Assembly: GCA_963664825.1 (NCBI GenBank)
Contig: OY761614.1
Location: forward strand, 2,048,001-2,112,000
Direction of reading: 5' to 3'
Origin: an uncultured Holophaga sp.
Lineage (GTDB): Bacteria > Acidobacteriota > Holophagae > Holophagales > Holophagaceae
DNA: 64,000 nucleotides
Shown: in pieces, positions 1 through 64,000 of the stretch
Position numbering within the stretch: position 1 is the first letter of the stretch
Layout of the letters: the number at the start of each line of letters is the position of its first letter
The notes under the pieces: generated by a model
Seen by the model: the letters and a program-made list of their open reading frames with translations, nothing else
Databases searched by the model: none
Told to the model about the DNA's origin: nothing
Position numbers and translations under genes: made by a program

Positions 1-1809
1 TTCGGAAATCCCGAGCGCTCTGGATACCAGGTCTCCCCCGACGGGAAGACCCTCAGTTTCATGGCGCCCTTCGAACGGCGGCGCAACCTGAATATCGTTG
101 CCTTGCCCGCGGATGGCAGCGCGCCGGATTTCGCCAAGGCCAAGCGCCTCACGAGCGAGACCGCTCGGGATATCGCGGGCTACTTCTGGAAGGGGGATGG
201 CCACATCCTCTACGTGAAGGATTTCGGCGGCGACGAGAACTTCCACGTGGTGTCCGTGGATGTGAAGCGTGGCGATATCAAGGATCTCACGCCCCTGCCC
301 AAGATCCAGGCCTCCATCGTGGACGATCTGCGGGACGATCCCCGGCACGTCCTCGTCCAGCACAACCAGCGCAACCCCCAGGTCTTCGATGTCTATCGGA
401 TCGATGTGAGCACGGGCGAGGCCACGCGCGTGGCCGAGAATCCGGGCAATATCACCGGCTGGATCACGGACCACAAGGGGGCCGTGCGCGCAGCCACCAC
501 GACAGATGGCGTGAACAGCAGCCTGCTCTATCGGCCCACCGAGAAGGACGCCTTCAAAACCGTGCTCACGACGGATTTCCGCACCAGCGTCGGGCCGATG
601 TTCTTCACCTTCGATAACCAGAAGCTCTACGCCATGTCCAATCGGGGCCGGGACAAGTCGGCCCTGGTGATCCTGGATCCGGCCACCGGCCAGGAGGCCA
701 AGCCCCTCTTCGAACATGCCGAGGTCGACCTGAACGGCGCGGACTATTCCCGGAAGCGGAAGGTGCTCACCACGGCCGGTTTCGAGACCTGGAAGACCCA
801 GCGCCACTATTTCGACGAGGCCACCCGCGCCCTCTATTCGAAGCTGGAGCAGAAGCTGCCCGGATTCGACGTGGCCATCATCAGCGAGAACCTGGCCGAG
901 GACACCTTCGTCGTGGCCACCTACAGCGATCGCACCCCCGGCGCGCGCTACCTCTACCACGCCAAGACCGACAAGCTGGCCAAGCTCGGGGACCACAACC
1001 CCCGCATCCAGGCCTCCGACATGGCCACCATGAAGCCCGTCACTTACACCAGCCGCGATGGGCTGAAGATCAACGGCTATCTCACGCTGCCCGTGGGTCG
1101 CGAGGCCAAGAACCTGCCGGTCATCGTCAATCCCCACGGGGGGCCCTGGGCCCGGGATTCCTGGGGTTTCAACCCGGAGATCCAGTTCCTGGCCAACCGC
1201 GGCTTTGCGGTGTTCCAGATGAACTTCCGCGGCTCCACCGGCTATGGCCGTGCATTCTGGGAGAAGAGCTTCAAGCAGTGGGGCCGCGCCATGCAGGACG
1301 ACATCACGGATGGCGTGAACTGGCTGGTGAAGGAGGGCATCGCCGATCCCAAGCGCGTGGGCATCTACGGCGGCAGCTACGGCGGCTACGCCACCCTGGC
1401 CGGTGTCACCTACACGCCGGATCTCTATGCCGCGGCCGTGGATTACGTGGGTGTGGCCAATCTCTTCACCTTCATGAAGACCATCCCCCCCTACTGGGCG
1501 CCCTTCCTGAAAATGATGCAGGAGATGGTGGGTGACCCCGTGAAGGACAAGGATCTCCTCACGGCCAGTTCCCCGGTCTTCCACGTGGACCGGATCAAGA
1601 CGCCCCTCTTCGTGGCCCAGGGCGCCAATGATCCCCGGGTGAACAAGAACGAATCCGATCAGATGGTCGAGGCCCTGAAAAAGCGCGGCATCGAGGTCCA
1701 ATACATGCTCAAGGACAACGAGGGCCACGGCTTCCATAACGAAGAGAACCGCTACGATTTCTACGGCGCCATGGAGGGATTCTTCACCCAGCACCTGATG
1801 GCGAAGTAA
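1..1809 (+). CDS. S9 family serine peptidase (prolyl oligopeptidase/acylaminoacyl peptidase-like), 5'-truncated by the window edge
   Basis: Frame is open from base 1 ([15 protein letters not shown]...). It has PHGGP, the nucleophile motif GGSYGG, and the GANDPRV and NEGHGF catalytic Asp/His motifs after a beta-propeller-like N-terminal region. Confidence 0.93.
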
Positions 1810-1827
1810 AGGGATGCTTCCGTTCTA

Positions 1828-1855
1828 AGACCAGGCGCCCGCGGGCGCCTGGTCT
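1828..1855. terminator. Perfect 28-bp palindrome between convergent genes, probable bidirectional terminator hairpin
   Basis: agaccaggcgcccg-cgggcgcctggtct lies between two convergent stop codons. There is no strong U-tract. Confidence 0.55.
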
Positions 1856-2943
1856 CATTTCACCGGCACCTTCCCCTGGGCCGCTCGCGCGTATGGGGCG
1901 GGCCAGGGGACCTCGGCGCCCAATTCTTGTGCGGCGCGCAGGGGCCAGCGGGGATCCCGCAGGAGTGCGCGACCCAGGAATACCAGATCGGCCTGGCCTC
2001 CTGCCAGGATCTGCTCGGCCTGGGCCGTCTCTGTGATGAGGCCCACGGCGCCCGTAGGGATGCCCGAACCCGCGCGGATGGCCCGGGCGAAGGGCGCCTG
2101 GTAGCCCGGTCCCAGGGGGATCGTCGCTCGGGGGAGCTGTCCGCCGCTGGAGACATCCACAAGATCGACGCCCAGTTGGCGCAAGTCCTTGCAGAGTTCC
2201 ACGGATTCCTCCAGTTCCCAGCCCCCCGCAGGGGCCCAGTCCGTGGCCGAAATGCGTACGAAGAGGGGCAATGCCTCGGGCCAGACCTTCCGCACCGATT
2301 CCGCGACCTCCCGCAGCAGGCGACTGCGGCTCTCGAAGGAGCCGCCGTAGCGGTCACTGCGCTCATTGGTGAGGGGCGAGAGGAACTGGTGCAGCAGATA
2401 GCCGTGGGCGGCGTGCAGCTCCACCACCTGGAAACCCGCTGCCAGGGCGCGCTGGGCGGCCTCGGTGAAGGCGTGGATGATCTCCGCGATTCCGGTTTCT
2501 GTAAGTGCCATGGGTGTGGCCCAGTCCCCGTCGAAGGGTAGGGCGCTGGGGGCCACGGGAATCCAGCCCCCTTCCGAGAGGGGAATCGTCCTGGAGGGGC
2601 CCCGCCAAGGGGCCGGCGTGCAGGCCTTGCGCCCCGCGTGGGCCAGCTGGATGCCGGGCACGGCCCCCTGGGAGGCGATGAAGCGGGTGACGCGCTGGAG
2701 AGGTTCGATCTGGGCATCTTCCCAGAGGCCCAGATCCTGGGGGCTGATGCGGCCCTCGGGGGAAATGGCGACGGCTTCAGTGATGACCAGCCCGGCGCCC
2801 CCCTGGGCGAGGCCGCCGTAGTGCACCAGGTGCCAATCCGTGGCCCGGCCCTCAAGGGCTGAGTACTGGCACATGGGCGAGACGGCGATGCGGTTGGGGA
2901 AGGTGCTGCCCCGCAGCTTGAGGGGTTCGAAGAGGCTTGTCAT
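1855..2943 (-). CDS. NADH:flavin oxidoreductase, old yellow enzyme (YqjM/NamA/XenA type)
   Basis: NRIAVSPMCQYS, GIQLAHAGRKA, ELHAAHGYLLHQFLSPLTN and RSDRYGGS motifs. Confidence 0.93.
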   Translation of the reverse strand: MTSLFEPLKLRGSTFPNRIAVSPMCQYSALEGRATDWHLVHYGGLAQGGAGLVITEAVAISPEGRISPQDLGLWEDAQIEPLQRVTRFIASQGAVPGIQLAHAGRKACTPAPWRGPSRTIPLSEGGWIPVAPSALPFDGDWATPMALTETGIAEIIHAFTEAAQRALAAGFQVVELHAAHGYLLHQFLSPLTNERSDRYGGSFESRSRLLREVAESVRKVWPEALPLFVRISATDWAPAGGWELEESVELCKDLRQLGVDLVDVSSGGQLPRATIPLGPGYQAPFARAIRAGSGIPTGAVGLITETAQAEQILAGGQADLVFLGRALLRDPRWPLRAAQELGAEVPWPAPYARAAQGKVPVK

Positions 2944-2950
2944 GGTCGGC

Positions 2951-3628
2951 TTACTTCAGCTTGGCCAGGAGGGCCTGGGCGGCGGGCTCCGAAGAAGCAG
3001 GGTTCTGGCCCGTGATCAGGAAGCCATCGGTGAGCACATAGGGCGCCCAGTCGGGGCCCTTGGAATATGATCCGCCCTTGCGTTTGAGTTCATCCTCCAC
3101 CAGGAAGGGCACGATGGCCGTGAGCTGCACGGCTTCTTCTTCGGTATTGGAAAAGCCCGTGACGGCGCGGCCCTGGACGAGGGCTGTGCCATCGACCCGC
3201 TTGGCGTGGCGCAGGACGCCCGGGGCGTGGCATACGGCGGCCAGGGGTTTGCCCGCGGCCAGCGTGGCCTCGATGAGCCGGATGGAATCGGCGTCCTCGG
3301 CCAGATCCCACAGGGGGCCGTGACCCCCGGGGTAGAACACGGCGTCGAAATCCGCCGCAGAAACGCTCGATAGCTGGACCGTGGCGGCCAGCATGGCCTG
3401 GGCGGCGGCATCGGCCTTGAATCGATGGGTGGATGGGGTCTGGGAGGCCGGGTCATCGCTCTTGGGATCCAGGGGCGGCTGGCCCCCCAGGGGTGAAGCC
3501 AGGGTGATCTCGGCCCCCGCGTCCTGGAAGACATAGAAGGGGGCGGCAAATTCCTCCAGCCAGAAGCCGGTCTTGTGGCCTGTATGGCCGAGGCGGTCGT
3601 GGGAGGTGAGGACCATCAGGATCTTCAT
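2951..3628 (-). CDS. DJ-1/PfpI (type 1 glutamine amidotransferase-like, glyoxalase III-like) protein
   Basis: MKILMVLTSH, TGFWLEE, PGGHGPLWDL, AVCHAP and ITGQNPAS motifs. Start placed at ATG 3628 after GGAG. Confidence 0.9.
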   Translation of the reverse strand: MKILMVLTSHDRLGHTGHKTGFWLEEFAAPFYVFQDAGAEITLASPLGGQPPLDPKSDDPASQTPSTHRFKADAAAQAMLAATVQLSSVSAADFDAVFYPGGHGPLWDLAEDADSIRLIEATLAAGKPLAAVCHAPGVLRHAKRVDGTALVQGRAVTGFSNTEEEAVQLTAIVPFLVEDELKRKGGSYSKGPDWAPYVLTDGFLITGQNPASSEPAAQALLAKLK

Positions 3629-3658
3629 ATGTGCTCCGGGTTTCTCAGTGCGGATCAA

Positions 3659-4807
3659 TTACAGGGCTCGTTCCAGGATTCGGCGGGACACGTCGAGGGT
3701 GATTTCGCGCTTCTCGCCCAGGGCCGTCATGCCGTGGGCCTTCAGGGCCGCCACGATCTCGGCAATGGCATCCTTGCCGAGGCCGTACTGGCTGAGGTGC
3801 GTCTTCACCCCCAGGCTCTCGAAGAAGGAGCGTGTGCAGGCGATGGCCTGGGTCGCGGCGTCAGCCCCCCGCAGATCCCATACGCGCTCCGCGTACTGCG
3901 TGAGCTTAGCGCCCTTGGACTCCAGGCGCTCGGTGAGCAGGGCCGGGAGGATGATGGCCAGGCTCTGGGCGTGGTCCAGGCCGAACTTCGCCGTGATTTC
4001 GTGGCCAATCATGTGGGTGGCCCAATCCTGGGGGACGCCTGCGCCGATGAGGCCGTTCAGGGCCAGGGTCGCGCTCCACACGAAGGCCGACCGCGCCTCG
4101 TAGTTTTCTGTTTCCTGAAGCGTCACCGGGCCCACTTCGATGAGGGTGCGCAGCAGGCCCTCGGAGAAGCGGTCCTGCATGGGGGCGTCCGCCGGATAGG
4201 TGAGGTACTGCTCCATGACGTGCACGAAGGCGTCCACGACGCCATTGGCGATCTGGCGGGGGGGCAACGAATAGGTCTTGGTGGGATCCAGGATGGAAAA
4301 GCGGGGAAAGAGCAGGGGGCTGCCGAAGGCCAGCTTGGCGCCGATGGATTTGCGCGTGATGACCGCGCCGCTATTCATCTCGGAACCCGTGGCGGGGAGC
4401 GTGAGCACGGTGCCGAAGGGCAGGGGGGCCTTCACGGGGGCCTTGTGGAGCACGAGATCCCAGGGATCCTCTCCGGGATAGGGAATGGCGGCGGCGATGA
4501 ACTTGGTGCCATCGATGACCGAACCGCCCCCCACGGCCAGGAGGAATTCTGTCTTGGTCTCCCGGGCCAGTTTTACGGCGCCCATCAGGGTCTCGAAGCA
4601 GGGGTTGGGCTCGATGCCGCCGAATTCCGTGACCACGGCGTGGGCAAGGGCTGCGCGCACCTCCGCGAGCGTGCCGTTTTTGATGACGCTCCCGCCGCCG
4701 TAGGTGATGAGCACCCGCTGGCCCGCGGGGATCTCCGCAGCCAGGTCCTGGATGCGGTCCTTGCCGAAGAGAATTTTCGTGGGGTTCTGGAAGGTGAAGT
4801 TCTGCAT
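3659..4807 (-). CDS. yqhD: Iron-containing NADPH-dependent aldehyde reductase (YqhD-like)
   Basis: MQNFTFQNPTKILFG start, GGGSVIDGTK, TLPATGSE, and DWATHMIGHE..HAQSLA metal ligands. Confidence 0.88.
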   Translation of the reverse strand: MQNFTFQNPTKILFGKDRIQDLAAEIPAGQRVLITYGGGSVIKNGTLAEVRAALAHAVVTEFGGIEPNPCFETLMGAVKLARETKTEFLLAVGGGSVIDGTKFIAAAIPYPGEDPWDLVLHKAPVKAPLPFGTVLTLPATGSEMNSGAVITRKSIGAKLAFGSPLLFPRFSILDPTKTYSLPPRQIANGVVDAFVHVMEQYLTYPADAPMQDRFSEGLLRTLIEVGPVTLQETENYEARSAFVWSATLALNGLIGAGVPQDWATHMIGHEITAKFGLDHAQSLAIILPALLTERLESKGAKLTQYAERVWDLRGADAATQAIACTRSFFESLGVKTHLSQYGLGKDAIAEIVAALKAHGMTALGEKREITLDVSRRILERAL

Positions 4808-4866
4808 TTCAGCCTCTGGGAAAGTTGTAATAGGTGATGTGAGCGGGGGACTGTCGGGAGGGGAAA

Positions 4867-5472
4867 TCAGATGGGTCGAGTATCTGGGCAACCCAGCCAG
4901 GTGCGGGTGGCTGTCAGGGCCGTCTCGAAGGGCGAGGCATCCCGCCGGACCTTGGCCAGCAGGCTGGCGCCCAGCCAGAGCTGGTAGATGCCCTGGGCGG
5001 TGGCCATGGAATCCAGGCCCGGGGGCAGGGAACCGTCCCTGACCCCTTCGGCTATGCAGGCCGCCAGCCGCACCAGCACGGCATCCGTGCCCCTGCGAAG
5101 GGCTCCCCGCATGGCTTCCGAGAGATCCGAGACTTCGGCGCTGAGCTTGACCACGAGGCATTGCCGGGCCTCGGGTTCCTGGCTCTGAACCTCCATCCAG
5201 CGCTGCCAGTAGTGCATCAGGCGCTCCCGGGCGGGAAGGGCCTTGGGTTTGAGGAGGGCGTCCAGGCGCTCCAGGTAGTCGGCGAAATAGCCCTCCAAGA
5301 GCGCCTCTCCGAACTGTTCCTTGGATTCGAAGTAGTAATAGAAACTTCCCTTGGGGACTCTCGCGGCCGCAAGGATTTCGGCGAGGCCCACGGCGGAAAA
5401 GCCCTTTCCCGAAATGATCGATTCCCCCGTTTCGAGGATGCGTTGGCGGATTTCGGAGTGCTCCTGTCTCAT
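4867..5472 (-). CDS. TetR family regulator, NemR-like
   Basis: HTH region KGFSAVGLAEILAAARVPKGSFYYYFESKE and a CLVVKL motif with the redox Cys. It heads an OYE/DJ-1/ADH operon. Confidence 0.88.
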   Translation of the reverse strand: MRQEHSEIRQRILETGESIISGKGFSAVGLAEILAAARVPKGSFYYYFESKEQFGEALLEGYFADYLERLDALLKPKALPARERLMHYWQRWMEVQSQEPEARQCLVVKLSAEVSDLSEAMRGALRRGTDAVLVRLAACIAEGVRDGSLPPGLDSMATAQGIYQLWLGASLLAKVRRDASPFETALTATRTWLGCPDTRPI

Positions 5473-5491
5473 GCCCCTAGGATGCCACAAG

Positions 5492-5506
5492 TAGACCGGT
5501 CGTCTA
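5492..5506. promoter_or_regulatory. Probable operator of the NemR-like TetR
   Basis: TAGAC-CGGTC-GTCTA inverted repeat 20 bp upstream of the TetR start. It resembles the NemR box TAGACC-N4-GGTCTA. Confidence 0.7.
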
Positions 5507-5599
5507 TAACAAACTCGGATTCGGGAATTTCTTCGCCGACCGCAGGCCTCTGCCCTCTTGAAGCAGGAGTCCTGCGGATAATGGGTGAGGAGATCGTTC

Positions 5600-6442
5600 A
5601 TGACCGACACCGCATTCAGGGGCTGGACCCGACCCGGCCCCCGCCCGCCCGGGGGCCCGGAGCCCGAGGAAGGCGAGACCCTGGACTATCTCTGTGGCCA
5701 CTGGAAGCTTTTCCAATACGCCAAGGGGCACCGCTATTCCGTGGACGATGTGCTGGTGGCCTGGTTCGGCAGCCTCTGGTGCCCCACGGCCCGGCGCATC
5801 GCGGACCTGGGATCGGGCATCGGCAGCGTGGGTCTCGCGGTGGCCTGGCGCTGTCCGGGGGCCGTGCTGCACACGGTGGAGGCCCAGGCCATTTCCGCCC
5901 GGTTGGCCCGCAAGAGCGCGGTCTACAACGGTGTCCAGGACAGCTACACCATCCATGAAGGGGATCTCCGGGACCCGGAGCTTTTTCCGGGGGAAGCCCC
6001 CTTCGATCTAGTGCTGGGCTCGCCGCCCTACTGGCCCCTGGGGGCCCGCAGCGAGGCTGAGCATCCCCAGACCATTCCCGCCAGGTTGGAAGTGCGCGGC
6101 ACCATTGCTGACTATGCCGAGGCCGCCACGCCCCTCCTGGCTCCGGGCGGGGTCTTCGTCTGCGTCTTCCCCCTGGATCAGGTGGAGAGGGCCCAGGCCG
6201 CCTATGGAGAGGCCGGAATGGTGCTCCTCCAGCGCCAGGACGTGATCTTCAAGGAGGGGGAGGCCTATGGCATCGCGCTCTTCGCGGGCATGAGGCCCGG
6301 TGAATTGCCCGGGCAATTCATCGAAGAAGCGGGGCTCCCCGTGGTGCCCGAGCCCCTGGTGATCCGCAGCGCCCAAGGGCGCTTCACGCCCCGCTTCGCC
6401 CTGGTGCGCCTGGCCATGGGCTTTCCGCCAGGGCTGGTATAG
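5600..6442 (+). CDS. SAM-dependent methyltransferase, TrmN6/YfiC (tRNA1Val m6A37)-like
   Basis: Q..GHRYSVDDVL, motif I ADLGSGIGSVG, motif IV GSPPYW, and ARLE. GAGGAG RBS before ATG 5600. Confidence 0.75.
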   Translation: MTDTAFRGWTRPGPRPPGGPEPEEGETLDYLCGHWKLFQYAKGHRYSVDDVLVAWFGSLWCPTARRIADLGSGIGSVGLAVAWRCPGAVLHTVEAQAISARLARKSAVYNGVQDSYTIHEGDLRDPELFPGEAPFDLVLGSPPYWPLGARSEAEHPQTIPARLEVRGTIADYAEAATPLLAPGGVFVCVFPLDQVERAQAAYGEAGMVLLQRQDVIFKEGEAYGIALFAGMRPGELPGQFIEEAGLPVVPEPLVIRSAQGRFTPRFALVRLAMGFPPGLV

Positions 6443-6521
6443 GCCATCCTTGCCTCCCCTATCTGGCCCGAAATTTCCATTCGGTATCTCTCTTCGCCGA
6501 TAATTCCTTCGGGAGCTTTGC

Positions 6522-7301
6522 ATGGATCGAGGAACGCTCATTGGCCTGTTGATGGGTCTGGCCCTTCTGGGGGTGGCCATCGGCTTCGGGCCGAACCCCA
6601 GAATTTTCTTCTACTGGCCCAGTCTCATTGTGGTCTTCGGGGGCATCCTGGCCTCCACCCTGATCCGCTTTCCCCTGGCCCATGTGCGCTCGGGCTTCGC
6701 GGTGGCCTCCCGGGCCTTCTTCACCCATCCGGCCTCCCCCCAGGCGTTGGTGGTGCAGATGGTGGGCCTCAGCCAGCGGGCCAAGCGCGAGGGGCTGAAG
6801 GGCCTGGAGAAGAATCTGCCCGATGATCCTTTCTTGGCCCAGGGCCTTCAGATGGTCATGGACCGGCTGGATCGGGATCACATCCGCGAGGTGCTGACCG
6901 CGGAGATCCACGCCACCCAGGACCGGCACGGCCTAGGCCAGGAGATCTTCCGCTTCATCGCCGGGGCGGCCCCCTCCTTCGGCATGGTGGGCACCCTCAT
7001 TGGCATGGTGCAGCTCTTCGCCAGCATCGGCAAGGACACCGACAAGCTGGCCAGCGCCATGTCCCTGAGCCTGCTCTCGACCCTCTGGGGCGCCATCGTG
7101 GCCTATCTCTTCGCGCTGCCCATCAGCGGCAAACTGGAATTCCGCTCCAAGGAGGAGGCCCAGGCCCGCATGGTGATGCTGGAGGGCATCCTGGGCATCG
7201 CCGAGGAGATGAACCCGACCCAGCTGGAGGAAACCCTCAATGCCTACCTGGCCCCGCGCCTGAAGATCCGCCGCCAGGGCCTGGGAGCCCTCCATGGCTA
7301 A
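6522..7301 (+). CDS. MotA/PomA-like proton-channel stator subunit
   Basis: MD.GTLIGL N-terminus, four hydrophobic segments, APSFGMVGTLIGMV and a TLWG..VAY..ALP...KL segment. Confidence 0.85.
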   Translation: MDRGTLIGLLMGLALLGVAIGFGPNPRIFFYWPSLIVVFGGILASTLIRFPLAHVRSGFAVASRAFFTHPASPQALVVQMVGLSQRAKREGLKGLEKNLPDDPFLAQGLQMVMDRLDRDHIREVLTAEIHATQDRHGLGQEIFRFIAGAAPSFGMVGTLIGMVQLFASIGKDTDKLASAMSLSLLSTLWGAIVAYLFALPISGKLEFRSKEEAQARMVMLEGILGIAEEMNPTQLEETLNAYLAPRLKIRRQGLGALHG

Positions 7302-7992
7302 GGTATCCCTCCGAGCGGTGCGGCGCCGGAGCGTGGACTTCGAATCCCTCTGGCTCATCACCTTCGCGGACCTGATGGTTCAGCTCATGGCCTTCTTCGC
7401 CGTGGTCTATTCCTTCACCCTCCATGACCAGCGCAAGCTCGGCGAACTGGCCATCTCCCTCCAGAAGGTGCTGGGCGTGAAGGTGCAGGCCCAGACCCAG
7501 GGCCAGACACAGGGTAGTGAAGGCATCCTGCCGGGGACCCCGGGCATCCTGCCGGAAAAGGCCGCCGATCTCGAAAAGCTGCTCAGCGATCTTCGGGCCA
7601 CCGATGGACCGGATGTGGGCACGAAGATGCGCCTGGTCACCTTCCGGGGCTCCATCCTCTTCGAGGAGGGTAGCCTCGCCGTGGACCCGGTCTTCCAGCC
7701 CCTCCTGAGCCGGATCGTCCAGTTGGCGGTGGAATATCCGGGTTTCTACCTGGTGATCGAAGGCTACGCGGCTCCTGGGGAAAAGGGCCGGGGGGGCGCC
7801 GATGCTCTGGAGATGAGCGGCCTGCGGGCCCAATCGGTGCTGCGCTACCTGGCCTCCAAGGGCATGGATGCCAAGCTCATGAGCGCCGAGGCCCACGGCG
7901 ACGCGGTCATCGAAGGCGATCCCCGCAGCCCCGAGGGCCGCGCCCTGCAGCGCCGGGTGAAGTTCAGGTACCAGCGGGTGGCCGAACGGTGA
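7294..7992 (+). CDS. MotB-like protein (TM segment plus OmpA-like domain)
   Basis: WLITFADLM with the essential Asp, and a C-terminal OmpA-like region (ILFEEG, S.LRAQSV, RRV). Overlaps the motA-like stop. Confidence 0.85.
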   Translation: MAKVSLRAVRRRSVDFESLWLITFADLMVQLMAFFAVVYSFTLHDQRKLGELAISLQKVLGVKVQAQTQGQTQGSEGILPGTPGILPEKAADLEKLLSDLRATDGPDVGTKMRLVTFRGSILFEEGSLAVDPVFQPLLSRIVQLAVEYPGFYLVIEGYAAPGEKGRGGADALEMSGLRAQSVLRYLASKGMDAKLMSAEAHGDAVIEGDPRSPEGRALQRRVKFRYQRVAER

Positions 7993-8014
7993 AAAGCCTC
8001 TTCCCGGGTTCGGA

Positions 8015-8461
8015 TCAGGGCAGGCTCGGCCGGAGATAGGGCCCCCAGTCGCCATCGCCCAGTTCCACGGCCTTGCGTTCCAGGGTCGGCAGGCGATCTT
8101 CGGGGAAGACATAGACCCAGGCCATGTAGTGCTGACCACCCTCCAGGACCACAGGATGGAGGATCCTCGTGAAGAGGTCCTCCCCCACGCCCTCCAGCTG
8201 ATCGAGGTCCGAGAGGGCGCATTCCAGATCGGCATCGTCGTCGTAGCCGACGAATTCGCCTCGGACCCAGCCGGGTCCCGGTGGAGGGGTGGCGGGGGGA
8301 AGCCCCGGCACCAGGGCCGGGAAGCCCGCCTCGGGCAAATGGAAGAGGCGCCCCGGAGCCCAGGCCTGGGTGCTGCCCAAGGGGTTGGTGCGGCTCATCC
8401 AGGCGTGCTGGCTGCCGCCTTCGCGCAGGGTGCCGTAGATGAAGAGGCCGTCGGCGAGAAT
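8015..8461 (-). CDS. Gamma-glutamylcyclotransferase (AIG2-like) family protein, start codon uncertain
   Basis: In-frame LFIYGTLREG motif lies upstream of the first ATG (8398). GFPALV, LDQLEG, AWVYV and GDW motifs follow. Confidence 0.8.
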   Translation of the reverse strand: MLADGLFIYGTLREGGSQHAWMSRTNPLGSTQAWAPGRLFHLPEAGFPALVPGLPPATPPPGPGWVRGEFVGYDDDADLECALSDLDQLEGVGEDLFTRILHPVVLEGGQHYMAWVYVFPEDRLPTLERKAVELGDGDWGPYLRPSLP

Positions 8462-8553
8462 GGTAGACTCCGGGGAACCTCTTCAGAATAGCGGCGAACC
8501 CAGGCTCTGGTTCCCCCAGGGGCCGGTCCATTCCCAGGCCGACCCCATTCGCA

Positions 8554-8736
8554 TCACACGGAAACGGATACCTCGAAGCGCTCCTGCAAGTCCTGGAGCA
8601 GCCTTTCCCGGAGCTGCAGGTGGCCCTTGAAGTCGATATTTTTCGCGTGGTGCATCTCCACGCGGACCTCCTCGCGCTCCTTGGCCAGGAGCATCCTCAG
8701 CAGGTCCATCTCCTGGGAAGAAAACTCTATTTTCAT
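8554..8736 (-). CDS. Small helical hypothetical protein (60 aa)
   Basis: MKIEFSSQEMDLLRMLL... is preceded by a GAAGGGGG RBS-like tract and shows typical codon usage. Confidence 0.65.
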   Translation of the reverse strand: MKIEFSSQEMDLLRMLLAKEREEVRVEMHHAKNIDFKGHLQLRERLLQDLQERFEVSVSV

Positions 8737-8827
8737 ATCCCCCCCTTCGGGCATGCCTTCGGTGGAAATCACCGGTAGCAGTGTAGGTTCCAGAAGAGGG
8801 GTGGCCACCCCAGGTGAGGGGATGGGC

Positions 8828-10432
8828 TCACTTGGGCAGGAAGCAGGCGTGGTTCTCCTTGAAGGGGCCGTTCAGGTCTCCCAGGATGCGCTTCACGGTC
8901 CCGTCCTTCATGAAGCGCCCGGCCAGCCAGCGGCGGGCCTCCACGCGGGGGTGGGAGCTGCCGCAATGGAAATCCGCGTAGAGCGATAGGTCCGTGTGGT
9001 GGCCGAAGGAACTGAGGGTCGTGATGCCGTAGCGCTCAGGCGTGTCGTGCATGGGGCTGCGGCGGGGCAGATTGAGGATGGAGGCGTTGAGATCGTGCAG
9101 GGAATCGGTCTCCCTCTGGACGAAGGCCAGGGTCGTCTCCCGGTCCTCTTCCAACTCCGTGGGCAGGCCGAAGAGGAGGTAGGCGTGGTTCTTGATGCCC
9201 GCCCCGGCGCTACTCCGCAGGGCCTTCCGCGCCTGTTCCGGGGAAACCCCCTTGTCCATGAGTTCCAGCAGGCGCGGAGAGGCGGTCTCCAGGCCCCACT
9301 GGAGCATGGTGCAGCCGCCTTCGGCCAGGTGGCGCGCGAAGGCCGGGTCTCCGAAACGCGCTTCCAGGCGCACGAAGCCATGCCAGCGCAGGGGCAGGCG
9401 CTTGGCCTGGATCACCCCGGCGATGCGTTCCAGCAGGGCGGGCGAGAGGGCCGAATCCGTGAGGTGCAGCATGGCGCCTTCGGGGAAGCGGGTGGCCACG
9501 GATTCCAGCCATTCCGCCAGGGCATCCCTGGAACCGGGCCTGTAGGCGGGATGCAGGTAGTCCGGGCAGAAGGCGCAGCGCCTCCAGTAGCAGCCGCGCC
9601 CCAGGGCCACGGGCACGGTGGGCATGGGCACTAGGTACGCGTCCCAGGGGGTGGTCTCGAGATGCGGCGCCAGGACGGCCTCATGGGGATCGGTGCTGCC
9701 CCCCAGTTCCAGGGCCAGGGCCTCCATTTCCCCTTCAGAGGTGGTGGCTAGTATCCGGTGGAATAAGGTGAAGGCCGGCCCCTCCAGGCTGGCGCCCACG
9801 GCGCTCCAGCAGGCCACCAGCGGGCCTCCGAGGATCAGCTGGATTCCGGGCAAGCGTTCCCTCAGCAGGAAGGCCAGGCGGAAGGTGGCGAAGGCCTGGT
9901 TCAGGAAGGTGAGGGAGAGGCCCACGTGGCTGACGCCCTCGGCTTCCAGTCGGGGTAGGAGCTCCTCCAGGAAGTAGGCATCGAAGGGGCTGGGACTCTG
10001 GGCGAGGGCCTCCAGATCCCGGGAATCCTGGGGGCGGCGGCCCTCCACTTCCACATCGGCCAGTCGCAGATGAAAGCCCGGATAGGGCACGGAGGCCAGG
10101 CGCAGCGCGTTGACGAGATGGTTCACCGCTGAACTGTAGACCCGGCGCTGGGCGTAGGTCTCGGCCCTTTGGAGGGGCGAGACGGCAAGGGAGGCGGCTC
10201 TCTGGGCTTGTCGGAAGGCCTGGAGGGAACCCTCCGCGTAGCCTCCTTCTTCTGCCCGTTGGAGGGCTCTGCCCAGGTTTAGAGGGGCGCAGGCGTGCCG
10301 GTACCAGCCCAGACTGGCATCGAGATCGAAGGCGTCCACGCCCCGGCTTCGGAAGACGGCGGCGGCCGCCGCCGCGGAGAGGCCGGGCTCCGAGGGCTTG
10401 ATGAGGGGAGGGGTGATGAAGGCGATGCGCAT
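8828..10432 (-). CDS. Radical SAM protein with a degenerate B12-binding-like N-terminal region
   Basis: GRGCYWRRCAFC CxxxCxxC motif, ILGGP, GLETAS.RLL..MDKG and YLLFGLPTE. Confidence 0.85.
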   Translation of the reverse strand: MRIAFITPPLIKPSEPGLSAAAAAAVFRSRGVDAFDLDASLGWYRHACAPLNLGRALQRAEEGGYAEGSLQAFRQAQRAASLAVSPLQRAETYAQRRVYSSAVNHLVNALRLASVPYPGFHLRLADVEVEGRRPQDSRDLEALAQSPSPFDAYFLEELLPRLEAEGVSHVGLSLTFLNQAFATFRLAFLLRERLPGIQLILGGPLVACWSAVGASLEGPAFTLFHRILATTSEGEMEALALELGGSTDPHEAVLAPHLETTPWDAYLVPMPTVPVALGRGCYWRRCAFCPDYLHPAYRPGSRDALAEWLESVATRFPEGAMLHLTDSALSPALLERIAGVIQAKRLPLRWHGFVRLEARFGDPAFARHLAEGGCTMLQWGLETASPRLLELMDKGVSPEQARKALRSSAGAGIKNHAYLLFGLPTELEEDRETTLAFVQRETDSLHDLNASILNLPRRSPMHDTPERYGITTLSSFGHHTDLSLYADFHCGSSHPRVEARRWLAGRFMKDGTVKRILGDLNGPFKENHACFLPK

Positions 10433-10476
10433 GGACCTTCGAGGTTAGCGCGGGAGGGCCGCGTTAACCTGAAGGG

Positions 10477-10995
10477 ATGCTTGGCGCCTCCTTCACATTC
10501 CATCCCATCGGCTTCGTCCGCTCGCCCTACCTGCGGCGGATCGACGCCCCCCATCAGCCCTGCGTTACCGAGGGGCTGGAGACCGGGGATGCCGCCGAGG
10601 CCATCCTCGAACTGGAACCCGGGATACCCGAAGAGGCGCTGCGGGGCCTGGAGGGCTTCCAGCGCATCTGGGTGATCTTCGTCTTCCATCGCAACGAGGG
10701 GTGGAAGCCTCTGGTGGTGCCCCCCCGGGGCCCCCGGGTGAAGCGCGGCGTACTGGCCACCCGCTCCCCCCATCGTCCCAACGCCATCGGCCTTTCCGTG
10801 GTGGAACTAGTGTCTGTGGAGGGCCGCCGCCTGCGCCTGCGGGGCGTCGATCTGCTGGACGGGACGCCAGTGCTGGACCTCAAACCCTATGTGCCCTACG
10901 CCGACGCCTTCCCGGATTCCTCCGCGGGCTGGATCGATGGCGTGGATGCCGCCAGCGGCCGAGGGTCCGCCCCGGGCCCCCGCAAACCCAGGTAG
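10477..10995 (+). CDS. trmO: tRNA (m6t6A37) methyltransferase TrmO/TsaA
   Basis: PIGFVRSP, GVLATRSPHRPNAIGLS and DLLDGTPVLDLKPY motifs. Confidence 0.9.
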   Translation: MLGASFTFHPIGFVRSPYLRRIDAPHQPCVTEGLETGDAAEAILELEPGIPEEALRGLEGFQRIWVIFVFHRNEGWKPLVVPPRGPRVKRGVLATRSPHRPNAIGLSVVELVSVEGRRLRLRGVDLLDGTPVLDLKPYVPYADAFPDSSAGWIDGVDAASGRGSAPGPRKPR

Positions 10996-11001
10996 GGGGC
11001 C

Positions 11002-11207
11002 TAGTGCACCCCGCCTGAATTACAGGTACCAGGTTTTGTTGGTGGCGGGGCGCACTTCCATGGGGGCAAGGCCCCCTCTGGCGCCCGCAAACGCAGTGCG
11101 TCTGCGGGCTGTCACCCCTCTGGGGGCACTGCCATGCCCCCAGACCCCTGCCACGTGGTGCCCAGGGTGCGCTTTGTCTGTCTCATGTATTCGAGTGGGC
11201 ACCACTA
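11002..11207. mobile_element. ~205-bp MITE-like structured element with imperfect terminal inverted repeats
   Basis: Ends are TAGTG...CACTA with partial ~20-bp TIR similarity. It contains several internal GC hairpins and has no convincing ORF. Confidence 0.45.
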
Positions 11208-12077
11208 CAGCCCCCGGGCCCACTCCGGTCGCAGGGGGACCTGACCGGCCAGGGCCGCGTCGATGGAGGCCAGGATGGATTCCCTGTCCCGGGGCAGGCG
11301 CCCCCCGATGGGCAGGTAATTGGAGGCGTGATTGGAGCGGAAGATGGCCCCGCTGGGATGGGCCTCTTCGATGAACCAGCGCAGCTCGGTGAGCAGTTCC
11401 GGGATCCCCGGCAGCTCGAAGCGCCCCTCCTCCTCCAGCCTGGAGATGGGGGTGCCGGGCAGGACCGTGAGGGTCAGGGTCGAGAGGAAGCGGGGATCCA
11501 TGGCTGTGGCCAGGCGCCCGGAGGCCCGGGCATGGGCCTCGCTGCGCTCGCGCCCGCCGGCGCCCAGGAGGAAGATCAGCGATTGTTCCATCCCCGCTTC
11601 CCGGGCTCTGCGGGCGGCCTCGATATGCTCGGCCACGCTGCCCCCCTTGGCCAGTCGCCGAAGGGTCTGTTCATCCCCGGATTCCGGCCCGATGTAGAGG
11701 AGCGAAAGGCCCAGCTCCCGAAGGCGCCGGAGTTCCTCCGGGGACTTCGAAAGCAAATTGCGCGCCGTGGCGTAGGTGCTGACTCGCCTCAGACGGGGAA
11801 AGGAGGAGGCCAGGGCCAGTAGTATCGGCTCCCAGTGGCCGAGGTCCATGCCCAGGGGGTCCCCATCGGCCACGAAGACGTGCCGCACCTCTTCCGAAAT
11901 ACGGGCTCCGGCCTCGGCGATATCCTTCAGGACCTCCTCCAAAGGCCTCACCCGGTAGTGCTTGTCCCGGTACATGGCGCAGTAGATGCAGGCATTCCAG
12001 GAGCACCCCAGGGTGGCCTGAAGGATGAACGAGTCGGCCTCGCTGGGAGGGCGGAAGAGGGGTTCGATGTAGCGCAC
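11205..12077 (-). CDS. Radical SAM protein of unknown substrate
   Basis: FRPPSEA.S.ILQAT.GCSWNACIYC, G.ESG and FRSNHASNY motifs. GTG start. Confidence 0.88.
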   Translation of the reverse strand: MRYIEPLFRPPSEADSFILQATLGCSWNACIYCAMYRDKHYRVRPLEEVLKDIAEAGARISEEVRHVFVADGDPLGMDLGHWEPILLALASSFPRLRRVSTYATARNLLSKSPEELRRLRELGLSLLYIGPESGDEQTLRRLAKGGSVAEHIEAARRAREAGMEQSLIFLLGAGGRERSEAHARASGRLATAMDPRFLSTLTLTVLPGTPISRLEEEGRFELPGIPELLTELRWFIEEAHPSGAIFRSNHASNYLPIGGRLPRDRESILASIDAALAGQVPLRPEWARGL

Positions 12078-12134
12078 AGGGTATTGTCCCCCAGAAAGCC
12101 TGGGGAGCGTTTTTAAGAGGGGTGTCTGGAGCTA

Positions 12135-12788
12135 TCAGAGGGCCCTGCGTCCATAGACTCGGGTCGAAAGCGTTAGGCTGATCCCTCCGAAGGCCGCGAC
12201 GGTAAGTGCGCCGAGTGCGCCTTGAAGCGGGTGGTTCAGCATCCGGTCGGCGAGTTTCAGGATGCCGTCGAAGAGGCCCTCCATCCCCTTCCAGGCGACC
12301 AGTCCCGCGAGAGCAACCACCAGGCTAATGGCGAAGGCCGTGAGGCCCTTGGGGCCGCCTAGGGCGAAGCGGAAGGGCAGCATGAAGCAGATCAGGCAGG
12401 CCAGGGCCAGGAAGGTCAGGGCGGTGATGCCCCAGGCCGAGGGATCCAGGGCCTGGACGTGGCTGGGCGCCAGGCCGTGGCCCGCCCAGACCACCAGCAG
12501 GGGCAGTAGCTGTCCGAACAGGAGCGCCAGGAGACCGCTCACATAGCTTTCCCGCACCAGACGCCCGCGGCCCACGGGCAGGCTCAGGAGGAAGCGCTCC
12601 ACATTGGGATCCATGGCTTCCCAGGTGAGGATTACGAAGGCACTGAGCGAGAGGGCCAGCATGATCCCAATAAGGAGTGCGGGTTCCGTGCCCTTGAAGG
12701 CAGAGGCCAGGAAGCAGCATAGGAGGGGCGTGAGAATCAGGAGCTTGCGCCCATTGATGGTGAGATGGCGGAGCATCAGCGCGCCCAT
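12135..12788 (-). CDS. ABC-2 type transporter permease
   Basis: About six hydrophobic segments with LLSLPV.R and LP..F..G motifs. Overlaps the upstream ATPase gene. Confidence 0.75.
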   Translation of the reverse strand: MGALMLRHLTINGRKLLILTPLLCCFLASAFKGTEPALLIGIMLALSLSAFVILTWEAMDPNVERFLLSLPVGRGRLVRESYVSGLLALLFGQLLPLLVVWAGHGLAPSHVQALDPSAWGITALTFLALACLICFMLPFRFALGGPKGLTAFAISLVVALAGLVAWKGMEGLFDGILKLADRMLNHPLQGALGALTVAAFGGISLTLSTRVYGRRAL

Positions 12789-13648
12789 GGGGCCTCCCGT
12801 TCAATTTCCCGGCCATGGAAATATAGGAGATCCTCCAGGCGGGGCTTCTCCAGGATGGAATTTGGCGGCGCGTTTAGGTGGGCCGTGGGGCAAAGCAGCT
12901 CAACGCCGAATTCAAAACGTCGCCCGCCCGCGGCCCGCGCCCGGAGTGGGTCCTCCAGCAGTTCCTCGCCGCCCTTGATGAGTGTCCAACTCTCTAAAAG
13001 TTCGTCCTTGGGGCCGGAGAGCACCAGGTGCCCCTGCCTCAGGAAGGCCACGTGATCGGCCACCCGGTCCAGATCCGAGGTGATGTGGGTGGAGAAGAGC
13101 ACGGCGCGCCCCTCGTCCTGGATGACCTCCAGCAGCAGATCCAGCAGCTCCCGGCGGGCCAGGGGGTCCAGGCCCGAGGTGGGCTCGTCCAGCAGGAGCA
13201 GTTCCGCATCGTGGCTGAGGGCAAGGGCCAGGGCCGTCTTCATGCGGGTGCCCTGGCTCAGCTTCTGGAAGGGCGTCTTGAGCGGCAGTTCGAACTGTCC
13301 ACAGAGTTCCTGGAAACGCGTGGTATTCCATGTGGGATAGAAGCGCCCCACGGCCCGGCCTAGGGCGGGCACCCGGAGCAGGGGCCAGAGACCGGGGCTC
13401 TCCTGGACGAAGCCGATGCGTGCGCGGAGGCCCGGGCCATTCCTTAGGGCATCCTGGCCGAAGAGGTGGACCTCGCCTCCGTCCGGCTGGAGAAGGCCGA
13501 GCACCAGCTTGATGAGTGTCGATTTTCCCGCGCCGTTCTCCCCCACGAGCCCCGTGATGGTGCCGGGTTGGACACGGAAATCGAGGGGATGCAGTGTGAA
13601 GGCTGGATAAGCCTTCGTGAGCTGGCGACATTCCAGGAGATCATGCAT
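12776..13648 (-). CDS. ABC transporter ATP-binding protein
   Basis: Walker A GENGAGKST, signature LSQG, Walker B LLLLDEPTSGLDP, and STH. Confidence 0.93.
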   Translation of the reverse strand: MHDLLECRQLTKAYPAFTLHPLDFRVQPGTITGLVGENGAGKSTLIKLVLGLLQPDGGEVHLFGQDALRNGPGLRARIGFVQESPGLWPLLRVPALGRAVGRFYPTWNTTRFQELCGQFELPLKTPFQKLSQGTRMKTALALALSHDAELLLLDEPTSGLDPLARRELLDLLLEVIQDEGRAVLFSTHITSDLDRVADHVAFLRQGHLVLSGPKDELLESWTLIKGGEELLEDPLRARAAGGRRFEFGVELLCPTAHLNAPPNSILEKPRLEDLLYFHGREIEREAPWAR

Positions 13649-14324
13649 CGCAGCGCTCCGCGGCCAGGGTGGCGAACCGGTAGGCCAGCCAGATCAGCAG
13701 GGCCGCCAGGAGGACTTCCGCGTAGGGCGCGGCGGCCCCCAGATGGGCCCAGGCCCGCTGAGGAGCCTGGAGGAAATGAATGAACCTCTGGGTGATGGCG
13801 GATTCCTTCGCCAGATCTTGGGCCGGCATGTTCGCCGCGGCCCAGCCTTCCATGAGAAGCATCGTGATGACAAAGGAGAGGCCGCCCTTCTGACCAAAGC
13901 GCAGATGGAAGGGGAGCTGGGCGGCGAAGGCCCAGAGGAAGATCCAGGGCAGCGTGCAGCTCAGGTGGGCCTTGGCCAGTGCCCGGAAACCGAAGTGATG
14001 GAGGCCCGGAAGGGTCACGGCCAGGAAGAACAGCGCGCCGACGAGTAGAGCCTCCGCCCAGCGCAGTCTTACCAGTTCGTGTCGGGCGATGGGCAGGGCC
14101 AGGACATCCCCCAGTGTGCCCGCCTGGAGTTCCCGGGCGTGCAGCAGGAAGGGCAGGAGGCATCCCAGGCCGAAGGCGATGCGACCCAGCAGAGGCACGA
14201 GAAATTTTGCTTCCATCTGGGGATGGCTGAGGAAGCTCACGGGCACCATGATCAGCACGATCACGCTCAACAGCAGCAGGGCATCCCTGTGGAGCCTCCA
14301 GTCCCGCAGGAGCAGTTCACGCAT
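13641..14324 (-). CDS. ABC-2 type transporter permease
   Basis: Hydrophobic segments with ALPIARHELV and LPFHLRFG motifs. Translationally coupled to both neighbours. Confidence 0.75.
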   Translation of the reverse strand: MRELLLRDWRLHRDALLLLSVIVLIMVPVSFLSHPQMEAKFLVPLLGRIAFGLGCLLPFLLHARELQAGTLGDVLALPIARHELVRLRWAEALLVGALFFLAVTLPGLHHFGFRALAKAHLSCTLPWIFLWAFAAQLPFHLRFGQKGGLSFVITMLLMEGWAAANMPAQDLAKESAITQRFIHFLQAPQRAWAHLGAAAPYAEVLLAALLIWLAYRFATLAAERCDA

Positions 14325-15276
14325 GGGCCCGCCTCCCCAGCAGCACCAGGATGTCTTCCAGGCTGGGGCGCTCCACCAGGGCGTTTTCTCCGAAGTGTTC
14401 CCGGGCGCCCTGCACGTTGTCGGTGAGGGCCTCGAAGCCGAGAGGGGTCTCCCGCAGGCCCTGGAAGGCCCGGCGCACCGGTTCGCTCAGGAGCTCCAGG
14501 CCTCCCTTCACTAGGCCCCAGCGCTCCTTCACGCTGTCCTGGGTGTCCGAGAGGACGACCTTCCCGTCCCGCAAAAAGGTGACGTGATCGGCCAGGCCTT
14601 CCAGGTCGGAGGTGATGTGGGTGCTGAAGAGGATGGCCCGGCGCTCGTCCAGGTTCTCGGAAAAACGCTGGAGCAGCTCCCGGCGGAATACTGGATCCAG
14701 GCCCGTAGTGGGCTCGTCCAGGGCCAGCAGCTCCCAGTCCCGGCTCAGGGCCAGGGTGAGGGCGAAGCGCGTGCGCTGGCCCAGGGAGAGTGCCTTGGAT
14801 TTCTTGCGCGGATCCAGGCCGAAATCGGCCATCAGGCCCTTCCAGCGGGCCTCATCGAAATCCGGATAGAAGGGCGCGTAGACCTCCTTGAGGGTGGAAA
14901 GCCTCACACCCGGCGCGTATTTGGGCTCGTCGGGGACATAGACGATGCGGCGGCGCAGTTCGGGGCCCTCCTGGACCAGGTCCCGACCCAGGAAGCTCAT
15001 GGTGCCGCCATCCAGGCGCACGAGACCGAGGATGGCCTTGATGAGAGTGGTCTTGCCCGCCCCATTGGGGCCCAGCAGGCCCATCAGGGTGCCGGGCTGG
15101 AGCGTGAGGCTGGCGCCATCCAGTGTGAAGGCCTTGTAGCGTTTGGTGAGGCCGCGGAGCTGGAGGATGGACGTGATGGCCGGGCTTTGCCCGGTCATCG
15201 CGTGGGGGTCAAAGGGGGGACGTCGCGACCCAAGGGAGCAGGCGGTCCCCCTTTTCGGGACTGGTTCATCAGCCAT
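14317..15276 (-). CDS. ABC transporter ATP-binding protein, N-terminus overlapped by an 82-bp repeat
   Basis: GPNGAGKTT, LSLG and LALDEPTTGLDP motifs. ATG 15276 overlaps the gntR stop, and an alternative ATG lies inside the repeat. Confidence 0.9.
   Translation of the reverse strand: MADEPVPKRGTACSLGSRRPPFDPHAMTGQSPAITSILQLRGLTKRYKAFTLDGASLTLQPGTLMGLLGPNGAGKTTLIKAILGLVRLDGGTMSFLGRDLVQEGPELRRRIVYVPDEPKYAPGVRLSTLKEVYAPFYPDFDEARWKGLMADFGLDPRKKSKALSLGQRTRFALTLALSRDWELLALDEPTTGLDPVFRRELLQRFSENLDERRAILFSTHITSDLEGLADHVTFLRDGKVVLSDTQDSVKERWGLVKGGLELLSEPVRRAFQGLRETPLGFEALTDNVQGAREHFGENALVERPSLEDILVLLGRRAHA
15180..15261. repeat. 82-bp palindromic dispersed repeat, copy 1
   Basis: 75/82 identical to 31576-31657 by manual alignment. 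Hairpins are ccgggc-ttt-gcccgg and aaaggggggac...gtcccccttt. Confidence 0.95.
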
Positions 15277-15649
15277 GGAAGGGCTCCAGGAGCAGTTCAA
15301 ACATCTGTTTCAGATCCTCAGGGGGAATGCCCGCGGCTTGGGCCTCCTGGATGGCCTCCCGGAGGCGGCCTTCCACGGCCGCGATCCGCTTCTCCCGCAG
15401 GAAATCCAGATTGGGCGAGGCCACGAAGGTGCCCTTGCCGCCCACCGTGTCGAGGAGTCCCTCCCGGTCCAGTTCGTCATAGGCCCGCTTGGTGGTGATG
15501 ACGCTGATCTGGAGACTCTGGGCCAGCTTGCGGATGGAGGGCAGGGCCTCGCCCTCCTTCAGATCCCCGGAGAGGATCTGAGCCCGGATCTGACGCAGGA
15601 TCTGTTCGTAGATGGGGTCGGGGGAGGCGTTGGAGAGGAGGATTTTCAC
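15269..15649 (-). CDS. GntR family regulator, YtrA subfamily
   Basis: PIYEQI, LPSIRKLA, T.KRAY.EL..EG and GKGTFV motifs. It is 126 aa and heads an ABC operon. GTG start. Confidence 0.93.
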   Translation of the reverse strand: MKILLSNASPDPIYEQILRQIRAQILSGDLKEGEALPSIRKLAQSLQISVITTKRAYDELDREGLLDTVGGKGTFVASPNLDFLREKRIAAVEGRLREAIQEAQAAGIPPEDLKQMFELLLEPFHG

Positions 15650-15665
15650 GGGATCTCGCAGGTTG

Positions 15666-15690
15666 ACTGTATATGTTCAATATGAACGGT
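15666..15690. promoter_or_regulatory. Candidate YtrA-type operator
   Basis: AT-rich imperfect palindrome ACTGTATATGTTCAATATGAACGGT immediately upstream of the gntR start. Confidence 0.55.
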
Positions 15691-15814
15691 ATGGTCGGTA
15701 TTAAACCTTGTCAAGGATCGAACGGGGAAATCTCAATTAGTCTGGAGTGACCTAAATGCCCGGGGTATCCCGACATCCTCTTCTTGATAGCCACTCTTTT
15801 TCTCCAGGAGTCCC

Positions 15815-16543
15815 ATGAAGATCGCTGCATGTCTCGCACTTTGCCTCGTCATCCCCCTTCAGGCCGGGAGCCTGGAGGACCTCCGGATGGCCCTGGGTCG
15901 AATGCAGGGTCAGGGCCCCTTGCACGGGACCTACAACGTGAACACGTGGTCCCGGGGAGGGAAGGGCAAGGATATTGAAGAGTCTTCAGGGGCGGCCTCG
16001 GCCTGGGTGGAGGAGGGGGCGGCGGGCCTTCAGATCCGATTGGACCGTGGCCTCCTGAAGCGGGCCGAAGATGAAATTGAGGCCCCCAAGGGCGCCAAGA
16101 AACAGGATTCCCCCACCTCGGGGATCGACGCCATCACGGTTCTGAAGATCCACCGCGCCATGAACTTCGCGCCGAAGTTGGCCAGGCTCCTGGCGACCGG
16201 GCAACTGAAGCGGGAATGCGCAGAAAGCTACCAGGGCAAGCCTTCGCGATTACTGGAGATCCAACTCGCGGCTTCAGCCTCGGGGGAGAAGGATCCCAAG
16301 GGGATGACCTATACCGCAAAAGTGTGGCTGGGGGCCGATGGAATGCCCCTTGGAGCCACCCTCACAAAGATGATGAAGACCAACTTGGTGTTCACCTCCG
16401 TGGACATGACCCTCACGGAGGAATTCGTCTTCTCTCAGGTCTACAACCGCTTGGTGGTCCTCCGCAGCGAGGAACGCATGGCTTCCAAGGCCATGGGCGT
16501 CGAAGGCCAGCAGCGGACCCTCGCCACGTTCACGGTCAAGTAA
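15815..16543 (+). CDS. Secreted hypothetical protein (beta-rich)
   Basis: AGGAG RBS, signal peptide MKIAACLALCLVIPLQA, and a downstream hairpin. Confidence 0.75.
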   Translation: MKIAACLALCLVIPLQAGSLEDLRMALGRMQGQGPLHGTYNVNTWSRGGKGKDIEESSGAASAWVEEGAAGLQIRLDRGLLKRAEDEIEAPKGAKKQDSPTSGIDAITVLKIHRAMNFAPKLARLLATGQLKRECAESYQGKPSRLLEIQLAASASGEKDPKGMTYTAKVWLGADGMPLGATLTKMMKTNLVFTSVDMTLTEEFVFSQVYNRLVVLRSEERMASKAMGVEGQQRTLATFTVK

Positions 16544-16545
16544 CT

Positions 16546-16580
16546 TTCAAAGGGCCTCGGGATCCCCGAGGCCCTTTGAA
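16546..16580. terminator. Bidirectional terminator hairpin
   Basis: ttcaaagggcctcgg-gatcc-ccgaggccctttgaa forms a 15-bp stem between convergent stops. Confidence 0.75.
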
Positions 16581-17852
16581 TTACATCTTCTCGCAGACCC
16601 TTTCCATGGCCGCGATCAGGGGCTCGATGCTGCTTTCCTTGAGGGAGCAGAAGGCCAGGCGGATGTAGCGGTCGCCCTGGTTGACGACCCCCACGCTCTC
16701 TTCGGTGATGAGCTTCTGGCGCAGCTCCTCGGCATGGAGGCCATCCCGCAGCCTCAGCAGGCAGAAGCATCCGGCGTTGAAGGGGAGGACCGTCCAATGC
16801 CGGGTGGGGCGGGAGAGGGCCTTCTTGAGCACCTCGAAGCGGCTCTGGAGCACCAGGCGCATCTTCTCGAATTCCGCCTCGTGCCGGGGATCGGCCAGCT
16901 CGAGTTCCATGAGGTATTGGCTGATGCCCACGGGGCTGCCGATGCCGCTGCGGATGAGGCCCATGCACTTGTCCACCAGGATGGCGGCGGAGGCCTGATC
17001 CACGCCGAAGTGCAGGAAGCCCACGCGGCCGCCGAAGAAGGAGAGTTCCTTGGTCACGCCATCGCACTTGAGGGCGATGAGATTCCGGCTCTTCCCGATC
17101 AGTTCGAAGAAGAGGCTCTTGGAGGTGGCGGCGGGATCGAAGACGAGGCCGTGGTAGGCGTCGTCGCAGAAGGCGACCACCGTGCGACTTGCGGAGGCCT
17201 CCACAATCACTTCGGCAATGGCCTTCAATTCGGAAGGCGTGGGGCTATAGCCGTTGGGGTTGCTGGGGAAGTTCAGGAGCAGATGCACCTTGCCCTTCAC
17301 CGAGGCCAGGGTCTCTCGCAGGCCTTCGACATTGAAGCCGCCCTGGGCGTTGTAGAAGGGGAAGGTCTGGAAGCGGCCCTGAAGGCGGATCTGGAAGATC
17401 TGTTCGTAGTTGTCCCAGTAGAGATCGGGGATCACCAGGGTGTCGCCCTCGGCAAAGAAGAGTTCGGCGCCCATGGTCAGGGCGTGGCAGATGCCGGCGC
17501 TGACGGCGCCCAGGCCCACCTGTTCCATGCGGGCATCCTCCTTCACCAGCTTGGCGTGCCAGGCCTTGCGGGCGGTCTCGCGGCCTCCGACGGGGCTGTA
17601 GAGGAAGGCGTCCTTGGGACTCAGCTGGGAGAGCTTCTCGGCCATGGGGGCCAGGGGCAGGGGATGACCCGCGCCGTCCGTGATCTGGCCGATGGTGGCA
17701 TTGATCTGACAGGTCTTGCTCTGGGCGGCCTGGAAGGGGATGCCCTTGGGGAAGAAGGAACGGCGGCCCAGGGGGGAGAGGGCTTCTGAAATGGTGGGAT
17801 TGATGGCCTGGAGGCGGTCGTTGCGGTCCTGGGCCTCAGGGTGGATGGACAT
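16581..17852 (-). CDS. PLP-dependent aminotransferase class I/II
   Basis: INATIG, LNFPSNPNGYSP, DDAYHGL and DGVTKE....GGRVGF (PLP Lys) motifs. Confidence 0.9.
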   Translation of the reverse strand: MSIHPEAQDRNDRLQAINPTISEALSPLGRRSFFPKGIPFQAAQSKTCQINATIGQITDGAGHPLPLAPMAEKLSQLSPKDAFLYSPVGGRETARKAWHAKLVKEDARMEQVGLGAVSAGICHALTMGAELFFAEGDTLVIPDLYWDNYEQIFQIRLQGRFQTFPFYNAQGGFNVEGLRETLASVKGKVHLLLNFPSNPNGYSPTPSELKAIAEVIVEASASRTVVAFCDDAYHGLVFDPAATSKSLFFELIGKSRNLIALKCDGVTKELSFFGGRVGFLHFGVDQASAAILVDKCMGLIRSGIGSPVGISQYLMELELADPRHEAEFEKMRLVLQSRFEVLKKALSRPTRHWTVLPFNAGCFCLLRLRDGLHAEELRQKLITEESVGVVNQGDRYIRLAFCSLKESSIEPLIAAMERVCEKM

Positions 17853-18171
17853 GGGCACCTCGCTGGAACGGGCCCTGGACGGGGTCCTTGAGTAGGGAGA
17901 ATGAAAAAAAACAACGCAGGGCCCTGGGGCCCTCCATTCACGGATTCAGGATCGGGATCGCCTTTGGGGGCGGAGCCTTGGGGCGGAAGACAGATCAGGA
18001 TATCAAGTTCTGAGGCATCCCGGCGACCCCTGGGCGGGGCTTCTCGGGAGAGGCTATCTTCTTGCCTCGGGTGGGTACGGAGCATAGACTTCAGAAACGC
18101 CGGCGTGGTGGGAAGATCCCATATGGATGGGGCTTTTGTTCAGCCGCCCGGACTCTACAGAGAGGGCTCAG

Positions 18172-20019
18172 ATGGGCGCAAGCTTCAAGGCTCCGGATTA
18201 TGTGAAGAACTCAAAGGCCGTGGCCTGGATCCAGGAGGTGGTCGAGCTCTGCCAGCCCGATGCGATCCACTGGTGTGACGGCAGCCAGGAGGAATACGAT
18301 CGCCTCTGCGCCCAGATGGTGGCCTCCGGCACCTTCAAGAAGCTCAATCCCGCCAAGCGGCCCGGTAGCTACTTGGCCCTTTCCGATCCCACCGATGTGG
18401 CTCGCGTGGAGGACCGCACCTTCATCTGCTCCCGCCGCAAGGAGGACGCCGGTCCCACCAATAACTGGATGGAACCCCGCCAGATGAAGGAGAAGCTCAC
18501 GGGCCTCTTCCGGGGGGCCATGAAGGGCCGCACCCTCTACGTCATTCCCTTCAGCATGGGGCCGCTGGGAAGCCCCATCGCCCACATCGGCATCGAGATC
18601 TCCGATAGCCCATACGTGGCCGCGAACATGCGCATCATGACCCGCATGGGCCGCAAGGTCTGGGACGTGATGGGCGAGGGCGCCTTCGTGCCCTGCCTGC
18701 ACTCCGTGGGGATGCCCCTGGCCGATGGCCAGAAGGATGTGCCCTGGCCCTGCAACAAGGTGGACAAGTACATCGTCCACTTCCCCGAGGACCGGGCCAT
18801 CTGGAGTTTCGGATCGGGTTACGGCGGCAACGCGCTTCTAGGGAAGAAGTGCTTCGCCCTGCGCATCGCCAGCGCCATGGCCCGGGACGAGGGCTGGCTG
18901 GCCGAGCACATGCTCATCCTCGGCCTGGAGGATCCCAAGGGCGAGAAGACCTACGTGGCGGCGGCCTTCCCCTCCGCCTGCGGCAAGACCAACTTCGCCA
19001 TGATGGAAGTGCCCGAGCACTTCAAGGGCTACAAGGTGACCACCATCGGCGATGACATTGCCTGGATCAAGCCCAACGCCGACGGGAAATTCCACGCCAT
19101 CAATCCCGAGGCTGGCTTCTTCGGCGTGGCGCCGGGCACCTCCATGAAGTCCAATGCCAACGCCATGCTCTCGGCCCGGGCCAACACCATCTTCACCAAC
19201 GTGGCCCTCACCACGGATGGCGATATCTGGTGGGAAGGCATGACCGACGAGGTTCCGGAAGGGCTCACGGATTGGCAGGGCCAGCCCTTTGATAAGACCA
19301 GCGGCAAGCCCGCGGCGCACCCCAACGCGCGCTTCACGGCTCCTGCCTTCCAGTGCCCCAGCATCGATCCCGCCTGGGAGGATCCCGCGGGCGTGCCCAT
19401 CTCGGCCTTCATCTTCGGTGGCCGCCGGGCCACGACGGTGCCCCTGGTGATGCAGGCCTACAACTGGAGCTTCGGCGTCTACCTGGCCGCCACCATCGGT
19501 TCCGAGATGACTGCCGCCGCCGCGGGAACCCTGGGCGTGGTGCGACGCGATCCCATGGCCATGCTGCCCTTCTGCGGCTACCACATGGGGGAATACTTCA
19601 ACCACTGGCTCCAGATGGGCCGCCAGATCGCCGATCCTCCGCGCATCTTCTGCGTGAACTGGTTCCGCAAGGGTAGTGACGGCAAGTTCCTGTGGCCGGG
19701 CTATTCCGAGAACTTCCGCGTGCTCAAGTGGATCGTGGACCGGGTCCACGGCCATGCCTACGCCCGGGAACGGGAGCTGGGATACGTGCCCCGCTCCGAG
19801 GACCTGGATCTCGAAGGTCTGGAAGGCTTCACGCCCGAACAATCCGAGGCCGTGCGCCGCATCGACCGGACCGAGTGGCGCCGCGAGTTGCTGCTGCACG
19901 AGGAACTCTTCGAGAAGCTCTACGACAAGCTCCCCAAGGAGTTCCAGCATATGCGCCAGCTCCTCCTGTCGAACCTCTGGCGGAGCCCTGAGGACACGGG
20001 GCTGGCCCCGGAGCGGTAG
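18172..20019 (+). CDS. pckG: Phosphoenolpyruvate carboxykinase (GTP)
   Basis: [44 protein letters not shown] and HPNARF motifs. Confidence 0.97.
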
Positions 20020-20026
20020 ATCCATT

Positions 20027-20080
20027 CTTTGCCGCGCGGAGTCCTGCGGGATTTCGCGCGGCAAGGGCTTTATTCTTTTT
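20027..20080 (+). terminator. Rho-independent terminator after pckG
   Basis: ttgccgcgcggagtcc-tgcg-ggatttcgcgcggcaa stem followed by a T-rich tract. Confidence 0.65.
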
Positions 20081-20096
20081 GACGAGGGAACCCCTC

Positions 20097-20417
20097 TCAG
20101 AACGTGAGCAGCTTGTCGGCCCACTCCACCATCTCCAGGCAGTCCGCCATGGTGGATCTGGGGCAGGCCTCTGATGAGTCCTGATCCCTGGATTTCAGGC
20201 AGGTGCCGCAAGCCAGGACGAGGCCCCCCGCGAAGGCGAAGGCCTCGAACTGAGCCTTGGCGCTGTAGGGCTCGGCGTCGAGGGTGGGGGCCTCCACGCC
20301 GGCGCTCATGAGAAAGACCTTCACCGCGTGGCCCTTCTTCAGGGCCGCGTTGGCCAAGCGCATGGCATTCCAGGCCTTCTCCGGCTCGTTTGTCTCGATC
20401 AGGATGCCCAGTTTCAT
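20097..20417 (-). CDS. DsrE/DsrF-like family protein
   Basis: E.AWNA.RLAN, VFLM..GVE, ACGTCLKSR and STM.D....V..ADK motifs. Confidence 0.85.
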   Translation of the reverse strand: MKLGILIETNEPEKAWNAMRLANAALKKGHAVKVFLMSAGVEAPTLDAEPYSAKAQFEAFAFAGGLVLACGTCLKSRDQDSSEACPRSTMADCLEMVEWADKLLTF

Positions 20418-20715
20418 GACGCCGACTCCGATGAAGTGGAAGGCCCCCCGGTAGGTCTGATACAGGATGCGGCTCCGGCTTCGGATGTCCAGACCTAAGC
20501 CTTCGGGGCCTCCAGGATTCGATCCTCCAGAGGGGCAGCGGCCCGGTGAAGGGCGGGAGGGCCTCTGTTGATGCGGGTCTCCGGAATGGATTGCAGCGGG
20601 CTGTCCTGGGACCTATAGTTTTCCAAACCCGTAAATACGCTCTCCTCTTGGAATAACCGCCTGGTCTCAATTGGCCTGATTCACTCGGGCCGAGGGCAGA
20701 CTTGAAGGAGCTCTC

Positions 20716-23241
20716 ATGGTTGTGCCCGCGCCCTCCTCGCTCCACCTGGATCTGCTGGCCCCCCTTTCGGGGCTCATGGTGCCCCTGGCTGAGGTGCCTG
20801 ACCCGGTTTTCGCCCGCAAATTGGTGGGCGATGGCGTCTCCATCGATCCCACCTCCTGGGAGCTCCTGGCGCCACTTGCGGGCACGGTGACTCAGTTGCA
20901 TAGCGCCCACCATGCCATCGCCATCACTTCTCCCGAGGGTGTGGAGGTGCTGCTGCACCTGGGCCTGGATACGGTGATGCTCAAGGGGGAAGGCTTCACA
21001 CCCAAGGTCCGCCTGGGCGACCGGGTGGAAGCCGGCCAGCTCCTCATCACCTTCGATCCCGTTCGGGTGGGGCGCCAGGCCAGGAGCCTGCTCACCCAGA
21101 TGGTGCTGCCCGGAGGCAGACAGATTCTGTCCATGGAGGCTGCTACCGGCCTGGTGGTGGCTGGGCGAGACAGGGTCTTGAGGCTGGAACTCAAGAGTAC
21201 CGGCCCGGAGGCGACTCCCCAGAGCGGTGAAACGGTGACTTCAGGGCCCGTAGTGGTGCGCAATCGCTCCGGCCTTCACGCCCGGCCCGCGGCGATCTTG
21301 GTGGCCGCCGCCAAGCACTTTAGCGCCACGATCCATCTGGTGCGGGGTGGCGAGGAAGTGAACGCCAAGTCCGTGGTGGCCATTCTCGCCTTTGAGGTCA
21401 AGGAGGGGGACACCCTGCAGGTGAAGTCCACGGGCCCAGATGCCCGGGAGGCTTCCAGTGCCCTGGCGGCCCTGCTGGCCGAAGGTCGGGATGAGGCCCC
21501 AGGATCGGTGGTCGTGGCGCCTTCGGTGCCAAGTCCCAAGGCCCTTGCCCTGGGCGTGGGCGAACTGGGAGGGATGGCTGCGGCCCCTGGTTTGGCGGTG
21601 GGCCACGTGTTCCAGTACCGGCCCGAAATTTTGGCCGTGGTGGAGCTTGGCCAGGGTCCGGCCCAGGAAGGGGCCCACCTGGAGGCCGCCCTGGGCGAGG
21701 CCGGCTCCCAGCTCGAGGCCATCAAGGCCCGGATGCAGGCCACCGCCGATCTGAGCCTAGTGGGCATCCTGACGGCCCACCAGGAACTCCTGGCCGATCC
21801 CGAGCTCCTGGAACAGGCCCGGGCCTTGATTTCCCAGGGCAAGAGTGCGGCCTTCGCCTGGAAGGAAGCCTTCAATGGGGGAGCGGCGAGGCTGAGTGCG
21901 TTGAATTCGCCCCTGCTGCGGGAGCGGGCCAATGATCTCCGGGATGTGGGGCGCCGGGTTCTGGCCCTGCTCACGGGTTCCACCCAGGCCGGGCCAGAGA
22001 TGCCCGCGGACGCGATCCTCATCACCGAGGAGCTGCGCCCTTCGGAGGCGGCCCAGCTGGACCCCGCCCAGGTGCGGGGCCTCTGCACCACCAAGGGCGG
22101 CCCCACAGGCCACGTGGCCATTCTGGCCCGGTCCCTGGGGATCCCGGCCATCTGCGGCATCGATGAAGCGGCCCTCAGCCTGCCCGGGCAGACCCTGGTG
22201 GTGCTGGATGGCAACCGGGGGATCCTGAACCGCCAACCCAGCGAATCCGAATTGGGCCAGGCCCGCCAGCAGATCGAATTGCAACTCGTACAGCGGACCC
22301 GGGACAGGTCGGCGGCCCAAAAGCCCGCGGTGACTTTGGACGGTTTTTGCATCGAAGTGGCCGCCAATATCCGCAATGCCAAGGAAGCTCAGGAAGCCAT
22401 CGCCGCTGGAGGAGACGGCGTGGGGCTGCTGAGGAGTGAGCTGCTCTTCCTGGATCGCTCCGATCCTCCCACCGAGGAGGAACAGGCCGAGGCCTACAGC
22501 GCCGTGGCCAGGATCCTTGGCCGGGACCGCAAGCTGGTGATCCGCACCCTGGATGTGGGGGGAGACAAGCCCCTGGCCTACCTGCCCCTGCCCCAGGAGG
22601 CCAACCCCTTCCTAGGCATGCGGGGGATCCGGGTGAGTCTGGACCAGCCCGAGCTCTTCCGCACCCAGTTGAGGGCCGTCCTGCAGGCCGCGCCCCTGGG
22701 GGATCTGCATCTCATGTTCCCCATGATCGCCACCCTGGAAGAGCTGCGTGCCGCCAAGGGGATCCTGGCCGAAGAGGCCAAAACCCTGAATCGCAGGATC
22801 AAGGTGGGCGTGATGATCGAAGTGCCCTCGGCGGTGCTGATCGGGGACGCCCTGGCTCAGGAAACGGATTTCTTCTCCATCGGCAGCAACGATCTCACCC
22901 AGTACTGCCTGGCCATGGACCGGGGCCACCCCAAGCTGGCTCCACAGGCCGATGGGCTTCATCCCAGTGTGCTCAAGTTGATCGGTCTCACCGTGGAGAG
23001 CGCCCACCGGCACGGCAAGTGGGTGGGCATCTGCGGCGGACTGGCCTCGGAGAGTATCGCCCTCCCGGCGCTGCTGGGTCTGGGCCTCGACGAACTCTCC
23101 GTGAGCGTGCCCGCCATCGGCGCGGTCAAAGCCCGGATCTCCCGATTGAAGAAGGCCGAATGCGAAATCCTGGCCCGGGAGCTCCTGAGCCTGGGCACGG
23201 CCGCGGAAGTGCGGGAGCGCCTCACTGCCTTTGCCGAATAA
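20716..23241 (+). CDS. ptsP: Multidomain PTS phosphoryl-transfer protein (EIIA-Glc / HPr / Enzyme I fusion)
   Basis: EIIA motifs VPDPVFA and LLHLGLDT, HPr motif GLHARPAA, and EI motifs GPTGHVAILAR, RTLDVGGDK and SIGSNDLTQY. Confidence 0.93.
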   Translation: MVVPAPSSLHLDLLAPLSGLMVPLAEVPDPVFARKLVGDGVSIDPTSWELLAPLAGTVTQLHSAHHAIAITSPEGVEVLLHLGLDTVMLKGEGFTPKVRLGDRVEAGQLLITFDPVRVGRQARSLLTQMVLPGGRQILSMEAATGLVVAGRDRVLRLELKSTGPEATPQSGETVTSGPVVVRNRSGLHARPAAILVAAAKHFSATIHLVRGGEEVNAKSVVAILAFEVKEGDTLQVKSTGPDAREASSALAALLAEGRDEAPGSVVVAPSVPSPKALALGVGELGGMAAAPGLAVGHVFQYRPEILAVVELGQGPAQEGAHLEAALGEAGSQLEAIKARMQATADLSLVGILTAHQELLADPELLEQARALISQGKSAAFAWKEAFNGGAARLSALNSPLLRERANDLRDVGRRVLALLTGSTQAGPEMPADAILITEELRPSEAAQLDPAQVRGLCTTKGGPTGHVAILARSLGIPAICGIDEAALSLPGQTLVVLDGNRGILNRQPSESELGQARQQIELQLVQRTRDRSAAQKPAVTLDGFCIEVAANIRNAKEAQEAIAAGGDGVGLLRSELLFLDRSDPPTEEEQAEAYSAVARILGRDRKLVIRTLDVGGDKPLAYLPLPQEANPFLGMRGIRVSLDQPELFRTQLRAVLQAAPLGDLHLMFPMIATLEELRAAKGILAEEAKTLNRRIKVGVMIEVPSAVLIGDALAQETDFFSIGSNDLTQYCLAMDRGHPKLAPQADGLHPSVLKLIGLTVESAHRHGKWVGICGGLASESIALPALLGLGLDELSVSVPAIGAVKARISRLKKAECEILARELLSLGTAAEVRERLTAFAE

Positions 23242-23274
23242 ATACGATTCGAATACCTGCGCTGGAGTCGGGCC

Positions 23275-25077
23275 ATGTCCACGTCTTTCCTGAGCGTCCT
23301 CAAGAATCTGAACCTGTTCGGTGCCCTTCAGAAGATCGGCAAGGCCCTGATGCTGCCGGTGGCCGTGCTGCCCGTGGCGGGGCTCCTGCTGGGCATCGGC
23401 GCGGCTCACTTCGGCATCATCCCCGCCCAGGTCTCGAACATCATGAAGGCCTCCGGGGACGTGATCTTCGGCAATCTGCCCCTGATATTTGCCATCGGCG
23501 TGGCGTTGGGGTTTACCGATAACGACGGCGTCGCAGGCATCGCGGCCACCGTGGGTTTCCTGGTGATGAACGCCACCCTGGGCGTGATGGCGGGCATTTT
23601 CAAGGTGGCGCCGTCTTTGGTGATGGGCATTCCCTCCATGGAGACCGGCGTCTTCGGAGGCATCCTGGCCGGGGGCCTCGCGGCCTTCATGTTCAACCGC
23701 TACTACCGGATCGCCCTGCCCACCTACCTCGGGTTCTTCTCGGGCAAGCGCTTCGTGCCCATCATCACCGCCGTGGGCGCCATTGTCCTGGGGGTGGTCC
23801 TTTCGGTGCTGTGGCCGCCGGTGCAGGCGGGCATCAACCACTTCTCCCACTGGGCCGCGGTCGCCAGTCCCCGTTCTGCGGCCACGCTCTATGGATTCGT
23901 GGAGCGGCTCCTGCTGCCCTTTGGCCTTCACCACATCTGGAACGTGCCCTTCTTCTTCGAGAGCGGGTCCTTCCATGAGGCCTCGGGTCGGGTCGTGAGC
24001 GGCGACATCAACCGCTTCTTCGCCGGGGATCGCACGGCGGGCATCCTGGCCGGGGCTTTCCTGTTCAAGATGTTCGGCCTGCCAGGCGCAGCCCTTGCCA
24101 TCTGGCAGAGCGCCAAGCCCGAGAACCGCGTGCGGGTGGGTGGCATCATGATTTCGGCGGCGCTCACGTCCTTCCTCACGGGCATCACCGAACCCATCGA
24201 GTTCTCCTTCATGTTCGTGGCCCCGGTCCTCTACCTCGTCCATGCGCTGCTGGCGGCCTCCACCCAGTTCCTGGCAAACACTCTGGGCATGCACATGGGC
24301 TTCACCTTCTCCCAGGGCGGCATCGATTTCGTGATGTTCAATGTCCTGGGTCCAAATGCCCAGAGATGGTGGCTGGTGCTGGTGCTGGGACCGGCCTATG
24401 GCGCGCTCTACTACGGCCTCTTCCGGTGGTCGATTCCGTTCTTCAACCTCAAGACGCCGGGGCGGGAAGATATCGACTCGGCGGCGGCCTATGCCACGAG
24501 TGGCGATCAGCGGGCCCGGGAACTGGTGCTGGCCTTCGGGGGGCGCAGCAATATCACGGCCTTGGATGCCTGCATCACCCGGCTCCGGGTCTCCGTGCGG
24601 GAGCCCGGGCGGGTGGACCGGGCCAGGCTCAAGGCCATGGGGGCTGCCGAAGTGCTCCAGGTGGGCAATAGCCAACAGGCGATCTTCGGACCGGCTTCCG
24701 AGAACCTCAAGACCGATATGCAGATCTATCTGAAGGCCGCCGGGGCCGAGGCCGAGGGCCCGGTGGGCAATGCCCCTCCAACGCCCCACCCCATGCCCGA
24801 CTTGCCTCCTCAAGTGGCTCCCATTCCTGAATCCATGGGGCGGCGGATCGAAAGCCTTCGGGCGGCCCTGGGTGGAGCGGGCAACATCAAAGCCCTGGAA
24901 GCCGTTGCCCTCACACGTCTGCGTGTGAGCCTTGCAGACCCGGGGCTGATGGACGCCAAGGCTCTGGAGTCCGCCGGAGTGAAGGCGGTCATGATTCTGC
25001 CCGGGCAGCAGCGGGATCTCATCGTCGGCCTGGAGGCCGAGCAACTGGCAGGAGGGCTGGCCCCTGGGGAAAACTGA
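23275..25077 (+). CDS. ptsG: Glucose-family PTS permease EIICB with a second C-terminal EIIB-like domain
   Basis: [42 protein letters not shown] and DACITRLR motifs. Confidence 0.9.
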
Positions 25078-25177
25078 AGCCCACGTCGAGGCAGGGGAAA
25101 GCGACGTTTCGAATGCGAGGGGGGGGCATGGGGCCCCTCGGATCGCACCTGTCCTATCCTAGAAATAGGTGGCCGCC

Positions 25178-27751
25178 ATGTCCCTGCTTCCCCTTACCCA
25201 GAAAGCCAACGATGCCCTGGTGGGCGCCCGCAACCGGGCGATGGAGGGCCAGCATCCGGAGCTGCTGCCCCAGCACCTCTTCGCGGCGCTCCTGACGCCG
25301 GAGATGGGGCTGCGCCCCGTGCTGGAACGTTCGGGCCTGGCGACGGAATCCGTCTCGGCCCTGCTGGACGGCGCCGAGGCCCTGCTGGCCAAATTGCCCA
25401 AGGCCCTTGGGGGCGCGGAGCCTCAGCCGGGACCGGCCTTCCGCAATCTCCTGGAACTGGCCAGCGATACGGGGCGGGGTCTGGGTGATCGCTACATCGC
25501 CACCGACGCCATGCTGCTGGCCTTTGCCAACGCGCATACGGACGTGAAGAAGCTGCTGGCCTCCTTCGGTCTGGACCGCAGACGGCTGGAAACGGCCATT
25601 CGGGAGAGCCGCAAGGGCGCGCGCGTGGAGGACGAGAGGGCTGAGGAGAAGTTCGCCAGCCTGGAAAAGTTTGCGAAGGATTTCACCACCCTGGCCGAAA
25701 GCGGCAGGCTCGATCCCGTTATCGGGCGGGATGAGGAGATCCGCCGGGTGCTGCAGGTGCTCTCCCGGCGCACCAAGAACAACCCCGTCCTCATCGGCGA
25801 ACCCGGTGTGGGCAAGACCGCCATCGTCGAAGGGCTGGCCCAGCGCATCGTGAAGGGCGACGTGCCCGAGGGGCTGAAGGGCGTGCGCCTCATGGGCCTG
25901 GATATGGGTTCCCTGGTGGCGGGCACCCAGTATCGGGGCCAGTTCGAGGAGCGTCTCAAGGGCGTGCTCCAGGAGATCGAAGCCAGCGACGGCAAGATCA
26001 TCCTCTTCATCGACGAGCTGCATCTGTTGGTGGGCGCGGGCCAGACCGAAGGCAGCATGGACGCCGCCAATCTATTGAAGCCCGCCCTGGCCCGGGGCGA
26101 TCTGCGCTGCATCGGCGCGACGACCCTGAACGAGTACCGCATGCACGTGGAGAAGGACGCGGCCCTGGAGCGGCGCTTCCAGCCGGTCCTGGTGGCTGAG
26201 CCCAGCCTGGAGGATTCCGTTTCCATCCTGCGGGGCCTGAAGGAACGCTACGAACTGCACCACGGGGTGCGCATCCGGGACGCCGCCCTGGTAGAGGCGG
26301 TGAATCTCTCCCAGCGCTACATCGCCGATCGCTTCCTGCCGGACAAGGCCGTCGATCTCATGGATGAGGCGGCCTCCGGCGTGAGAATGCAAATCGATTC
26401 CAGGCCCATCGAGATCGATGTGCGGGAGCGTCGCGAGATGCAGCTCCAGCTGGAGCGCCATGCCCTCACCAAGGAGAAGGATGCCGCCAGCAAGGCGCGC
26501 CTCGTGGAGCTGGAAAAGGAATGGGGCGAACTCCACGAGGAGTTGAGCCGCCTGCGCGCCACCTGGGAGCTGGAGAAGAAGGGGATCGAGGCCACCCGCG
26601 CCCAGCAGAAGCGCCTGGACGATCTGCGCATCGAGCTGGAGCAGGCCAAGGGGAAGGGCGAGTACGAAAGGGCGAGCCGCCTGGAATACGGCGAGATCCC
26701 TGTCCTGGAAAAGCAGATCGAGGCGGCCTCCCACCGGGAGGGCGCCATGCTGCGCCTGGAAGTGGGCGAGGAGGATGTGGCCCAGGTGGTGAGCAAGTGG
26801 ACGGGCATCCCCTTGGCCCGGCTCATGGAGGGGGAAGTCCAGAAGCTGCTCGCCATGGAGGCGCGCCTGGGGCAGCGGGTGGTGGGCCAGGAGCCCGCCC
26901 TGCGGGCCATCAGCGAGGCCCTGCGCCGCAACCGGGCGGGCCTCTCGGATGCCAAGCGCCCCATCGGTTCCTTCCTGTTCCTGGGTCCCACGGGGGTGGG
27001 CAAGACGGAAGTGGCCCGGGCCCTGGCGGAATTCCTCTTCGATTCGGAAACCGCCATGGTCCGCCTGGACATGAGCGAATACACCCACGAGGCGGATGCC
27101 ACGCGGCTCACGGGGGCTTCTCCCGGCTACATCGGCTACGAGGAGGGGGGCCGCCTGACGGAGGCCGTGCGGCGGCGCCCCTATTCGGTGCTCCTGCTGG
27201 ACGAGATGGAAAAGGCCCATCCGCACATCTTCGATCTCTTCCTCCAGGTGCTGGAGGATGGCCGCCTCACGGATGGCCACGGCCGCACGGTGAATTTCCG
27301 CAACACGATCATCATCATGACGAGCAACGTGGGCTCCGACGCCATCTTCGAGGCCGGGGGCGAGGTGGCCAAGGCCCAGGAGGCCGTCAATCTCGCGCTG
27401 CGGGCCCACTTCAGGCCCGAGTTCCTCAATCGCGTGGACGAGGTGGTGAGCTTCCGGACCCTGGACCAGGCCGATATGAAGGCCGTGGCCAAGATTCAGC
27501 TGGGGCGCCTGGAATCTCAATTATTAGAGAAACGCATCGGCCTCCAGGTGGGCGATGAGGCCCTGGAGTGGTTGGCGAGGGAAGGCTTCGATCCCCAGCT
27601 GGGTGCGCGCCCCCTCAAGCGGCTCATCCAGCAGGTGGTGGTGAATCCCCTGTCGAGACAGCTGCTGGAGGGCCGGCTCAAGTCCGGCGAACTGGCCGTC
27701 CTGAGCGTGGTGGATGGGGAATTGCATGTGGAAGGGGAGGCCTTACAGTAG
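25178..27751 (+). CDS. clpB: ATP-dependent disaggregase ClpB
   Basis: Clp N-domain, two AAA+ modules (GEPGVGKT and GPTGVGKT), a coiled-coil M-domain, and GARPLKR. Confidence 0.93.
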
Positions 27752-27788
27752 GCCGCAACCCCTCGCCATGCTCGTCGGCGGGGCAGTC

Positions 27789-27845
27789 AAAAATTTATCT
27801 CAACAGGTAAAAATTTCTTGATCCAGCCCTGAACTCCTATATGAT
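27789..27845 (+). promoter_or_regulatory. Candidate sigma70 promoter with an adjacent AT-rich palindrome upstream of xdh
   Basis: TTGATC (27818) - 16 nt - TATGAT (27840), preceded by AAAAATTTATC-N6-GGTAAAAATTT. Confidence 0.45.
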
Positions 27846-27960
27846 TTTATCTGTGCATTTTTAAATAATTTGCACGTTTTTTGTCTATGAAGCTTTACAT
27901 GTCTGGTCTCGGTATCATCTGCCCCTCCAAACGTGCGACCAGGGTGAAGGGAGACAGACT

Positions 27961-30567
27961 ATGGAATTCACTCTTAACGGCAGACAAACCCGCTACGAGG
28001 GGAGCCCCGAGCTCGTCCTGCTCACCTACCTGCGCGACGTGGCCGGGCTGATCAGTCCCAAGGATGGATGTTCGGGTGAGGGCGTCTGCGGATGCTGCAC
28101 GATCCTGGTGGATGGGGCCTCCCGCCTGAGCTGTCGCATGAAGATGAAGGACGTTGCGGGAAAGCACCTCGTCACCTTGGAGGGCCTCGCCGCTCGGGAG
28201 CGGGAGGCCTTCGCCGACGCCTTCGTGCTCAAGGGGGGCGTCCAGTGCGGTTTCTGTACGCCGGGCATCGTGATGAAGGCCAAGGCCATCCTGGACAAGA
28301 ATCCCAATCCCACTCGGGACGAGATCACCCAGGGGCTTTCGGCGAATCTGTGTCGCTGCACGGGCTACAAGAAGGTGGTGGATTCCATTGTCTGTGCCGC
28401 CGAAGCGCTCCGCAGCGGCAGTCCCGTTCCCGTGGCCGAAGGCACGGGGCGGGTCGGCACGCGCCACGGGAAATACACGGCCCGGGAGGCGGTGCTGGGT
28501 GAGCGCGTTTTCGTGGGGGACATGAAGGAGCCCGGCATGCTCCACGGCGCCCTGAAATTTTCGGAGCATCCGAGGGCGAAGGTGCTCCGCATAGATATCT
28601 CCCAGGCGCTTCGTGTGCCCGGCGTCCAGCGCATCCTCCTGGCGGGGGATGTGCCTGGAAAGCGTTTCATGGGTTCCATCTTCCAGGATTGGCCCGTGCT
28701 GGTGGCAGAGGGGGAGATCACCCGCTACATCGGGGATGTGCTGGCCAGCGTGGCGGCCACCACCCTGGAAGCCGCCCGGGAGGCCGTCTCCAGGATCCAG
28801 GTGGAATACGAGGTCCTGGAGCCCGTGACCGATATCTTCGAGGCCCTGGAACCCTCGGCCCCCCAGATCACGGAGAAGGGCAATATCCTCCACAGCGCGG
28901 AGGTGCGCGTGGGCGATGCGGAAGCGGCCTTGGCTAAATCCGCCTTCGTGACCCGGAACCGCTTCAGCACCCAGCGCGTCGAGCACGCCTTCCTGGAGAC
29001 GGAGGCCACCCTGGCCCTGCCCTGGGTGAAGGATGGACAGCGGGGGATCAAGGTCTTCAGTTGTAGCCAGGGCGTCTACGAGGACCGCCATCAGTTGGCC
29101 CTGGTGCTGGACCTGCCCAAGTCCCGGGTGAATGTCGTGCAGGTGCAGAATGGGGGCGGCTTCGGCGGCAAGGAGGACCTGACCACCCAGGCCCATGCGA
29201 CCCTGCTGTCCTGGTTCACGGATAGACCGGTGCGGGTGCGCCTGAATCGGAAGGAGTCGCTGCGCATGCATCCCAAGCGCCACCCCTTCGTGATGGACTA
29301 TGCCGTGGGCTGTGACCGGGATGGCCTGCTCACCGCCATGGTGGTGACCATGCACTCGGATTCCGGCGCCTACGCCAGCGTGGGCTCCGCGGTGCTGGAC
29401 CGGGCCGTGTCCCATTCCGCTGCCACCTACACCGTGCCCAATGTGCATGTGAAGGGCACGGCGGTGATCACCAACAACGTCCCCTGCGGCGCCTTTCGCG
29501 GCTTCGGCGTCAACCAGTCGAATTTCGCCTTCGAATCCTGCCTGGACGAACTCTGCCGCATGGGGGGCTTCGACAGGTGGAAGTTCCGCTGGGACAACGC
29601 CCTGGTGGATGGCAAGACGACGGCCACCGGGCAGATCCTGGAATCTGGCGTGGGCGTGCGCGCCTGCCTGGAGGCCCTGAAGGATCGCTTCTATCAGGCC
29701 AAATGCGCGGGTCTGGCGGCGGCCATGAAGAATACCGGCATCGGATGTGGCATGCCGGACTTCAGTCACGCCAAGATTGTCATCAAGGGCCCCCAATGCG
29801 TGGAGGTCCATCACGGCTGGTGCGAGATGGGGCAGGGCTCCTTCACCATGGCTGTCCAGACCCTCGTGGAGGAGACGGGCATCGATCCTGCCTTCATCGA
29901 TGTGATCGTCGCGACCGATGAGGAAGCCGAGTCGGGCATGACGACCGGCTCCCGGGGCACCTCCCTCCTCGCCAACTCCGTGCGCGTGGCCTGCCAGGAC
30001 TTGAAGCGCGAAATGGCCTCGGGGAAATCCTTGTCAGATCTCGTGGGCCGCGAATTCCGCGGAAGCTGGGTCTGCGACTGGACCGTGGCCCCCGGCCAGC
30101 AGCCTCCGGCCGGGAAGCCCATCGTCACCCACTACTCGTACGGCTACGCCGCGCAGCTCGTGGAGCTGGACGAGACGGGAAAGATCACGCGCATCACCGC
30201 CGCCCACGACGCAGGACGCATCATGAATCCCACCCTCTTCGAGGGACAGATCGAAGGCGCCCTCCATATGGGCCTGGGCTACGCCCTCACCGAGGAATTC
30301 CCGTTCAAGGACGGTTTTCCTGTTTCCTTCAAGATGGCCGATCTGGGCATCCTCCGGCCGAAGGATATGCCTCCCATGGAGGTGATCGGCATCGAGGTGC
30401 CCGATGCGGTGGGCCCCTATGGCGCCAAGGGGGTGGGCGAGATCGGCTTGGTGCCCACCGCCGCGGCCGTGGCCAACGCCCTCTGCCAGTTCGATGGATT
30501 GCGCCGCACGACCCTCCCCCTGCGGGAGATGAAGGCCCTCGGCAAGAAGAACAAGGGAGTCTCGTAA
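27961..30567 (+). CDS. xdh: Selenium-dependent xanthine dehydrogenase-type molybdenum hydroxylase (2Fe-2S + Moco fusion)
   Basis: GCSGEGVCGCCT, QCGFCTPG, CRCTGY, GGGFGGKE, GAFRGFG and GAKGVGE motifs. Lies in a ygfK/ygeY/ygeW/ssnA context. Confidence 0.9.
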   Translation: MEFTLNGRQTRYEGSPELVLLTYLRDVAGLISPKDGCSGEGVCGCCTILVDGASRLSCRMKMKDVAGKHLVTLEGLAAREREAFADAFVLKGGVQCGFCTPGIVMKAKAILDKNPNPTRDEITQGLSANLCRCTGYKKVVDSIVCAAEALRSGSPVPVAEGTGRVGTRHGKYTAREAVLGERVFVGDMKEPGMLHGALKFSEHPRAKVLRIDISQALRVPGVQRILLAGDVPGKRFMGSIFQDWPVLVAEGEITRYIGDVLASVAATTLEAAREAVSRIQVEYEVLEPVTDIFEALEPSAPQITEKGNILHSAEVRVGDAEAALAKSAFVTRNRFSTQRVEHAFLETEATLALPWVKDGQRGIKVFSCSQGVYEDRHQLALVLDLPKSRVNVVQVQNGGGFGGKEDLTTQAHATLLSWFTDRPVRVRLNRKESLRMHPKRHPFVMDYAVGCDRDGLLTAMVVTMHSDSGAYASVGSAVLDRAVSHSAATYTVPNVHVKGTAVITNNVPCGAFRGFGVNQSNFAFESCLDELCRMGGFDRWKFRWDNALVDGKTTATGQILESGVGVRACLEALKDRFYQAKCAGLAAAMKNTGIGCGMPDFSHAKIVIKGPQCVEVHHGWCEMGQGSFTMAVQTLVEETGIDPAFIDVIVATDEEAESGMTTGSRGTSLLANSVRVACQDLKREMASGKSLSDLVGREFRGSWVCDWTVAPGQQPPAGKPIVTHYSYGYAAQLVELDETGKITRITAAHDAGRIMNPTLFEGQIEGALHMGLGYALTEEFPFKDGFPVSFKMADLGILRPKDMPPMEVIGIEVPDAVGPYGAKGVGEIGLVPTAAAVANALCQFDGLRRTTLPLREMKALGKKNKGVS

Positions 30568-33500
30568 TGGAAAAAGCATTCCGCCCCGCCTCGCTGGAAC
30601 GCCTGGCCCGCTGGATCTTCGAGGAACTGGACGGCCGGGACACGGTCCTGGGCATCCCCAAGGCCCATATCCAGATCCCCAGTGCCCGAATGGCCTCGCC
30701 TATGTTCGGCCGCACCCTGGCCGCTCCCCTGGGCGTGGCCGCCGGGCCCCACACCCAGCTCGCCCAGAACATCGTTTCCGCCTGGCTCTGCGGGGCGCGC
30801 TTCCTGGAACTCAAGACCGTCCAGATCCTCGATGAGATCCAGGTCAGTCGTCCCTGCATCGATTCCGCCGACGCCACTTTCAATTGCGAGTGGTCCCAGG
30901 AACTGAAGCTGGAAGAATCCTTCGACGAATACCTCAACGCCTGGGTGCTGGTGCATGCCCTGGCCCATCGCTTGGGACTGAAGGATCCCGGCACCCTCTT
31001 CGCCATGAGCGTCGGCTACAACCTGGAGGGCATCCAGAACCCCCGGGTGCAGCGCTTCATCGCCTCCATGCGCGATGCCAGCCACGCCCTGCCCGCGGCC
31101 ATTGCAGCGGTGGCCAAGGCCTACCCGGCTGTGCGGGAGATTGAGATCCCCCACCAGATCTCCGACCACATCACACTCTCCACCATGCACGGATGTCCCC
31201 CGGCGGAAATCGAGCGCATCGCCCGCTACCTGCTGGTGGACCTGGGCGTGAACACCTGGGTGAAGCTCAATCCCACTCTGCTCGGCCCCGAGCGGCTGCG
31301 GGGCATCCTCAGTGACACCCTCGGCTTCGAGATCCAGGTGCCGGACGCCGCCTTCGAGCACGATCCCAAGTTCGAGGACGCCATGGCCATGGTGAAGAAC
31401 CTGGCCAAGGTCGCCCAGGGCCTGCCCCAGCACTTCGGCCTCAAACTCTCCAATACGCTGGAAGTGGTGAACCACCGGCCCATCTTCCCCTCCGGCGAAA
31501 AGATGATGTACATGTCCGGGCGCTCCCTGCATCCGCTCACGGTCAACCTGGCCAAGCTGGTCACGGACGCGCTATCCGGGCTTTGCTCGGACAGCGCGTG
31601 GGGGTCAAAGGGGGGACATCGCGACCCACGGGAGCAGGCGGTCCCCCCTTTCCGGACAGAAGCCCTGGATGGCCAGGTGCCCATCAGCTTCTGCGGCGGT
31701 GCCGACGCCACGAACTTCGCGGGTCTGGTGGCCGACGGCCTCGGGCCGGTCACCGTCTGCACCGATCTCCTGAAACCCGGAGGCTACGCCCGGCTCCAGC
31801 AGTATCTGGTGAACCTCGATTCGGCCATGGTGGAGGCCGGTGCCAATAGCCTGGAAGCCTTTGTCCAGGCCCGTTCCGGCGGCCAGGGCGCCCGCTTCAA
31901 TCTGGCCCGCCACGCCGAATGCGTCCTCGATGACGAGCGCTACGCGCGCCGGGAGAAGCCCCTCCAGTTCAAGGGAGAGCGGGCCCTCGGAACCTTCGAT
32001 TGCATCGCGGCGCCCTGCCAGGAGGCCTGTCCCACCCACCAGAATATTCCCGACTACCTCTGGCTGGTGGCCCACGGGAAGCCTCGGGAGGCCATGGAGG
32101 TCATCCTGCGCACCAATCCCCTGCCGGGGGTGACGGGCAATATCTGCGATCACATCTGCACGGATCGCTGCGTGCGGAATTTCTTCGATGCGCCCCTGGG
32201 CATCCGGGAGATCAAGCGCTTCGCCTTCGAGCAATGCTCGCTGCTTGAAAAGGGCCATGCACCCCTGGAACAGGCGGGCACTCCCAAGGGCGTGAAGGTG
32301 GCCATCGTGGGGGCAGGTCCCGCGGGTATGTCGGCGGCCTACTACCTGGCGAAGATGGGCTTCGAGGCCGAGATCTTCGAGGCCAAGCCCCAGGTGGGCG
32401 GCATGGTGGGCGGCGCCGTGCCGCGCTACCGGCTGGAGGACAAGACTCTCGAACTCGATCTCGAAAGGCTGCGCCAGCTGGGCGTGAAGATCCATCTGGG
32501 GAAGGCCCTGGGCAGGGATATCTCCCTCGAGGCCCTGCGCAAGGAACACGCCTATCTCTTCCTGGGAGTCGGCGCCCAGAAGGGCAAGCGCCTGGGCATC
32601 CCAGGGGAAGAGGCCGAGGGTGTGCTGGACGCCCTTGAATTCCTGGACAAGGTTCGAAACGAGCAGCGCCTGGATCTGGGTCGGAACATCCTCGTGGTGG
32701 GCGGCGGCAATTCGGCCATGGACGCGGCGCGCTCCGCCCGGCGGATGGCCAAGAATGCTCAGGTCTCCCTGGTCTATCGCCGCACGCGCTCGGAGATGCC
32801 CGCCGATCCTGAAGAAGTGCGGGATTGTCTCCTGGAGGGCATCGCTCTGAAAGCTCTCTTCGCGCCAAGCCGGGTGGTGGTGGAGAAGGGCAGGGTGGTG
32901 GGCCTGGCCTGCACGCCCATGACCCTGGGTGAGCCGGACGCCTCGGGACGCCCGAAGCCCGTGCCTTCGGGAGAGCCCGAGGTGATCCTCCCCGCAGACA
33001 CGATCATTCCCGCCATCGGCCAGGAGACCGCGCTGGATTTCCTGGTGGGCCTGGGTGTGCAGCAGCATCGGAATGGCACGCTGGTGGTGGACCCCGAGAG
33101 CCGGGAGACGAGCGTCCCCGGCGTCTTCGCCGGGGGGGATGTGGCCCGAGGGCCGGCCTCGGTCATCAAGGCCATCGCCGATGGGCGGGCCGCCGCCGAG
33201 GCCATCGGCCGCAGGCATGGCGTCTTGCCGCTCCCGGAACCCGCGCTCGCCAAGGGCCTGGGGCCGGTGGCGATGCTGGAGAAGAAATCCCGCAAGGTCG
33301 CGGCCCAGACCGTGCCCGTCCTGCCCGTGGGGCAGCGCGGCGGTTTCGATCAGGTTCTCCACGGCCTTGCTTCCGAGGCCGCCGTGGCAGAGGCCAGCCG
33401 CTGCCTGGACTGCGACGAGATGTGCAGCCTCTGCGTCACCGTCTGTCCCAATCGCGCCAATCGCGCCTATGAGATGGCTCCCCTCTCCCTGGAATTGCCC

Positions 33501-33962
33501 GAGCTGGTGGTGCGGGGGGGGCAGGCGGTCCCGGAGGGCCTGCGGCCCTTCAGGGTCGAACAGGGCATCCAGACCCTCAATATCGGCGACTTCTGCAATG
33601 AGTGCGGCAACTGTGCCACCTTCTGTCCAACTGTCGGGGCTCCCTACCGGGATAAGCCGCGCTTCTGGATCGATGCCGAAGGCTTCGCGGAGGCCACTGG
33701 CGATGCCTTCCGGTGGGATTCGACAGATTCCAGTCGGGTCCTGGAGGCGCGGCTGGAGGGTCGTACCCACCGCCTGGAAGTCCGGGGCAGCGTTGCGGAA
33801 TATCGCTCCGATCTCCTCTGTGCCCGCTTCGAGGCCGACACCTGGCGCTTCCTCGGCGCTCAAGTCCTGGGGAAGGCCGCCGAGGGTCAGGTTCTGGATC
33901 TCTCCCCCTGCGCCACCCTGATCGCCCTCCTGAGCGCCCGGGAGGCCGTCCCCTCCGCCTGA
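30567..33962 (+). CDS. ygfK: YgfK-type Fe-S flavoprotein oxidoreductase ('putative selenate reductase')
   Basis: GVAAGPHTQLAQNI, ELKTVQILD, MYMSGR, LLKPGGY, GAGPAG, GGGNSAMD, VCPNRAN and CNECGNC motifs. Confidence 0.93.
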   Translation: MEKAFRPASLERLARWIFEELDGRDTVLGIPKAHIQIPSARMASPMFGRTLAAPLGVAAGPHTQLAQNIVSAWLCGARFLELKTVQILDEIQVSRPCIDSADATFNCEWSQELKLEESFDEYLNAWVLVHALAHRLGLKDPGTLFAMSVGYNLEGIQNPRVQRFIASMRDASHALPAAIAAVAKAYPAVREIEIPHQISDHITLSTMHGCPPAEIERIARYLLVDLGVNTWVKLNPTLLGPERLRGILSDTLGFEIQVPDAAFEHDPKFEDAMAMVKNLAKVAQGLPQHFGLKLSNTLEVVNHRPIFPSGEKMMYMSGRSLHPLTVNLAKLVTDALSGLCSDSAWGSKGGHRDPREQAVPPFRTEALDGQVPISFCGGADATNFAGLVADGLGPVTVCTDLLKPGGYARLQQYLVNLDSAMVEAGANSLEAFVQARSGGQGARFNLARHAECVLDDERYARREKPLQFKGERALGTFDCIAAPCQEACPTHQNIPDYLWLVAHGKPREAMEVILRTNPLPGVTGNICDHICTDRCVRNFFDAPLGIREIKRFAFEQCSLLEKGHAPLEQAGTPKGVKVAIVGAGPAGMSAAYYLAKMGFEAEIFEAKPQVGGMVGGAVPRYRLEDKTLELDLERLRQLGVKIHLGKALGRDISLEALRKEHAYLFLGVGAQKGKRLGIPGEEAEGVLDALEFLDKVRNEQRLDLGRNILVVGGGNSAMDAARSARRMAKNAQVSLVYRRTRSEMPADPEEVRDCLLEGIALKALFAPSRVVVEKGRVVGLACTPMTLGEPDASGRPKPVPSGEPEVILPADTIIPAIGQETALDFLVGLGVQQHRNGTLVVDPESRETSVPGVFAGGDVARGPASVIKAIADGRAAAEAIGRRHGVLPLPEPALAKGLGPVAMLEKKSRKVAAQTVPVLPVGQRGGFDQVLHGLASEAAVAEASRCLDCDEMCSLCVTVCPNRANRAYEMAPLSLELPELVVRGGQAVPEGLRPFRVEQGIQTLNIGDFCNECGNCATFCPTVGAPYRDKPRFWIDAEGFAEATGDAFRWDSTDSSRVLEARLEGRTHRLEVRGSVAEYRSDLLCARFEADTWRFLGAQVLGKAAEGQVLDLSPCATLIALLSAREAVPSA
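31576..31657. repeat. 82-bp palindromic dispersed repeat, copy 2, in frame within ygfK
   Basis: 75/82 identical to 15180-15261. Translated as SGLCSDSAWGSKGGHRDPREQAVPPFR. Confidence 0.95.
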
Positions 33963-34167
33963 AGGGGTATAAACAAAAATAAGACCGCTGTGATCAATTT
34001 TTTTACTTGATCCCCCGGCGCACCCTTCCACACTGTATCTATCCGAACGTTCCTCCCGGCGCACGGGGGGACCGTTGGGAAGAAGTGGCTAGAAACGAGT
34101 CTTCCGCTCCTCTTTCCGATATTTCCATCGAACCCCTCCGTCAGATGACCTTTCCTGGAGTCCTCCC

Positions 34168-35382
34168 ATGACCACCCTCTACGAAAAGATCGCCCAGCGC
34201 GCCAAGCAGCTCGAAGGCGAAACCACGGCCTTCCTCATGGACATGGTCCGCGTGCCCTCCTTCAGCGGGAAGGAAAAGGACGTCATCCAGGTCATCAAGG
34301 CCGAGATGGAGAAGGTGGGCTTCGACGAAGTGCGCATCGACGGCCTGGGCAACGTCATCGGCCGCATCGGCTCAGGCCCCCGAGTCATCGCCTTCGACGC
34401 CCACATCGATACGGTCTATCCCGGCGACATGAGCCTCTGGGACTTCGATCCCTTCACCCCCAAGGTCGAGGATGGCCAGGTCTGGGGCCGGGGCACCGTG
34501 GACCAGGAGGGCGGCATGGCCTCCATGGTGACGGCCGGGAAGATCATCAAGGAGATGGGCCTGAACGACCAGTTCACCCTGCTCTTCACGGGCACCGTGA
34601 TGGAGGAGGACTGCGACGGCCTCTGCTGGACCTACCTCATCAAGGAGGAGAAGATCCGGCCTGAGCTGGTGGTCATCACCGAACCCACCAATATGAACAT
34701 CTACCGCGGCCACCGGGGCCGCATGGAGATGCAGGTCCAGGTCAAGGGCCTCAGCTGCCACGGCAGCGCGCCTGAGCGGGGCGATAACGCCATCTACAAG
34801 ATCAGCCGCGTGGCCCTCGAGATCGAGAAGCTCCACCAGCGTCTGGCCGTGGATCCCTTCCTAGGCAAGGGCAGCGTCTGCGTCTCCCAGGTCTTCTTCA
34901 CGGGCCCCAGCCAGTGCGCCGTGCCCGATAGCGCGACCCTCAGCCTGGACCGCCGCCTCACCGCAGGCGAGACCAAGGAGAGCGCCGTGGCCGAAGTGAA
35001 GGACGCCGCCGCCCGGGCCGGATATGCCGATGCCGAGGTGACGATCCTGGAATACCGCGAGCCCGCCTACACGGGCCTGGTCTACCCCATGGAGAAGTAC
35101 TACCCCACCTGGGTGCTCGCCGAGGACAGCCCCTGGCTCAAGGACGCCACCGCCGCCTACACCCAGGCCCTGGGCAAGGCGCCCTTCGTGGACAAGTGGA
35201 CCTTCAGCACCAATGGCATCGCCATTGCCGGGCTGGAAGGCATCCCCTGCCTCGGTCTCGGGCCCGGCAACGAAGTGCTGGCCCACTTCCCCAACGAGCA
35301 CTGCCCCCTGGAACACCTCTCGGGCGCCTCGGCCTTCTATGCGGCCCTCGTGGCCAAGCTCAACGGGAAGGCCGATCTATGA
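34168..35382 (+). CDS. ygeY: YgeY family M20 metallohydrolase
   Basis: DAHIDTV, GRGTVDQEGG, VMEEDCDGLCW, GHRGRME and WTFSTNG motifs. Confidence 0.93.
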   Translation: MTTLYEKIAQRAKQLEGETTAFLMDMVRVPSFSGKEKDVIQVIKAEMEKVGFDEVRIDGLGNVIGRIGSGPRVIAFDAHIDTVYPGDMSLWDFDPFTPKVEDGQVWGRGTVDQEGGMASMVTAGKIIKEMGLNDQFTLLFTGTVMEEDCDGLCWTYLIKEEKIRPELVVITEPTNMNIYRGHRGRMEMQVQVKGLSCHGSAPERGDNAIYKISRVALEIEKLHQRLAVDPFLGKGSVCVSQVFFTGPSQCAVPDSATLSLDRRLTAGETKESAVAEVKDAAARAGYADAEVTILEYREPAYTGLVYPMEKYYPTWVLAEDSPWLKDATAAYTQALGKAPFVDKWTFSTNGIAIAGLEGIPCLGLGPGNEVLAHFPNEHCPLEHLSGASAFYAALVAKLNGKADL

Positions 35383-36593
35383 CCCCTTTCCTCTACCGCT
35401 GCACCGAATGTGGACGCGAATACACCCGGGAGCTTGTACGCTACCTCTGCCCGGAGTGCGGTCAGGCCTACCATCCGGGCATGCCCCTCAAGGGCGTGCT
35501 GGAGGTGGTCTTCGACTACAAGGCCATCGGTTCCAAGTTCGACAAGAACTGTCCGGACTGGAACCTCTTCTGCGCGGTGGAGCCTGAATTCCATCCTCCC
35601 CTGGCTGTGGGCAATACGCCCCTGACCCGGGCCGATCAGTTCGGAGCCGAACTGGGCCTTGAGAATCTCTGGGTGAAAAATGATGGCTTGAACCCCAGCG
35701 GCAGCCTCAAGGATCGCGCCTCCTTCCTGGTAGTGGCCGAGGCCCGACGCCTGGGCGAGAAGCGCATCGTGACGGCATCTACGGGCAACGCGGCCTCGGC
35801 CCTGGCTGCGGTCTGCGCCAGCACCGATCGGGAGGCCCTGATCTTCGTGCCCGAGAAGGCCCCCAAGGCCAAGCTCGTGCAGATGGTGCTCTACGGCGCC
35901 AGGGTCATCCCCGTGAAGGGCACCTACGACGATGCCTTCCGGCTCTCCCTGGAATTTACCGAAAAGCGCGGGGGCCTCAACCGCAATACCGCCTACCATC
36001 CGCTCACCATCGAAGGCAAGAAGACCGTGGGCCTGGAGATCTGGGCCCAGCTCGGTTTCCAGGTGCCGGACGCGATCCTGGTCTCCGTGGGGGATGGCGT
36101 CATCCTGGCGGGCCTGCACAAGGCCTTCCTGGATCTTCAGCGTGCGGGCCTGATCGCGCAGTTCCCCAGGCTCATCTGCGTCCAGGCGGAAACCTCCGAC
36201 GCCATCCACAACTACATCCAGACCGGTCAATACGCGGATGCCTCGAACCCCACCACCCGGGCCGATTCCATTTCAGTGTCCTGCCCCAGCAACGCCCACT
36301 GGGCCCGGCGCGCAGTGCTGGAGAGCGGAGGCTGCTCACTGCTGGTCAGTGACGCCGAGATCCTGGAGGCTCAGGCCCAGATGGCCCGCACCACGGGCAT
36401 CTTCGGGGAGCCCGCCGCCGCCACAGCCGCCGCAGGGCTCGTGAAACTCCAGGCCGGTCCTTCGCGCCTGGAAGCCGGACCCCGCATCGTCATCCTGGCC
36501 ACGGGGCACGGCCTGAAGGATGTGGAGGCCCCCCTCTCCCGCATCTCCATCCCCCAAGCCATCGAGCCCCGTCTGGACGCGGTTCAAGCATGA
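35379..36593 (+). CDS. Threonine synthase-like PLP enzyme (fold type II) with an N-terminal zinc ribbon
   Basis: CTECG..CPECG, NPSGSLKDRA, ASTGNAA, EGKKT and TGHGLKD motifs. ATG overlaps the ygeY stop. Confidence 0.85.
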   Translation: MTPFLYRCTECGREYTRELVRYLCPECGQAYHPGMPLKGVLEVVFDYKAIGSKFDKNCPDWNLFCAVEPEFHPPLAVGNTPLTRADQFGAELGLENLWVKNDGLNPSGSLKDRASFLVVAEARRLGEKRIVTASTGNAASALAAVCASTDREALIFVPEKAPKAKLVQMVLYGARVIPVKGTYDDAFRLSLEFTEKRGGLNRNTAYHPLTIEGKKTVGLEIWAQLGFQVPDAILVSVGDGVILAGLHKAFLDLQRAGLIAQFPRLICVQAETSDAIHNYIQTGQYADASNPTTRADSISVSCPSNAHWARRAVLESGGCSLLVSDAEILEAQAQMARTTGIFGEPAAATAAAGLVKLQAGPSRLEAGPRIVILATGHGLKDVEAPLSRISIPQAIEPRLDAVQA

Positions 36594-37942
36594 AGACGCG
36601 GGTCCGGAATGGTCGCCTTGTGCTCGAGGATCGCATCGAGCCCCTGGATATCCTGGTGGAAGACGGGCGCATCCTGGCCCTATTGCCTCCGGGGAGCGAG
36701 GCGGCTGCCGACCGCGTGATCGACGCCGCAGGGGGCTATGTCCTGCCGGGCTTCATCGATTTTCATGTGCACCTGGATGACCGCATCGGGCCCTTCTACC
36801 TGGCCGATACCTATGAGAGCGGCTCCCGGGTGGCCCTCCAAAATGGCATCACCACCCTCTGCAGCTTCGTCACCCAGGGGCCCGGGGAGACGCTGATCCA
36901 GGCCCTGAAGACGGCTCGGGCCAAGGCCGAGGGCCGAAGCCACGCCGATATATGCTGGCACCTCACGCCCACGCGCTTCGAGACGGAAGACTGGACGGAT
37001 CTCGAAGGCCTGGTGGCCGCGGGCTACGGGACGCTCAAGTTCTATACGACCTACAGGCCCGCGGGACTCTTCGCCTCCCGGGCGCGCCTGGACGAACTCT
37101 TCAGGCGTTTGGGCCCCCTGGGGGCGCGCTTCCTGGTGCATTGCGAGGACGACGCTTGGATGGCGGCGGTGGATGCCGGGGGCCTGGATCTCTCCAAACC
37201 CAGCTCCCACGGATCCCTCCGCCCTGAGCGGGCCGAACTCCTGGCCGTCGAGGCCCTGTTGGGTCTGGCCGCGGCCTCTCAAACCCCCCTCCATGTCGTC
37301 CATGTTTCGACCCTCGCCGCGGCCGAAGCGCTGCTGCGCGTCCGGGGCAAGCTCGATGTCACCTGCGAGACCTGTCCCCAGTATCTCTGGCTGGACGAGA
37401 CCTGGCTGGATCGCCCGGACGGCCATCGCTGGCTCTGTTCGCCGCCCCTGCGGGGAGACCGGGCGCGCTTTCGCGCCATGGCCCGGGCCGGAGCCTTCGA
37501 TTTCTTGGCCACGGATCACTGCGCCTTCCTCCGCCAGGATAAGGACGCTTGGGATCACCGGGATGTCCGCACGGCCGCCAACGGCCTCGGGGGCTTGGGC
37601 GCGCTGCCCCATCTCGCGTGGAAGCTCTGGGAGGACGACCCAGATCGCGCCGCCCTGGAATTGGCGAGGCGCTTGAGCCGCAACCCAGCTCGTTGCGCCG
37701 GACTGGAGGATCGCAAGGGTGCGATCCGTCCCGGCTGGGATGCCGATCTGGTGGTGCTGGATCCGGAGGGTCCCGAAAGGCCCCTGGTTTCTTCCCTGTC
37801 CGATGTCCACGAGACCTATCCGGGCTTCACCTCTCGGCTGGCCTTCCGCCATGTGCTGCTCCGGGGGGAGCCGGTCGTGGCCGACGGCAGGCTGCTTCAT
37901 CCCGAATCTCCAGCTGGGATCCTTCTCCAGCCTCAACCCTGA
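36590..37942 (+). CDS. Cyclic amidohydrolase (dihydropyrimidinase/hydantoinase, HyuA-like)
   Basis: PGFIDFHVH, LKFYTTY, VHCED, VVHVST, ETCPQYL and ATDHC motifs. Confidence 0.85.
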   Translation: MKTRVRNGRLVLEDRIEPLDILVEDGRILALLPPGSEAAADRVIDAAGGYVLPGFIDFHVHLDDRIGPFYLADTYESGSRVALQNGITTLCSFVTQGPGETLIQALKTARAKAEGRSHADICWHLTPTRFETEDWTDLEGLVAAGYGTLKFYTTYRPAGLFASRARLDELFRRLGPLGARFLVHCEDDAWMAAVDAGGLDLSKPSSHGSLRPERAELLAVEALLGLAAASQTPLHVVHVSTLAAAEALLRVRGKLDVTCETCPQYLWLDETWLDRPDGHRWLCSPPLRGDRARFRAMARAGAFDFLATDHCAFLRQDKDAWDHRDVRTAANGLGGLGALPHLAWKLWEDDPDRAALELARRLSRNPARCAGLEDRKGAIRPGWDADLVVLDPEGPERPLVSSLSDVHETYPGFTSRLAFRHVLLRGEPVVADGRLLHPESPAGILLQPQP

Positions 37943-37977
37943 ACCCAGAACCTCAACCCACACTCCAGGAGTCATAC

Positions 37978-39162
37978 GTGTCCATCCGCGAACAGCTTGC
38001 CGCCTTCCAATCCCTGAAGACGGATCTCTTCCAAAAGGATTTCCTGCTCACCTGGGAGCATTCCACCGAGGAACTCTCGGCCATCCTCACCCTGGCCGAG
38101 ACCCTCAAGCAGATCCACCAGGCGGGCCAATCCTACCGCGCCTTCGATACGGGCCTGGCCATCTCCATCTTCCGGGACAATTCCACCCGCACGCGCTTCT
38201 CCTTCGCCTCGGCGGCCAGCGCCATGGGCTTCACGCTCTCGGAACTCGATGAGCAGAAGAGCCAAGTGGCCCACGGCGAGACCGTGCGGGAGACCGCCAA
38301 CATGATCAGCTTCCTGGCCGAAGTCATCGGCATCCGGGACGACATGTTCCTGGGCGAGGGCCACACCTACATGCAGGAGGTGGGCGACGCCCTCACGGAC
38401 GGCGCGAAGCAGGGCGTGCTCCACCGCCGCCCCAGCCTCATCAACCTCCAGTGCGATATCGATCATCCCACCCAGGTCCTGGCCGATCTGGCCTGGCTCA
38501 AGAAGCACTTCGGCAGTCTCGAGAACCTGAAGGGCAAGAAGATCGCCATGACCTGGGCCTATAGCCCCAGCTACGGCAAGCCCCTCTCCGTGCCCCAGGG
38601 CGTCATCGGCCTGATGACGCGCTTCGGCATGAACGTGAGCCTGGCCCATCCCGAGGGCTACGATCTCATCCCCAAGGTCGTGGAGATGGCCGGCAAGCAG
38701 GCCAAGGCCAGCGGCGGCAGCTTCGAAACCGTCAATAGCATGGAAGCGGCCTTCGAGGGCGCCCACATCGTCTACCCCAAGTCCTGGGCTCCCTTCCAGG
38801 TCATGCAGCAGCGCACCCAGCTCCTGAAGCAGTCCGACAAGGCAGGCCTCCAGGACCTGGAACAGGCCTGTCTGGCCAATAACGCCAAATTCCAGAACTG
38901 GGAATGCGACCGCGCCAAGATGAACCTCACCCACGACAAGAAGGCCCTCTACATGCACTGCCTGCCCGCCGATATCACCGACGTGAGCTGCAAGGCCGGC
39001 GAAGTGAGCAAGGAGGTCTTCGAACAATACCGCATTCCCACCTACGCTGAAGCCAGCTACAAGCCCTTCGTCATCAGCGCCCTCATGTTCCTCACGCGGC
39101 TCCAGAACCCCGGCGCCAAGCTCGAAGAGATCGTGAACCGCGCGAAGACACTCAGCATCTAG
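37978..39162 (+). CDS. ygeW: Knotted carbamoyltransferase YgeW
   Basis: FRDNSTRTRFS, LQCDIDHPTQ, WAYSPSYGKPLSVPQG and YMHCLPAD motifs. GTG start after AGGAG. Confidence 0.95.
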   Translation: MSIREQLAAFQSLKTDLFQKDFLLTWEHSTEELSAILTLAETLKQIHQAGQSYRAFDTGLAISIFRDNSTRTRFSFASAASAMGFTLSELDEQKSQVAHGETVRETANMISFLAEVIGIRDDMFLGEGHTYMQEVGDALTDGAKQGVLHRRPSLINLQCDIDHPTQVLADLAWLKKHFGSLENLKGKKIAMTWAYSPSYGKPLSVPQGVIGLMTRFGMNVSLAHPEGYDLIPKVVEMAGKQAKASGGSFETVNSMEAAFEGAHIVYPKSWAPFQVMQQRTQLLKQSDKAGLQDLEQACLANNAKFQNWECDRAKMNLTHDKKALYMHCLPADITDVSCKAGEVSKEVFEQYRIPTYAEASYKPFVISALMFLTRLQNPGAKLEEIVNRAKTLSI

Positions 39163-39183
39163 CACAGCCCCAGGAGCCCGCCC

Positions 39184-40638
39184 ATGTCTCGAATCGTGAA
39201 ATCCTCCAACCCCGAAGTCGTCAAGCGGACGGCCAAGCGCTGCCGTGAGCGGGGCATCGTCATTCCGACCTTCGCGCAGATGCGCAACCCCGCGAGCATC
39301 CCGGCCGCCCAGAAGGCCAAGCTCAAGGGCGTGGGCCTCTGGGATGTGAACCCCGCCAACCTCTTCCGCATCACCTGGAAGAATGATCCGGAGACGGGCC
39401 TCTTCGCGGGTCCCAACTTCCTGGAGATCCCTCGGGAGATCACGGGCATCAAGGCCCGGGTCATCGGGCTGGTGGGCAAGTACTTTCCCACCGGCGCCCA
39501 CAAGGTCGGCGCGGCCTTCGCCTGCCTGGTGCCCCGCCTCGTGAGCGGCGAGTTCGATCCCGATAAGCACAAGGCCGTCTGGCCCAGCACCGGGAACTAC
39601 TGCCGGGGCGGCGCCTTCGATTCGGCCATCCTGGGTTGCACGGCCGTGGCCATCCTGCCGGAGAACATGTCCAAGGAGCGCTTCACCTGGCTGGCGGAGA
39701 TCGGCGCCGAAGTGATCGCCACCAAGGGCTGCGAATCCAACGTGAAGGAGATCTACGACAAGTGCTGGGAGCTGAAGAACGATCCCATCCACATGGTCTT
39801 CAACCAGTTCGAGGAATTCGGAAACCCCATCTGGCACTACAACGTGACCGGTCCTGCCATGGAAGAGGTCTTCAATGGCCTGAAAAACGAGAAGACTCGT
39901 TTTTCAGCGTATGTCAGTGCCACCGGGAGCGCTGGGACCATTGGGGCGGGGGATTATCTGAAGAAGCAGTTCCCCGGCCTGAAGATCGTGGCCACCGAGG
40001 CCCAGCAGTGCCCGACGCTCCTGAACAACGGCTTCGGCGATCACCGCATCGAGGGCATCGGCGATAAGCATGTGCCCTGGGTCCACAATGTCCGCAATAC
40101 CGACGCCGTGGCCGCCATCGATGACGAGGATTGCATGCGCCTCCTGCGGCTCTTCAACGAGCCCGAGGGACAGAAGTTCCTCGCGGCCTCAGGTGTGGAC
40201 GCAGGGACCATCCAGAAACTCGGCCTGCTGGGCATCAGCGGCATCTGCAACATGCTGGCCGCCATCAAGGCCGCCAAGTATTGGGAGCTGGACGAGAACG
40301 ACGTGGTCTTCACCATCTTCACCGATAGCGTGGAGATGTATCGTTCGCGCCTGGAGGAGCTCACAGCCGAGCGCGGCGCCTTCACCGCCGTGGACGCCGC
40401 CCGAACCCAGACCGGCAGCCTCGAGCGCCAGGCCGTGGATCACTTCAAGGAACTCTCCTTCACCGACCGCAAGGCCATCCACAACCTGAAGTACTACACC
40501 TGGGTCGAGCAGCAGGGGAAGACCTTCGAGGAGATCAACGCTCAGTGGAACCCCGAGTATTGGCGCGAGATGTTTGAAGAGGAGGTCGTCCACTTCGACC
40601 AGCTCATCACCGACTTCAATCGGGAAGTCGGACTGTAA
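39184..40638 (+). CDS. PLP-dependent enzyme, fold type II (tryptophan synthase beta-like), function unassigned
   Basis: FPTGAHKVGAA, WPSTGNYCRGG, NQFEEFGN, ATGSAGT and IEGIGDKH motifs. Confidence 0.85.
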   Translation: MSRIVKSSNPEVVKRTAKRCRERGIVIPTFAQMRNPASIPAAQKAKLKGVGLWDVNPANLFRITWKNDPETGLFAGPNFLEIPREITGIKARVIGLVGKYFPTGAHKVGAAFACLVPRLVSGEFDPDKHKAVWPSTGNYCRGGAFDSAILGCTAVAILPENMSKERFTWLAEIGAEVIATKGCESNVKEIYDKCWELKNDPIHMVFNQFEEFGNPIWHYNVTGPAMEEVFNGLKNEKTRFSAYVSATGSAGTIGAGDYLKKQFPGLKIVATEAQQCPTLLNNGFGDHRIEGIGDKHVPWVHNVRNTDAVAAIDDEDCMRLLRLFNEPEGQKFLAASGVDAGTIQKLGLLGISGICNMLAAIKAAKYWELDENDVVFTIFTDSVEMYRSRLEELTAERGAFTAVDAARTQTGSLERQAVDHFKELSFTDRKAIHNLKYYTWVEQQGKTFEEINAQWNPEYWREMFEEEVVHFDQLITDFNREVGL

Positions 40639-40640
40639 GG

Positions 40641-40740
40641 CACCACGGAGGCACGGAGGGCGCGGAGAACTGAACACGGAGAAAGAGGATCCTATTCTTC
40701 CTCCCTGTCTTTACTCTGTGTCCTCCGTGCCTCCGTGGTG
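40641..40740. repeat. 100-bp intergenic element with 19-bp perfect terminal inverted repeats built from 9-bp units
   Basis: caccacggaggcacggagg ... cctccgtgcctccgtggtg. Confidence 0.85.
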
Positions 40741-40765
40741 AATTGTTTTTTTGAAAGCTGATTCC

Positions 40766-42085
40766 ATGCGCATCCTCATCCAGAACGGCACCCTCATCAC
40801 CTTCGGCTCGCCCTGCCGCGTGCTGGAGGGCCATTCCATGCTCCTGGAGGATGGGCTGATCGCGAAGGTCGCCCCGCACATCGAGGGCCCCTTCGACCGG
40901 GTGCTGGATGCCAAGGGCCAGGTGGTGATGCCGGGCCTCGTGAACGCCCACATGCACTTCTACTCGACGCTGGTGCGGGGCCTGGGCAAGGCCGAACCCA
41001 GCGCCAGCTTCCAGGAGGTGCTGGACCATCTGTGGTGGCGCCTGGACCGAAAGCTGAGCCTGGACGACGTGGAGATGAGCGCCCGGATCATGCTGGTGGA
41101 GGCCATCCGCAAGGGCACCACCACCCTTGTGGATCATCACGCCAGCCCCGGCTCCGTGCGGGGTTCCTTGGATCGCATCGCCCTGGCCGTGAAGGAAATG
41201 GGTCTGCGCGCCTGCCTCTGCTACGAACTCTCGGACCGCGATGGGGAGGCCATCCTCGAGGAGGGCCTGGAGGAGAACGCCGCCTTCGCCAAGCGCTGCG
41301 CCCGGGAAGAAGATCCGCAGCTGCGGGCCCTCTTCGGCCTCCATGCGGCCTTCACCCTTTCGGATTCTTCCCTGGACCGAGCCTCGGTCCTGGGCCATGA
41401 CCTCGGCACCGGCTTCCATGTGCATGTGGCGGAAGCCGCTTCCGACGTGGCCTTCAACCGCGAGCACCATGGCCTCAGCTCCGTGGCCCGTCTCGACGCC
41501 CATGGCCTGCTGGGGCCGAAGAGCCTCGCCGGCCATGCCGTGCACGTGGACGAGGCCGATATGGAGATCCTTGCCCGCACGGGCACCTTCGTGGCCCACA
41601 ATCCCCAGTCCAATCTCAACAATGCCGTGGGCATCGCCAACGTGGTGGAACTGGTCAAGCGCGGCGTGCGCGTGGGGTTGGGCACGGACGCCATGACCGT
41701 CAATATGCTGGAGGAAGTGCGGGTGGGCCTCTTCGCCCAGCATCTCCGCCAGGAGAATCCCAGCTGCGGCTTCATGGAACTCACCAATGCGCTCTTCCTG
41801 CGCAACCCCGAATTGGCCAGTCGGCTCTGGGGCTTTCCCATCGGGCGTCTGGAAGAGGGCGCTGTCGCCGATGTCATCCTGATGGATTACCACGCCCCCA
41901 CGCCCCTGGATGACAGCACCGTCCTGGGTCATCTCGTCTTCGGCATCTCCCAGGGAACCGTGGACACCACCATCTGCGGCGGCCGCATCCTCATGGAGGG
42001 CAAGCGCCTGAAGATCGACGTGGACGAGGCCGAACTCGCCGCCCGCAGCCGGGTCCTGGCCAAGGACCTCTGGGAGAGGTTCTAG
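40766..42085 (+). CDS. ssnA: Aminohydrolase SsnA
   Basis: PGLVNAHMHFYS, WWRLD, DHHASP, YE.SDRDG, GLHAAFT, HNPQSN.NNAVG and LGTD motifs. Confidence 0.92.
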   Translation: MRILIQNGTLITFGSPCRVLEGHSMLLEDGLIAKVAPHIEGPFDRVLDAKGQVVMPGLVNAHMHFYSTLVRGLGKAEPSASFQEVLDHLWWRLDRKLSLDDVEMSARIMLVEAIRKGTTTLVDHHASPGSVRGSLDRIALAVKEMGLRACLCYELSDRDGEAILEEGLEENAAFAKRCAREEDPQLRALFGLHAAFTLSDSSLDRASVLGHDLGTGFHVHVAEAASDVAFNREHHGLSSVARLDAHGLLGPKSLAGHAVHVDEADMEILARTGTFVAHNPQSNLNNAVGIANVVELVKRGVRVGLGTDAMTVNMLEEVRVGLFAQHLRQENPSCGFMELTNALFLRNPELASRLWGFPIGRLEEGAVADVILMDYHAPTPLDDSTVLGHLVFGISQGTVDTTICGGRILMEGKRLKIDVDEAELAARSRVLAKDLWERF

Positions 42086-42103
42086 CCGGATCGCGTCGAG
42101 GGT

Positions 42104-43006
42104 CTAGGGCTTCAGGACCGGTTTTCGCATGGCTCCGGGATGGATCGGCAGCCAGTGATCCACGAAGAGGGGCTGGGCGACCTTGTCGGCGGCCTTCAGG
42201 CGCTTGAGGGTGCCGGACTGGTCCCGGGCCGCCAGGACGATGGCGAAGGCATGGGAGAGGGCCGCGAAGGAGGTGAGGCTGAAGCTGAAGAGCAGATCCT
42301 CGCTGGGCACGGGGATGAGGATATCGGCGTAGGGCGCCAGGGGGGAGGCCTTCTGGTCGGAGAAGGCGAGCACGGGGACGCCATTCTGCTTGGCGAAGAT
42401 GGCCGCGTCCACCGTCTCCCGGCTGTAGGGCGCGAAGCTGATTACCACCAGCAGGTCCTTGGGCCTCAGATTGGCGACCTGGTTGGAGAAGTCCGAAGGC
42501 AGGGCCGCGATGCAGGGCACACCGGCCTGGGTGAGGTAGAAGGCGAAGATCTGGCCCATGACGTGTCCCACGCCTCGGCCCAGGATCACGCGATGATTGG
42601 CCTGCACCAGCACCTGGGTGGCAGATTCCAACAGGGTGTGATCCACGGCCTGGATCATCCGCGTGAGGTGTTCCCCGTCCCGCCGCACCACTTCACCCAG
42701 GGTGCCGAACATATCGGTGGGGACTTCCAACTGCTCCAGCTCCGCCTCTCCGGAACGGGCCGTGCAGGCCTCCCGAAGGGCATCCCTGAATTCACTGAAG
42801 CCCTTGTAGCCCAGGCGCTTGGCGAAGCGCATCACCGAACCGACGCTCACCTGCGCCCGCTCGGCCATGGACTCGATGCCCCAGAGGGCGCCCAGGAGCG
42901 GATCTCCCATCAGGAGATCGGCGATGGTGCGCTGGGCCTCCGGCAGATCACGGTAGGCTTCCGCGAGGCGGACCTGGATATCGGGGGTGTCGGATGGCAT
43001 GTTCAT
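42104..43006 (-). CDS. MurR/RpiR family transcriptional regulator (exact start uncertain)
   Basis: HTH region VSVGSVMRFAKRLGYKGFSEF and SIS domain motifs ISFAPYSRET and SD...SPL. Confidence 0.9.
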   Translation of the reverse strand: MNMPSDTPDIQVRLAEAYRDLPEAQRTIADLLMGDPLLGALWGIESMAERAQVSVGSVMRFAKRLGYKGFSEFRDALREACTARSGEAELEQLEVPTDMFGTLGEVVRRDGEHLTRMIQAVDHTLLESATQVLVQANHRVILGRGVGHVMGQIFAFYLTQAGVPCIAALPSDFSNQVANLRPKDLLVVISFAPYSRETVDAAIFAKQNGVPVLAFSDQKASPLAPYADILIPVPSEDLLFSFSLTSFAALSHAFAIVLAARDQSGTLKRLKAADKVAQPLFVDHWLPIHPGAMRKPVLKP

Positions 43007-43142
43007 GGTCTTGAAATAGTTTACCATGATAAAAATATTCCAGATCATTCCGGGGTTGTCATCCCTTCGTTGCCAATGCCCTCCCGGCAGGGGATGCGAT
43101 GGGGTTCCAGCTGCCTAGGATGGAGCCAGGAGTGGACGCGCC

Positions 43143-44108
43143 ATGGGACATACGGGACTCGTGCTGGGAGTCGATATCGGCGGGACCAATACGTCCCTGG
43201 GGCTGGTGGACCAAGAGGGGCGGTGCCACGCCTCGGATTCCATGCCCACCCGCGGCGATCAGGCGCCCCAGCTCTTCTTCCAGCGCCTGCATGCCCGGGC
43301 CCAGGGTCTGCTGGAGGGCCTGGGGGAGGGCTTCGAACTTCTGGGGATCGGCATGGGGGCGCCCAATGCCAACTACGCCCGGGGAACCATTGAGAACCCT
43401 CCCAATCTCAGCTGGGGCCGTGTGGATCTGCGCTTGGAATGGTCCCCGTACTTCCAGGTGCCCGTGGTGGCCACCAATGACGCCAATGCCGCGGCCCTGG
43501 GTGAAATGCATTTCGGGGCGGCCCGGGGCATGCGGGACTTCATGGTCATTACCCTGGGGACGGGGCTTGGCAGCGGCATCGTGGTGGATGGCAGGCTGGT
43601 CTATGGTTCCACGGGCTTCGCCGGCGAAGTGGGTCATGTGATCGTGGATCCCCAAGGCCGCCTCTGTGGCTGCGGACGCCGGGGCTGCCTGGAGACCTTC
43701 GCCTCGGCCACGGGCATCCGGCGCACGGTCCTGGAGCTGCTGGAGGCCGGGTCCCTGGCCACGGAGCTGCGGGAGGTGCCTCCTCCCGAACTCAGCTCCC
43801 GGAGGATCTTCGAGGCCGCCCAGGGGGGCGATGCCCTGGCCCTGGAAGCCTTCCGGATCACCGGCGATATCCTGGGCCGAAAGCTGGCGGATGCCGTGGT
43901 CTTCACTAGCCCCGAGGCCATCATCCTGTTCGGAGGCCTGGCCGGAGCCGGAGCCCTGCTCTTCGATCCCACCCGGCGAGCCTTGGAGGAAAACCTCTTC
44001 CCCATCTTCAGGAACACGGTGAAGCTCCTGCCCTCGGGCATCCAGGGCGGCCAGGCCGCGATCCTGGGCGCGAGCGCCCTGGGTTGGGACGCGCTCACCA
44101 AGGGCTAA
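43143..44108 (+). CDS. ROK family glucokinase
   Basis: GVDIGGT, NDANAAALGE, TLGTGLGSG and GEVGH...CGCGRRGCLE motifs. Confidence 0.92.
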   Translation: MGHTGLVLGVDIGGTNTSLGLVDQEGRCHASDSMPTRGDQAPQLFFQRLHARAQGLLEGLGEGFELLGIGMGAPNANYARGTIENPPNLSWGRVDLRLEWSPYFQVPVVATNDANAAALGEMHFGAARGMRDFMVITLGTGLGSGIVVDGRLVYGSTGFAGEVGHVIVDPQGRLCGCGRRGCLETFASATGIRRTVLELLEAGSLATELREVPPPELSSRRIFEAAQGGDALALEAFRITGDILGRKLADAVVFTSPEAIILFGGLAGAGALLFDPTRRALEENLFPIFRNTVKLLPSGIQGGQAAILGASALGWDALTKG

Positions 44109-44145
44109 GATACTTCGACTCCCCCCACAACCTTCCGGTGTGCCC

Positions 44146-45609
44146 ATGATTCCTGCCCTTTTCAGACGCACGTTCCTGGCGCTTGCGATCCTCCTGCCCT
44201 GTGGGGGGGCGCAGTCGGCTCCCGTCCTCGAGACCCTGCCTCCCGGCCAGCGATGGCTGGATCACTTCCGGGAGGATCTCCTGCCCTTCTGGAATCTGCC
44301 GGACGCCTGGGGAAGCCCCAAAGGGAACTTCCCCACCTTCCGCTGCAATGATGGCCATCGGGCCTCCAGCACTCAGCCTTGCCCCGAGATCACCTGGGCC
44401 CCGGGGTGGATCAAGGAGGGGCTCGGCTGCGAATTCGTGCGCATGAAATCGCGACAGACCTACTTCTACGGGGTGGCCTACCACCTCACGGGGGATCCGA
44501 AGCTGCTCGCCCTGGCCCGGGATGGCGTGCAGTATCTCCGGCAGCATGCCCTGGAAAAGGAGAGCGGCAGCGCCATCTCCTACTGGGAGAAGGGCGTGGC
44601 CGGGCCTCCGCTCCTGCAGCGCACGAGCCAGGATCTGGCCTACGCCCAGCTCGGCATGGCGATGTACTACTACCTCACCCGGGACAAGGCAGTGCTGGCC
44701 GATATCCTGCGCCTGAAGGCGCACATCTTCAGCCAGTATTGGAATCCGGATTGGGGCATGCTTCGATGGGCGGTCCAGGACGAGAAGGGCGCGGAGGATA
44801 AGCGCCAGGAACTGGTGGCCCAGCTCGATCAGATCAACGCCTACATGCTGCTGCTCACGCCCATCCTGCCGGAGCCCTATCGCGCCCAGTGGAAGCGGGA
44901 TCTGGTGAGGCTCGCCCGGGTGATGATCGAACAGTATTTCGCTCCGGAGCGCCACCTCTTCTGGGGCACGATCCAGGATGCCCGCGGCAAGACCCTGGGT
45001 GCGCGGCACACGGACTTCGGTCACACGGCCAAGGCCCTGTGGATGATCGAACGCATCGGGCGCCTCACGGGGGAAAGGGCCCTGGTGGACTTCGCCAGCC
45101 GGGAAGGGCGGGAGGTCCTTGCCCAGGCCTATCTGGCCGATTCAGGCTCCTGGGCCTCCCGTCCCCAGGCCGATGGCAGCCTGGATATGGGCAAGGAATG
45201 GTGGATCTACGCCGAGCTCGACCAGCTCGCCGCGACCCTGGCTCTGACTGATCCTGCCCAGGGACGCTACCTGGCGAAGACCTACGATTACTGGCTGCGC
45301 TTCATGGTGGACCACGCCCAGCACGAGATTTATGCCTGGGTGGATGGGCGCGATAACAAGGGCAGTCCGGGGCTCAAGATCCACGCCTGGAAGAGTGGCT
45401 ACCACTCTTCCGAACACGCGCTGGTGAGCTACATAACCTCCCAGGCGCTGCACGGAAGGCCCGTCACGCTCTTCTACGCCTTCGCGTCCCCGGATCCCGG
45501 GGTGCGCCCCTATTTCTTCTCTGCCAGGCCCGTGCAGACACGAGTCACGGCCCTGGCAGGCTTTCCGGGCCTGCGGAAGATCCGCGTCCGTTTTGCGGGC
45601 CTGCGCTAA
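44146..45609 (+). CDS. AGE/cellobiose 2-epimerase superfamily (alpha/alpha)6 protein with a signal peptide
   Basis: SRQTY.YG, DFGH, KEWW..AE and WK.GYH motifs, plus a hydrophobic N-terminal leader. Confidence 0.7.
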   Translation: MIPALFRRTFLALAILLPCGGAQSAPVLETLPPGQRWLDHFREDLLPFWNLPDAWGSPKGNFPTFRCNDGHRASSTQPCPEITWAPGWIKEGLGCEFVRMKSRQTYFYGVAYHLTGDPKLLALARDGVQYLRQHALEKESGSAISYWEKGVAGPPLLQRTSQDLAYAQLGMAMYYYLTRDKAVLADILRLKAHIFSQYWNPDWGMLRWAVQDEKGAEDKRQELVAQLDQINAYMLLLTPILPEPYRAQWKRDLVRLARVMIEQYFAPERHLFWGTIQDARGKTLGARHTDFGHTAKALWMIERIGRLTGERALVDFASREGREVLAQAYLADSGSWASRPQADGSLDMGKEWWIYAELDQLAATLALTDPAQGRYLAKTYDYWLRFMVDHAQHEIYAWVDGRDNKGSPGLKIHAWKSGYHSSEHALVSYITSQALHGRPVTLFYAFASPDPGVRPYFFSARPVQTRVTALAGFPGLRKIRVRFAGLR

Positions 45610-45613
45610 ATCG

Positions 45614-47938
45614 CTATCGCCTGTAGATCACCGATGTGAGCGGGGCCAGGGTCACCGTCTTTCCGTCCGTGCTGAGTGTGACGCCGGTGGGAGAGGGGAT
45701 GGCCGTGAGGCCTGCGGAGGCGCCATCGGTCAGGAGCTGGCCCGCGCTCAAATCGGCATCCACGGGGAAGTCGTGAGCGACGGAATCGGCGTTGTGGAGC
45801 ACGTACCAGGTGCCCGTGCTATCCGTGGAAATGGCCTTGTACCCGAAGGCCAGTGTGCTCGTTCCCGCGCCGCTGGCGGGGATGGACGTCACGTTGGCAG
45901 GGATGGACGCATCGGGCAGGCGGAAGGCGTTGGTGGCCTTCCTGATCGCGATCAGGCCCTGGGTGTATTTGTAGAGCTTGTAGCCGTTCTGGGCGGTGTC
46001 GTAGTTGGCGAAGCCGCCGGAGACCGGATCGCCGGAATAGACCGTGGACCACTTCACCATGTTGATGGCATCGGAGGCGTTGTAGGAGTTGTCGACGAAG
46101 GTGCGGGTGCCGTTGCTCTTGGTGTTGCTGGCGGTGCTGGAGGCCGTGGTCTCCTTGGTGCGGAACATCTCGTCGCCCGCATGGAGGAAGGCTGCCCCCT
46201 GGGAGCTCAGCAGGATGGCGTAGGCGATGCGGGCGCGCTTGAGGACGGTGGCGTCATCGGCCTTCGTGGCGCTGGTGGCCAGGGAAAGGACGTCATATAG
46301 ACAGAGATTGTCATGGCAGGTGAGGTAGTTGATGACGTTATTGGTGGAACCCGGTACGAAGCCATTGCTGGGAAGTCCCGAGATATTCGAAAGGAGCGCG
46401 CTGACCGTCTGGGCTGTGCCCGTCAGGAAGGCCTTGCCTCCATCGTTGGGATAGCCGTTCTTGAAGATCTGGCGGTAGCTATCCGAGAACATGGCCACGT
46501 TCATTCCGGCGAATTTCGAAGCATTGCCCTGATCGGCGCCGGAGGTGGCGTCCCCGTTGTAGTCCGTGCCTGGGCCCGTGTAGTAGCCGGTCCAGCCCTC
46601 ACCCAGGAAGAGGGTGTGCGGATTATGGGCCAGGGCGGCACCGTAGGCGGCCTTGATGGTCTCCGTATCCAGGACGCCCATGAGATCGAAGCGGAAGCCA
46701 TCCACGTGATAGGCCTCCACCCAATGGCCGATGGAATCGACGATGAGCTTGCGCACCATCTTGGATTCGGATTTCACGTCCCGGCTGCCGGCGCCGTTAT
46801 TGCTGCTGGAGCGGTAGTAGTAGCCAGGGATCAGGGATTCCCCCAGGACATTGTTGTTGGCCGTGTGGTTGTAGACCACATCGAGGATCACGCCCATGCC
46901 CTGCCTGTGGATCTCGTTGATGAGGGTCTTGAGCTCCTGGATCCGGGCGCCTGGGTTGCTGGGATTGGCCGAATACATCCCCGTGGGTGTGAAGTAATTC
47001 TGGGGATCGTAGCCCCAGTTGTAGTTCGCGCCGGAGGTCTGTGCTGCGTCCAGCTCCCGGGTGCCGATCTTGGTCTGTTCGTAGGTGTAGTTGGCGAGGG
47101 GGCAGAGCAGCTGGACATGGGTGACGCCCAGCTTCTGGACATGGGGGAGCATGTCCACCAGGGCCTTGAATGTGCCCCAGGTGTGACCCGACGCCGTAAA
47201 GGTGAGTGTTGGGTCCACCGTGAGGTCCCGCACACCGGCCTCGTAGATGATCGCATCCCGGTTGGAGGTGAAGGTGTAGGGGGCGGCCGTTGAACCATCG
47301 ACGCCCTTCATCTTCGAACCATCGAAGTAGGCGGTTGTGTTGTAGGGCGCCCAGCCCCCATCGGGGGCCTGGGCAGCAGGGTCCAGGATGGCGCCCTTGC
47401 CGATGGAATCTCCAGGGATGCTGCTGGAGGTGGTGTGCATCCACTGGGCCATGGATTTGGCGTAGGGGTCCAGCAGATACGTGGCGCCGACGTTGTAGGC
47501 GTAGTAGTTCTGGGTCGGCAGAGGCACGGATCCGCTGGACCAGACGCCTCCGGCGCCCTTGGTCAGGCTGAGGGTGGCAGCGGGGGATGCGAGTGCATCG
47601 TTCCAATGTGCGTACAGGTTCACGCTCACCGCACTAGCCACGGGATTCCAGTAGTTGAAGGTCACGTTGGCGCCACTGACCACCGCGCCTAAGGGGGTGC
47701 TGGGCACGCCGAAGTAGGCCGTGTCCACCGTGGGGGTGGCGTTGGGGTCGGCGTCATAGTTGGTGGAGGGCGTCGTGGATGCGGAGGATCCACTCCCACC
47801 GCCGCAGCCCAGGAATCCCAGAGAAAGGGCGAGCCCACAGGCCGCCAAGGCGCGGATCGGGCGGGGCCGCGGGGAGGGGAATCCCGGCCTATGAAACCGG
47901 TTCCAAATTGTGGCGAAGGTCTTTTCACCTTTGGTCAT
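45614..47938 (-). CDS. Type I pullulanase-like GH13 lipoprotein (start uncertain)
   Basis: Lipobox FLGC, LDPYAKS, YNWGYDP, DVVYNH, GFRFDLMG, GEGW and CHDN motifs. Confidence 0.9.
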   Translation of the reverse strand: MTKGEKTFATIWNRFHRPGFPSPRPRPIRALAACGLALSLGFLGCGGGSGSSASTTPSTNYDADPNATPTVDTAYFGVPSTPLGAVVSGANVTFNYWNPVASAVSVNLYAHWNDALASPAATLSLTKGAGGVWSSGSVPLPTQNYYAYNVGATYLLDPYAKSMAQWMHTTSSSIPGDSIGKGAILDPAAQAPDGGWAPYNTTAYFDGSKMKGVDGSTAAPYTFTSNRDAIIYEAGVRDLTVDPTLTFTASGHTWGTFKALVDMLPHVQKLGVTHVQLLCPLANYTYEQTKIGTRELDAAQTSGANYNWGYDPQNYFTPTGMYSANPSNPGARIQELKTLINEIHRQGMGVILDVVYNHTANNNVLGESLIPGYYYRSSSNNGAGSRDVKSESKMVRKLIVDSIGHWVEAYHVDGFRFDLMGVLDTETIKAAYGAALAHNPHTLFLGEGWTGYYTGPGTDYNGDATSGADQGNASKFAGMNVAMFSDSYRQIFKNGYPNDGGKAFLTGTAQTVSALLSNISGLPSNGFVPGSTNNVINYLTCHDNLCLYDVLSLATSATKADDATVLKRARIAYAILLSSQGAAFLHAGDEMFRTKETTASSTASNTKSNGTRTFVDNSYNASDAINMVKWSTVYSGDPVSGGFANYDTAQNGYKLYKYTQGLIAIRKATNAFRLPDASIPANVTSIPASGAGTSTLAFGYKAISTDSTGTWYVLHNADSVAHDFPVDADLSAGQLLTDGASAGLTAIPSPTGVTLSTDGKTVTLAPLTSVIYRR
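47892..47905. promoter_or_regulatory. LacI-type operator
   Basis: TGAAACCGGTTCCA matches the three boxes in the lacI / alpha-glucosidase intergenic region. Confidence 0.7.
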
Positions 47939-48014
47939 GAGGGCCTCCAGGGTGAGGAGATTCAAGGGGGACGATCTTCAGGCGGCTTTAAGATCGGCGT
48001 GAAGACTCAGGATG

Positions 48015-48977
48015 TCAACGGGGGGCGGGGCCCAGGGTGGCGCCTTCCACGAGGCTCACCGGCACGACTTTCTGGCGCACGGCGTTCTTCTCGATGGCGG
48101 CCAGGGCCAGGGAGACCGCCATGTGGGCGATGGCAGGGATGTCCTGAGCCACGGAGGCCAGGCCTGGGTAGAGTTCCGTCAGGCCATCGAAGCCTAGGAC
48201 CGAGACATCCTTGGGCACATCAATGCCCAGATCCTCCAGGGCGCCCAGGGCGCCGATGGCCATTTCGTCGGTGGCACAGAAGACAGCGGTGGGGCGGCGG
48301 CCCTGCTTCCAGGCATCGCGCATCAGCCGGTAGCCGCCCAGGACGGAACCATCACCCCGCACCGTCGCCGTCTCCAAGTTCTTCAGTCCCGAGGCCGATA
48401 GTCCAGCCTCGAAGCCGTTGGCGCGCTCCCGGGCCCACTGGAGATCATCCCCCACGCTGAGGTGCAGCAACCGCCGGTGTCCCAGGGCCAGCATCCTTTC
48501 GGCGGCCAGGTATCCGCCGCCCAGATCATCCGGGGTCACGGTGGAGATCCCGGGGTAGTGCCCGATCAAGACGGCGGGGGTGCGGCGGGCCGCCAGCGCC
48601 GCCAGGCGCGTGTCGATATCGGCGCAGTGGAACATCAGCACGGCATCGAAATGGCGCCGCACATGGGTGATATCCAGGGGCAGTTCGATGACCTGGGTGG
48701 CGCGCATCTGCATTTCATGCAGGAGCGCCCGCCAGATCAGGTTGAAGTAAGGGGAGAGGCGATTGGCCCCGGCTCCCACCCAGATGCCCAGCGTGTGTTT
48801 GGTGCGCATGGAGAGTTCGCGAGCCACGGGATCCGGCACATAGTCGAGCCGTTTCATGACCTCCAGCACGTTCTGGCGGGTCCTCGTGGCCACCGTGGAC
48901 TTGGCGTTGATGACCCGGCTCACCGTGCCCTTGGACACAGCCGCTTGGCGGGCGATTTCGCCGATGGTGATCTTCAT
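48015..48977 (-). CDS. LacI family regulator of the maltodextrin locus
   Basis: TIGEIARQAAVSKGTVSRVIN HTH, with TAVFCATDEMAIG and VP.DVSVLGFD motifs. Confidence 0.93.
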   Translation of the reverse strand: MKITIGEIARQAAVSKGTVSRVINAKSTVATRTRQNVLEVMKRLDYVPDPVARELSMRTKHTLGIWVGAGANRLSPYFNLIWRALLHEMQMRATQVIELPLDITHVRRHFDAVLMFHCADIDTRLAALAARRTPAVLIGHYPGISTVTPDDLGGGYLAAERMLALGHRRLLHLSVGDDLQWARERANGFEAGLSASGLKNLETATVRGDGSVLGGYRLMRDAWKQGRRPTAVFCATDEMAIGALGALEDLGIDVPKDVSVLGFDGLTELYPGLASVAQDIPAIAHMAVSLALAAIEKNAVRQKVVPVSLVEGATLGPAPR

Positions 48978-49090
48978 GGGTATCGCTTTCCGGATTCAGC
49001 GTGGACACTACGTATGGTTTATTTGGGGATGACCTGACTGGACTCTTCATCAATAGCCATCCAGGGCCCCATATGTCAATGCGTCTTGAT

Positions 49091-49310
49091 TGTAATCGGT
49101 TCCAAAAATTTTATGGCCTGACCTGGTTGAGACGAGTTATGAAAAACAAGGCAATAAAAAAAACTGGTTGACAAGGTTCCCGCCAGGGACAAATATTTCC
49201 AGGCTCATTGCAACCGGTTTCATTTCTCAGGCACGAGTTCCCCCTATCGCCATCAGGCGGCTTTCGGTCGGGCCTGTTTTCTTCCTCGATGTGTATGAAA
49301 CCGGTTTCAT
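49091..49310. promoter_or_regulatory. Three LacI-type operators in the divergent promoter region
   Basis: TGTAATCGGTTCCA (49091), TGCAACCGGTTTCA (49209) and the perfect palindrome ATGAAACCGGTTTCAT (49295). Confidence 0.8.
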
Positions 49311-49407
49311 GAAAATGGTAAATTTAAAGATGTCAACAAAACTAGCACGGCAATGTCCAAGTCCGCTCGATACCTCGGAAAGCCCCATCGGAAAGGAACG
49401 ACAGTCC

Positions 49408-51057
49408 ATGAACGTGCTGCGGCATGGCCCTGACCGATCGACCCAGGCTGAATGGTGGCGGGGTGCCGCCATCTACCAGATCTACCCCCGCAGCTTCCAG
49501 GACACCAATGGCGATGGCATCGGGGACCTGCCTGGCATCACGGCCCGTCTGTCCTACATCGCCGATCTGGGGGTGGATGCCATCTGGATCTCCCCCTTCT
49601 TCACCTCGCCCATGATGGACTTCGGCTATGACGTCTCGGATTACCGGGGCGTGGACCCAATCTTCGGCACCCTGGCCGATTTCGACCGGCTGGTGGCCGA
49701 GGCTCACCGCCTGGGGTTGAAGGTGCTCATCGACCAGGTGCTCAACCACACGTCTGACCAGCACGCCTGGTTCCGGGAGAGCCACCTCGACCGGGACAAC
49801 CCGAAGGCCGACTGGTACGTGTGGGCCGATCCTCGGCTCGACGGCACGCCGCCCAACAACTGGCTATCCGTCTTCGGCGGTTCGGCCTGGACTTGGGATC
49901 CCCGCCGTCGCCAGTACTACCTGCACAATTTCCTGGCCTCCCAGCCGGACCTGAACTTCCACCACGGGCCCGTGCGGGACCAGCTCCTGGAAGAATGCCG
50001 CTTCTGGCTGGAGCGAGGGGTGGATGGCTTCCGCTTCGACGCTTGCAACTTCCATTTCCACGACCAGCGGCTGCGGAACAATCCGCCCGCCGGGGCCAAT
50101 GCGCCGGAACTCTCTTCTGTGCGGCCCGGGAATCCCTATGGTTTCCAGATCCACAAATACGACAAGAGCCAGAAGGAGAACCTGGCCTTCCTGAAGCGCC
50201 TGCGGAAGCTCCTGGATGGCTATGGCGCCATGAGCGTGGGTGAGGTGGGTGAAGAGGAATCCCAAGCGACCATGGCTCAGTACACGGGCGATGGCGACAA
50301 GCTGCACATGGCCTACGGGTTCAGCCTGCTCACCGACGAGTTCAGCGCCAGCCGCATCCGCGAAACGGTCGAAGGCTTGGAAAAGCGCATCAAGCCCGTG
50401 GGCGGCTGGTGTTGCTGGTCCTTCTCCAACCACGATTGCGTCCGGGTCGTCACCCGGTGGGGACAGGGGGCCGGCAGTCCGGAGTTTGCCAAGCTGCTCC
50501 TGGCGGTGCTGGGCTCCCTGCGGGGTTCCTTCTGCATCTACCAGGGGGAGGAGCTGGGCCTCACGGAGGCCGAAGTGCCCTTCGACCGTCTCACCGATCC
50601 CTACGGCATCACCTTCTGGCCGGATTTCAAGGGCCGGGACGGTTGCCGCACGCCGATCCCCTGGACCAGCGAAGCCCCTCACGGGGGATTCTCGAAGGGG
50701 GAACCCTGGCTGCCCGTGGCCCCCGAGCACCTGCCCAAATCCGTTTCCGCCCAGTCCCAGGAACCGGATTCCGTGCTGGGTTTCTATCGGACCTTCCTGG
50801 CCTGGCGCAAGGGTTTCCCGGCCCTGCGGCAGGGGAACCTGCGCTTCCTGAAGTCCGAGCCCCAGGTGCTGGCCATCCGGCGGGAACTGGAGGCCCAGCG
50901 GGTCCTCGCCGTCTTCAATCTGGGCCCTGAACCCGCAGACTTCGCCCTGCCCCTGGGGACACGGGCCCTCCATGGCCATGGTCTTCATGAAGTCGAAGCG
51001 GAGGGTCGGAACCTGCACCTTCCGCCCTGGGGTGGCTTTTTCGGCACCACCAACTGA
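49408..51057 (+). CDS. GH13 alpha-glucosidase
   Basis: WWRGAAIYQIYPRSF, DFGYDVSDY, DQVLNH, GFRFDACN, SNHD, YQGEELG and GRDGCRTP motifs. Confidence 0.93.
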   Translation: MNVLRHGPDRSTQAEWWRGAAIYQIYPRSFQDTNGDGIGDLPGITARLSYIADLGVDAIWISPFFTSPMMDFGYDVSDYRGVDPIFGTLADFDRLVAEAHRLGLKVLIDQVLNHTSDQHAWFRESHLDRDNPKADWYVWADPRLDGTPPNNWLSVFGGSAWTWDPRRRQYYLHNFLASQPDLNFHHGPVRDQLLEECRFWLERGVDGFRFDACNFHFHDQRLRNNPPAGANAPELSSVRPGNPYGFQIHKYDKSQKENLAFLKRLRKLLDGYGAMSVGEVGEEESQATMAQYTGDGDKLHMAYGFSLLTDEFSASRIRETVEGLEKRIKPVGGWCCWSFSNHDCVRVVTRWGQGAGSPEFAKLLLAVLGSLRGSFCIYQGEELGLTEAEVPFDRLTDPYGITFWPDFKGRDGCRTPIPWTSEAPHGGFSKGEPWLPVAPEHLPKSVSAQSQEPDSVLGFYRTFLAWRKGFPALRQGNLRFLKSEPQVLAIRRELEAQRVLAVFNLGPEPADFALPLGTRALHGHGLHEVEAEGRNLHLPPWGGFFGTTN

Positions 51058-51152
51058 ATCGCTCTCTCCCAAGGCCCTCCGAGTCCGGAGTGGCCCATCT
51101 TCAACGCAGTTCACCACAGCCGCTCTCGCGGCATTATTCAGGAGGCAACACC

Positions 51153-52526
51153 ATGAAGCGCAATCGTCTTCTCCTTGCCGCTCTGCCCATGGCGCTGGCG
51201 TGCGGGCCCATGTTCGCCCAGGACGTCTTCGAACTTCACGGCTACATGCGCGCAGGGGTCGGCCGCTCCTCCAATGGCGGTGAGCTTGCCAGCTTCTATA
51301 TGCCCGGCACCGTGGGCAATCCCTCGGGGGGCCCCGGATACCGCCTCGGCAACGAGGAGGATAACTACCTGGAACTGGCCATGGATGTGCGCGCCTACGA
51401 GAAGGGCTCCACGAGCTTCAAGCTCCACTTCCGTCCCACCTTCCGCCAATACAATGACGCTCGGGATGCCAGTACGGATGCCGGTGGGAACGTCGACAGC
51501 TCCCACTCCGCCACCCAGAACCAGATGGTCTACCTCCGGGAGGCCTGGGGCGAAGTGAACGGCATGCTCGGCAGCTCCGATATGCTCAAGGACGCCACCC
51601 TCTGGGCCGGGCGCCGTTTCTACCAGCGCCACGATTCCCATATGCTGGACTTCTACTACTGGAATAACAGCGGCGATGGCGTGGGCCTCGAGAACGTCAA
51701 CGTGGGTCTCGGGAAGTTTAGCTATGCCTACATCCAGGCCGACCGTAACAACGTGGATACCGGGTGGGGGACGGGCAACTTCCCGGGCAAGACTCAGACC
51801 GATGTATTCAACTACAACGGCAAGGTGCTCGTGGGCTCCCACGATCTCCGCTGGTCGGGCCTCTCCCCCTGGCAGGGTGCCTCCTTCACCCTGGGCTTCC
51901 AGTACAACGAACCCAGCAGGCGGAAGGGAACGGATACGCTCGTCTACAACAACATCGGTCGCCGCTTCCACATCGAGTATCAGCAGTCCAATATTCTCGG
52001 GGGCGACAACAAGCTCTACATCACCAAGGGCGATGGCTCCACCTTCTGGAACTGGTACAACCCCGAGTTGAACACCCATAACAACTGGTGGATGGTGATG
52101 GATAACCTCTTCCTCCAGCCCACGAAGCAGTTCGGGGTGGGAGTGGTGGCTGTGCATCGGGTCCAGAACGAGGACGATCGCCAGCCTGGCCATCGGGACA
52201 TGACCTGGAATTCCATCGGTGCCCGTCCCACCTGGTTCTTCAACGATCACATCAGCTTGGCTGCTGAGATTGGCTACGACCAGTTCAAGGTGAAGGGCGA
52301 CGGTTCCGGGGCCGATGGCCAGAACCGCAGCATGCTCAAGAAGACCCTGGCCCTCCAGTTCAGCCCCCAGGCGAGCTGGTGGTCCCGGCCCGTGCTGCGC
52401 CTCTTCGTCACTCGGGCCAATTGGAACAATTACGCCACGGCCTGGGGCACGCCCAGTGCCCTCGGCGTATTCAGTGGCTGCCAGGCCGGCACGACCGTTG
52501 GTGCTCAGGTCGAGGCCTGGTGGTAG
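51153..52526 (+). CDS. lamB: LamB/maltoporin-like carbohydrate porin
   Basis: Signal peptide, HGYMRAG, YRLGNE, WAGRRFYQRHD.H..D.YYW, RPVLR and terminal GAQVEAWW. Confidence 0.9.
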   Translation: MKRNRLLLAALPMALACGPMFAQDVFELHGYMRAGVGRSSNGGELASFYMPGTVGNPSGGPGYRLGNEEDNYLELAMDVRAYEKGSTSFKLHFRPTFRQYNDARDASTDAGGNVDSSHSATQNQMVYLREAWGEVNGMLGSSDMLKDATLWAGRRFYQRHDSHMLDFYYWNNSGDGVGLENVNVGLGKFSYAYIQADRNNVDTGWGTGNFPGKTQTDVFNYNGKVLVGSHDLRWSGLSPWQGASFTLGFQYNEPSRRKGTDTLVYNNIGRRFHIEYQQSNILGGDNKLYITKGDGSTFWNWYNPELNTHNNWWMVMDNLFLQPTKQFGVGVVAVHRVQNEDDRQPGHRDMTWNSIGARPTWFFNDHISLAAEIGYDQFKVKGDGSGADGQNRSMLKKTLALQFSPQASWWSRPVLRLFVTRANWNNYATAWGTPSALGVFSGCQAGTTVGAQVEAWW

Positions 52527-52539
52527 TTCGCAGTTGAAT

Positions 52540-52570
52540 CCAGGCGCCCGAAGCCTCTTCGGGTGCCTGG
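52540..52570 (+). terminator. Intercistronic hairpin after lamB
   Basis: ccaggcgcccgaag-cct-cttcgggtgcctgg. Confidence 0.55.
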
Positions 52571-52652
52571 GCTGTTGACCTTTGCGATTGGCGCTCGCCC
52601 GGGTACCCAATCCGTTCCGGGCGCTGGTCGCGAAATTCCAGCAGGAGCTTGA

Positions 52653-54320
52653 ATGAAGAAACAGGCAGTCATCTTCTCCTTTGCCATGTTGCTTGGCGGG
52701 ATGGGCTGTCTCAGCAATGGCGCCGCGAAGTATCAGCCCGATACTTCCACCCTCGCCCCCGGCCAGCAGATGGAGAACGGGGCGAACTGGTACAACGACG
52801 CGGTGATCTATCAGGTCTGGGTCAAGGCCTTCAGCGATGGCATCAAGGACGATGGCATCGGCGATCTGCCCGGGCTCAAGGGGCGTCTGGATTACCTCCA
52901 GACCCTCGGCATCAATACCATCTGGCTCTCCCCCATTTTCGAGTGCAGCTACAAGGGGGAGAACATGCATGGCTACGATACGGTGGACTACTACGCCATC
53001 AACGACCGCTTCGGCGGAAAGGCCGATCTCAAGAGCCTGCTCGACGACGCCCATGCCCGGGGCATGCGCGTCATCTTCGATTTCGTCCCCAACCATACCT
53101 CCACGGCCCACCCCTGGTTCACGGGGGCCTCGACCCGCGGCACATGGTATCTCTGGCAGCCTTCCATACCGTCCGGATGGGGCTATCCCTGGGGCGGTGG
53201 CTCCCCCAGCGATGTCTGGAAGAGCGGCGCCAATGGGTACTTCTACACCTCCTTCGGTGTGGATTCCATGGCGGACCTGAACTACTTTGAGCCCGCCGTT
53301 GTCTCCGAGATGCAGAACGTCCAGCGCTATTGGCTGGATCGCGGCTTCGATGGCATAAGGGTCGACGCCGTGCGCTACCTCTGTGAGACGGGTCCCGGTC
53401 AGGCCGCGGACCAGCCCGATACCCACGCCCGCCTGAAGGCCTTCCGCTCCGTGCTTGATGAATACGCCACCGGGAATGCCCATCCCCATCCTGGCGATGA
53501 CCCCGCCAAACACAGCGTGAAGATGATGATCGCCGAGGCCTGGACCGATAGTGCCTCCGGCATCACGCCCTACTATGGGAACGGCTCCGACGAATTCAAT
53601 ATGTGCCTGGATTTCAGTCATCCCTGGGCCGTCTACAACGCCATCAACACCCCCGACGCCACCCAGCTCACCAACCTGTGGGACTTCGAAAAATTGCACT
53701 ATCCCGCGGGCTACCGTTCCGCCACCTTCGATTCGAATCACGACAACCTGATCTCCCGCCCCGGCACCCAGTACGGAGGGGATGCCCGGCGCATCATCCT
53801 GGCTGAGGCCCTGAATGTGCTCTCGCCCGGCACACCGATCCTCTACTACGGCAACGAGATCGGGATGACGGGAACCAGCGGCACAGACCTGAATCTGCGG
53901 CAGCCCATGGACTGGAATGCCGTGGCCACCCAGTCCGCCCAGCCCGAATCGATCCTCAATTGGTGCCGCTATCTCATCCAGGCGCGCAACGCCTATCCGG
54001 CCCTCCGGGGCGCCTACAGCGTTCTGCAGACCGATCTTGGAACCGGCAAGGTGCTGGCCTACCTGCGGAGTTCTGGCAACGAGCGCATCATCGTCATCGC
54101 CAATCTCACGGCCTCCACCCAGTCCGCTGTCATCACGGGCCTGGACGCCGCTGGGATTCCGGCCGACGGCCCCGTTGGGGCCGTGATCGGAGACCCGAAG
54201 GGCGTCACGTCCCTGAGCGGCACCTCCTATTCCGTCCTCGATCTGCCCCCCTACGGTCTCCGCGTGCTCTACGCCACAGGCGGGGCCTTCAGGGGCACGC
54301 TCCACGGGGATCGCCCCTAG
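52653..54320 (+). CDS. GH13 alpha-amylase family lipoprotein
   Basis: Lipobox-like GMGC, with HGYD, DFVPNH, GIRVDAV, AEAW, SNHD and YYGNEIG motifs. Confidence 0.9.
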   Translation: MKKQAVIFSFAMLLGGMGCLSNGAAKYQPDTSTLAPGQQMENGANWYNDAVIYQVWVKAFSDGIKDDGIGDLPGLKGRLDYLQTLGINTIWLSPIFECSYKGENMHGYDTVDYYAINDRFGGKADLKSLLDDAHARGMRVIFDFVPNHTSTAHPWFTGASTRGTWYLWQPSIPSGWGYPWGGGSPSDVWKSGANGYFYTSFGVDSMADLNYFEPAVVSEMQNVQRYWLDRGFDGIRVDAVRYLCETGPGQAADQPDTHARLKAFRSVLDEYATGNAHPHPGDDPAKHSVKMMIAEAWTDSASGITPYYGNGSDEFNMCLDFSHPWAVYNAINTPDATQLTNLWDFEKLHYPAGYRSATFDSNHDNLISRPGTQYGGDARRIILAEALNVLSPGTPILYYGNEIGMTGTSGTDLNLRQPMDWNAVATQSAQPESILNWCRYLIQARNAYPALRGAYSVLQTDLGTGKVLAYLRSSGNERIIVIANLTASTQSAVITGLDAAGIPADGPVGAVIGDPKGVTSLSGTSYSVLDLPPYGLRVLYATGGAFRGTLHGDRP

Positions 54321-54420
54321 CATCCCATCAGCACCCAACCCATATTGAAGGCCCTTCCCGTTCCTCCCACCTGAAACTCGATTCCCGTTTTCCTTCATCG
54401 TTCTGCTCGGACCCACTCCC

Positions 54421-55524
54421 ATGGCCAACCTCCAATTCAAGGCACTGCGCAAATCCTTCGGCGAGGTCGAGATCCTCCACGGGATCGACCTGGAGATCCA
54501 GGATGGCGAGTTCATCGTGTTCGTGGGGCCCTCGGGCTGTGGCAAGTCCACGCTGCTGCGCTGCATCGCAGGGCTGGAGGAGATCACCGATGGCGAACTC
54601 CGCATCGGCGGGAAGGTGGTCAACGATGTGCCCCCTTCCAAGCGCGGCATCGCCATGGTGTTCCAGAGCTACGCGCTCTATCCGCACATGACGGTGAGCG
54701 ACAACATGGCCTTTGGCCTCAAGCTGGCCGGGCTGCCCAAGGAGAAGGTCGCCGCCGCAGTGGCGAGGGCCGCCCAGATCCTCCAGATCGAATCCCTCCT
54801 GGACCGCAAGCCCAAGGCCCTCTCCGGAGGCCAGCGCCAGCGCGTGGCCATCGGGCGGGCCATCGTCCGCAAGCCGGGCGTCTTCCTCTTCGACGAGCCC
54901 CTTTCGAACCTGGATGCCGCCCTGCGGGTCCAGATGCGGGTGGAGCTGGCTAGGCTCCACAACGAACTCAAGACCACCATGGTCTATGTCACCCACGATC
55001 AGGTGGAGGCTATGACCCTGGCCAATCGCATCGTGGTCATCAACCAGGGGCGCATCGAGCAGGTGGGCTCCCCCCTGGAGCTCTACCACCACCCGGCCAA
55101 TCTCTTCGTGGCGGGCTTCCTGGGATCTCCCAAGATGAACTTCCTGGAATGTGTCCTGGTTTCGGCCGATGAACGGGGAACCCTCGTGCGCCTTCCGGAC
55201 GGCAGCGAGATCTCGGTGTTGGCCGATGCGCGGGGCCTCAACGCGGGGGATCCCCTGAGTCTAGGCATCCGCCCCGAGCATATCCTCGCCGATGGGTCCG
55301 AAGCCGACCACGTGGTGCGCGGCCATGTGCAGGTGGCGGAGCATCTGGGCGACACCACCTTCCTCTATGTCCGGGTGGCCGGGGCCGAGGAGAACCTCAC
55401 CGTGAAGGCCAGCCCCGATAACACCCTGGGCATGGACGATATCGCCCAGCTCCACTTCCCCCCGCATCGCAGCTTCCTCTTCGATTGTCAGGGTCGGACC
55501 CTTCCGGCCATTCAACCCGTCTGA
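54421..55524 (+). CDS. malK: Maltose/maltodextrin ABC ATP-binding protein
   Basis: GPSGCGKST, VFQSYALYPHM, LSGGQRQR and DEPLSNLDA motifs, plus a C-terminal TOBE-like region. Confidence 0.92.
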   Translation: MANLQFKALRKSFGEVEILHGIDLEIQDGEFIVFVGPSGCGKSTLLRCIAGLEEITDGELRIGGKVVNDVPPSKRGIAMVFQSYALYPHMTVSDNMAFGLKLAGLPKEKVAAAVARAAQILQIESLLDRKPKALSGGQRQRVAIGRAIVRKPGVFLFDEPLSNLDAALRVQMRVELARLHNELKTTMVYVTHDQVEAMTLANRIVVINQGRIEQVGSPLELYHHPANLFVAGFLGSPKMNFLECVLVSADERGTLVRLPDGSEISVLADARGLNAGDPLSLGIRPEHILADGSEADHVVRGHVQVAEHLGDTTFLYVRVAGAEENLTVKASPDNTLGMDDIAQLHFPPHRSFLFDCQGRTLPAIQPV

Positions 55525-55588
55525 GGCGTCCCCTGGACTCCCTCTCGAAACCCCCGTCTGGCCCCGCGGCCCGAAAAAGGAGAAACCC

Positions 55589-56794
55589 ATGAAGTTCCCC
55601 GCTCGAATCACGAAGGTGCTCGGCACCACAGCCCTGGCCCTGGCCGCGGGTTTGGCCTTCACCGCCCGTGCCGGAGAGCCCGGCAAGCTGCTCATCTGGA
55701 TCAACGGTGACAAGGGCTACCACGGTCTCCAGAAGGTGGGCAACGAGTTCACCAAGAAGACCGGCGTGAAGGTGGTGGTGGAGCATCCCGAGGATGCTCC
55801 CGGCAAGTTCCAGGCCGCCGCCGAAGAGGGCAAGGGGCCCGATATCTGGATCTGGGCTCACGACCGGGTGGGCGAGTGGGCCGATAGTGGCGTCATCAAC
55901 GCCCTGAACCCCGGCAAGAAGATCAAGGCCGATATCGATCCCAAGGCCTGGCAGGCCTTCACCATCAAGGGCAAGGTCTGGGCCTACCCCGTGGCCATCG
56001 AGGCCGTCTCCCTGATCTACAACAAGGCCCTCCTGCCCACGCCGCCCAAGACCTTCGAGGAGATCTTCGCCCTGGACAAGAAACTGATGGCCAGGGGCAA
56101 GAAGGCCATCCTGTGGGACTACACCAACACCTACTTCACCATGCCCATGCTGGCGGCCAATGGCGGCTACGCCTTCAGGATGAAGGCCGATGGCACCTAT
56201 AACCCGAAGGATACGGGCGTGAACAATGCCGGGGCCCTCAAGGGCGCCGAGCTGCTCACCCGCATGGTGCGGGAGGGCGTGATGCCCAAGGGCGCCACCT
56301 ACGCCGATATGGAAGCCGGCATGGCCCAGGGCAAGCTGGCCATGATGATCAGCGGCCCCTGGGCCTGGGATAATCTCAAGAAGGCCAAGATCAACTTCGG
56401 CATCGCCAAGCTCCCCACCGTGGGCGGCAGGCCTGCGGCTCCCTTCGTCGGCTACATGGGCGCCATGATCACCAAGGCCGCCTCCAACGCCCACAACGTC
56501 GATATCGCCCGGGAGTTCATCGAGAACCACATGCTGACCCTGAAGGGCCTCGAGACCATCAATGCAGACGTGGCCATCGGCACTCCCGCCAGCAAGCTCG
56601 CCTTCGCCAAGATGAAGTCCGATCCCCTGGTCCAGATCTCCATGGCCAGTGTTCGGGATGGCGTGGTGATGCCCAATAACCCGCAGATGGGGCGCTTCTG
56701 GGCCGCCATGGTTTCTGCCCTCAATAACATGACCGAAGGCCGTCAGACGCCCAAGGAAGCCCTGGATGCCGCTGCCAAGCGGATCCTGAAGTAG
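55589..56794 (+). CDS. malE: Maltose/maltodextrin-binding periplasmic protein
   Basis: GKLLIWINGDKGY, GPDI.IWAHDR, YPVAIEA.SLIYNK, GPWAW and MPN.PQM motifs. Confidence 0.95.
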   Translation: MKFPARITKVLGTTALALAAGLAFTARAGEPGKLLIWINGDKGYHGLQKVGNEFTKKTGVKVVVEHPEDAPGKFQAAAEEGKGPDIWIWAHDRVGEWADSGVINALNPGKKIKADIDPKAWQAFTIKGKVWAYPVAIEAVSLIYNKALLPTPPKTFEEIFALDKKLMARGKKAILWDYTNTYFTMPMLAANGGYAFRMKADGTYNPKDTGVNNAGALKGAELLTRMVREGVMPKGATYADMEAGMAQGKLAMMISGPWAWDNLKKAKINFGIAKLPTVGGRPAAPFVGYMGAMITKAASNAHNVDIAREFIENHMLTLKGLETINADVAIGTPASKLAFAKMKSDPLVQISMASVRDGVVMPNNPQMGRFWAAMVSALNNMTEGRQTPKEALDAAAKRILK

Positions 56795-56804
56795 AATCCC
56801 CGGC

Positions 56805-56833
56805 CTGGATCCGGAGCCCTCGCTCCGGATCCG
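56805..56833 (+). terminator. Intercistronic hairpin after malE
   Basis: ggatccggagc-cctc-gctccggatcc. Confidence 0.55.
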
Positions 56834-56874
56834 GCTAGGGCCCTGCTTGCGCTTCACACTTTGGAATACCGCCC

Positions 56875-58407
56875 ATGAGCATCCCTCCAGCCATCAAGCG
56901 CTTTCTGTACCCCATCCTCATGTTTCTCCTGGGATTGGTGGGGCTCTATTTCGTCGTGGTGGTCTACAGCACCGGCGAAAGCCTCCTGGCCGCCACGATG
57001 CTGGTGGCGCTGGCGGCCTTCATCTGGATCTATACCTGGCCCAAGGCCTACGCCTACCGCTATCTCTTTCCAGGCATCGGCGCGGCCCTGATCTTCGTGG
57101 TATTCCCCATGCTCTACACTGTGAGCCTGGGTTTCACCAACTACAGTTCCAAGAACCTCCTGAACTTCCAGCGCGCCACCCAGTATCTGATGGAGGAGAC
57201 CTACCAGGGGGAGGGCGCCACCTACAACTTCGAGCTCCATCCCGCGGGTGGGCGCGTCGTGGCCCGGCTGGAGAATGCCGATTCGGGTGCGGTCTTCGTG
57301 ACGCCGCCCTTCGCCCTGGGGCAGGAGGCGCATCCCCTGACGCTGGTGGCCGCGCCGGCGGCCCAACCCCTGGCCAGCGAACCCATGAGCATCCGGGAGC
57401 TGATTCCCCGCCAGGACTTCCTGAACAGCCTCACCATCGTCATGCCGGACAAGACCCATGTGCGGATGACGGGCTTGAGCGAGTTCTCCCCCGCTCGCCC
57501 CCTCTTCACCCGCAATGGGGACGGGAGCCTGACCAATAACCAGGACCAGAGCGTCCTCCGGCCCAACTTCAAGACGGGCTTCTACGAGACCGCCGAAGGC
57601 GAAGCCGTGACGCCAGGCTTCCAGGTCAATATCCGGTGGAAGCACTACATCCAGATCTTCACCGACGCCAGCATGAGGGAACCCTTCCTCCAGATCTTCC
57701 TCTGGACGGTCCTCTTCGCGGGGCTGACGGTCTTTTTCGCCACCAGCCTCGGCATGGTGCTGGCGGTCCTGCTGAGCTGGGATTCCCTGCGCTTCAAGGG
57801 GTTCTATCGCCTGCTGCTCTTCCTGCCCTACGCGATCCCATCCTTCCTCTCCATCCTGGTGTTCAAGGGGCTCTTCAATAACAACCTGGGGGAGATCAAT
57901 CTCATCCTCGGTAGCCTGTTCGGGATCAAGCCGGCCTGGTTCTCGGATCCCTTCCTGGCGAAGGCCATGATCCTCATCGTCAATACCTGGCTGGGCTTTC
58001 CCTACATGATGGTGGTCTGCGCGGGCCTCATCAAGGCCATCCCCCAGGATCTCTACGAGGCTTCCGCGGTGGCGGGTGCGGGGCCCCTCACCAATTTCTT
58101 CAAGATCACGGTGCCCCTGATCCGGCGGCCCCTGACGCCCCTCCTGATCGCCTCTTTCGCCTTTAACTTCAACAACTTCGTGCTCATCAGCCTCCTCACC
58201 GGTGGGCGTCCCGACATCCTCAATACCAGCCTCCCGGCGGGCACCACCGACATCCTGGCCACCTACACCTACCGGATCGCCTTCGAAGATTCCGGCCAGC
58301 AGTTCGGTCTCGCGGCGGCCATCTCCACCGTGATCTTCCTGATGGTGGCGGCCATCTCCATCGTGCAGATCCGCTCCTCGAAGATCACGGATGACGAAAA
58401 GAGCTGA
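56875..58407 (+). CDS. malF: Maltose ABC permease MalF
   Basis: FTNYSS.N.L, a large periplasmic loop, LPYAIP, EAA loop DLYEASA..GA, and FAFNFNNF. Confidence 0.95.
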   Translation: MSIPPAIKRFLYPILMFLLGLVGLYFVVVVYSTGESLLAATMLVALAAFIWIYTWPKAYAYRYLFPGIGAALIFVVFPMLYTVSLGFTNYSSKNLLNFQRATQYLMEETYQGEGATYNFELHPAGGRVVARLENADSGAVFVTPPFALGQEAHPLTLVAAPAAQPLASEPMSIRELIPRQDFLNSLTIVMPDKTHVRMTGLSEFSPARPLFTRNGDGSLTNNQDQSVLRPNFKTGFYETAEGEAVTPGFQVNIRWKHYIQIFTDASMREPFLQIFLWTVLFAGLTVFFATSLGMVLAVLLSWDSLRFKGFYRLLLFLPYAIPSFLSILVFKGLFNNNLGEINLILGSLFGIKPAWFSDPFLAKAMILIVNTWLGFPYMMVVCAGLIKAIPQDLYEASAVAGAGPLTNFFKITVPLIRRPLTPLLIASFAFNFNNFVLISLLTGGRPDILNTSLPAGTTDILATYTYRIAFEDSGQQFGLAAAISTVIFLMVAAISIVQIRSSKITDDEKS

Positions 58408-58431
58408 ACAGATCCAGGGAGAAATGGAACC

Positions 58432-59322
58432 ATGGCGATCGTCATCGATAAATCCCAGCGCTGGCGCGTGTTTGCCGCCCACGCCTGCATCATTGGCCTC
58501 TGCGCCCTCGTGATCTTCCCCCTCCTGATGGTGGTGTCGATTTCGCTGCGCCCAGGAAATTTCGCCACCGGTAGCCTGATCCCGCAAACCATCAGCCTGG
58601 AACACTGGCGCTTCGCGCTGGGGATGCCCTATCCAGGCTCCGACGGCCAGATGATTACGCCGGATCTGCCCGTGCTGCGCTGGCTCTGGAATTCCATTAA
58701 GATCGCCACGATTTCAGCCGCAGTCGCGCTCTTCCTCTCGACCACCGCTGCCTATGCCTTCGCGCGCATGAGGTTCGCCGGGAAGAAGGTCGCGCTCCTG
58801 GGCCTGATGCTGATGCAGATGTTTCCCACCGTGCTGGCTCTGGTGGCCATCCACGCCATCTTCTCCCGTATCGGCCATCCCTTCCCCGCCCTGGGCGTCG
58901 ATAGTCACTGGGCCCTGATCCTGGCCTACTCCGGTGGCGTGGCCATGCACATCTGGATCATCCGGGGCTTCTTCGAGACTATCCCGGGTGAGATCGAGGA
59001 GGCCGCCACCGTCGATGGCGCCACCCCTTGGCAGGCCTTCTGGCGCGTGCTCCTGCCCATGGCCATCCCCATCCTGGTGGTGGTCTTCCTGCTGGCCTTC
59101 ATCGGCGCCATCAACGAATATCCCCAGGCCTCCATCCTCCTCCGGACCCAGCCCAATCTCACGATGGCCGTGGGAGCCAAGCAGTTCCTCTACGCCCAGA
59201 AATACCTGTGGGGGGATTTCGCCGCCGCGGCGATCCTCTCGGGCCTTCCCGTTTCCGTGGTCTTTATCCTGGCCCAGCGATGGATGGTCTCCGGCCTCAC
59301 GGCCGGGGCCAATAAGGGCTGA
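58432..59322 (+). CDS. malG: Maltose ABC permease MalG
   Basis: SLRPGNFATGSLIP, WLWNSIK, EEAATVDGATPWQAF and WGDFAAAA motifs. Confidence 0.95.
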   Translation: MAIVIDKSQRWRVFAAHACIIGLCALVIFPLLMVVSISLRPGNFATGSLIPQTISLEHWRFALGMPYPGSDGQMITPDLPVLRWLWNSIKIATISAAVALFLSTTAAYAFARMRFAGKKVALLGLMLMQMFPTVLALVAIHAIFSRIGHPFPALGVDSHWALILAYSGGVAMHIWIIRGFFETIPGEIEEAATVDGATPWQAFWRVLLPMAIPILVVVFLLAFIGAINEYPQASILLRTQPNLTMAVGAKQFLYAQKYLWGDFAAAAILSGLPVSVVFILAQRWMVSGLTAGANKG

Positions 59323-59378
59323 ACCCTTCACCAACCTCCGAGGGCCAAGGCCCTCCCAACCTCAAGAAGGAGAACCGC

Positions 59379-59810
59379 ATGAGCCTCAGCTCCACACTCC
59401 TCAAGACGATCGCCGGGCTTGCCCTGGCCGTGACCCCAATGCTGGCCACGCCGCCCGAGGGCATGATCGAGATCAACTACCACCGCTGTGATGCCAAGTA
59501 CGAGCGCTGGGGCGTGCATCTCTGGAAGAGCCCCAACATGCCGTTGCCCGACATCGAATGGCCCAACCCCATGATGCCCACCGGCAAGAACGACTTCGGC
59601 GTCTTCTGGCACGCGAAGCTCGACGAGTTCTCCACGGGCTCCAAGGCCCAGGTCAACTACATCATCCACAAGGGCGATATCAAGGAGCAGGGCGGCAAGG
59701 ACATGGCCTTCGATGGCAATGCCCACAAGGCGATCTGGGTCATCAACAATGACCGCGGTATCTACTTCTCCCAGGAAGAGGCCATGAAGGGCCACGTCTG
59801 CAAGAAGTAG
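59379..59810 (+). CDS. Secreted stand-alone pullulanase-associated (CBM41-like) domain protein
   Basis: Signal peptide and the pattern INYHR.D..YE.WG.HLW...W......GKNDFG..W...YIIHKGD.K. AGGAG RBS. Confidence 0.75.
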   Translation: MSLSSTLLKTIAGLALAVTPMLATPPEGMIEINYHRCDAKYERWGVHLWKSPNMPLPDIEWPNPMMPTGKNDFGVFWHAKLDEFSTGSKAQVNYIIHKGDIKEQGGKDMAFDGNAHKAIWVINNDRGIYFSQEEAMKGHVCKK

Positions 59811-59830
59811 CCTGCATGAACTAGCTAGCC

Positions 59831-59858
59831 GCCCCCGGGTATCCGAAACCCGGGGGCG
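59831..59858 (+). terminator. Intercistronic hairpin
   Basis: gcccccgggt-atccgaa-acccgggggc. Confidence 0.5.
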
Positions 59859-59894
59859 CCTTGTCCCGATTCCCGAACGCTGCAAGAGGCTTCC

Positions 59895-61559
59895 ATGATC
59901 CCGGTCTCCCCATTGTCCTCCGCTCTTCTTGCGGCCTCCTGCTTGTTCACGGCTTCCTTGAGCCTGGAGGCCGGGGCGCCCCCTTCCTTCGCCGATAATC
60001 CGATCGTCTACTTCGTGATGACCGATCGTTTCCAGAACGGGAACCCGGCCAACGACCATAGCTACGGGCGCCAGCGCGGCACCACCCCCAAGGAGGATGT
60101 GGGCACCTTCCACGGCGGCGATCTGAAGGGCCTCACCCAGAAGCTCCAGGCCGGCTATTTCAAACAGCTCGGCGTGAACGCCCTCTGGATCACGGCGCCC
60201 TACGAGCAGATCCACGGATGGGTGCAGGGCGGGAACAAGGAGTTCAAGCACTACGCCTACCATGGCTACTACGCCCTCGACTACACGGTGCTTGACCAGA
60301 ACATGGGCACCCCCGAGGAACTGCGGGAGATGGTCGATACCGCCCACACCCAGGGCATCCGCATCCTCTTCGATGTGGTGATGAACCACCCCGGCTATCT
60401 GGATCTCCAGACCGCCTCCGATCTCAAGATCGATGTGTTGTGGAAGGGCTGGGAGAAGGATGGGAATCTCCTGCGGAACTACCACAACTTCATCGACTAC
60501 AACAGCGACAACTGGGACGGGTGGTGGGGCCGTCCCTGGGTGCGCGCGGGCCTGCCGGGCTACATCGACGGGGGCCGCAACGACCAGACCATGCAGCTGG
60601 CCTTCCTGCCCGATTTCAGGACCGAGAGCAAGGAGGCCGTCCAGGTCCCCAAGTTCCTGCGGGAGAAGGTCGGCACGCGGGCCGTGGACCTGCCCGGCAC
60701 CACCGTCCGGGGCTACCTGGTGAAGTGGCTCACGGACTGGGTGCGGGAGTACGGCATTGACGGCTTCCGCTGCGATACGGTCAAGCACGTGGAGCCCGAG
60801 GCCTGGATGACCCTGAAGGGGGAGGGCCTGAAGGCGCTGGCGGAGTGGAAGGCTAAGAATCCCGCCAAGAAGATCGATGATGCCGCCTTTTGGATGGTCG
60901 GCGAATACTGGGGCGCGGGCCCCGAACCCCACAAGATGCTGGGTTCGGGCTTCGACGCCATGATCAATTTCGATTTCCAGGAGCGAGGCAAGTCCTTCGC
61001 CAAGCCTGATGGGCTGTTCAGCGAGTACGCCAAGGCCCAGGCTGGGAAAGCGCCCCATATGCTGAACTACATCTCCTCGCACGATACCAAGCTCTTCGAC
61101 CGGGAGAAGCTCCTGGAAGGGGGCGCGGCCCTGCTCCTGGCCCCCGGCGGCGTCCAGATCTTCTACGGAGACGAAAGCGGTCGGCCCCTGGGTTATACGC
61201 CCAACACGGATCCTCAGCAGGGCACGCGTTCGGACATGAACTGGAATGCCATCGACGAGAAGCTGCTGGCGCACTGGCGCAAGCTGGGTACCTTCCGGGC
61301 CGTCCACCCGGCCCTGGCTCGGGGAGAACATAAGCAGCTGAGCGCGTCTCCCTACGTCTTCAGCCGCATCGACGCTTTCCACGATGACCGCGTGGTGGTG
61401 GCCATGGATGTGAATGGCGAAGTGACACTGAATGTCGCGGGCGTCTTCACCGACGGCCAGGCCCTGCGGGATGCCTACACGGGCCGCAGCGCCGTCGTGG
61501 AGAAGGGGCTCGTGAAACTCCAGGCCGAGCGCTACGTGCTGCTCGAGCGCGCCCGCTGA
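59895..61559 (+). CDS. Periplasmic alpha-amylase (MalS-like catalytic domain), GH13
   Basis: YFVMTDRF.NG, FHGGDLKGL, YAYHGYY, DVVMNH, GFRCDTVKH and SSHD motifs, plus a signal peptide. Confidence 0.9.
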   Translation: MIPVSPLSSALLAASCLFTASLSLEAGAPPSFADNPIVYFVMTDRFQNGNPANDHSYGRQRGTTPKEDVGTFHGGDLKGLTQKLQAGYFKQLGVNALWITAPYEQIHGWVQGGNKEFKHYAYHGYYALDYTVLDQNMGTPEELREMVDTAHTQGIRILFDVVMNHPGYLDLQTASDLKIDVLWKGWEKDGNLLRNYHNFIDYNSDNWDGWWGRPWVRAGLPGYIDGGRNDQTMQLAFLPDFRTESKEAVQVPKFLREKVGTRAVDLPGTTVRGYLVKWLTDWVREYGIDGFRCDTVKHVEPEAWMTLKGEGLKALAEWKAKNPAKKIDDAAFWMVGEYWGAGPEPHKMLGSGFDAMINFDFQERGKSFAKPDGLFSEYAKAQAGKAPHMLNYISSHDTKLFDREKLLEGGAALLLAPGGVQIFYGDESGRPLGYTPNTDPQQGTRSDMNWNAIDEKLLAHWRKLGTFRAVHPALARGEHKQLSASPYVFSRIDAFHDDRVVVAMDVNGEVTLNVAGVFTDGQALRDAYTGRSAVVEKGLVKLQAERYVLLERAR

Positions 61560-61586
61560 TTAAGCCACCCAACCCGGAGATTACCC

Positions 61587-63224
61587 ATGAGCACCAAGAG
61601 ACTTCCCCAGGTCGCCTACTTCTGCATGGAATACGCCCTTGAAAGCAGCTTCAAGATCTACGCCGGCGGCCTGGGCATCCTCGCCGGGGACTACCTGAAG
61701 GGCGTGAAGGACTATGGCTTCCCCATGGTGGGCATCGGCATCCGCTGGAAGCAGGGCTACGGGGAGCAGTTCATCGAACCCGCCACGGGCAAGGCCTTCG
61801 ATGCCTACAAGAACCAGGCCCATGAATTCCTGGAAGATACAGGCGTCGTGGTGAAGGTGCCCATCAAGGGACGCGATGTGCATGTGAAGGTCTGGCGGGT
61901 GAATTCCCATGGTGTGGATTCCCTCTACCTGCTCGATACCGATATCGAAGAGAACGACGGCGAGGCTCGCTGGATCACGGGCCAGCTCTACGGCTGGTTC
62001 GGCGAGGAGCGGGTGGCCCAGGAGATGGTGCTGGGCATCGGCGGCGTGCGGGCCCTGAAGGCCCTGAAGATCAAGCCCGAGGTCTTTCACTTCAACGAGG
62101 GCCATGCCCTCTTTGCCGGGTTTGAACGGATCCGTGAGCGCATGGCCAGGGGGGCCAGCTTCGAGAGCGCCTGGGCCAAGACCCGGGAGGAGGTGGTCTT
62201 CACCACCCATACGCCCATCGTGCAGGGCAACGAATCCCATCCCATCGAGCGCTTCATCTACATGGGCGCCAATCTGGGGCTCACCCGCACCCAGCTCAAG
62301 CAGCTGGGGGGAAGCCCCTTCAATATGACCGTCGGCGCTCTGCGACTTTCCCGCATCTCCAATGCGGTGGCCGATCTGCACCGGGTGACCGCCAATACGA
62401 TGTGGGCCGGGATCAAGGGGCGCTGCGAGATCATCGGCATCACCAACGCCATCCATACCGGCACCTGGGTGGACCCTCGGATGCTCGAATTGGCCGATGG
62501 CGGCAAGGCCCGCAAGGAGGCCCTCTGGAAGCGCCACCTGGAGAACAAGCGCAAGCTCATCGGTTTCGTGAAGGAACGCACGGGCGTCACCCTGGACCCC
62601 AAGGTGCTCCTCATCGGGTTCTCCCGTCGGGCCGCGCCCTACAAGCGTTCGAACTTCATCTTCACCGAGCGGGCCTTCATCGAGCCCCTCCTGAAGAGCG
62701 GCAAGCTCCAGATCGTCTTCTCCGGGAAGTCCCATCCCCTCGACGATAACGGCAAGGTGATCGTGGAGGACATCGTGGCCATGACCCGGAAGTATCCAGG
62801 CAAGGTGGTCTTCCTGGAGAACTACGATATGGAGATCGGCGCCATGCTCACCCGGGGCTCGGATGTGTGGCTGAACAATCCGCGCCGTCCCAAGGAAGCC
62901 TCGGGCACCTCGGGCATGAAGGCCGCCATGAATGGCGTCCTGAACCTGTCCATTCTGGACGGCTGGTGGCCGGAGGCCTGCCAGCATGGCGTGAACGGAT
63001 GGCAGTTCGGCGATGGCTACGAAAACGCGAAGGAAACCCTGCTGGACAAGCACGACTTCAAGGCCTTCAAGAAGGTCCTCGCCGAAGAGGTCCTGCCCAC
63101 CTACTACGAGCATCCCGGCAGGTGGATCGACATGATGCTGGAATCCATCCGCAGCACCCGGGAAGCCTTTGGCGTCAAGCGCATGCTGGACGAGTACTAC
63201 GGCCGGATGTACATCCGGCAATAG
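61587..63224 (+). CDS. glgP: Alpha-glucan (maltodextrin/glycogen) phosphorylase, short form
   Basis: AYFCMEY, YAGGLGILAGD, HFNEGH, FTTHT, RRAAPYKR and EASGTSGMKAAMNG (PLP Lys) motifs. Confidence 0.93.
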   Translation: MSTKRLPQVAYFCMEYALESSFKIYAGGLGILAGDYLKGVKDYGFPMVGIGIRWKQGYGEQFIEPATGKAFDAYKNQAHEFLEDTGVVVKVPIKGRDVHVKVWRVNSHGVDSLYLLDTDIEENDGEARWITGQLYGWFGEERVAQEMVLGIGGVRALKALKIKPEVFHFNEGHALFAGFERIRERMARGASFESAWAKTREEVVFTTHTPIVQGNESHPIERFIYMGANLGLTRTQLKQLGGSPFNMTVGALRLSRISNAVADLHRVTANTMWAGIKGRCEIIGITNAIHTGTWVDPRMLELADGGKARKEALWKRHLENKRKLIGFVKERTGVTLDPKVLLIGFSRRAAPYKRSNFIFTERAFIEPLLKSGKLQIVFSGKSHPLDDNGKVIVEDIVAMTRKYPGKVVFLENYDMEIGAMLTRGSDVWLNNPRRPKEASGTSGMKAAMNGVLNLSILDGWWPEACQHGVNGWQFGDGYENAKETLLDKHDFKAFKKVLAEEVLPTYYEHPGRWIDMMLESIRSTREAFGVKRMLDEYYGRMYIRQ

Positions 63225-63230
63225 GATTCT

Positions 63231-63453
63231 CACCGCCAAGAACGCCAAGCATGGACAGTCCTCGACAGGGGGGATGGCACTCTCTTAGTGCGCTTCGAAG
63301 TGATCCCCTACATCCTCTTTCATCCTCGTTCAGGGCGTATTTGAACAGGGATGAGGGGGATGTGGTCTTCAGGGCCCGCGGCTTCTCCAGCAGGTTTTAT
63401 ATCCCTGTGAGCGTCACGCCTCCCGTCCCTTTGCGTTCTCAGCGTTCGCGTTC
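63231..63453. repeat. Nested imperfect inverted-repeat element
   Basis: Outer arms are caccgccaagaacgccaag and ctttgcgttctcagcgttc. The inner hairpin is acatcctctttcatcctcgttca / tgaacagggatgagggggatgt (63310-63363). Confidence 0.6.
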
Positions 63454-63560
63454 TTCTTTTTCCATCAGCGTCTGAGGCACCAGATATCTAGGGCGATGGC
63501 TGGGCCCATGAGGGTGACGAGGATGAAGAAGCCTCCGGTGAGGACGCGTTCCTTCATCTG
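63448..63560 (-). pseudogene. Duplicated 3' fragment of rseP (last ~31 codons, stop and 3' flank)
   Basis: 108/113 identical to 63669-63781 by manual alignment. Confidence 0.9.
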
Positions 63561-63570
63561 ATCAGGAAAG

Positions 63571-63674
63571 GAACGAGCGCGAAGGCCGCGAAGGGGGCCG
63601 AGAGCGCGAAGAAATGAAGACAGCCAAGGCATTCCTGTTCGCGTCCCTTCGCTTCCTTAGCGCTCTTAGCGTTC
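63571..63674. repeat. Imperfect inverted-repeat element of ~9-bp units separating the two rseP ends
   Basis: gcgcgaaggccgcgaag...gagcgcgaagaa versus ttcgcgtcccttcgcttccttagcgctcttagcgttc. Confidence 0.7.
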
Positions 63675-63685
63675 TTCTTTTTCCA

Positions 63686-64000
63686 TCAGCGTCTGAGGCG
63701 CCAGATATCCAGGGCGATGGCCAGGCCCATGAGGGTGACGAGGATGAAGAAGCCTCCGGTGAGGATGCGTTCCTTCATCTGGATGGAGAAGTCCTTCCGG
63801 CGCAGCTTCTCGGCGCAGAGGATGGCCATGTGTCCACCGTCCAGGACTGGGATGGGCAGGGCATTGAGCACCGCCAGGTTCACGGAGAGGAGGGCGCAGA
63901 GCAGGATGAAGCGCTCCCAGCCCGCCTTGGCCGCGTCGCTGCCCGCCCTGGCGATGGTGACGATGCCGCCCACCTGCTTGAAGCTGGTCCTGCAGGACAC
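63686..64000 (-). CDS. rseP: RIP/site-2 metalloprotease RseP, C-terminal part (runs off the window)
   Basis: SVNLAVLNALPIPVLDGGH (N..P...LDG) motif and a final TM helix ending in DI.RL. Confidence 0.9.
   Translation of the reverse strand: MSCRTSFKQVGGIVTIARAGSDAAKAGWERFILLCALLSVNLAVLNALPIPVLDGGHMAILCAEKLRRKDFSIQMKERILTGGFFILVTLMGLAIALDIWRLRR

Follow-up and report, generated by a model that had tools for sequence, protein, structure and literature searches.

The ygfK gene of an uncultured Holophaga species carries, in frame, a copy of a palindromic repeat dispersed through its genome, and this is very probably a real insertion that the encoded protein tolerates as a loop. On balance we think it likely that the repeat is a non-coding, two-hairpin element of the Holophagaceae, which is translated as a tolerated loop and which arrived as single-stranded DNA at CnGA tetranucleotides via an HUH (Y1-type) enzyme.

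The insertion in ygfK

All coordinates refer to the window, i.e. the whole 64,000-nt stretch of DNA that was analysed, unless a contig is named.

30567..33962, + strand: ygfK (putative selenate reductase subunit), the host gene, an open reading frame of 1131 aa
31567..31659, + strand: the repeat in ygfK, a net 93-nt in-frame insertion by alignment with homologues
31564..31567, + strand: left CnGA tetramer CGGA, the putative target site
31657..31660, + strand: right CnGA tetramer CAGA

The product of ygfK scores 885.5 bits against TIGR03315 (YgfK; cut-off 835.3), and the gene is preceded by a selenium-dependent xanthine dehydrogenase gene and followed by ygeY. A threonine-synthase-like gene (35196-36590) and a dihydropyrimidinase-like gene (36590-37942) extend this xdh-ygfK-ygeY cluster; elsewhere in the window, at 20716-25077, there is a fused IIA-HPr-EI phosphotransferase gene with a glucose PTS IIBC gene adjoining.

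A preliminary description, made from the letters alone, had read the segment as a 31-residue in-frame insert in an open ygfK, and this is borne out: the frame holds exactly 31 extra codons, placed after T333 (the register 31568-31660 is equivalent). The broad occurrence of a homologous segment in orthologues, named beforehand as evidence against an insertion, is not seen. The segment is missing in 16 of the 16 other homologous loci aligned to ygfK (the alignment used the 17 of 30 loci with this domain, one of them the window itself), and the anchor-to-anchor distance is 19 residues in 117 of 119 database homologues vs 50 in this YgfK, the other two lacking an anchor and hence not being scorable. 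Among 120 proteins the insert is thus found only in this genome. Short-read contigs from runs X1, X3 and X5, of which X1 and X3 may represent the source sample, span both junctions without mismatch, so that the insert is no assembly artefact; runs X8-X19, with small word shares, were left out as evidence. Joints lacking the insert have different letters and come from relatives without it.

The degenerate TDAL/TEAL duplication, 93 nt apart, that had been proposed to bracket the insert survives only in part: a CnGA tetramer is present at both ends, but a duplication of 11 nt is ruled out, as nothing beyond this tetramer is repeated. The two tetramers, CGGA and CAGA, differ at the third (wobble) base of the Thr333 codon. 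The D-A-L that follows Thr333 is encoded by the first bases of the repeat itself and completes the host helix, and some YgfK homologues have TDAL naturally; together these features may explain the survival of the ygfK copy.

In an AlphaFold2 model of YgfK residues 1-473 (99 sequences, pTM 0.85), the fold of which matches the DPD and DHODH barrels, pLDDT falls below 50 for residues 340-368, between a helix (319-337) and a strand (373-375), so that the insert is predicted to form a disordered loop joining helix to strand in the barrel. A search of solved structures by sequence with residues 1-478 returned no match. In such barrels the helix-to-strand loops face opposite the active site. Low pLDDT is expected where alignment support is lacking, and the model thus shows only that the core can form around the insert; read in this way, it agrees with the earlier suggestion of a tolerated loop, which is probably correct.

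A two-hairpin repeat family and its copies in genes

15171..15263, + strand: second repeat copy in the window, antisense within the opening codons of a gene for an ABC-transporter ATPase
14317..15276, - strand: ABC ATPase gene; its ATG overlaps the upstream gene's end
31567..31599, + strand: hairpin 1 of the ygfK copy, 15 pairs with a 3-nt loop, 12 of the 15 pairs covarying over 59 copies
31607..31651, + strand: hairpin 2, with an outer stem of 11 pairs (31607-31617 with 31641-31651), 97% of cells paired
31620..31635, + strand: inner mismatched mini-hairpin with a 3-nt loop, 13 bases of which match the class 3 TnpA-Y1 REP core (4-nt loop there)

The likeness between 31576-31657 and 15180-15261 that had first drawn attention to the repeat was confirmed at 75 of 82 positions, as was the existence of a dispersed palindromic family: a profile gives 33 matches, spread over 29 places of the genome, and not one in the reversed genome, and the closest blast match of the ygfK copy is 91% like it. 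Of 61 related genomes, 21 have a match to the 105-nt query, all of them Holophagaceae, and the exact repeat pattern occurs in 16 of 301 Acidobacteriota genomes, every one of them again in this family. In 14 of the 64 parts of GTDB, scanned with the pattern, the matches listed (80 titled loci of 117 returned) belong to Holophaga, Geothrix, Holophagaceae, Holophagales and unplaced Acidobacteria, along with three Solibacteraceae and one Eubacteriales by label. These searches point to a range almost confined to the Holophagaceae, and on their showing the window itself would be placed in that family. A distant blastn search of plasmids gave no match, a pattern search of viral contigs gave no copies, and Rfam gave four chance-level matches, none close to threshold. 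The cultured strain Holophaga foetida DSM 6591 has near-identical repeat cores at differing sites (L141, L143, L158), a pattern that suggests a recent expansion.

The unit is laid out as hairpin 1, a G-rich spacer, and hairpin 2 around the small mismatched hairpin. Over 59 copies (57 of the 90 distinct locus copies and the two window copies) 92.7% of the cells are paired, and two-sided change is seen in 198 cells, as against 62 for shuffled sequence and 18-37 for slid controls, with the caveat that kinship among the copies inflates the covariation and overstates the p-values. On the repeat's own strand, G-T pairs number 50 vs 21 for A-C in the same set; the G-T:A-C ratio is 17:6 for copies lying along transcription and 35:14 for those against it (Fisher p=1.0 for the difference). 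As this excess is equal in both directions of transcription, the fold would appear to act on one strand of the DNA rather than in the mRNA. Copies also form tandem arrays with a period of 90-99 nt. Two long variants in this genome (G000), at G000:C1:1893941-1894090 and 3415284-3415440, hold about 60 extra bases with palindromes of their own within hairpin 2, the loop of which is thus able to hold cargo. Another dispersed family, having only the tip of hairpin 1 in common with the repeat, lies near positions 259057, 1574348, 1813274, 2405665 and 2549067 of the same contig.

With gene calls from a simple purpose-made caller, 10 of the 29 places fall within called genes, two of them at C-termini and eight internally. 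All eight internal places are in frame, free of stops and multiples of three in length, five being sense and three antisense, in several reading frames. Each was compared with three to five same-genus orthologues (more for ygfK), in which the inserts are absent; DinG-like and HisH-like in the following lines are labels assigned in this analysis.

ygfK: +31 residues
DinG-like helicase: +103 to +105 residues, three tandem copies
Pyridine-nucleotide-disulphide reductase: +33 residues (+32 in the sister species G004)
Radical-SAM protein: +31 residues
HisH-like amidotransferase: +70 residues (+30 in G004)
SAM methyltransferase: +33 residues (+29 in G004)
DnaJ-type zinc finger protein: a partial copy within a variable stretch
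AcrB-type transporter: +31 residues

The reductase, HisH-like and methyltransferase inserts are common to G004, the proteins being about 80% identical, and in all three the frame has been retained through later indels; the reading frame of the methyltransferase insert differs between G000 and G004. To judge from these sequences, what is conserved in shared inserts is the reading frame and not the peptide sequence. The AcrB-type gene has a further insert, also in frame and about 25 residues long (L346, G000:C1:1134933-1135037), which four orthologues lack; it derives from another palindromic sequence, to which the rest of the genome offers one weak match.

Among 140 places in relatives, three are in frame by homology, namely in a glycogen-debranching region, a glycosyltransferase gene and gatB (L200), and four more by coding score, in HypF (L146), FecR, MeaB-linked and nickel-insertion proteins; five of the eight rows of the homology test were dropped, since in these the subject was the same site in another filled copy. 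Random disruption of frames by other copies, the further observation that had been held to speak against the proposal, was not encountered, the search being incomplete in that the homology test is blind to genes without a homologue in a small database. Where a coding frame reaches the repeat, it ends at most three codons from the edge in 25 of the 34 places listed (counted by eye), and the right end of the repeat reads TGA on the opposite strand. In YgfK, HisH, a radical-SAM enzyme and the AcrB-type and GatB proteins, the inserts show where added residues are naturally permitted.

The site of the second window copy is filled in G004 and empty in G007 and G006. We infer that the repeat-derived part of the ABC ATPase is translated, and an ATG within the repeat could serve as an alternative start; the upstream gene is one which we take to be GntR-like.

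Two readings would keep the peptide out of a working YgfK. Its removal or bypass at the RNA level, giving a protein without the peptide, would draw on the stable predicted RNA fold of the repeat (z -2.2 to -4.9). We nonetheless regard it as extremely improbable: copies occur in both orientations, and the internal ones remain multiples of three and stop-free through later indels, for which splicing gives no need, and no Rfam family comes close to threshold. Metatranscriptome run X20 contains a 258-nt contig (31576-31833) that is identical to the DNA and runs unspliced across the 3' junction at depth 6, being a single contig of unknown strand for which DNA carry-over is possible, and no joint skipping the insert was found in the four runs compared. 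Thus, one RNA contig with the insert joined to ygfK offers nothing in favour of RNA-level removal, one of the options of the preliminary description; the repeat peptide is probably translated. The other reading, that ygfK was inactivated by the insertion and owes its open frame solely to the recency of the event, fits the presence of the insert solely in this genome among the 120 proteins, and is nevertheless very unlikely given that the 1131 codons have neither stop nor frameshift, the product scores above the family cut-off and the invariant columns of the barrel are retained. Moreover, the copy is only 91% like its closest match, and analogous inserts have been kept since the split from G004, with one in the gatB gene of a relative.

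Ends, putative target site and proposed route of movement

The left end bears CnGA in 70 of 120 full copies (column frequencies C70 A70 G96 A86), and CAG is the right end of many copies. Three empty sites were tried, of which one was clean (L033 is filled in both genomes and L054 is unalignable): here, G007 has a single CAGA and the filled site of G008 has CAGA, 89 nt and CAGA, again a net gain of 93 nt. In head-to-tail arrays the neighbouring units have one tetramer in common. The copy length is 93, 96 or 99 nt in 36 of the 55 copies with measurable ends (of the 120), counts to which subfamilies contribute non-independently. Some junctions depart from a plain CnGA rule, that of the radical-SAM copy resembling a 5-nt duplication and L033 having about nine repeated bases, and the likeness of left flank to right tail is slightly over that of shuffled sequence (1.97 vs 1.70). 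A reading of the ends as CGTC tags was ruled out, since the + strand has CnGA at these ends and the - strand CTG; the repeat has CGTC on the - strand alone, in a position 3' of hairpin 1.

The proposed mechanism builds on the two covarying hairpins, the CnGA at both ends and the net 93 nt gained at a site with one CnGA. A fixed and oriented tetramer, two hairpins on the same strand and head-to-tail arrays are together compatible with the single-strand route of HUH enzymes, for which we consider the case evenly balanced; a class 3 TnpA-Y1 enzyme in particular is a tentative and rather doubtful candidate. On this route the fold would matter on one fixed strand of the DNA regardless of the direction of transcription, and a class 3 TnpA-Y1-like enzyme would excise or copy the unit between two CnGA sites. 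The unit would then be joined to a CnGA of the host, giving rise to head-to-tail arrays with one common tetramer. Selection would purge frame-breaking or misplaced copies and retain those in loops, the sequence of the peptide having no role of its own. The HUH (Y1-type) enzyme is seemingly no longer carried by these genomes. A bolder version, which we hold to be doubtful, makes the repeat a composite passenger of class 3 TnpA-Y1, i.e. a REP core and two flanking hairpins between CnGA sites moving as a unit of 93, 96 or 99 nt; it would reveal CnGA as the cut and target site, rebuild TGA stops when antisense, and have its lengths selected for frame, thereby seeding protein loops across the Holophagaceae.

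The 13-base class 3 REP core matches the genome six times, all six inside the repeat, and its reversed pattern gives five scattered matches, while a profile from 53 class 3 REPs does not rank the copies (one of 428 weak genome matches and none of four in loci). A class 3 enzyme query recovered from G109, the single query used, found no such enzyme in 133 family genomes, the one weak match being an IS200-type gene. A complete class 3 TnpA-Y1 gene lies at L302:1557-2135 (G109), flanked by CnGA REPs in tandem along with repeats of another type, and has 42 related metagenome loci, many with the same REP. Y1 domains (PF01797) are absent from this genome and present in 20 of 61 relatives, never near the repeat, and none of 121 genomes has a RAYT above the NF047646 cut-off. 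The surroundings of Y1, class 3, IS91, DUF559 and IS110 genes, 198 loci in all, contain neither the repeat nor either of its halves, and the repeat was likewise not found in 42 loci with class 3 genes or in 20 with class 3 REPs. By clustering and motif scan, no recurrent neighbour or transposase stands beside the 140 places; a weak IS110 match over a copy in G005 was rejected as the end of an ordinary gene. The copies show no replichore bias (15 of 29, with the origin placed from GC skew only).

Other movers could have produced the same outcome for the proteins. Were the repeat a MITE, mobilised by a transposase of the DDE type with a 3-4 bp target duplication and a short, imperfect terminal inverted repeat, CAG(A) would flank filled sites and stand single in the empty site, as is indeed observed; the first eight bases pair imperfectly with the last eight in many copies, and longer flanking repeats exist at a few. 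Yet the tetramer that recurs has a fixed sequence and orientation rather than varying, the conserved stems are internal and not terminal, the fold is better on one strand, head-to-tail units have a single tetramer in common and, within the reach of the clustering and motif scan, a transposase adjoins none of the 140 places, all of which makes a MITE unlikely. A passenger of rolling-circle (IS91-like) or IS110-like elements with a four-base core, in which the arrays are rolling-circle products, would account for the tandem period of 90-99 nt; both families use short fixed cores, and IS91-type genes are present in 43 and IS110-type genes in 45 of the 133 family genomes, with one each in this genome. 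This origin is distinctly unlikely, as 30 IS91 and 30 IS110 loci contain no whole or half copies and the repeat-rich G007 and G008 have no match to either family. Set beside these, arrival by an HUH enzyme remains the route that we prefer.

Comparison with known systems

The Rickettsia palindromic elements (RPEs; Ogata 2000, 2002, as summarised in PMC10969869 and PMC3733652) are described as short palindromic repeats of one lineage, about 150 nt long, nearly half of them intragenic and often in frame in unrelated housekeeping genes. The Holophagaceae repeat is alike in being dispersed in one lineage and inserted in frame in unrelated protein genes by a mover that is not known. Compared by description, it differs in its phylum, its length of 93-99 nt and its CnGA ends, and also in having no one conserved peptide, being read in several frames, on either strand, with orthologous inserts that differ in frame. 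No Rickettsia are among the 80 GTDB loci listed with the repeat pattern (14 of 64 parts). The preliminary analogy to a protein-parasitising family in the manner of RPEs thus stands for the in-frame behaviour but not for the habitat, which is not mainly proteins: about a quarter of the places (8 of 29) are intragenic in this genome and about 5% (about 7 of 140) in relatives, vs nearly half for RPEs.

GTAG/CGTC REPs are hairpins found mostly between genes and near stop codons, with some in frame as 20-30 residues (Di Nocera 2013, PMC3733652), and CGTC REP families too are given there without a known enzyme (PMC3733652); Figures 2 and 9 of that paper may bear on family identity. The repeat differs from them in lacking an unpaired 5' GTAG/CGTC tag ahead of a 6-13 bp stem, in having stems of 11-15 pairs vs 8-9 and in being a fixed two-hairpin unit. 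A repeat-flanked RAYT gene, as in REPINs and GTAG REPs, was not found in 121 genomes or the enzyme loci. The motif GGGG[AT][CG]A[CG] of TIRtrons (TIRYT) occurs in the left arm of some copies of hairpin 2, with no Y1 gene between or beside the arms. Unlike MITEs, the repeat lacks terminal inverted repeats of 15-30 bp, having about eight imperfect terminal pairs and long internal stems, and the 4-nt CAGA at the one clean empty site could pass for a target duplication, from which a fixed cut site is indistinguishable in appearance. To IS200/IS605 derivatives it is similar in its two subterminal one-strand hairpins, the tetranucleotide at its left and right ends and the strand-specific fold; it differs in that its target equals the right end tetramer, in having no autonomous partner and in the absence of a visible lagging-strand bias.

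Class 3 TnpA-Y1 genes are reported from Planctomycetes and Acidobacteria, flanked by hairpins with a CnGA foot (Quentin 2018, PMC6006769), and REPs of subclass 2.4 are there described inside tnpA genes (PMC6006769). The repeat and class 3 REPs have in common the CnGA foot, Acidobacteriota hosts and both dispersed and tandem copies, and also, by pattern match though not by profile, a near-identical mismatched core of 13 bases. Class 3 REPs are given as about 26-30 nt long and flank the enzyme gene, whereas in the Holophagaceae repeat a larger stem encloses the core and a second hairpin adjoins it, the loop of the core mostly has 3 nt, and the enzyme was not found in the 133 family genomes. The CnGA ends and the apparent likeness to class 3 REPs make the movement of RPE-like repeats directly testable in vitro.

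A description of the repeat was not found in the literature searched, most of it outside subscription papers. In-frame hairpin repeats as a phenomenon are already in print for RPEs and REPs; the Holophagaceae repeat is a new family within this intragenic REP/RPE-like kind, and it extends the phenomenon to the Acidobacteriota, with filled and empty sites, shared inserts that keep the frame while the peptide changes, and a putative fixed four-base target.
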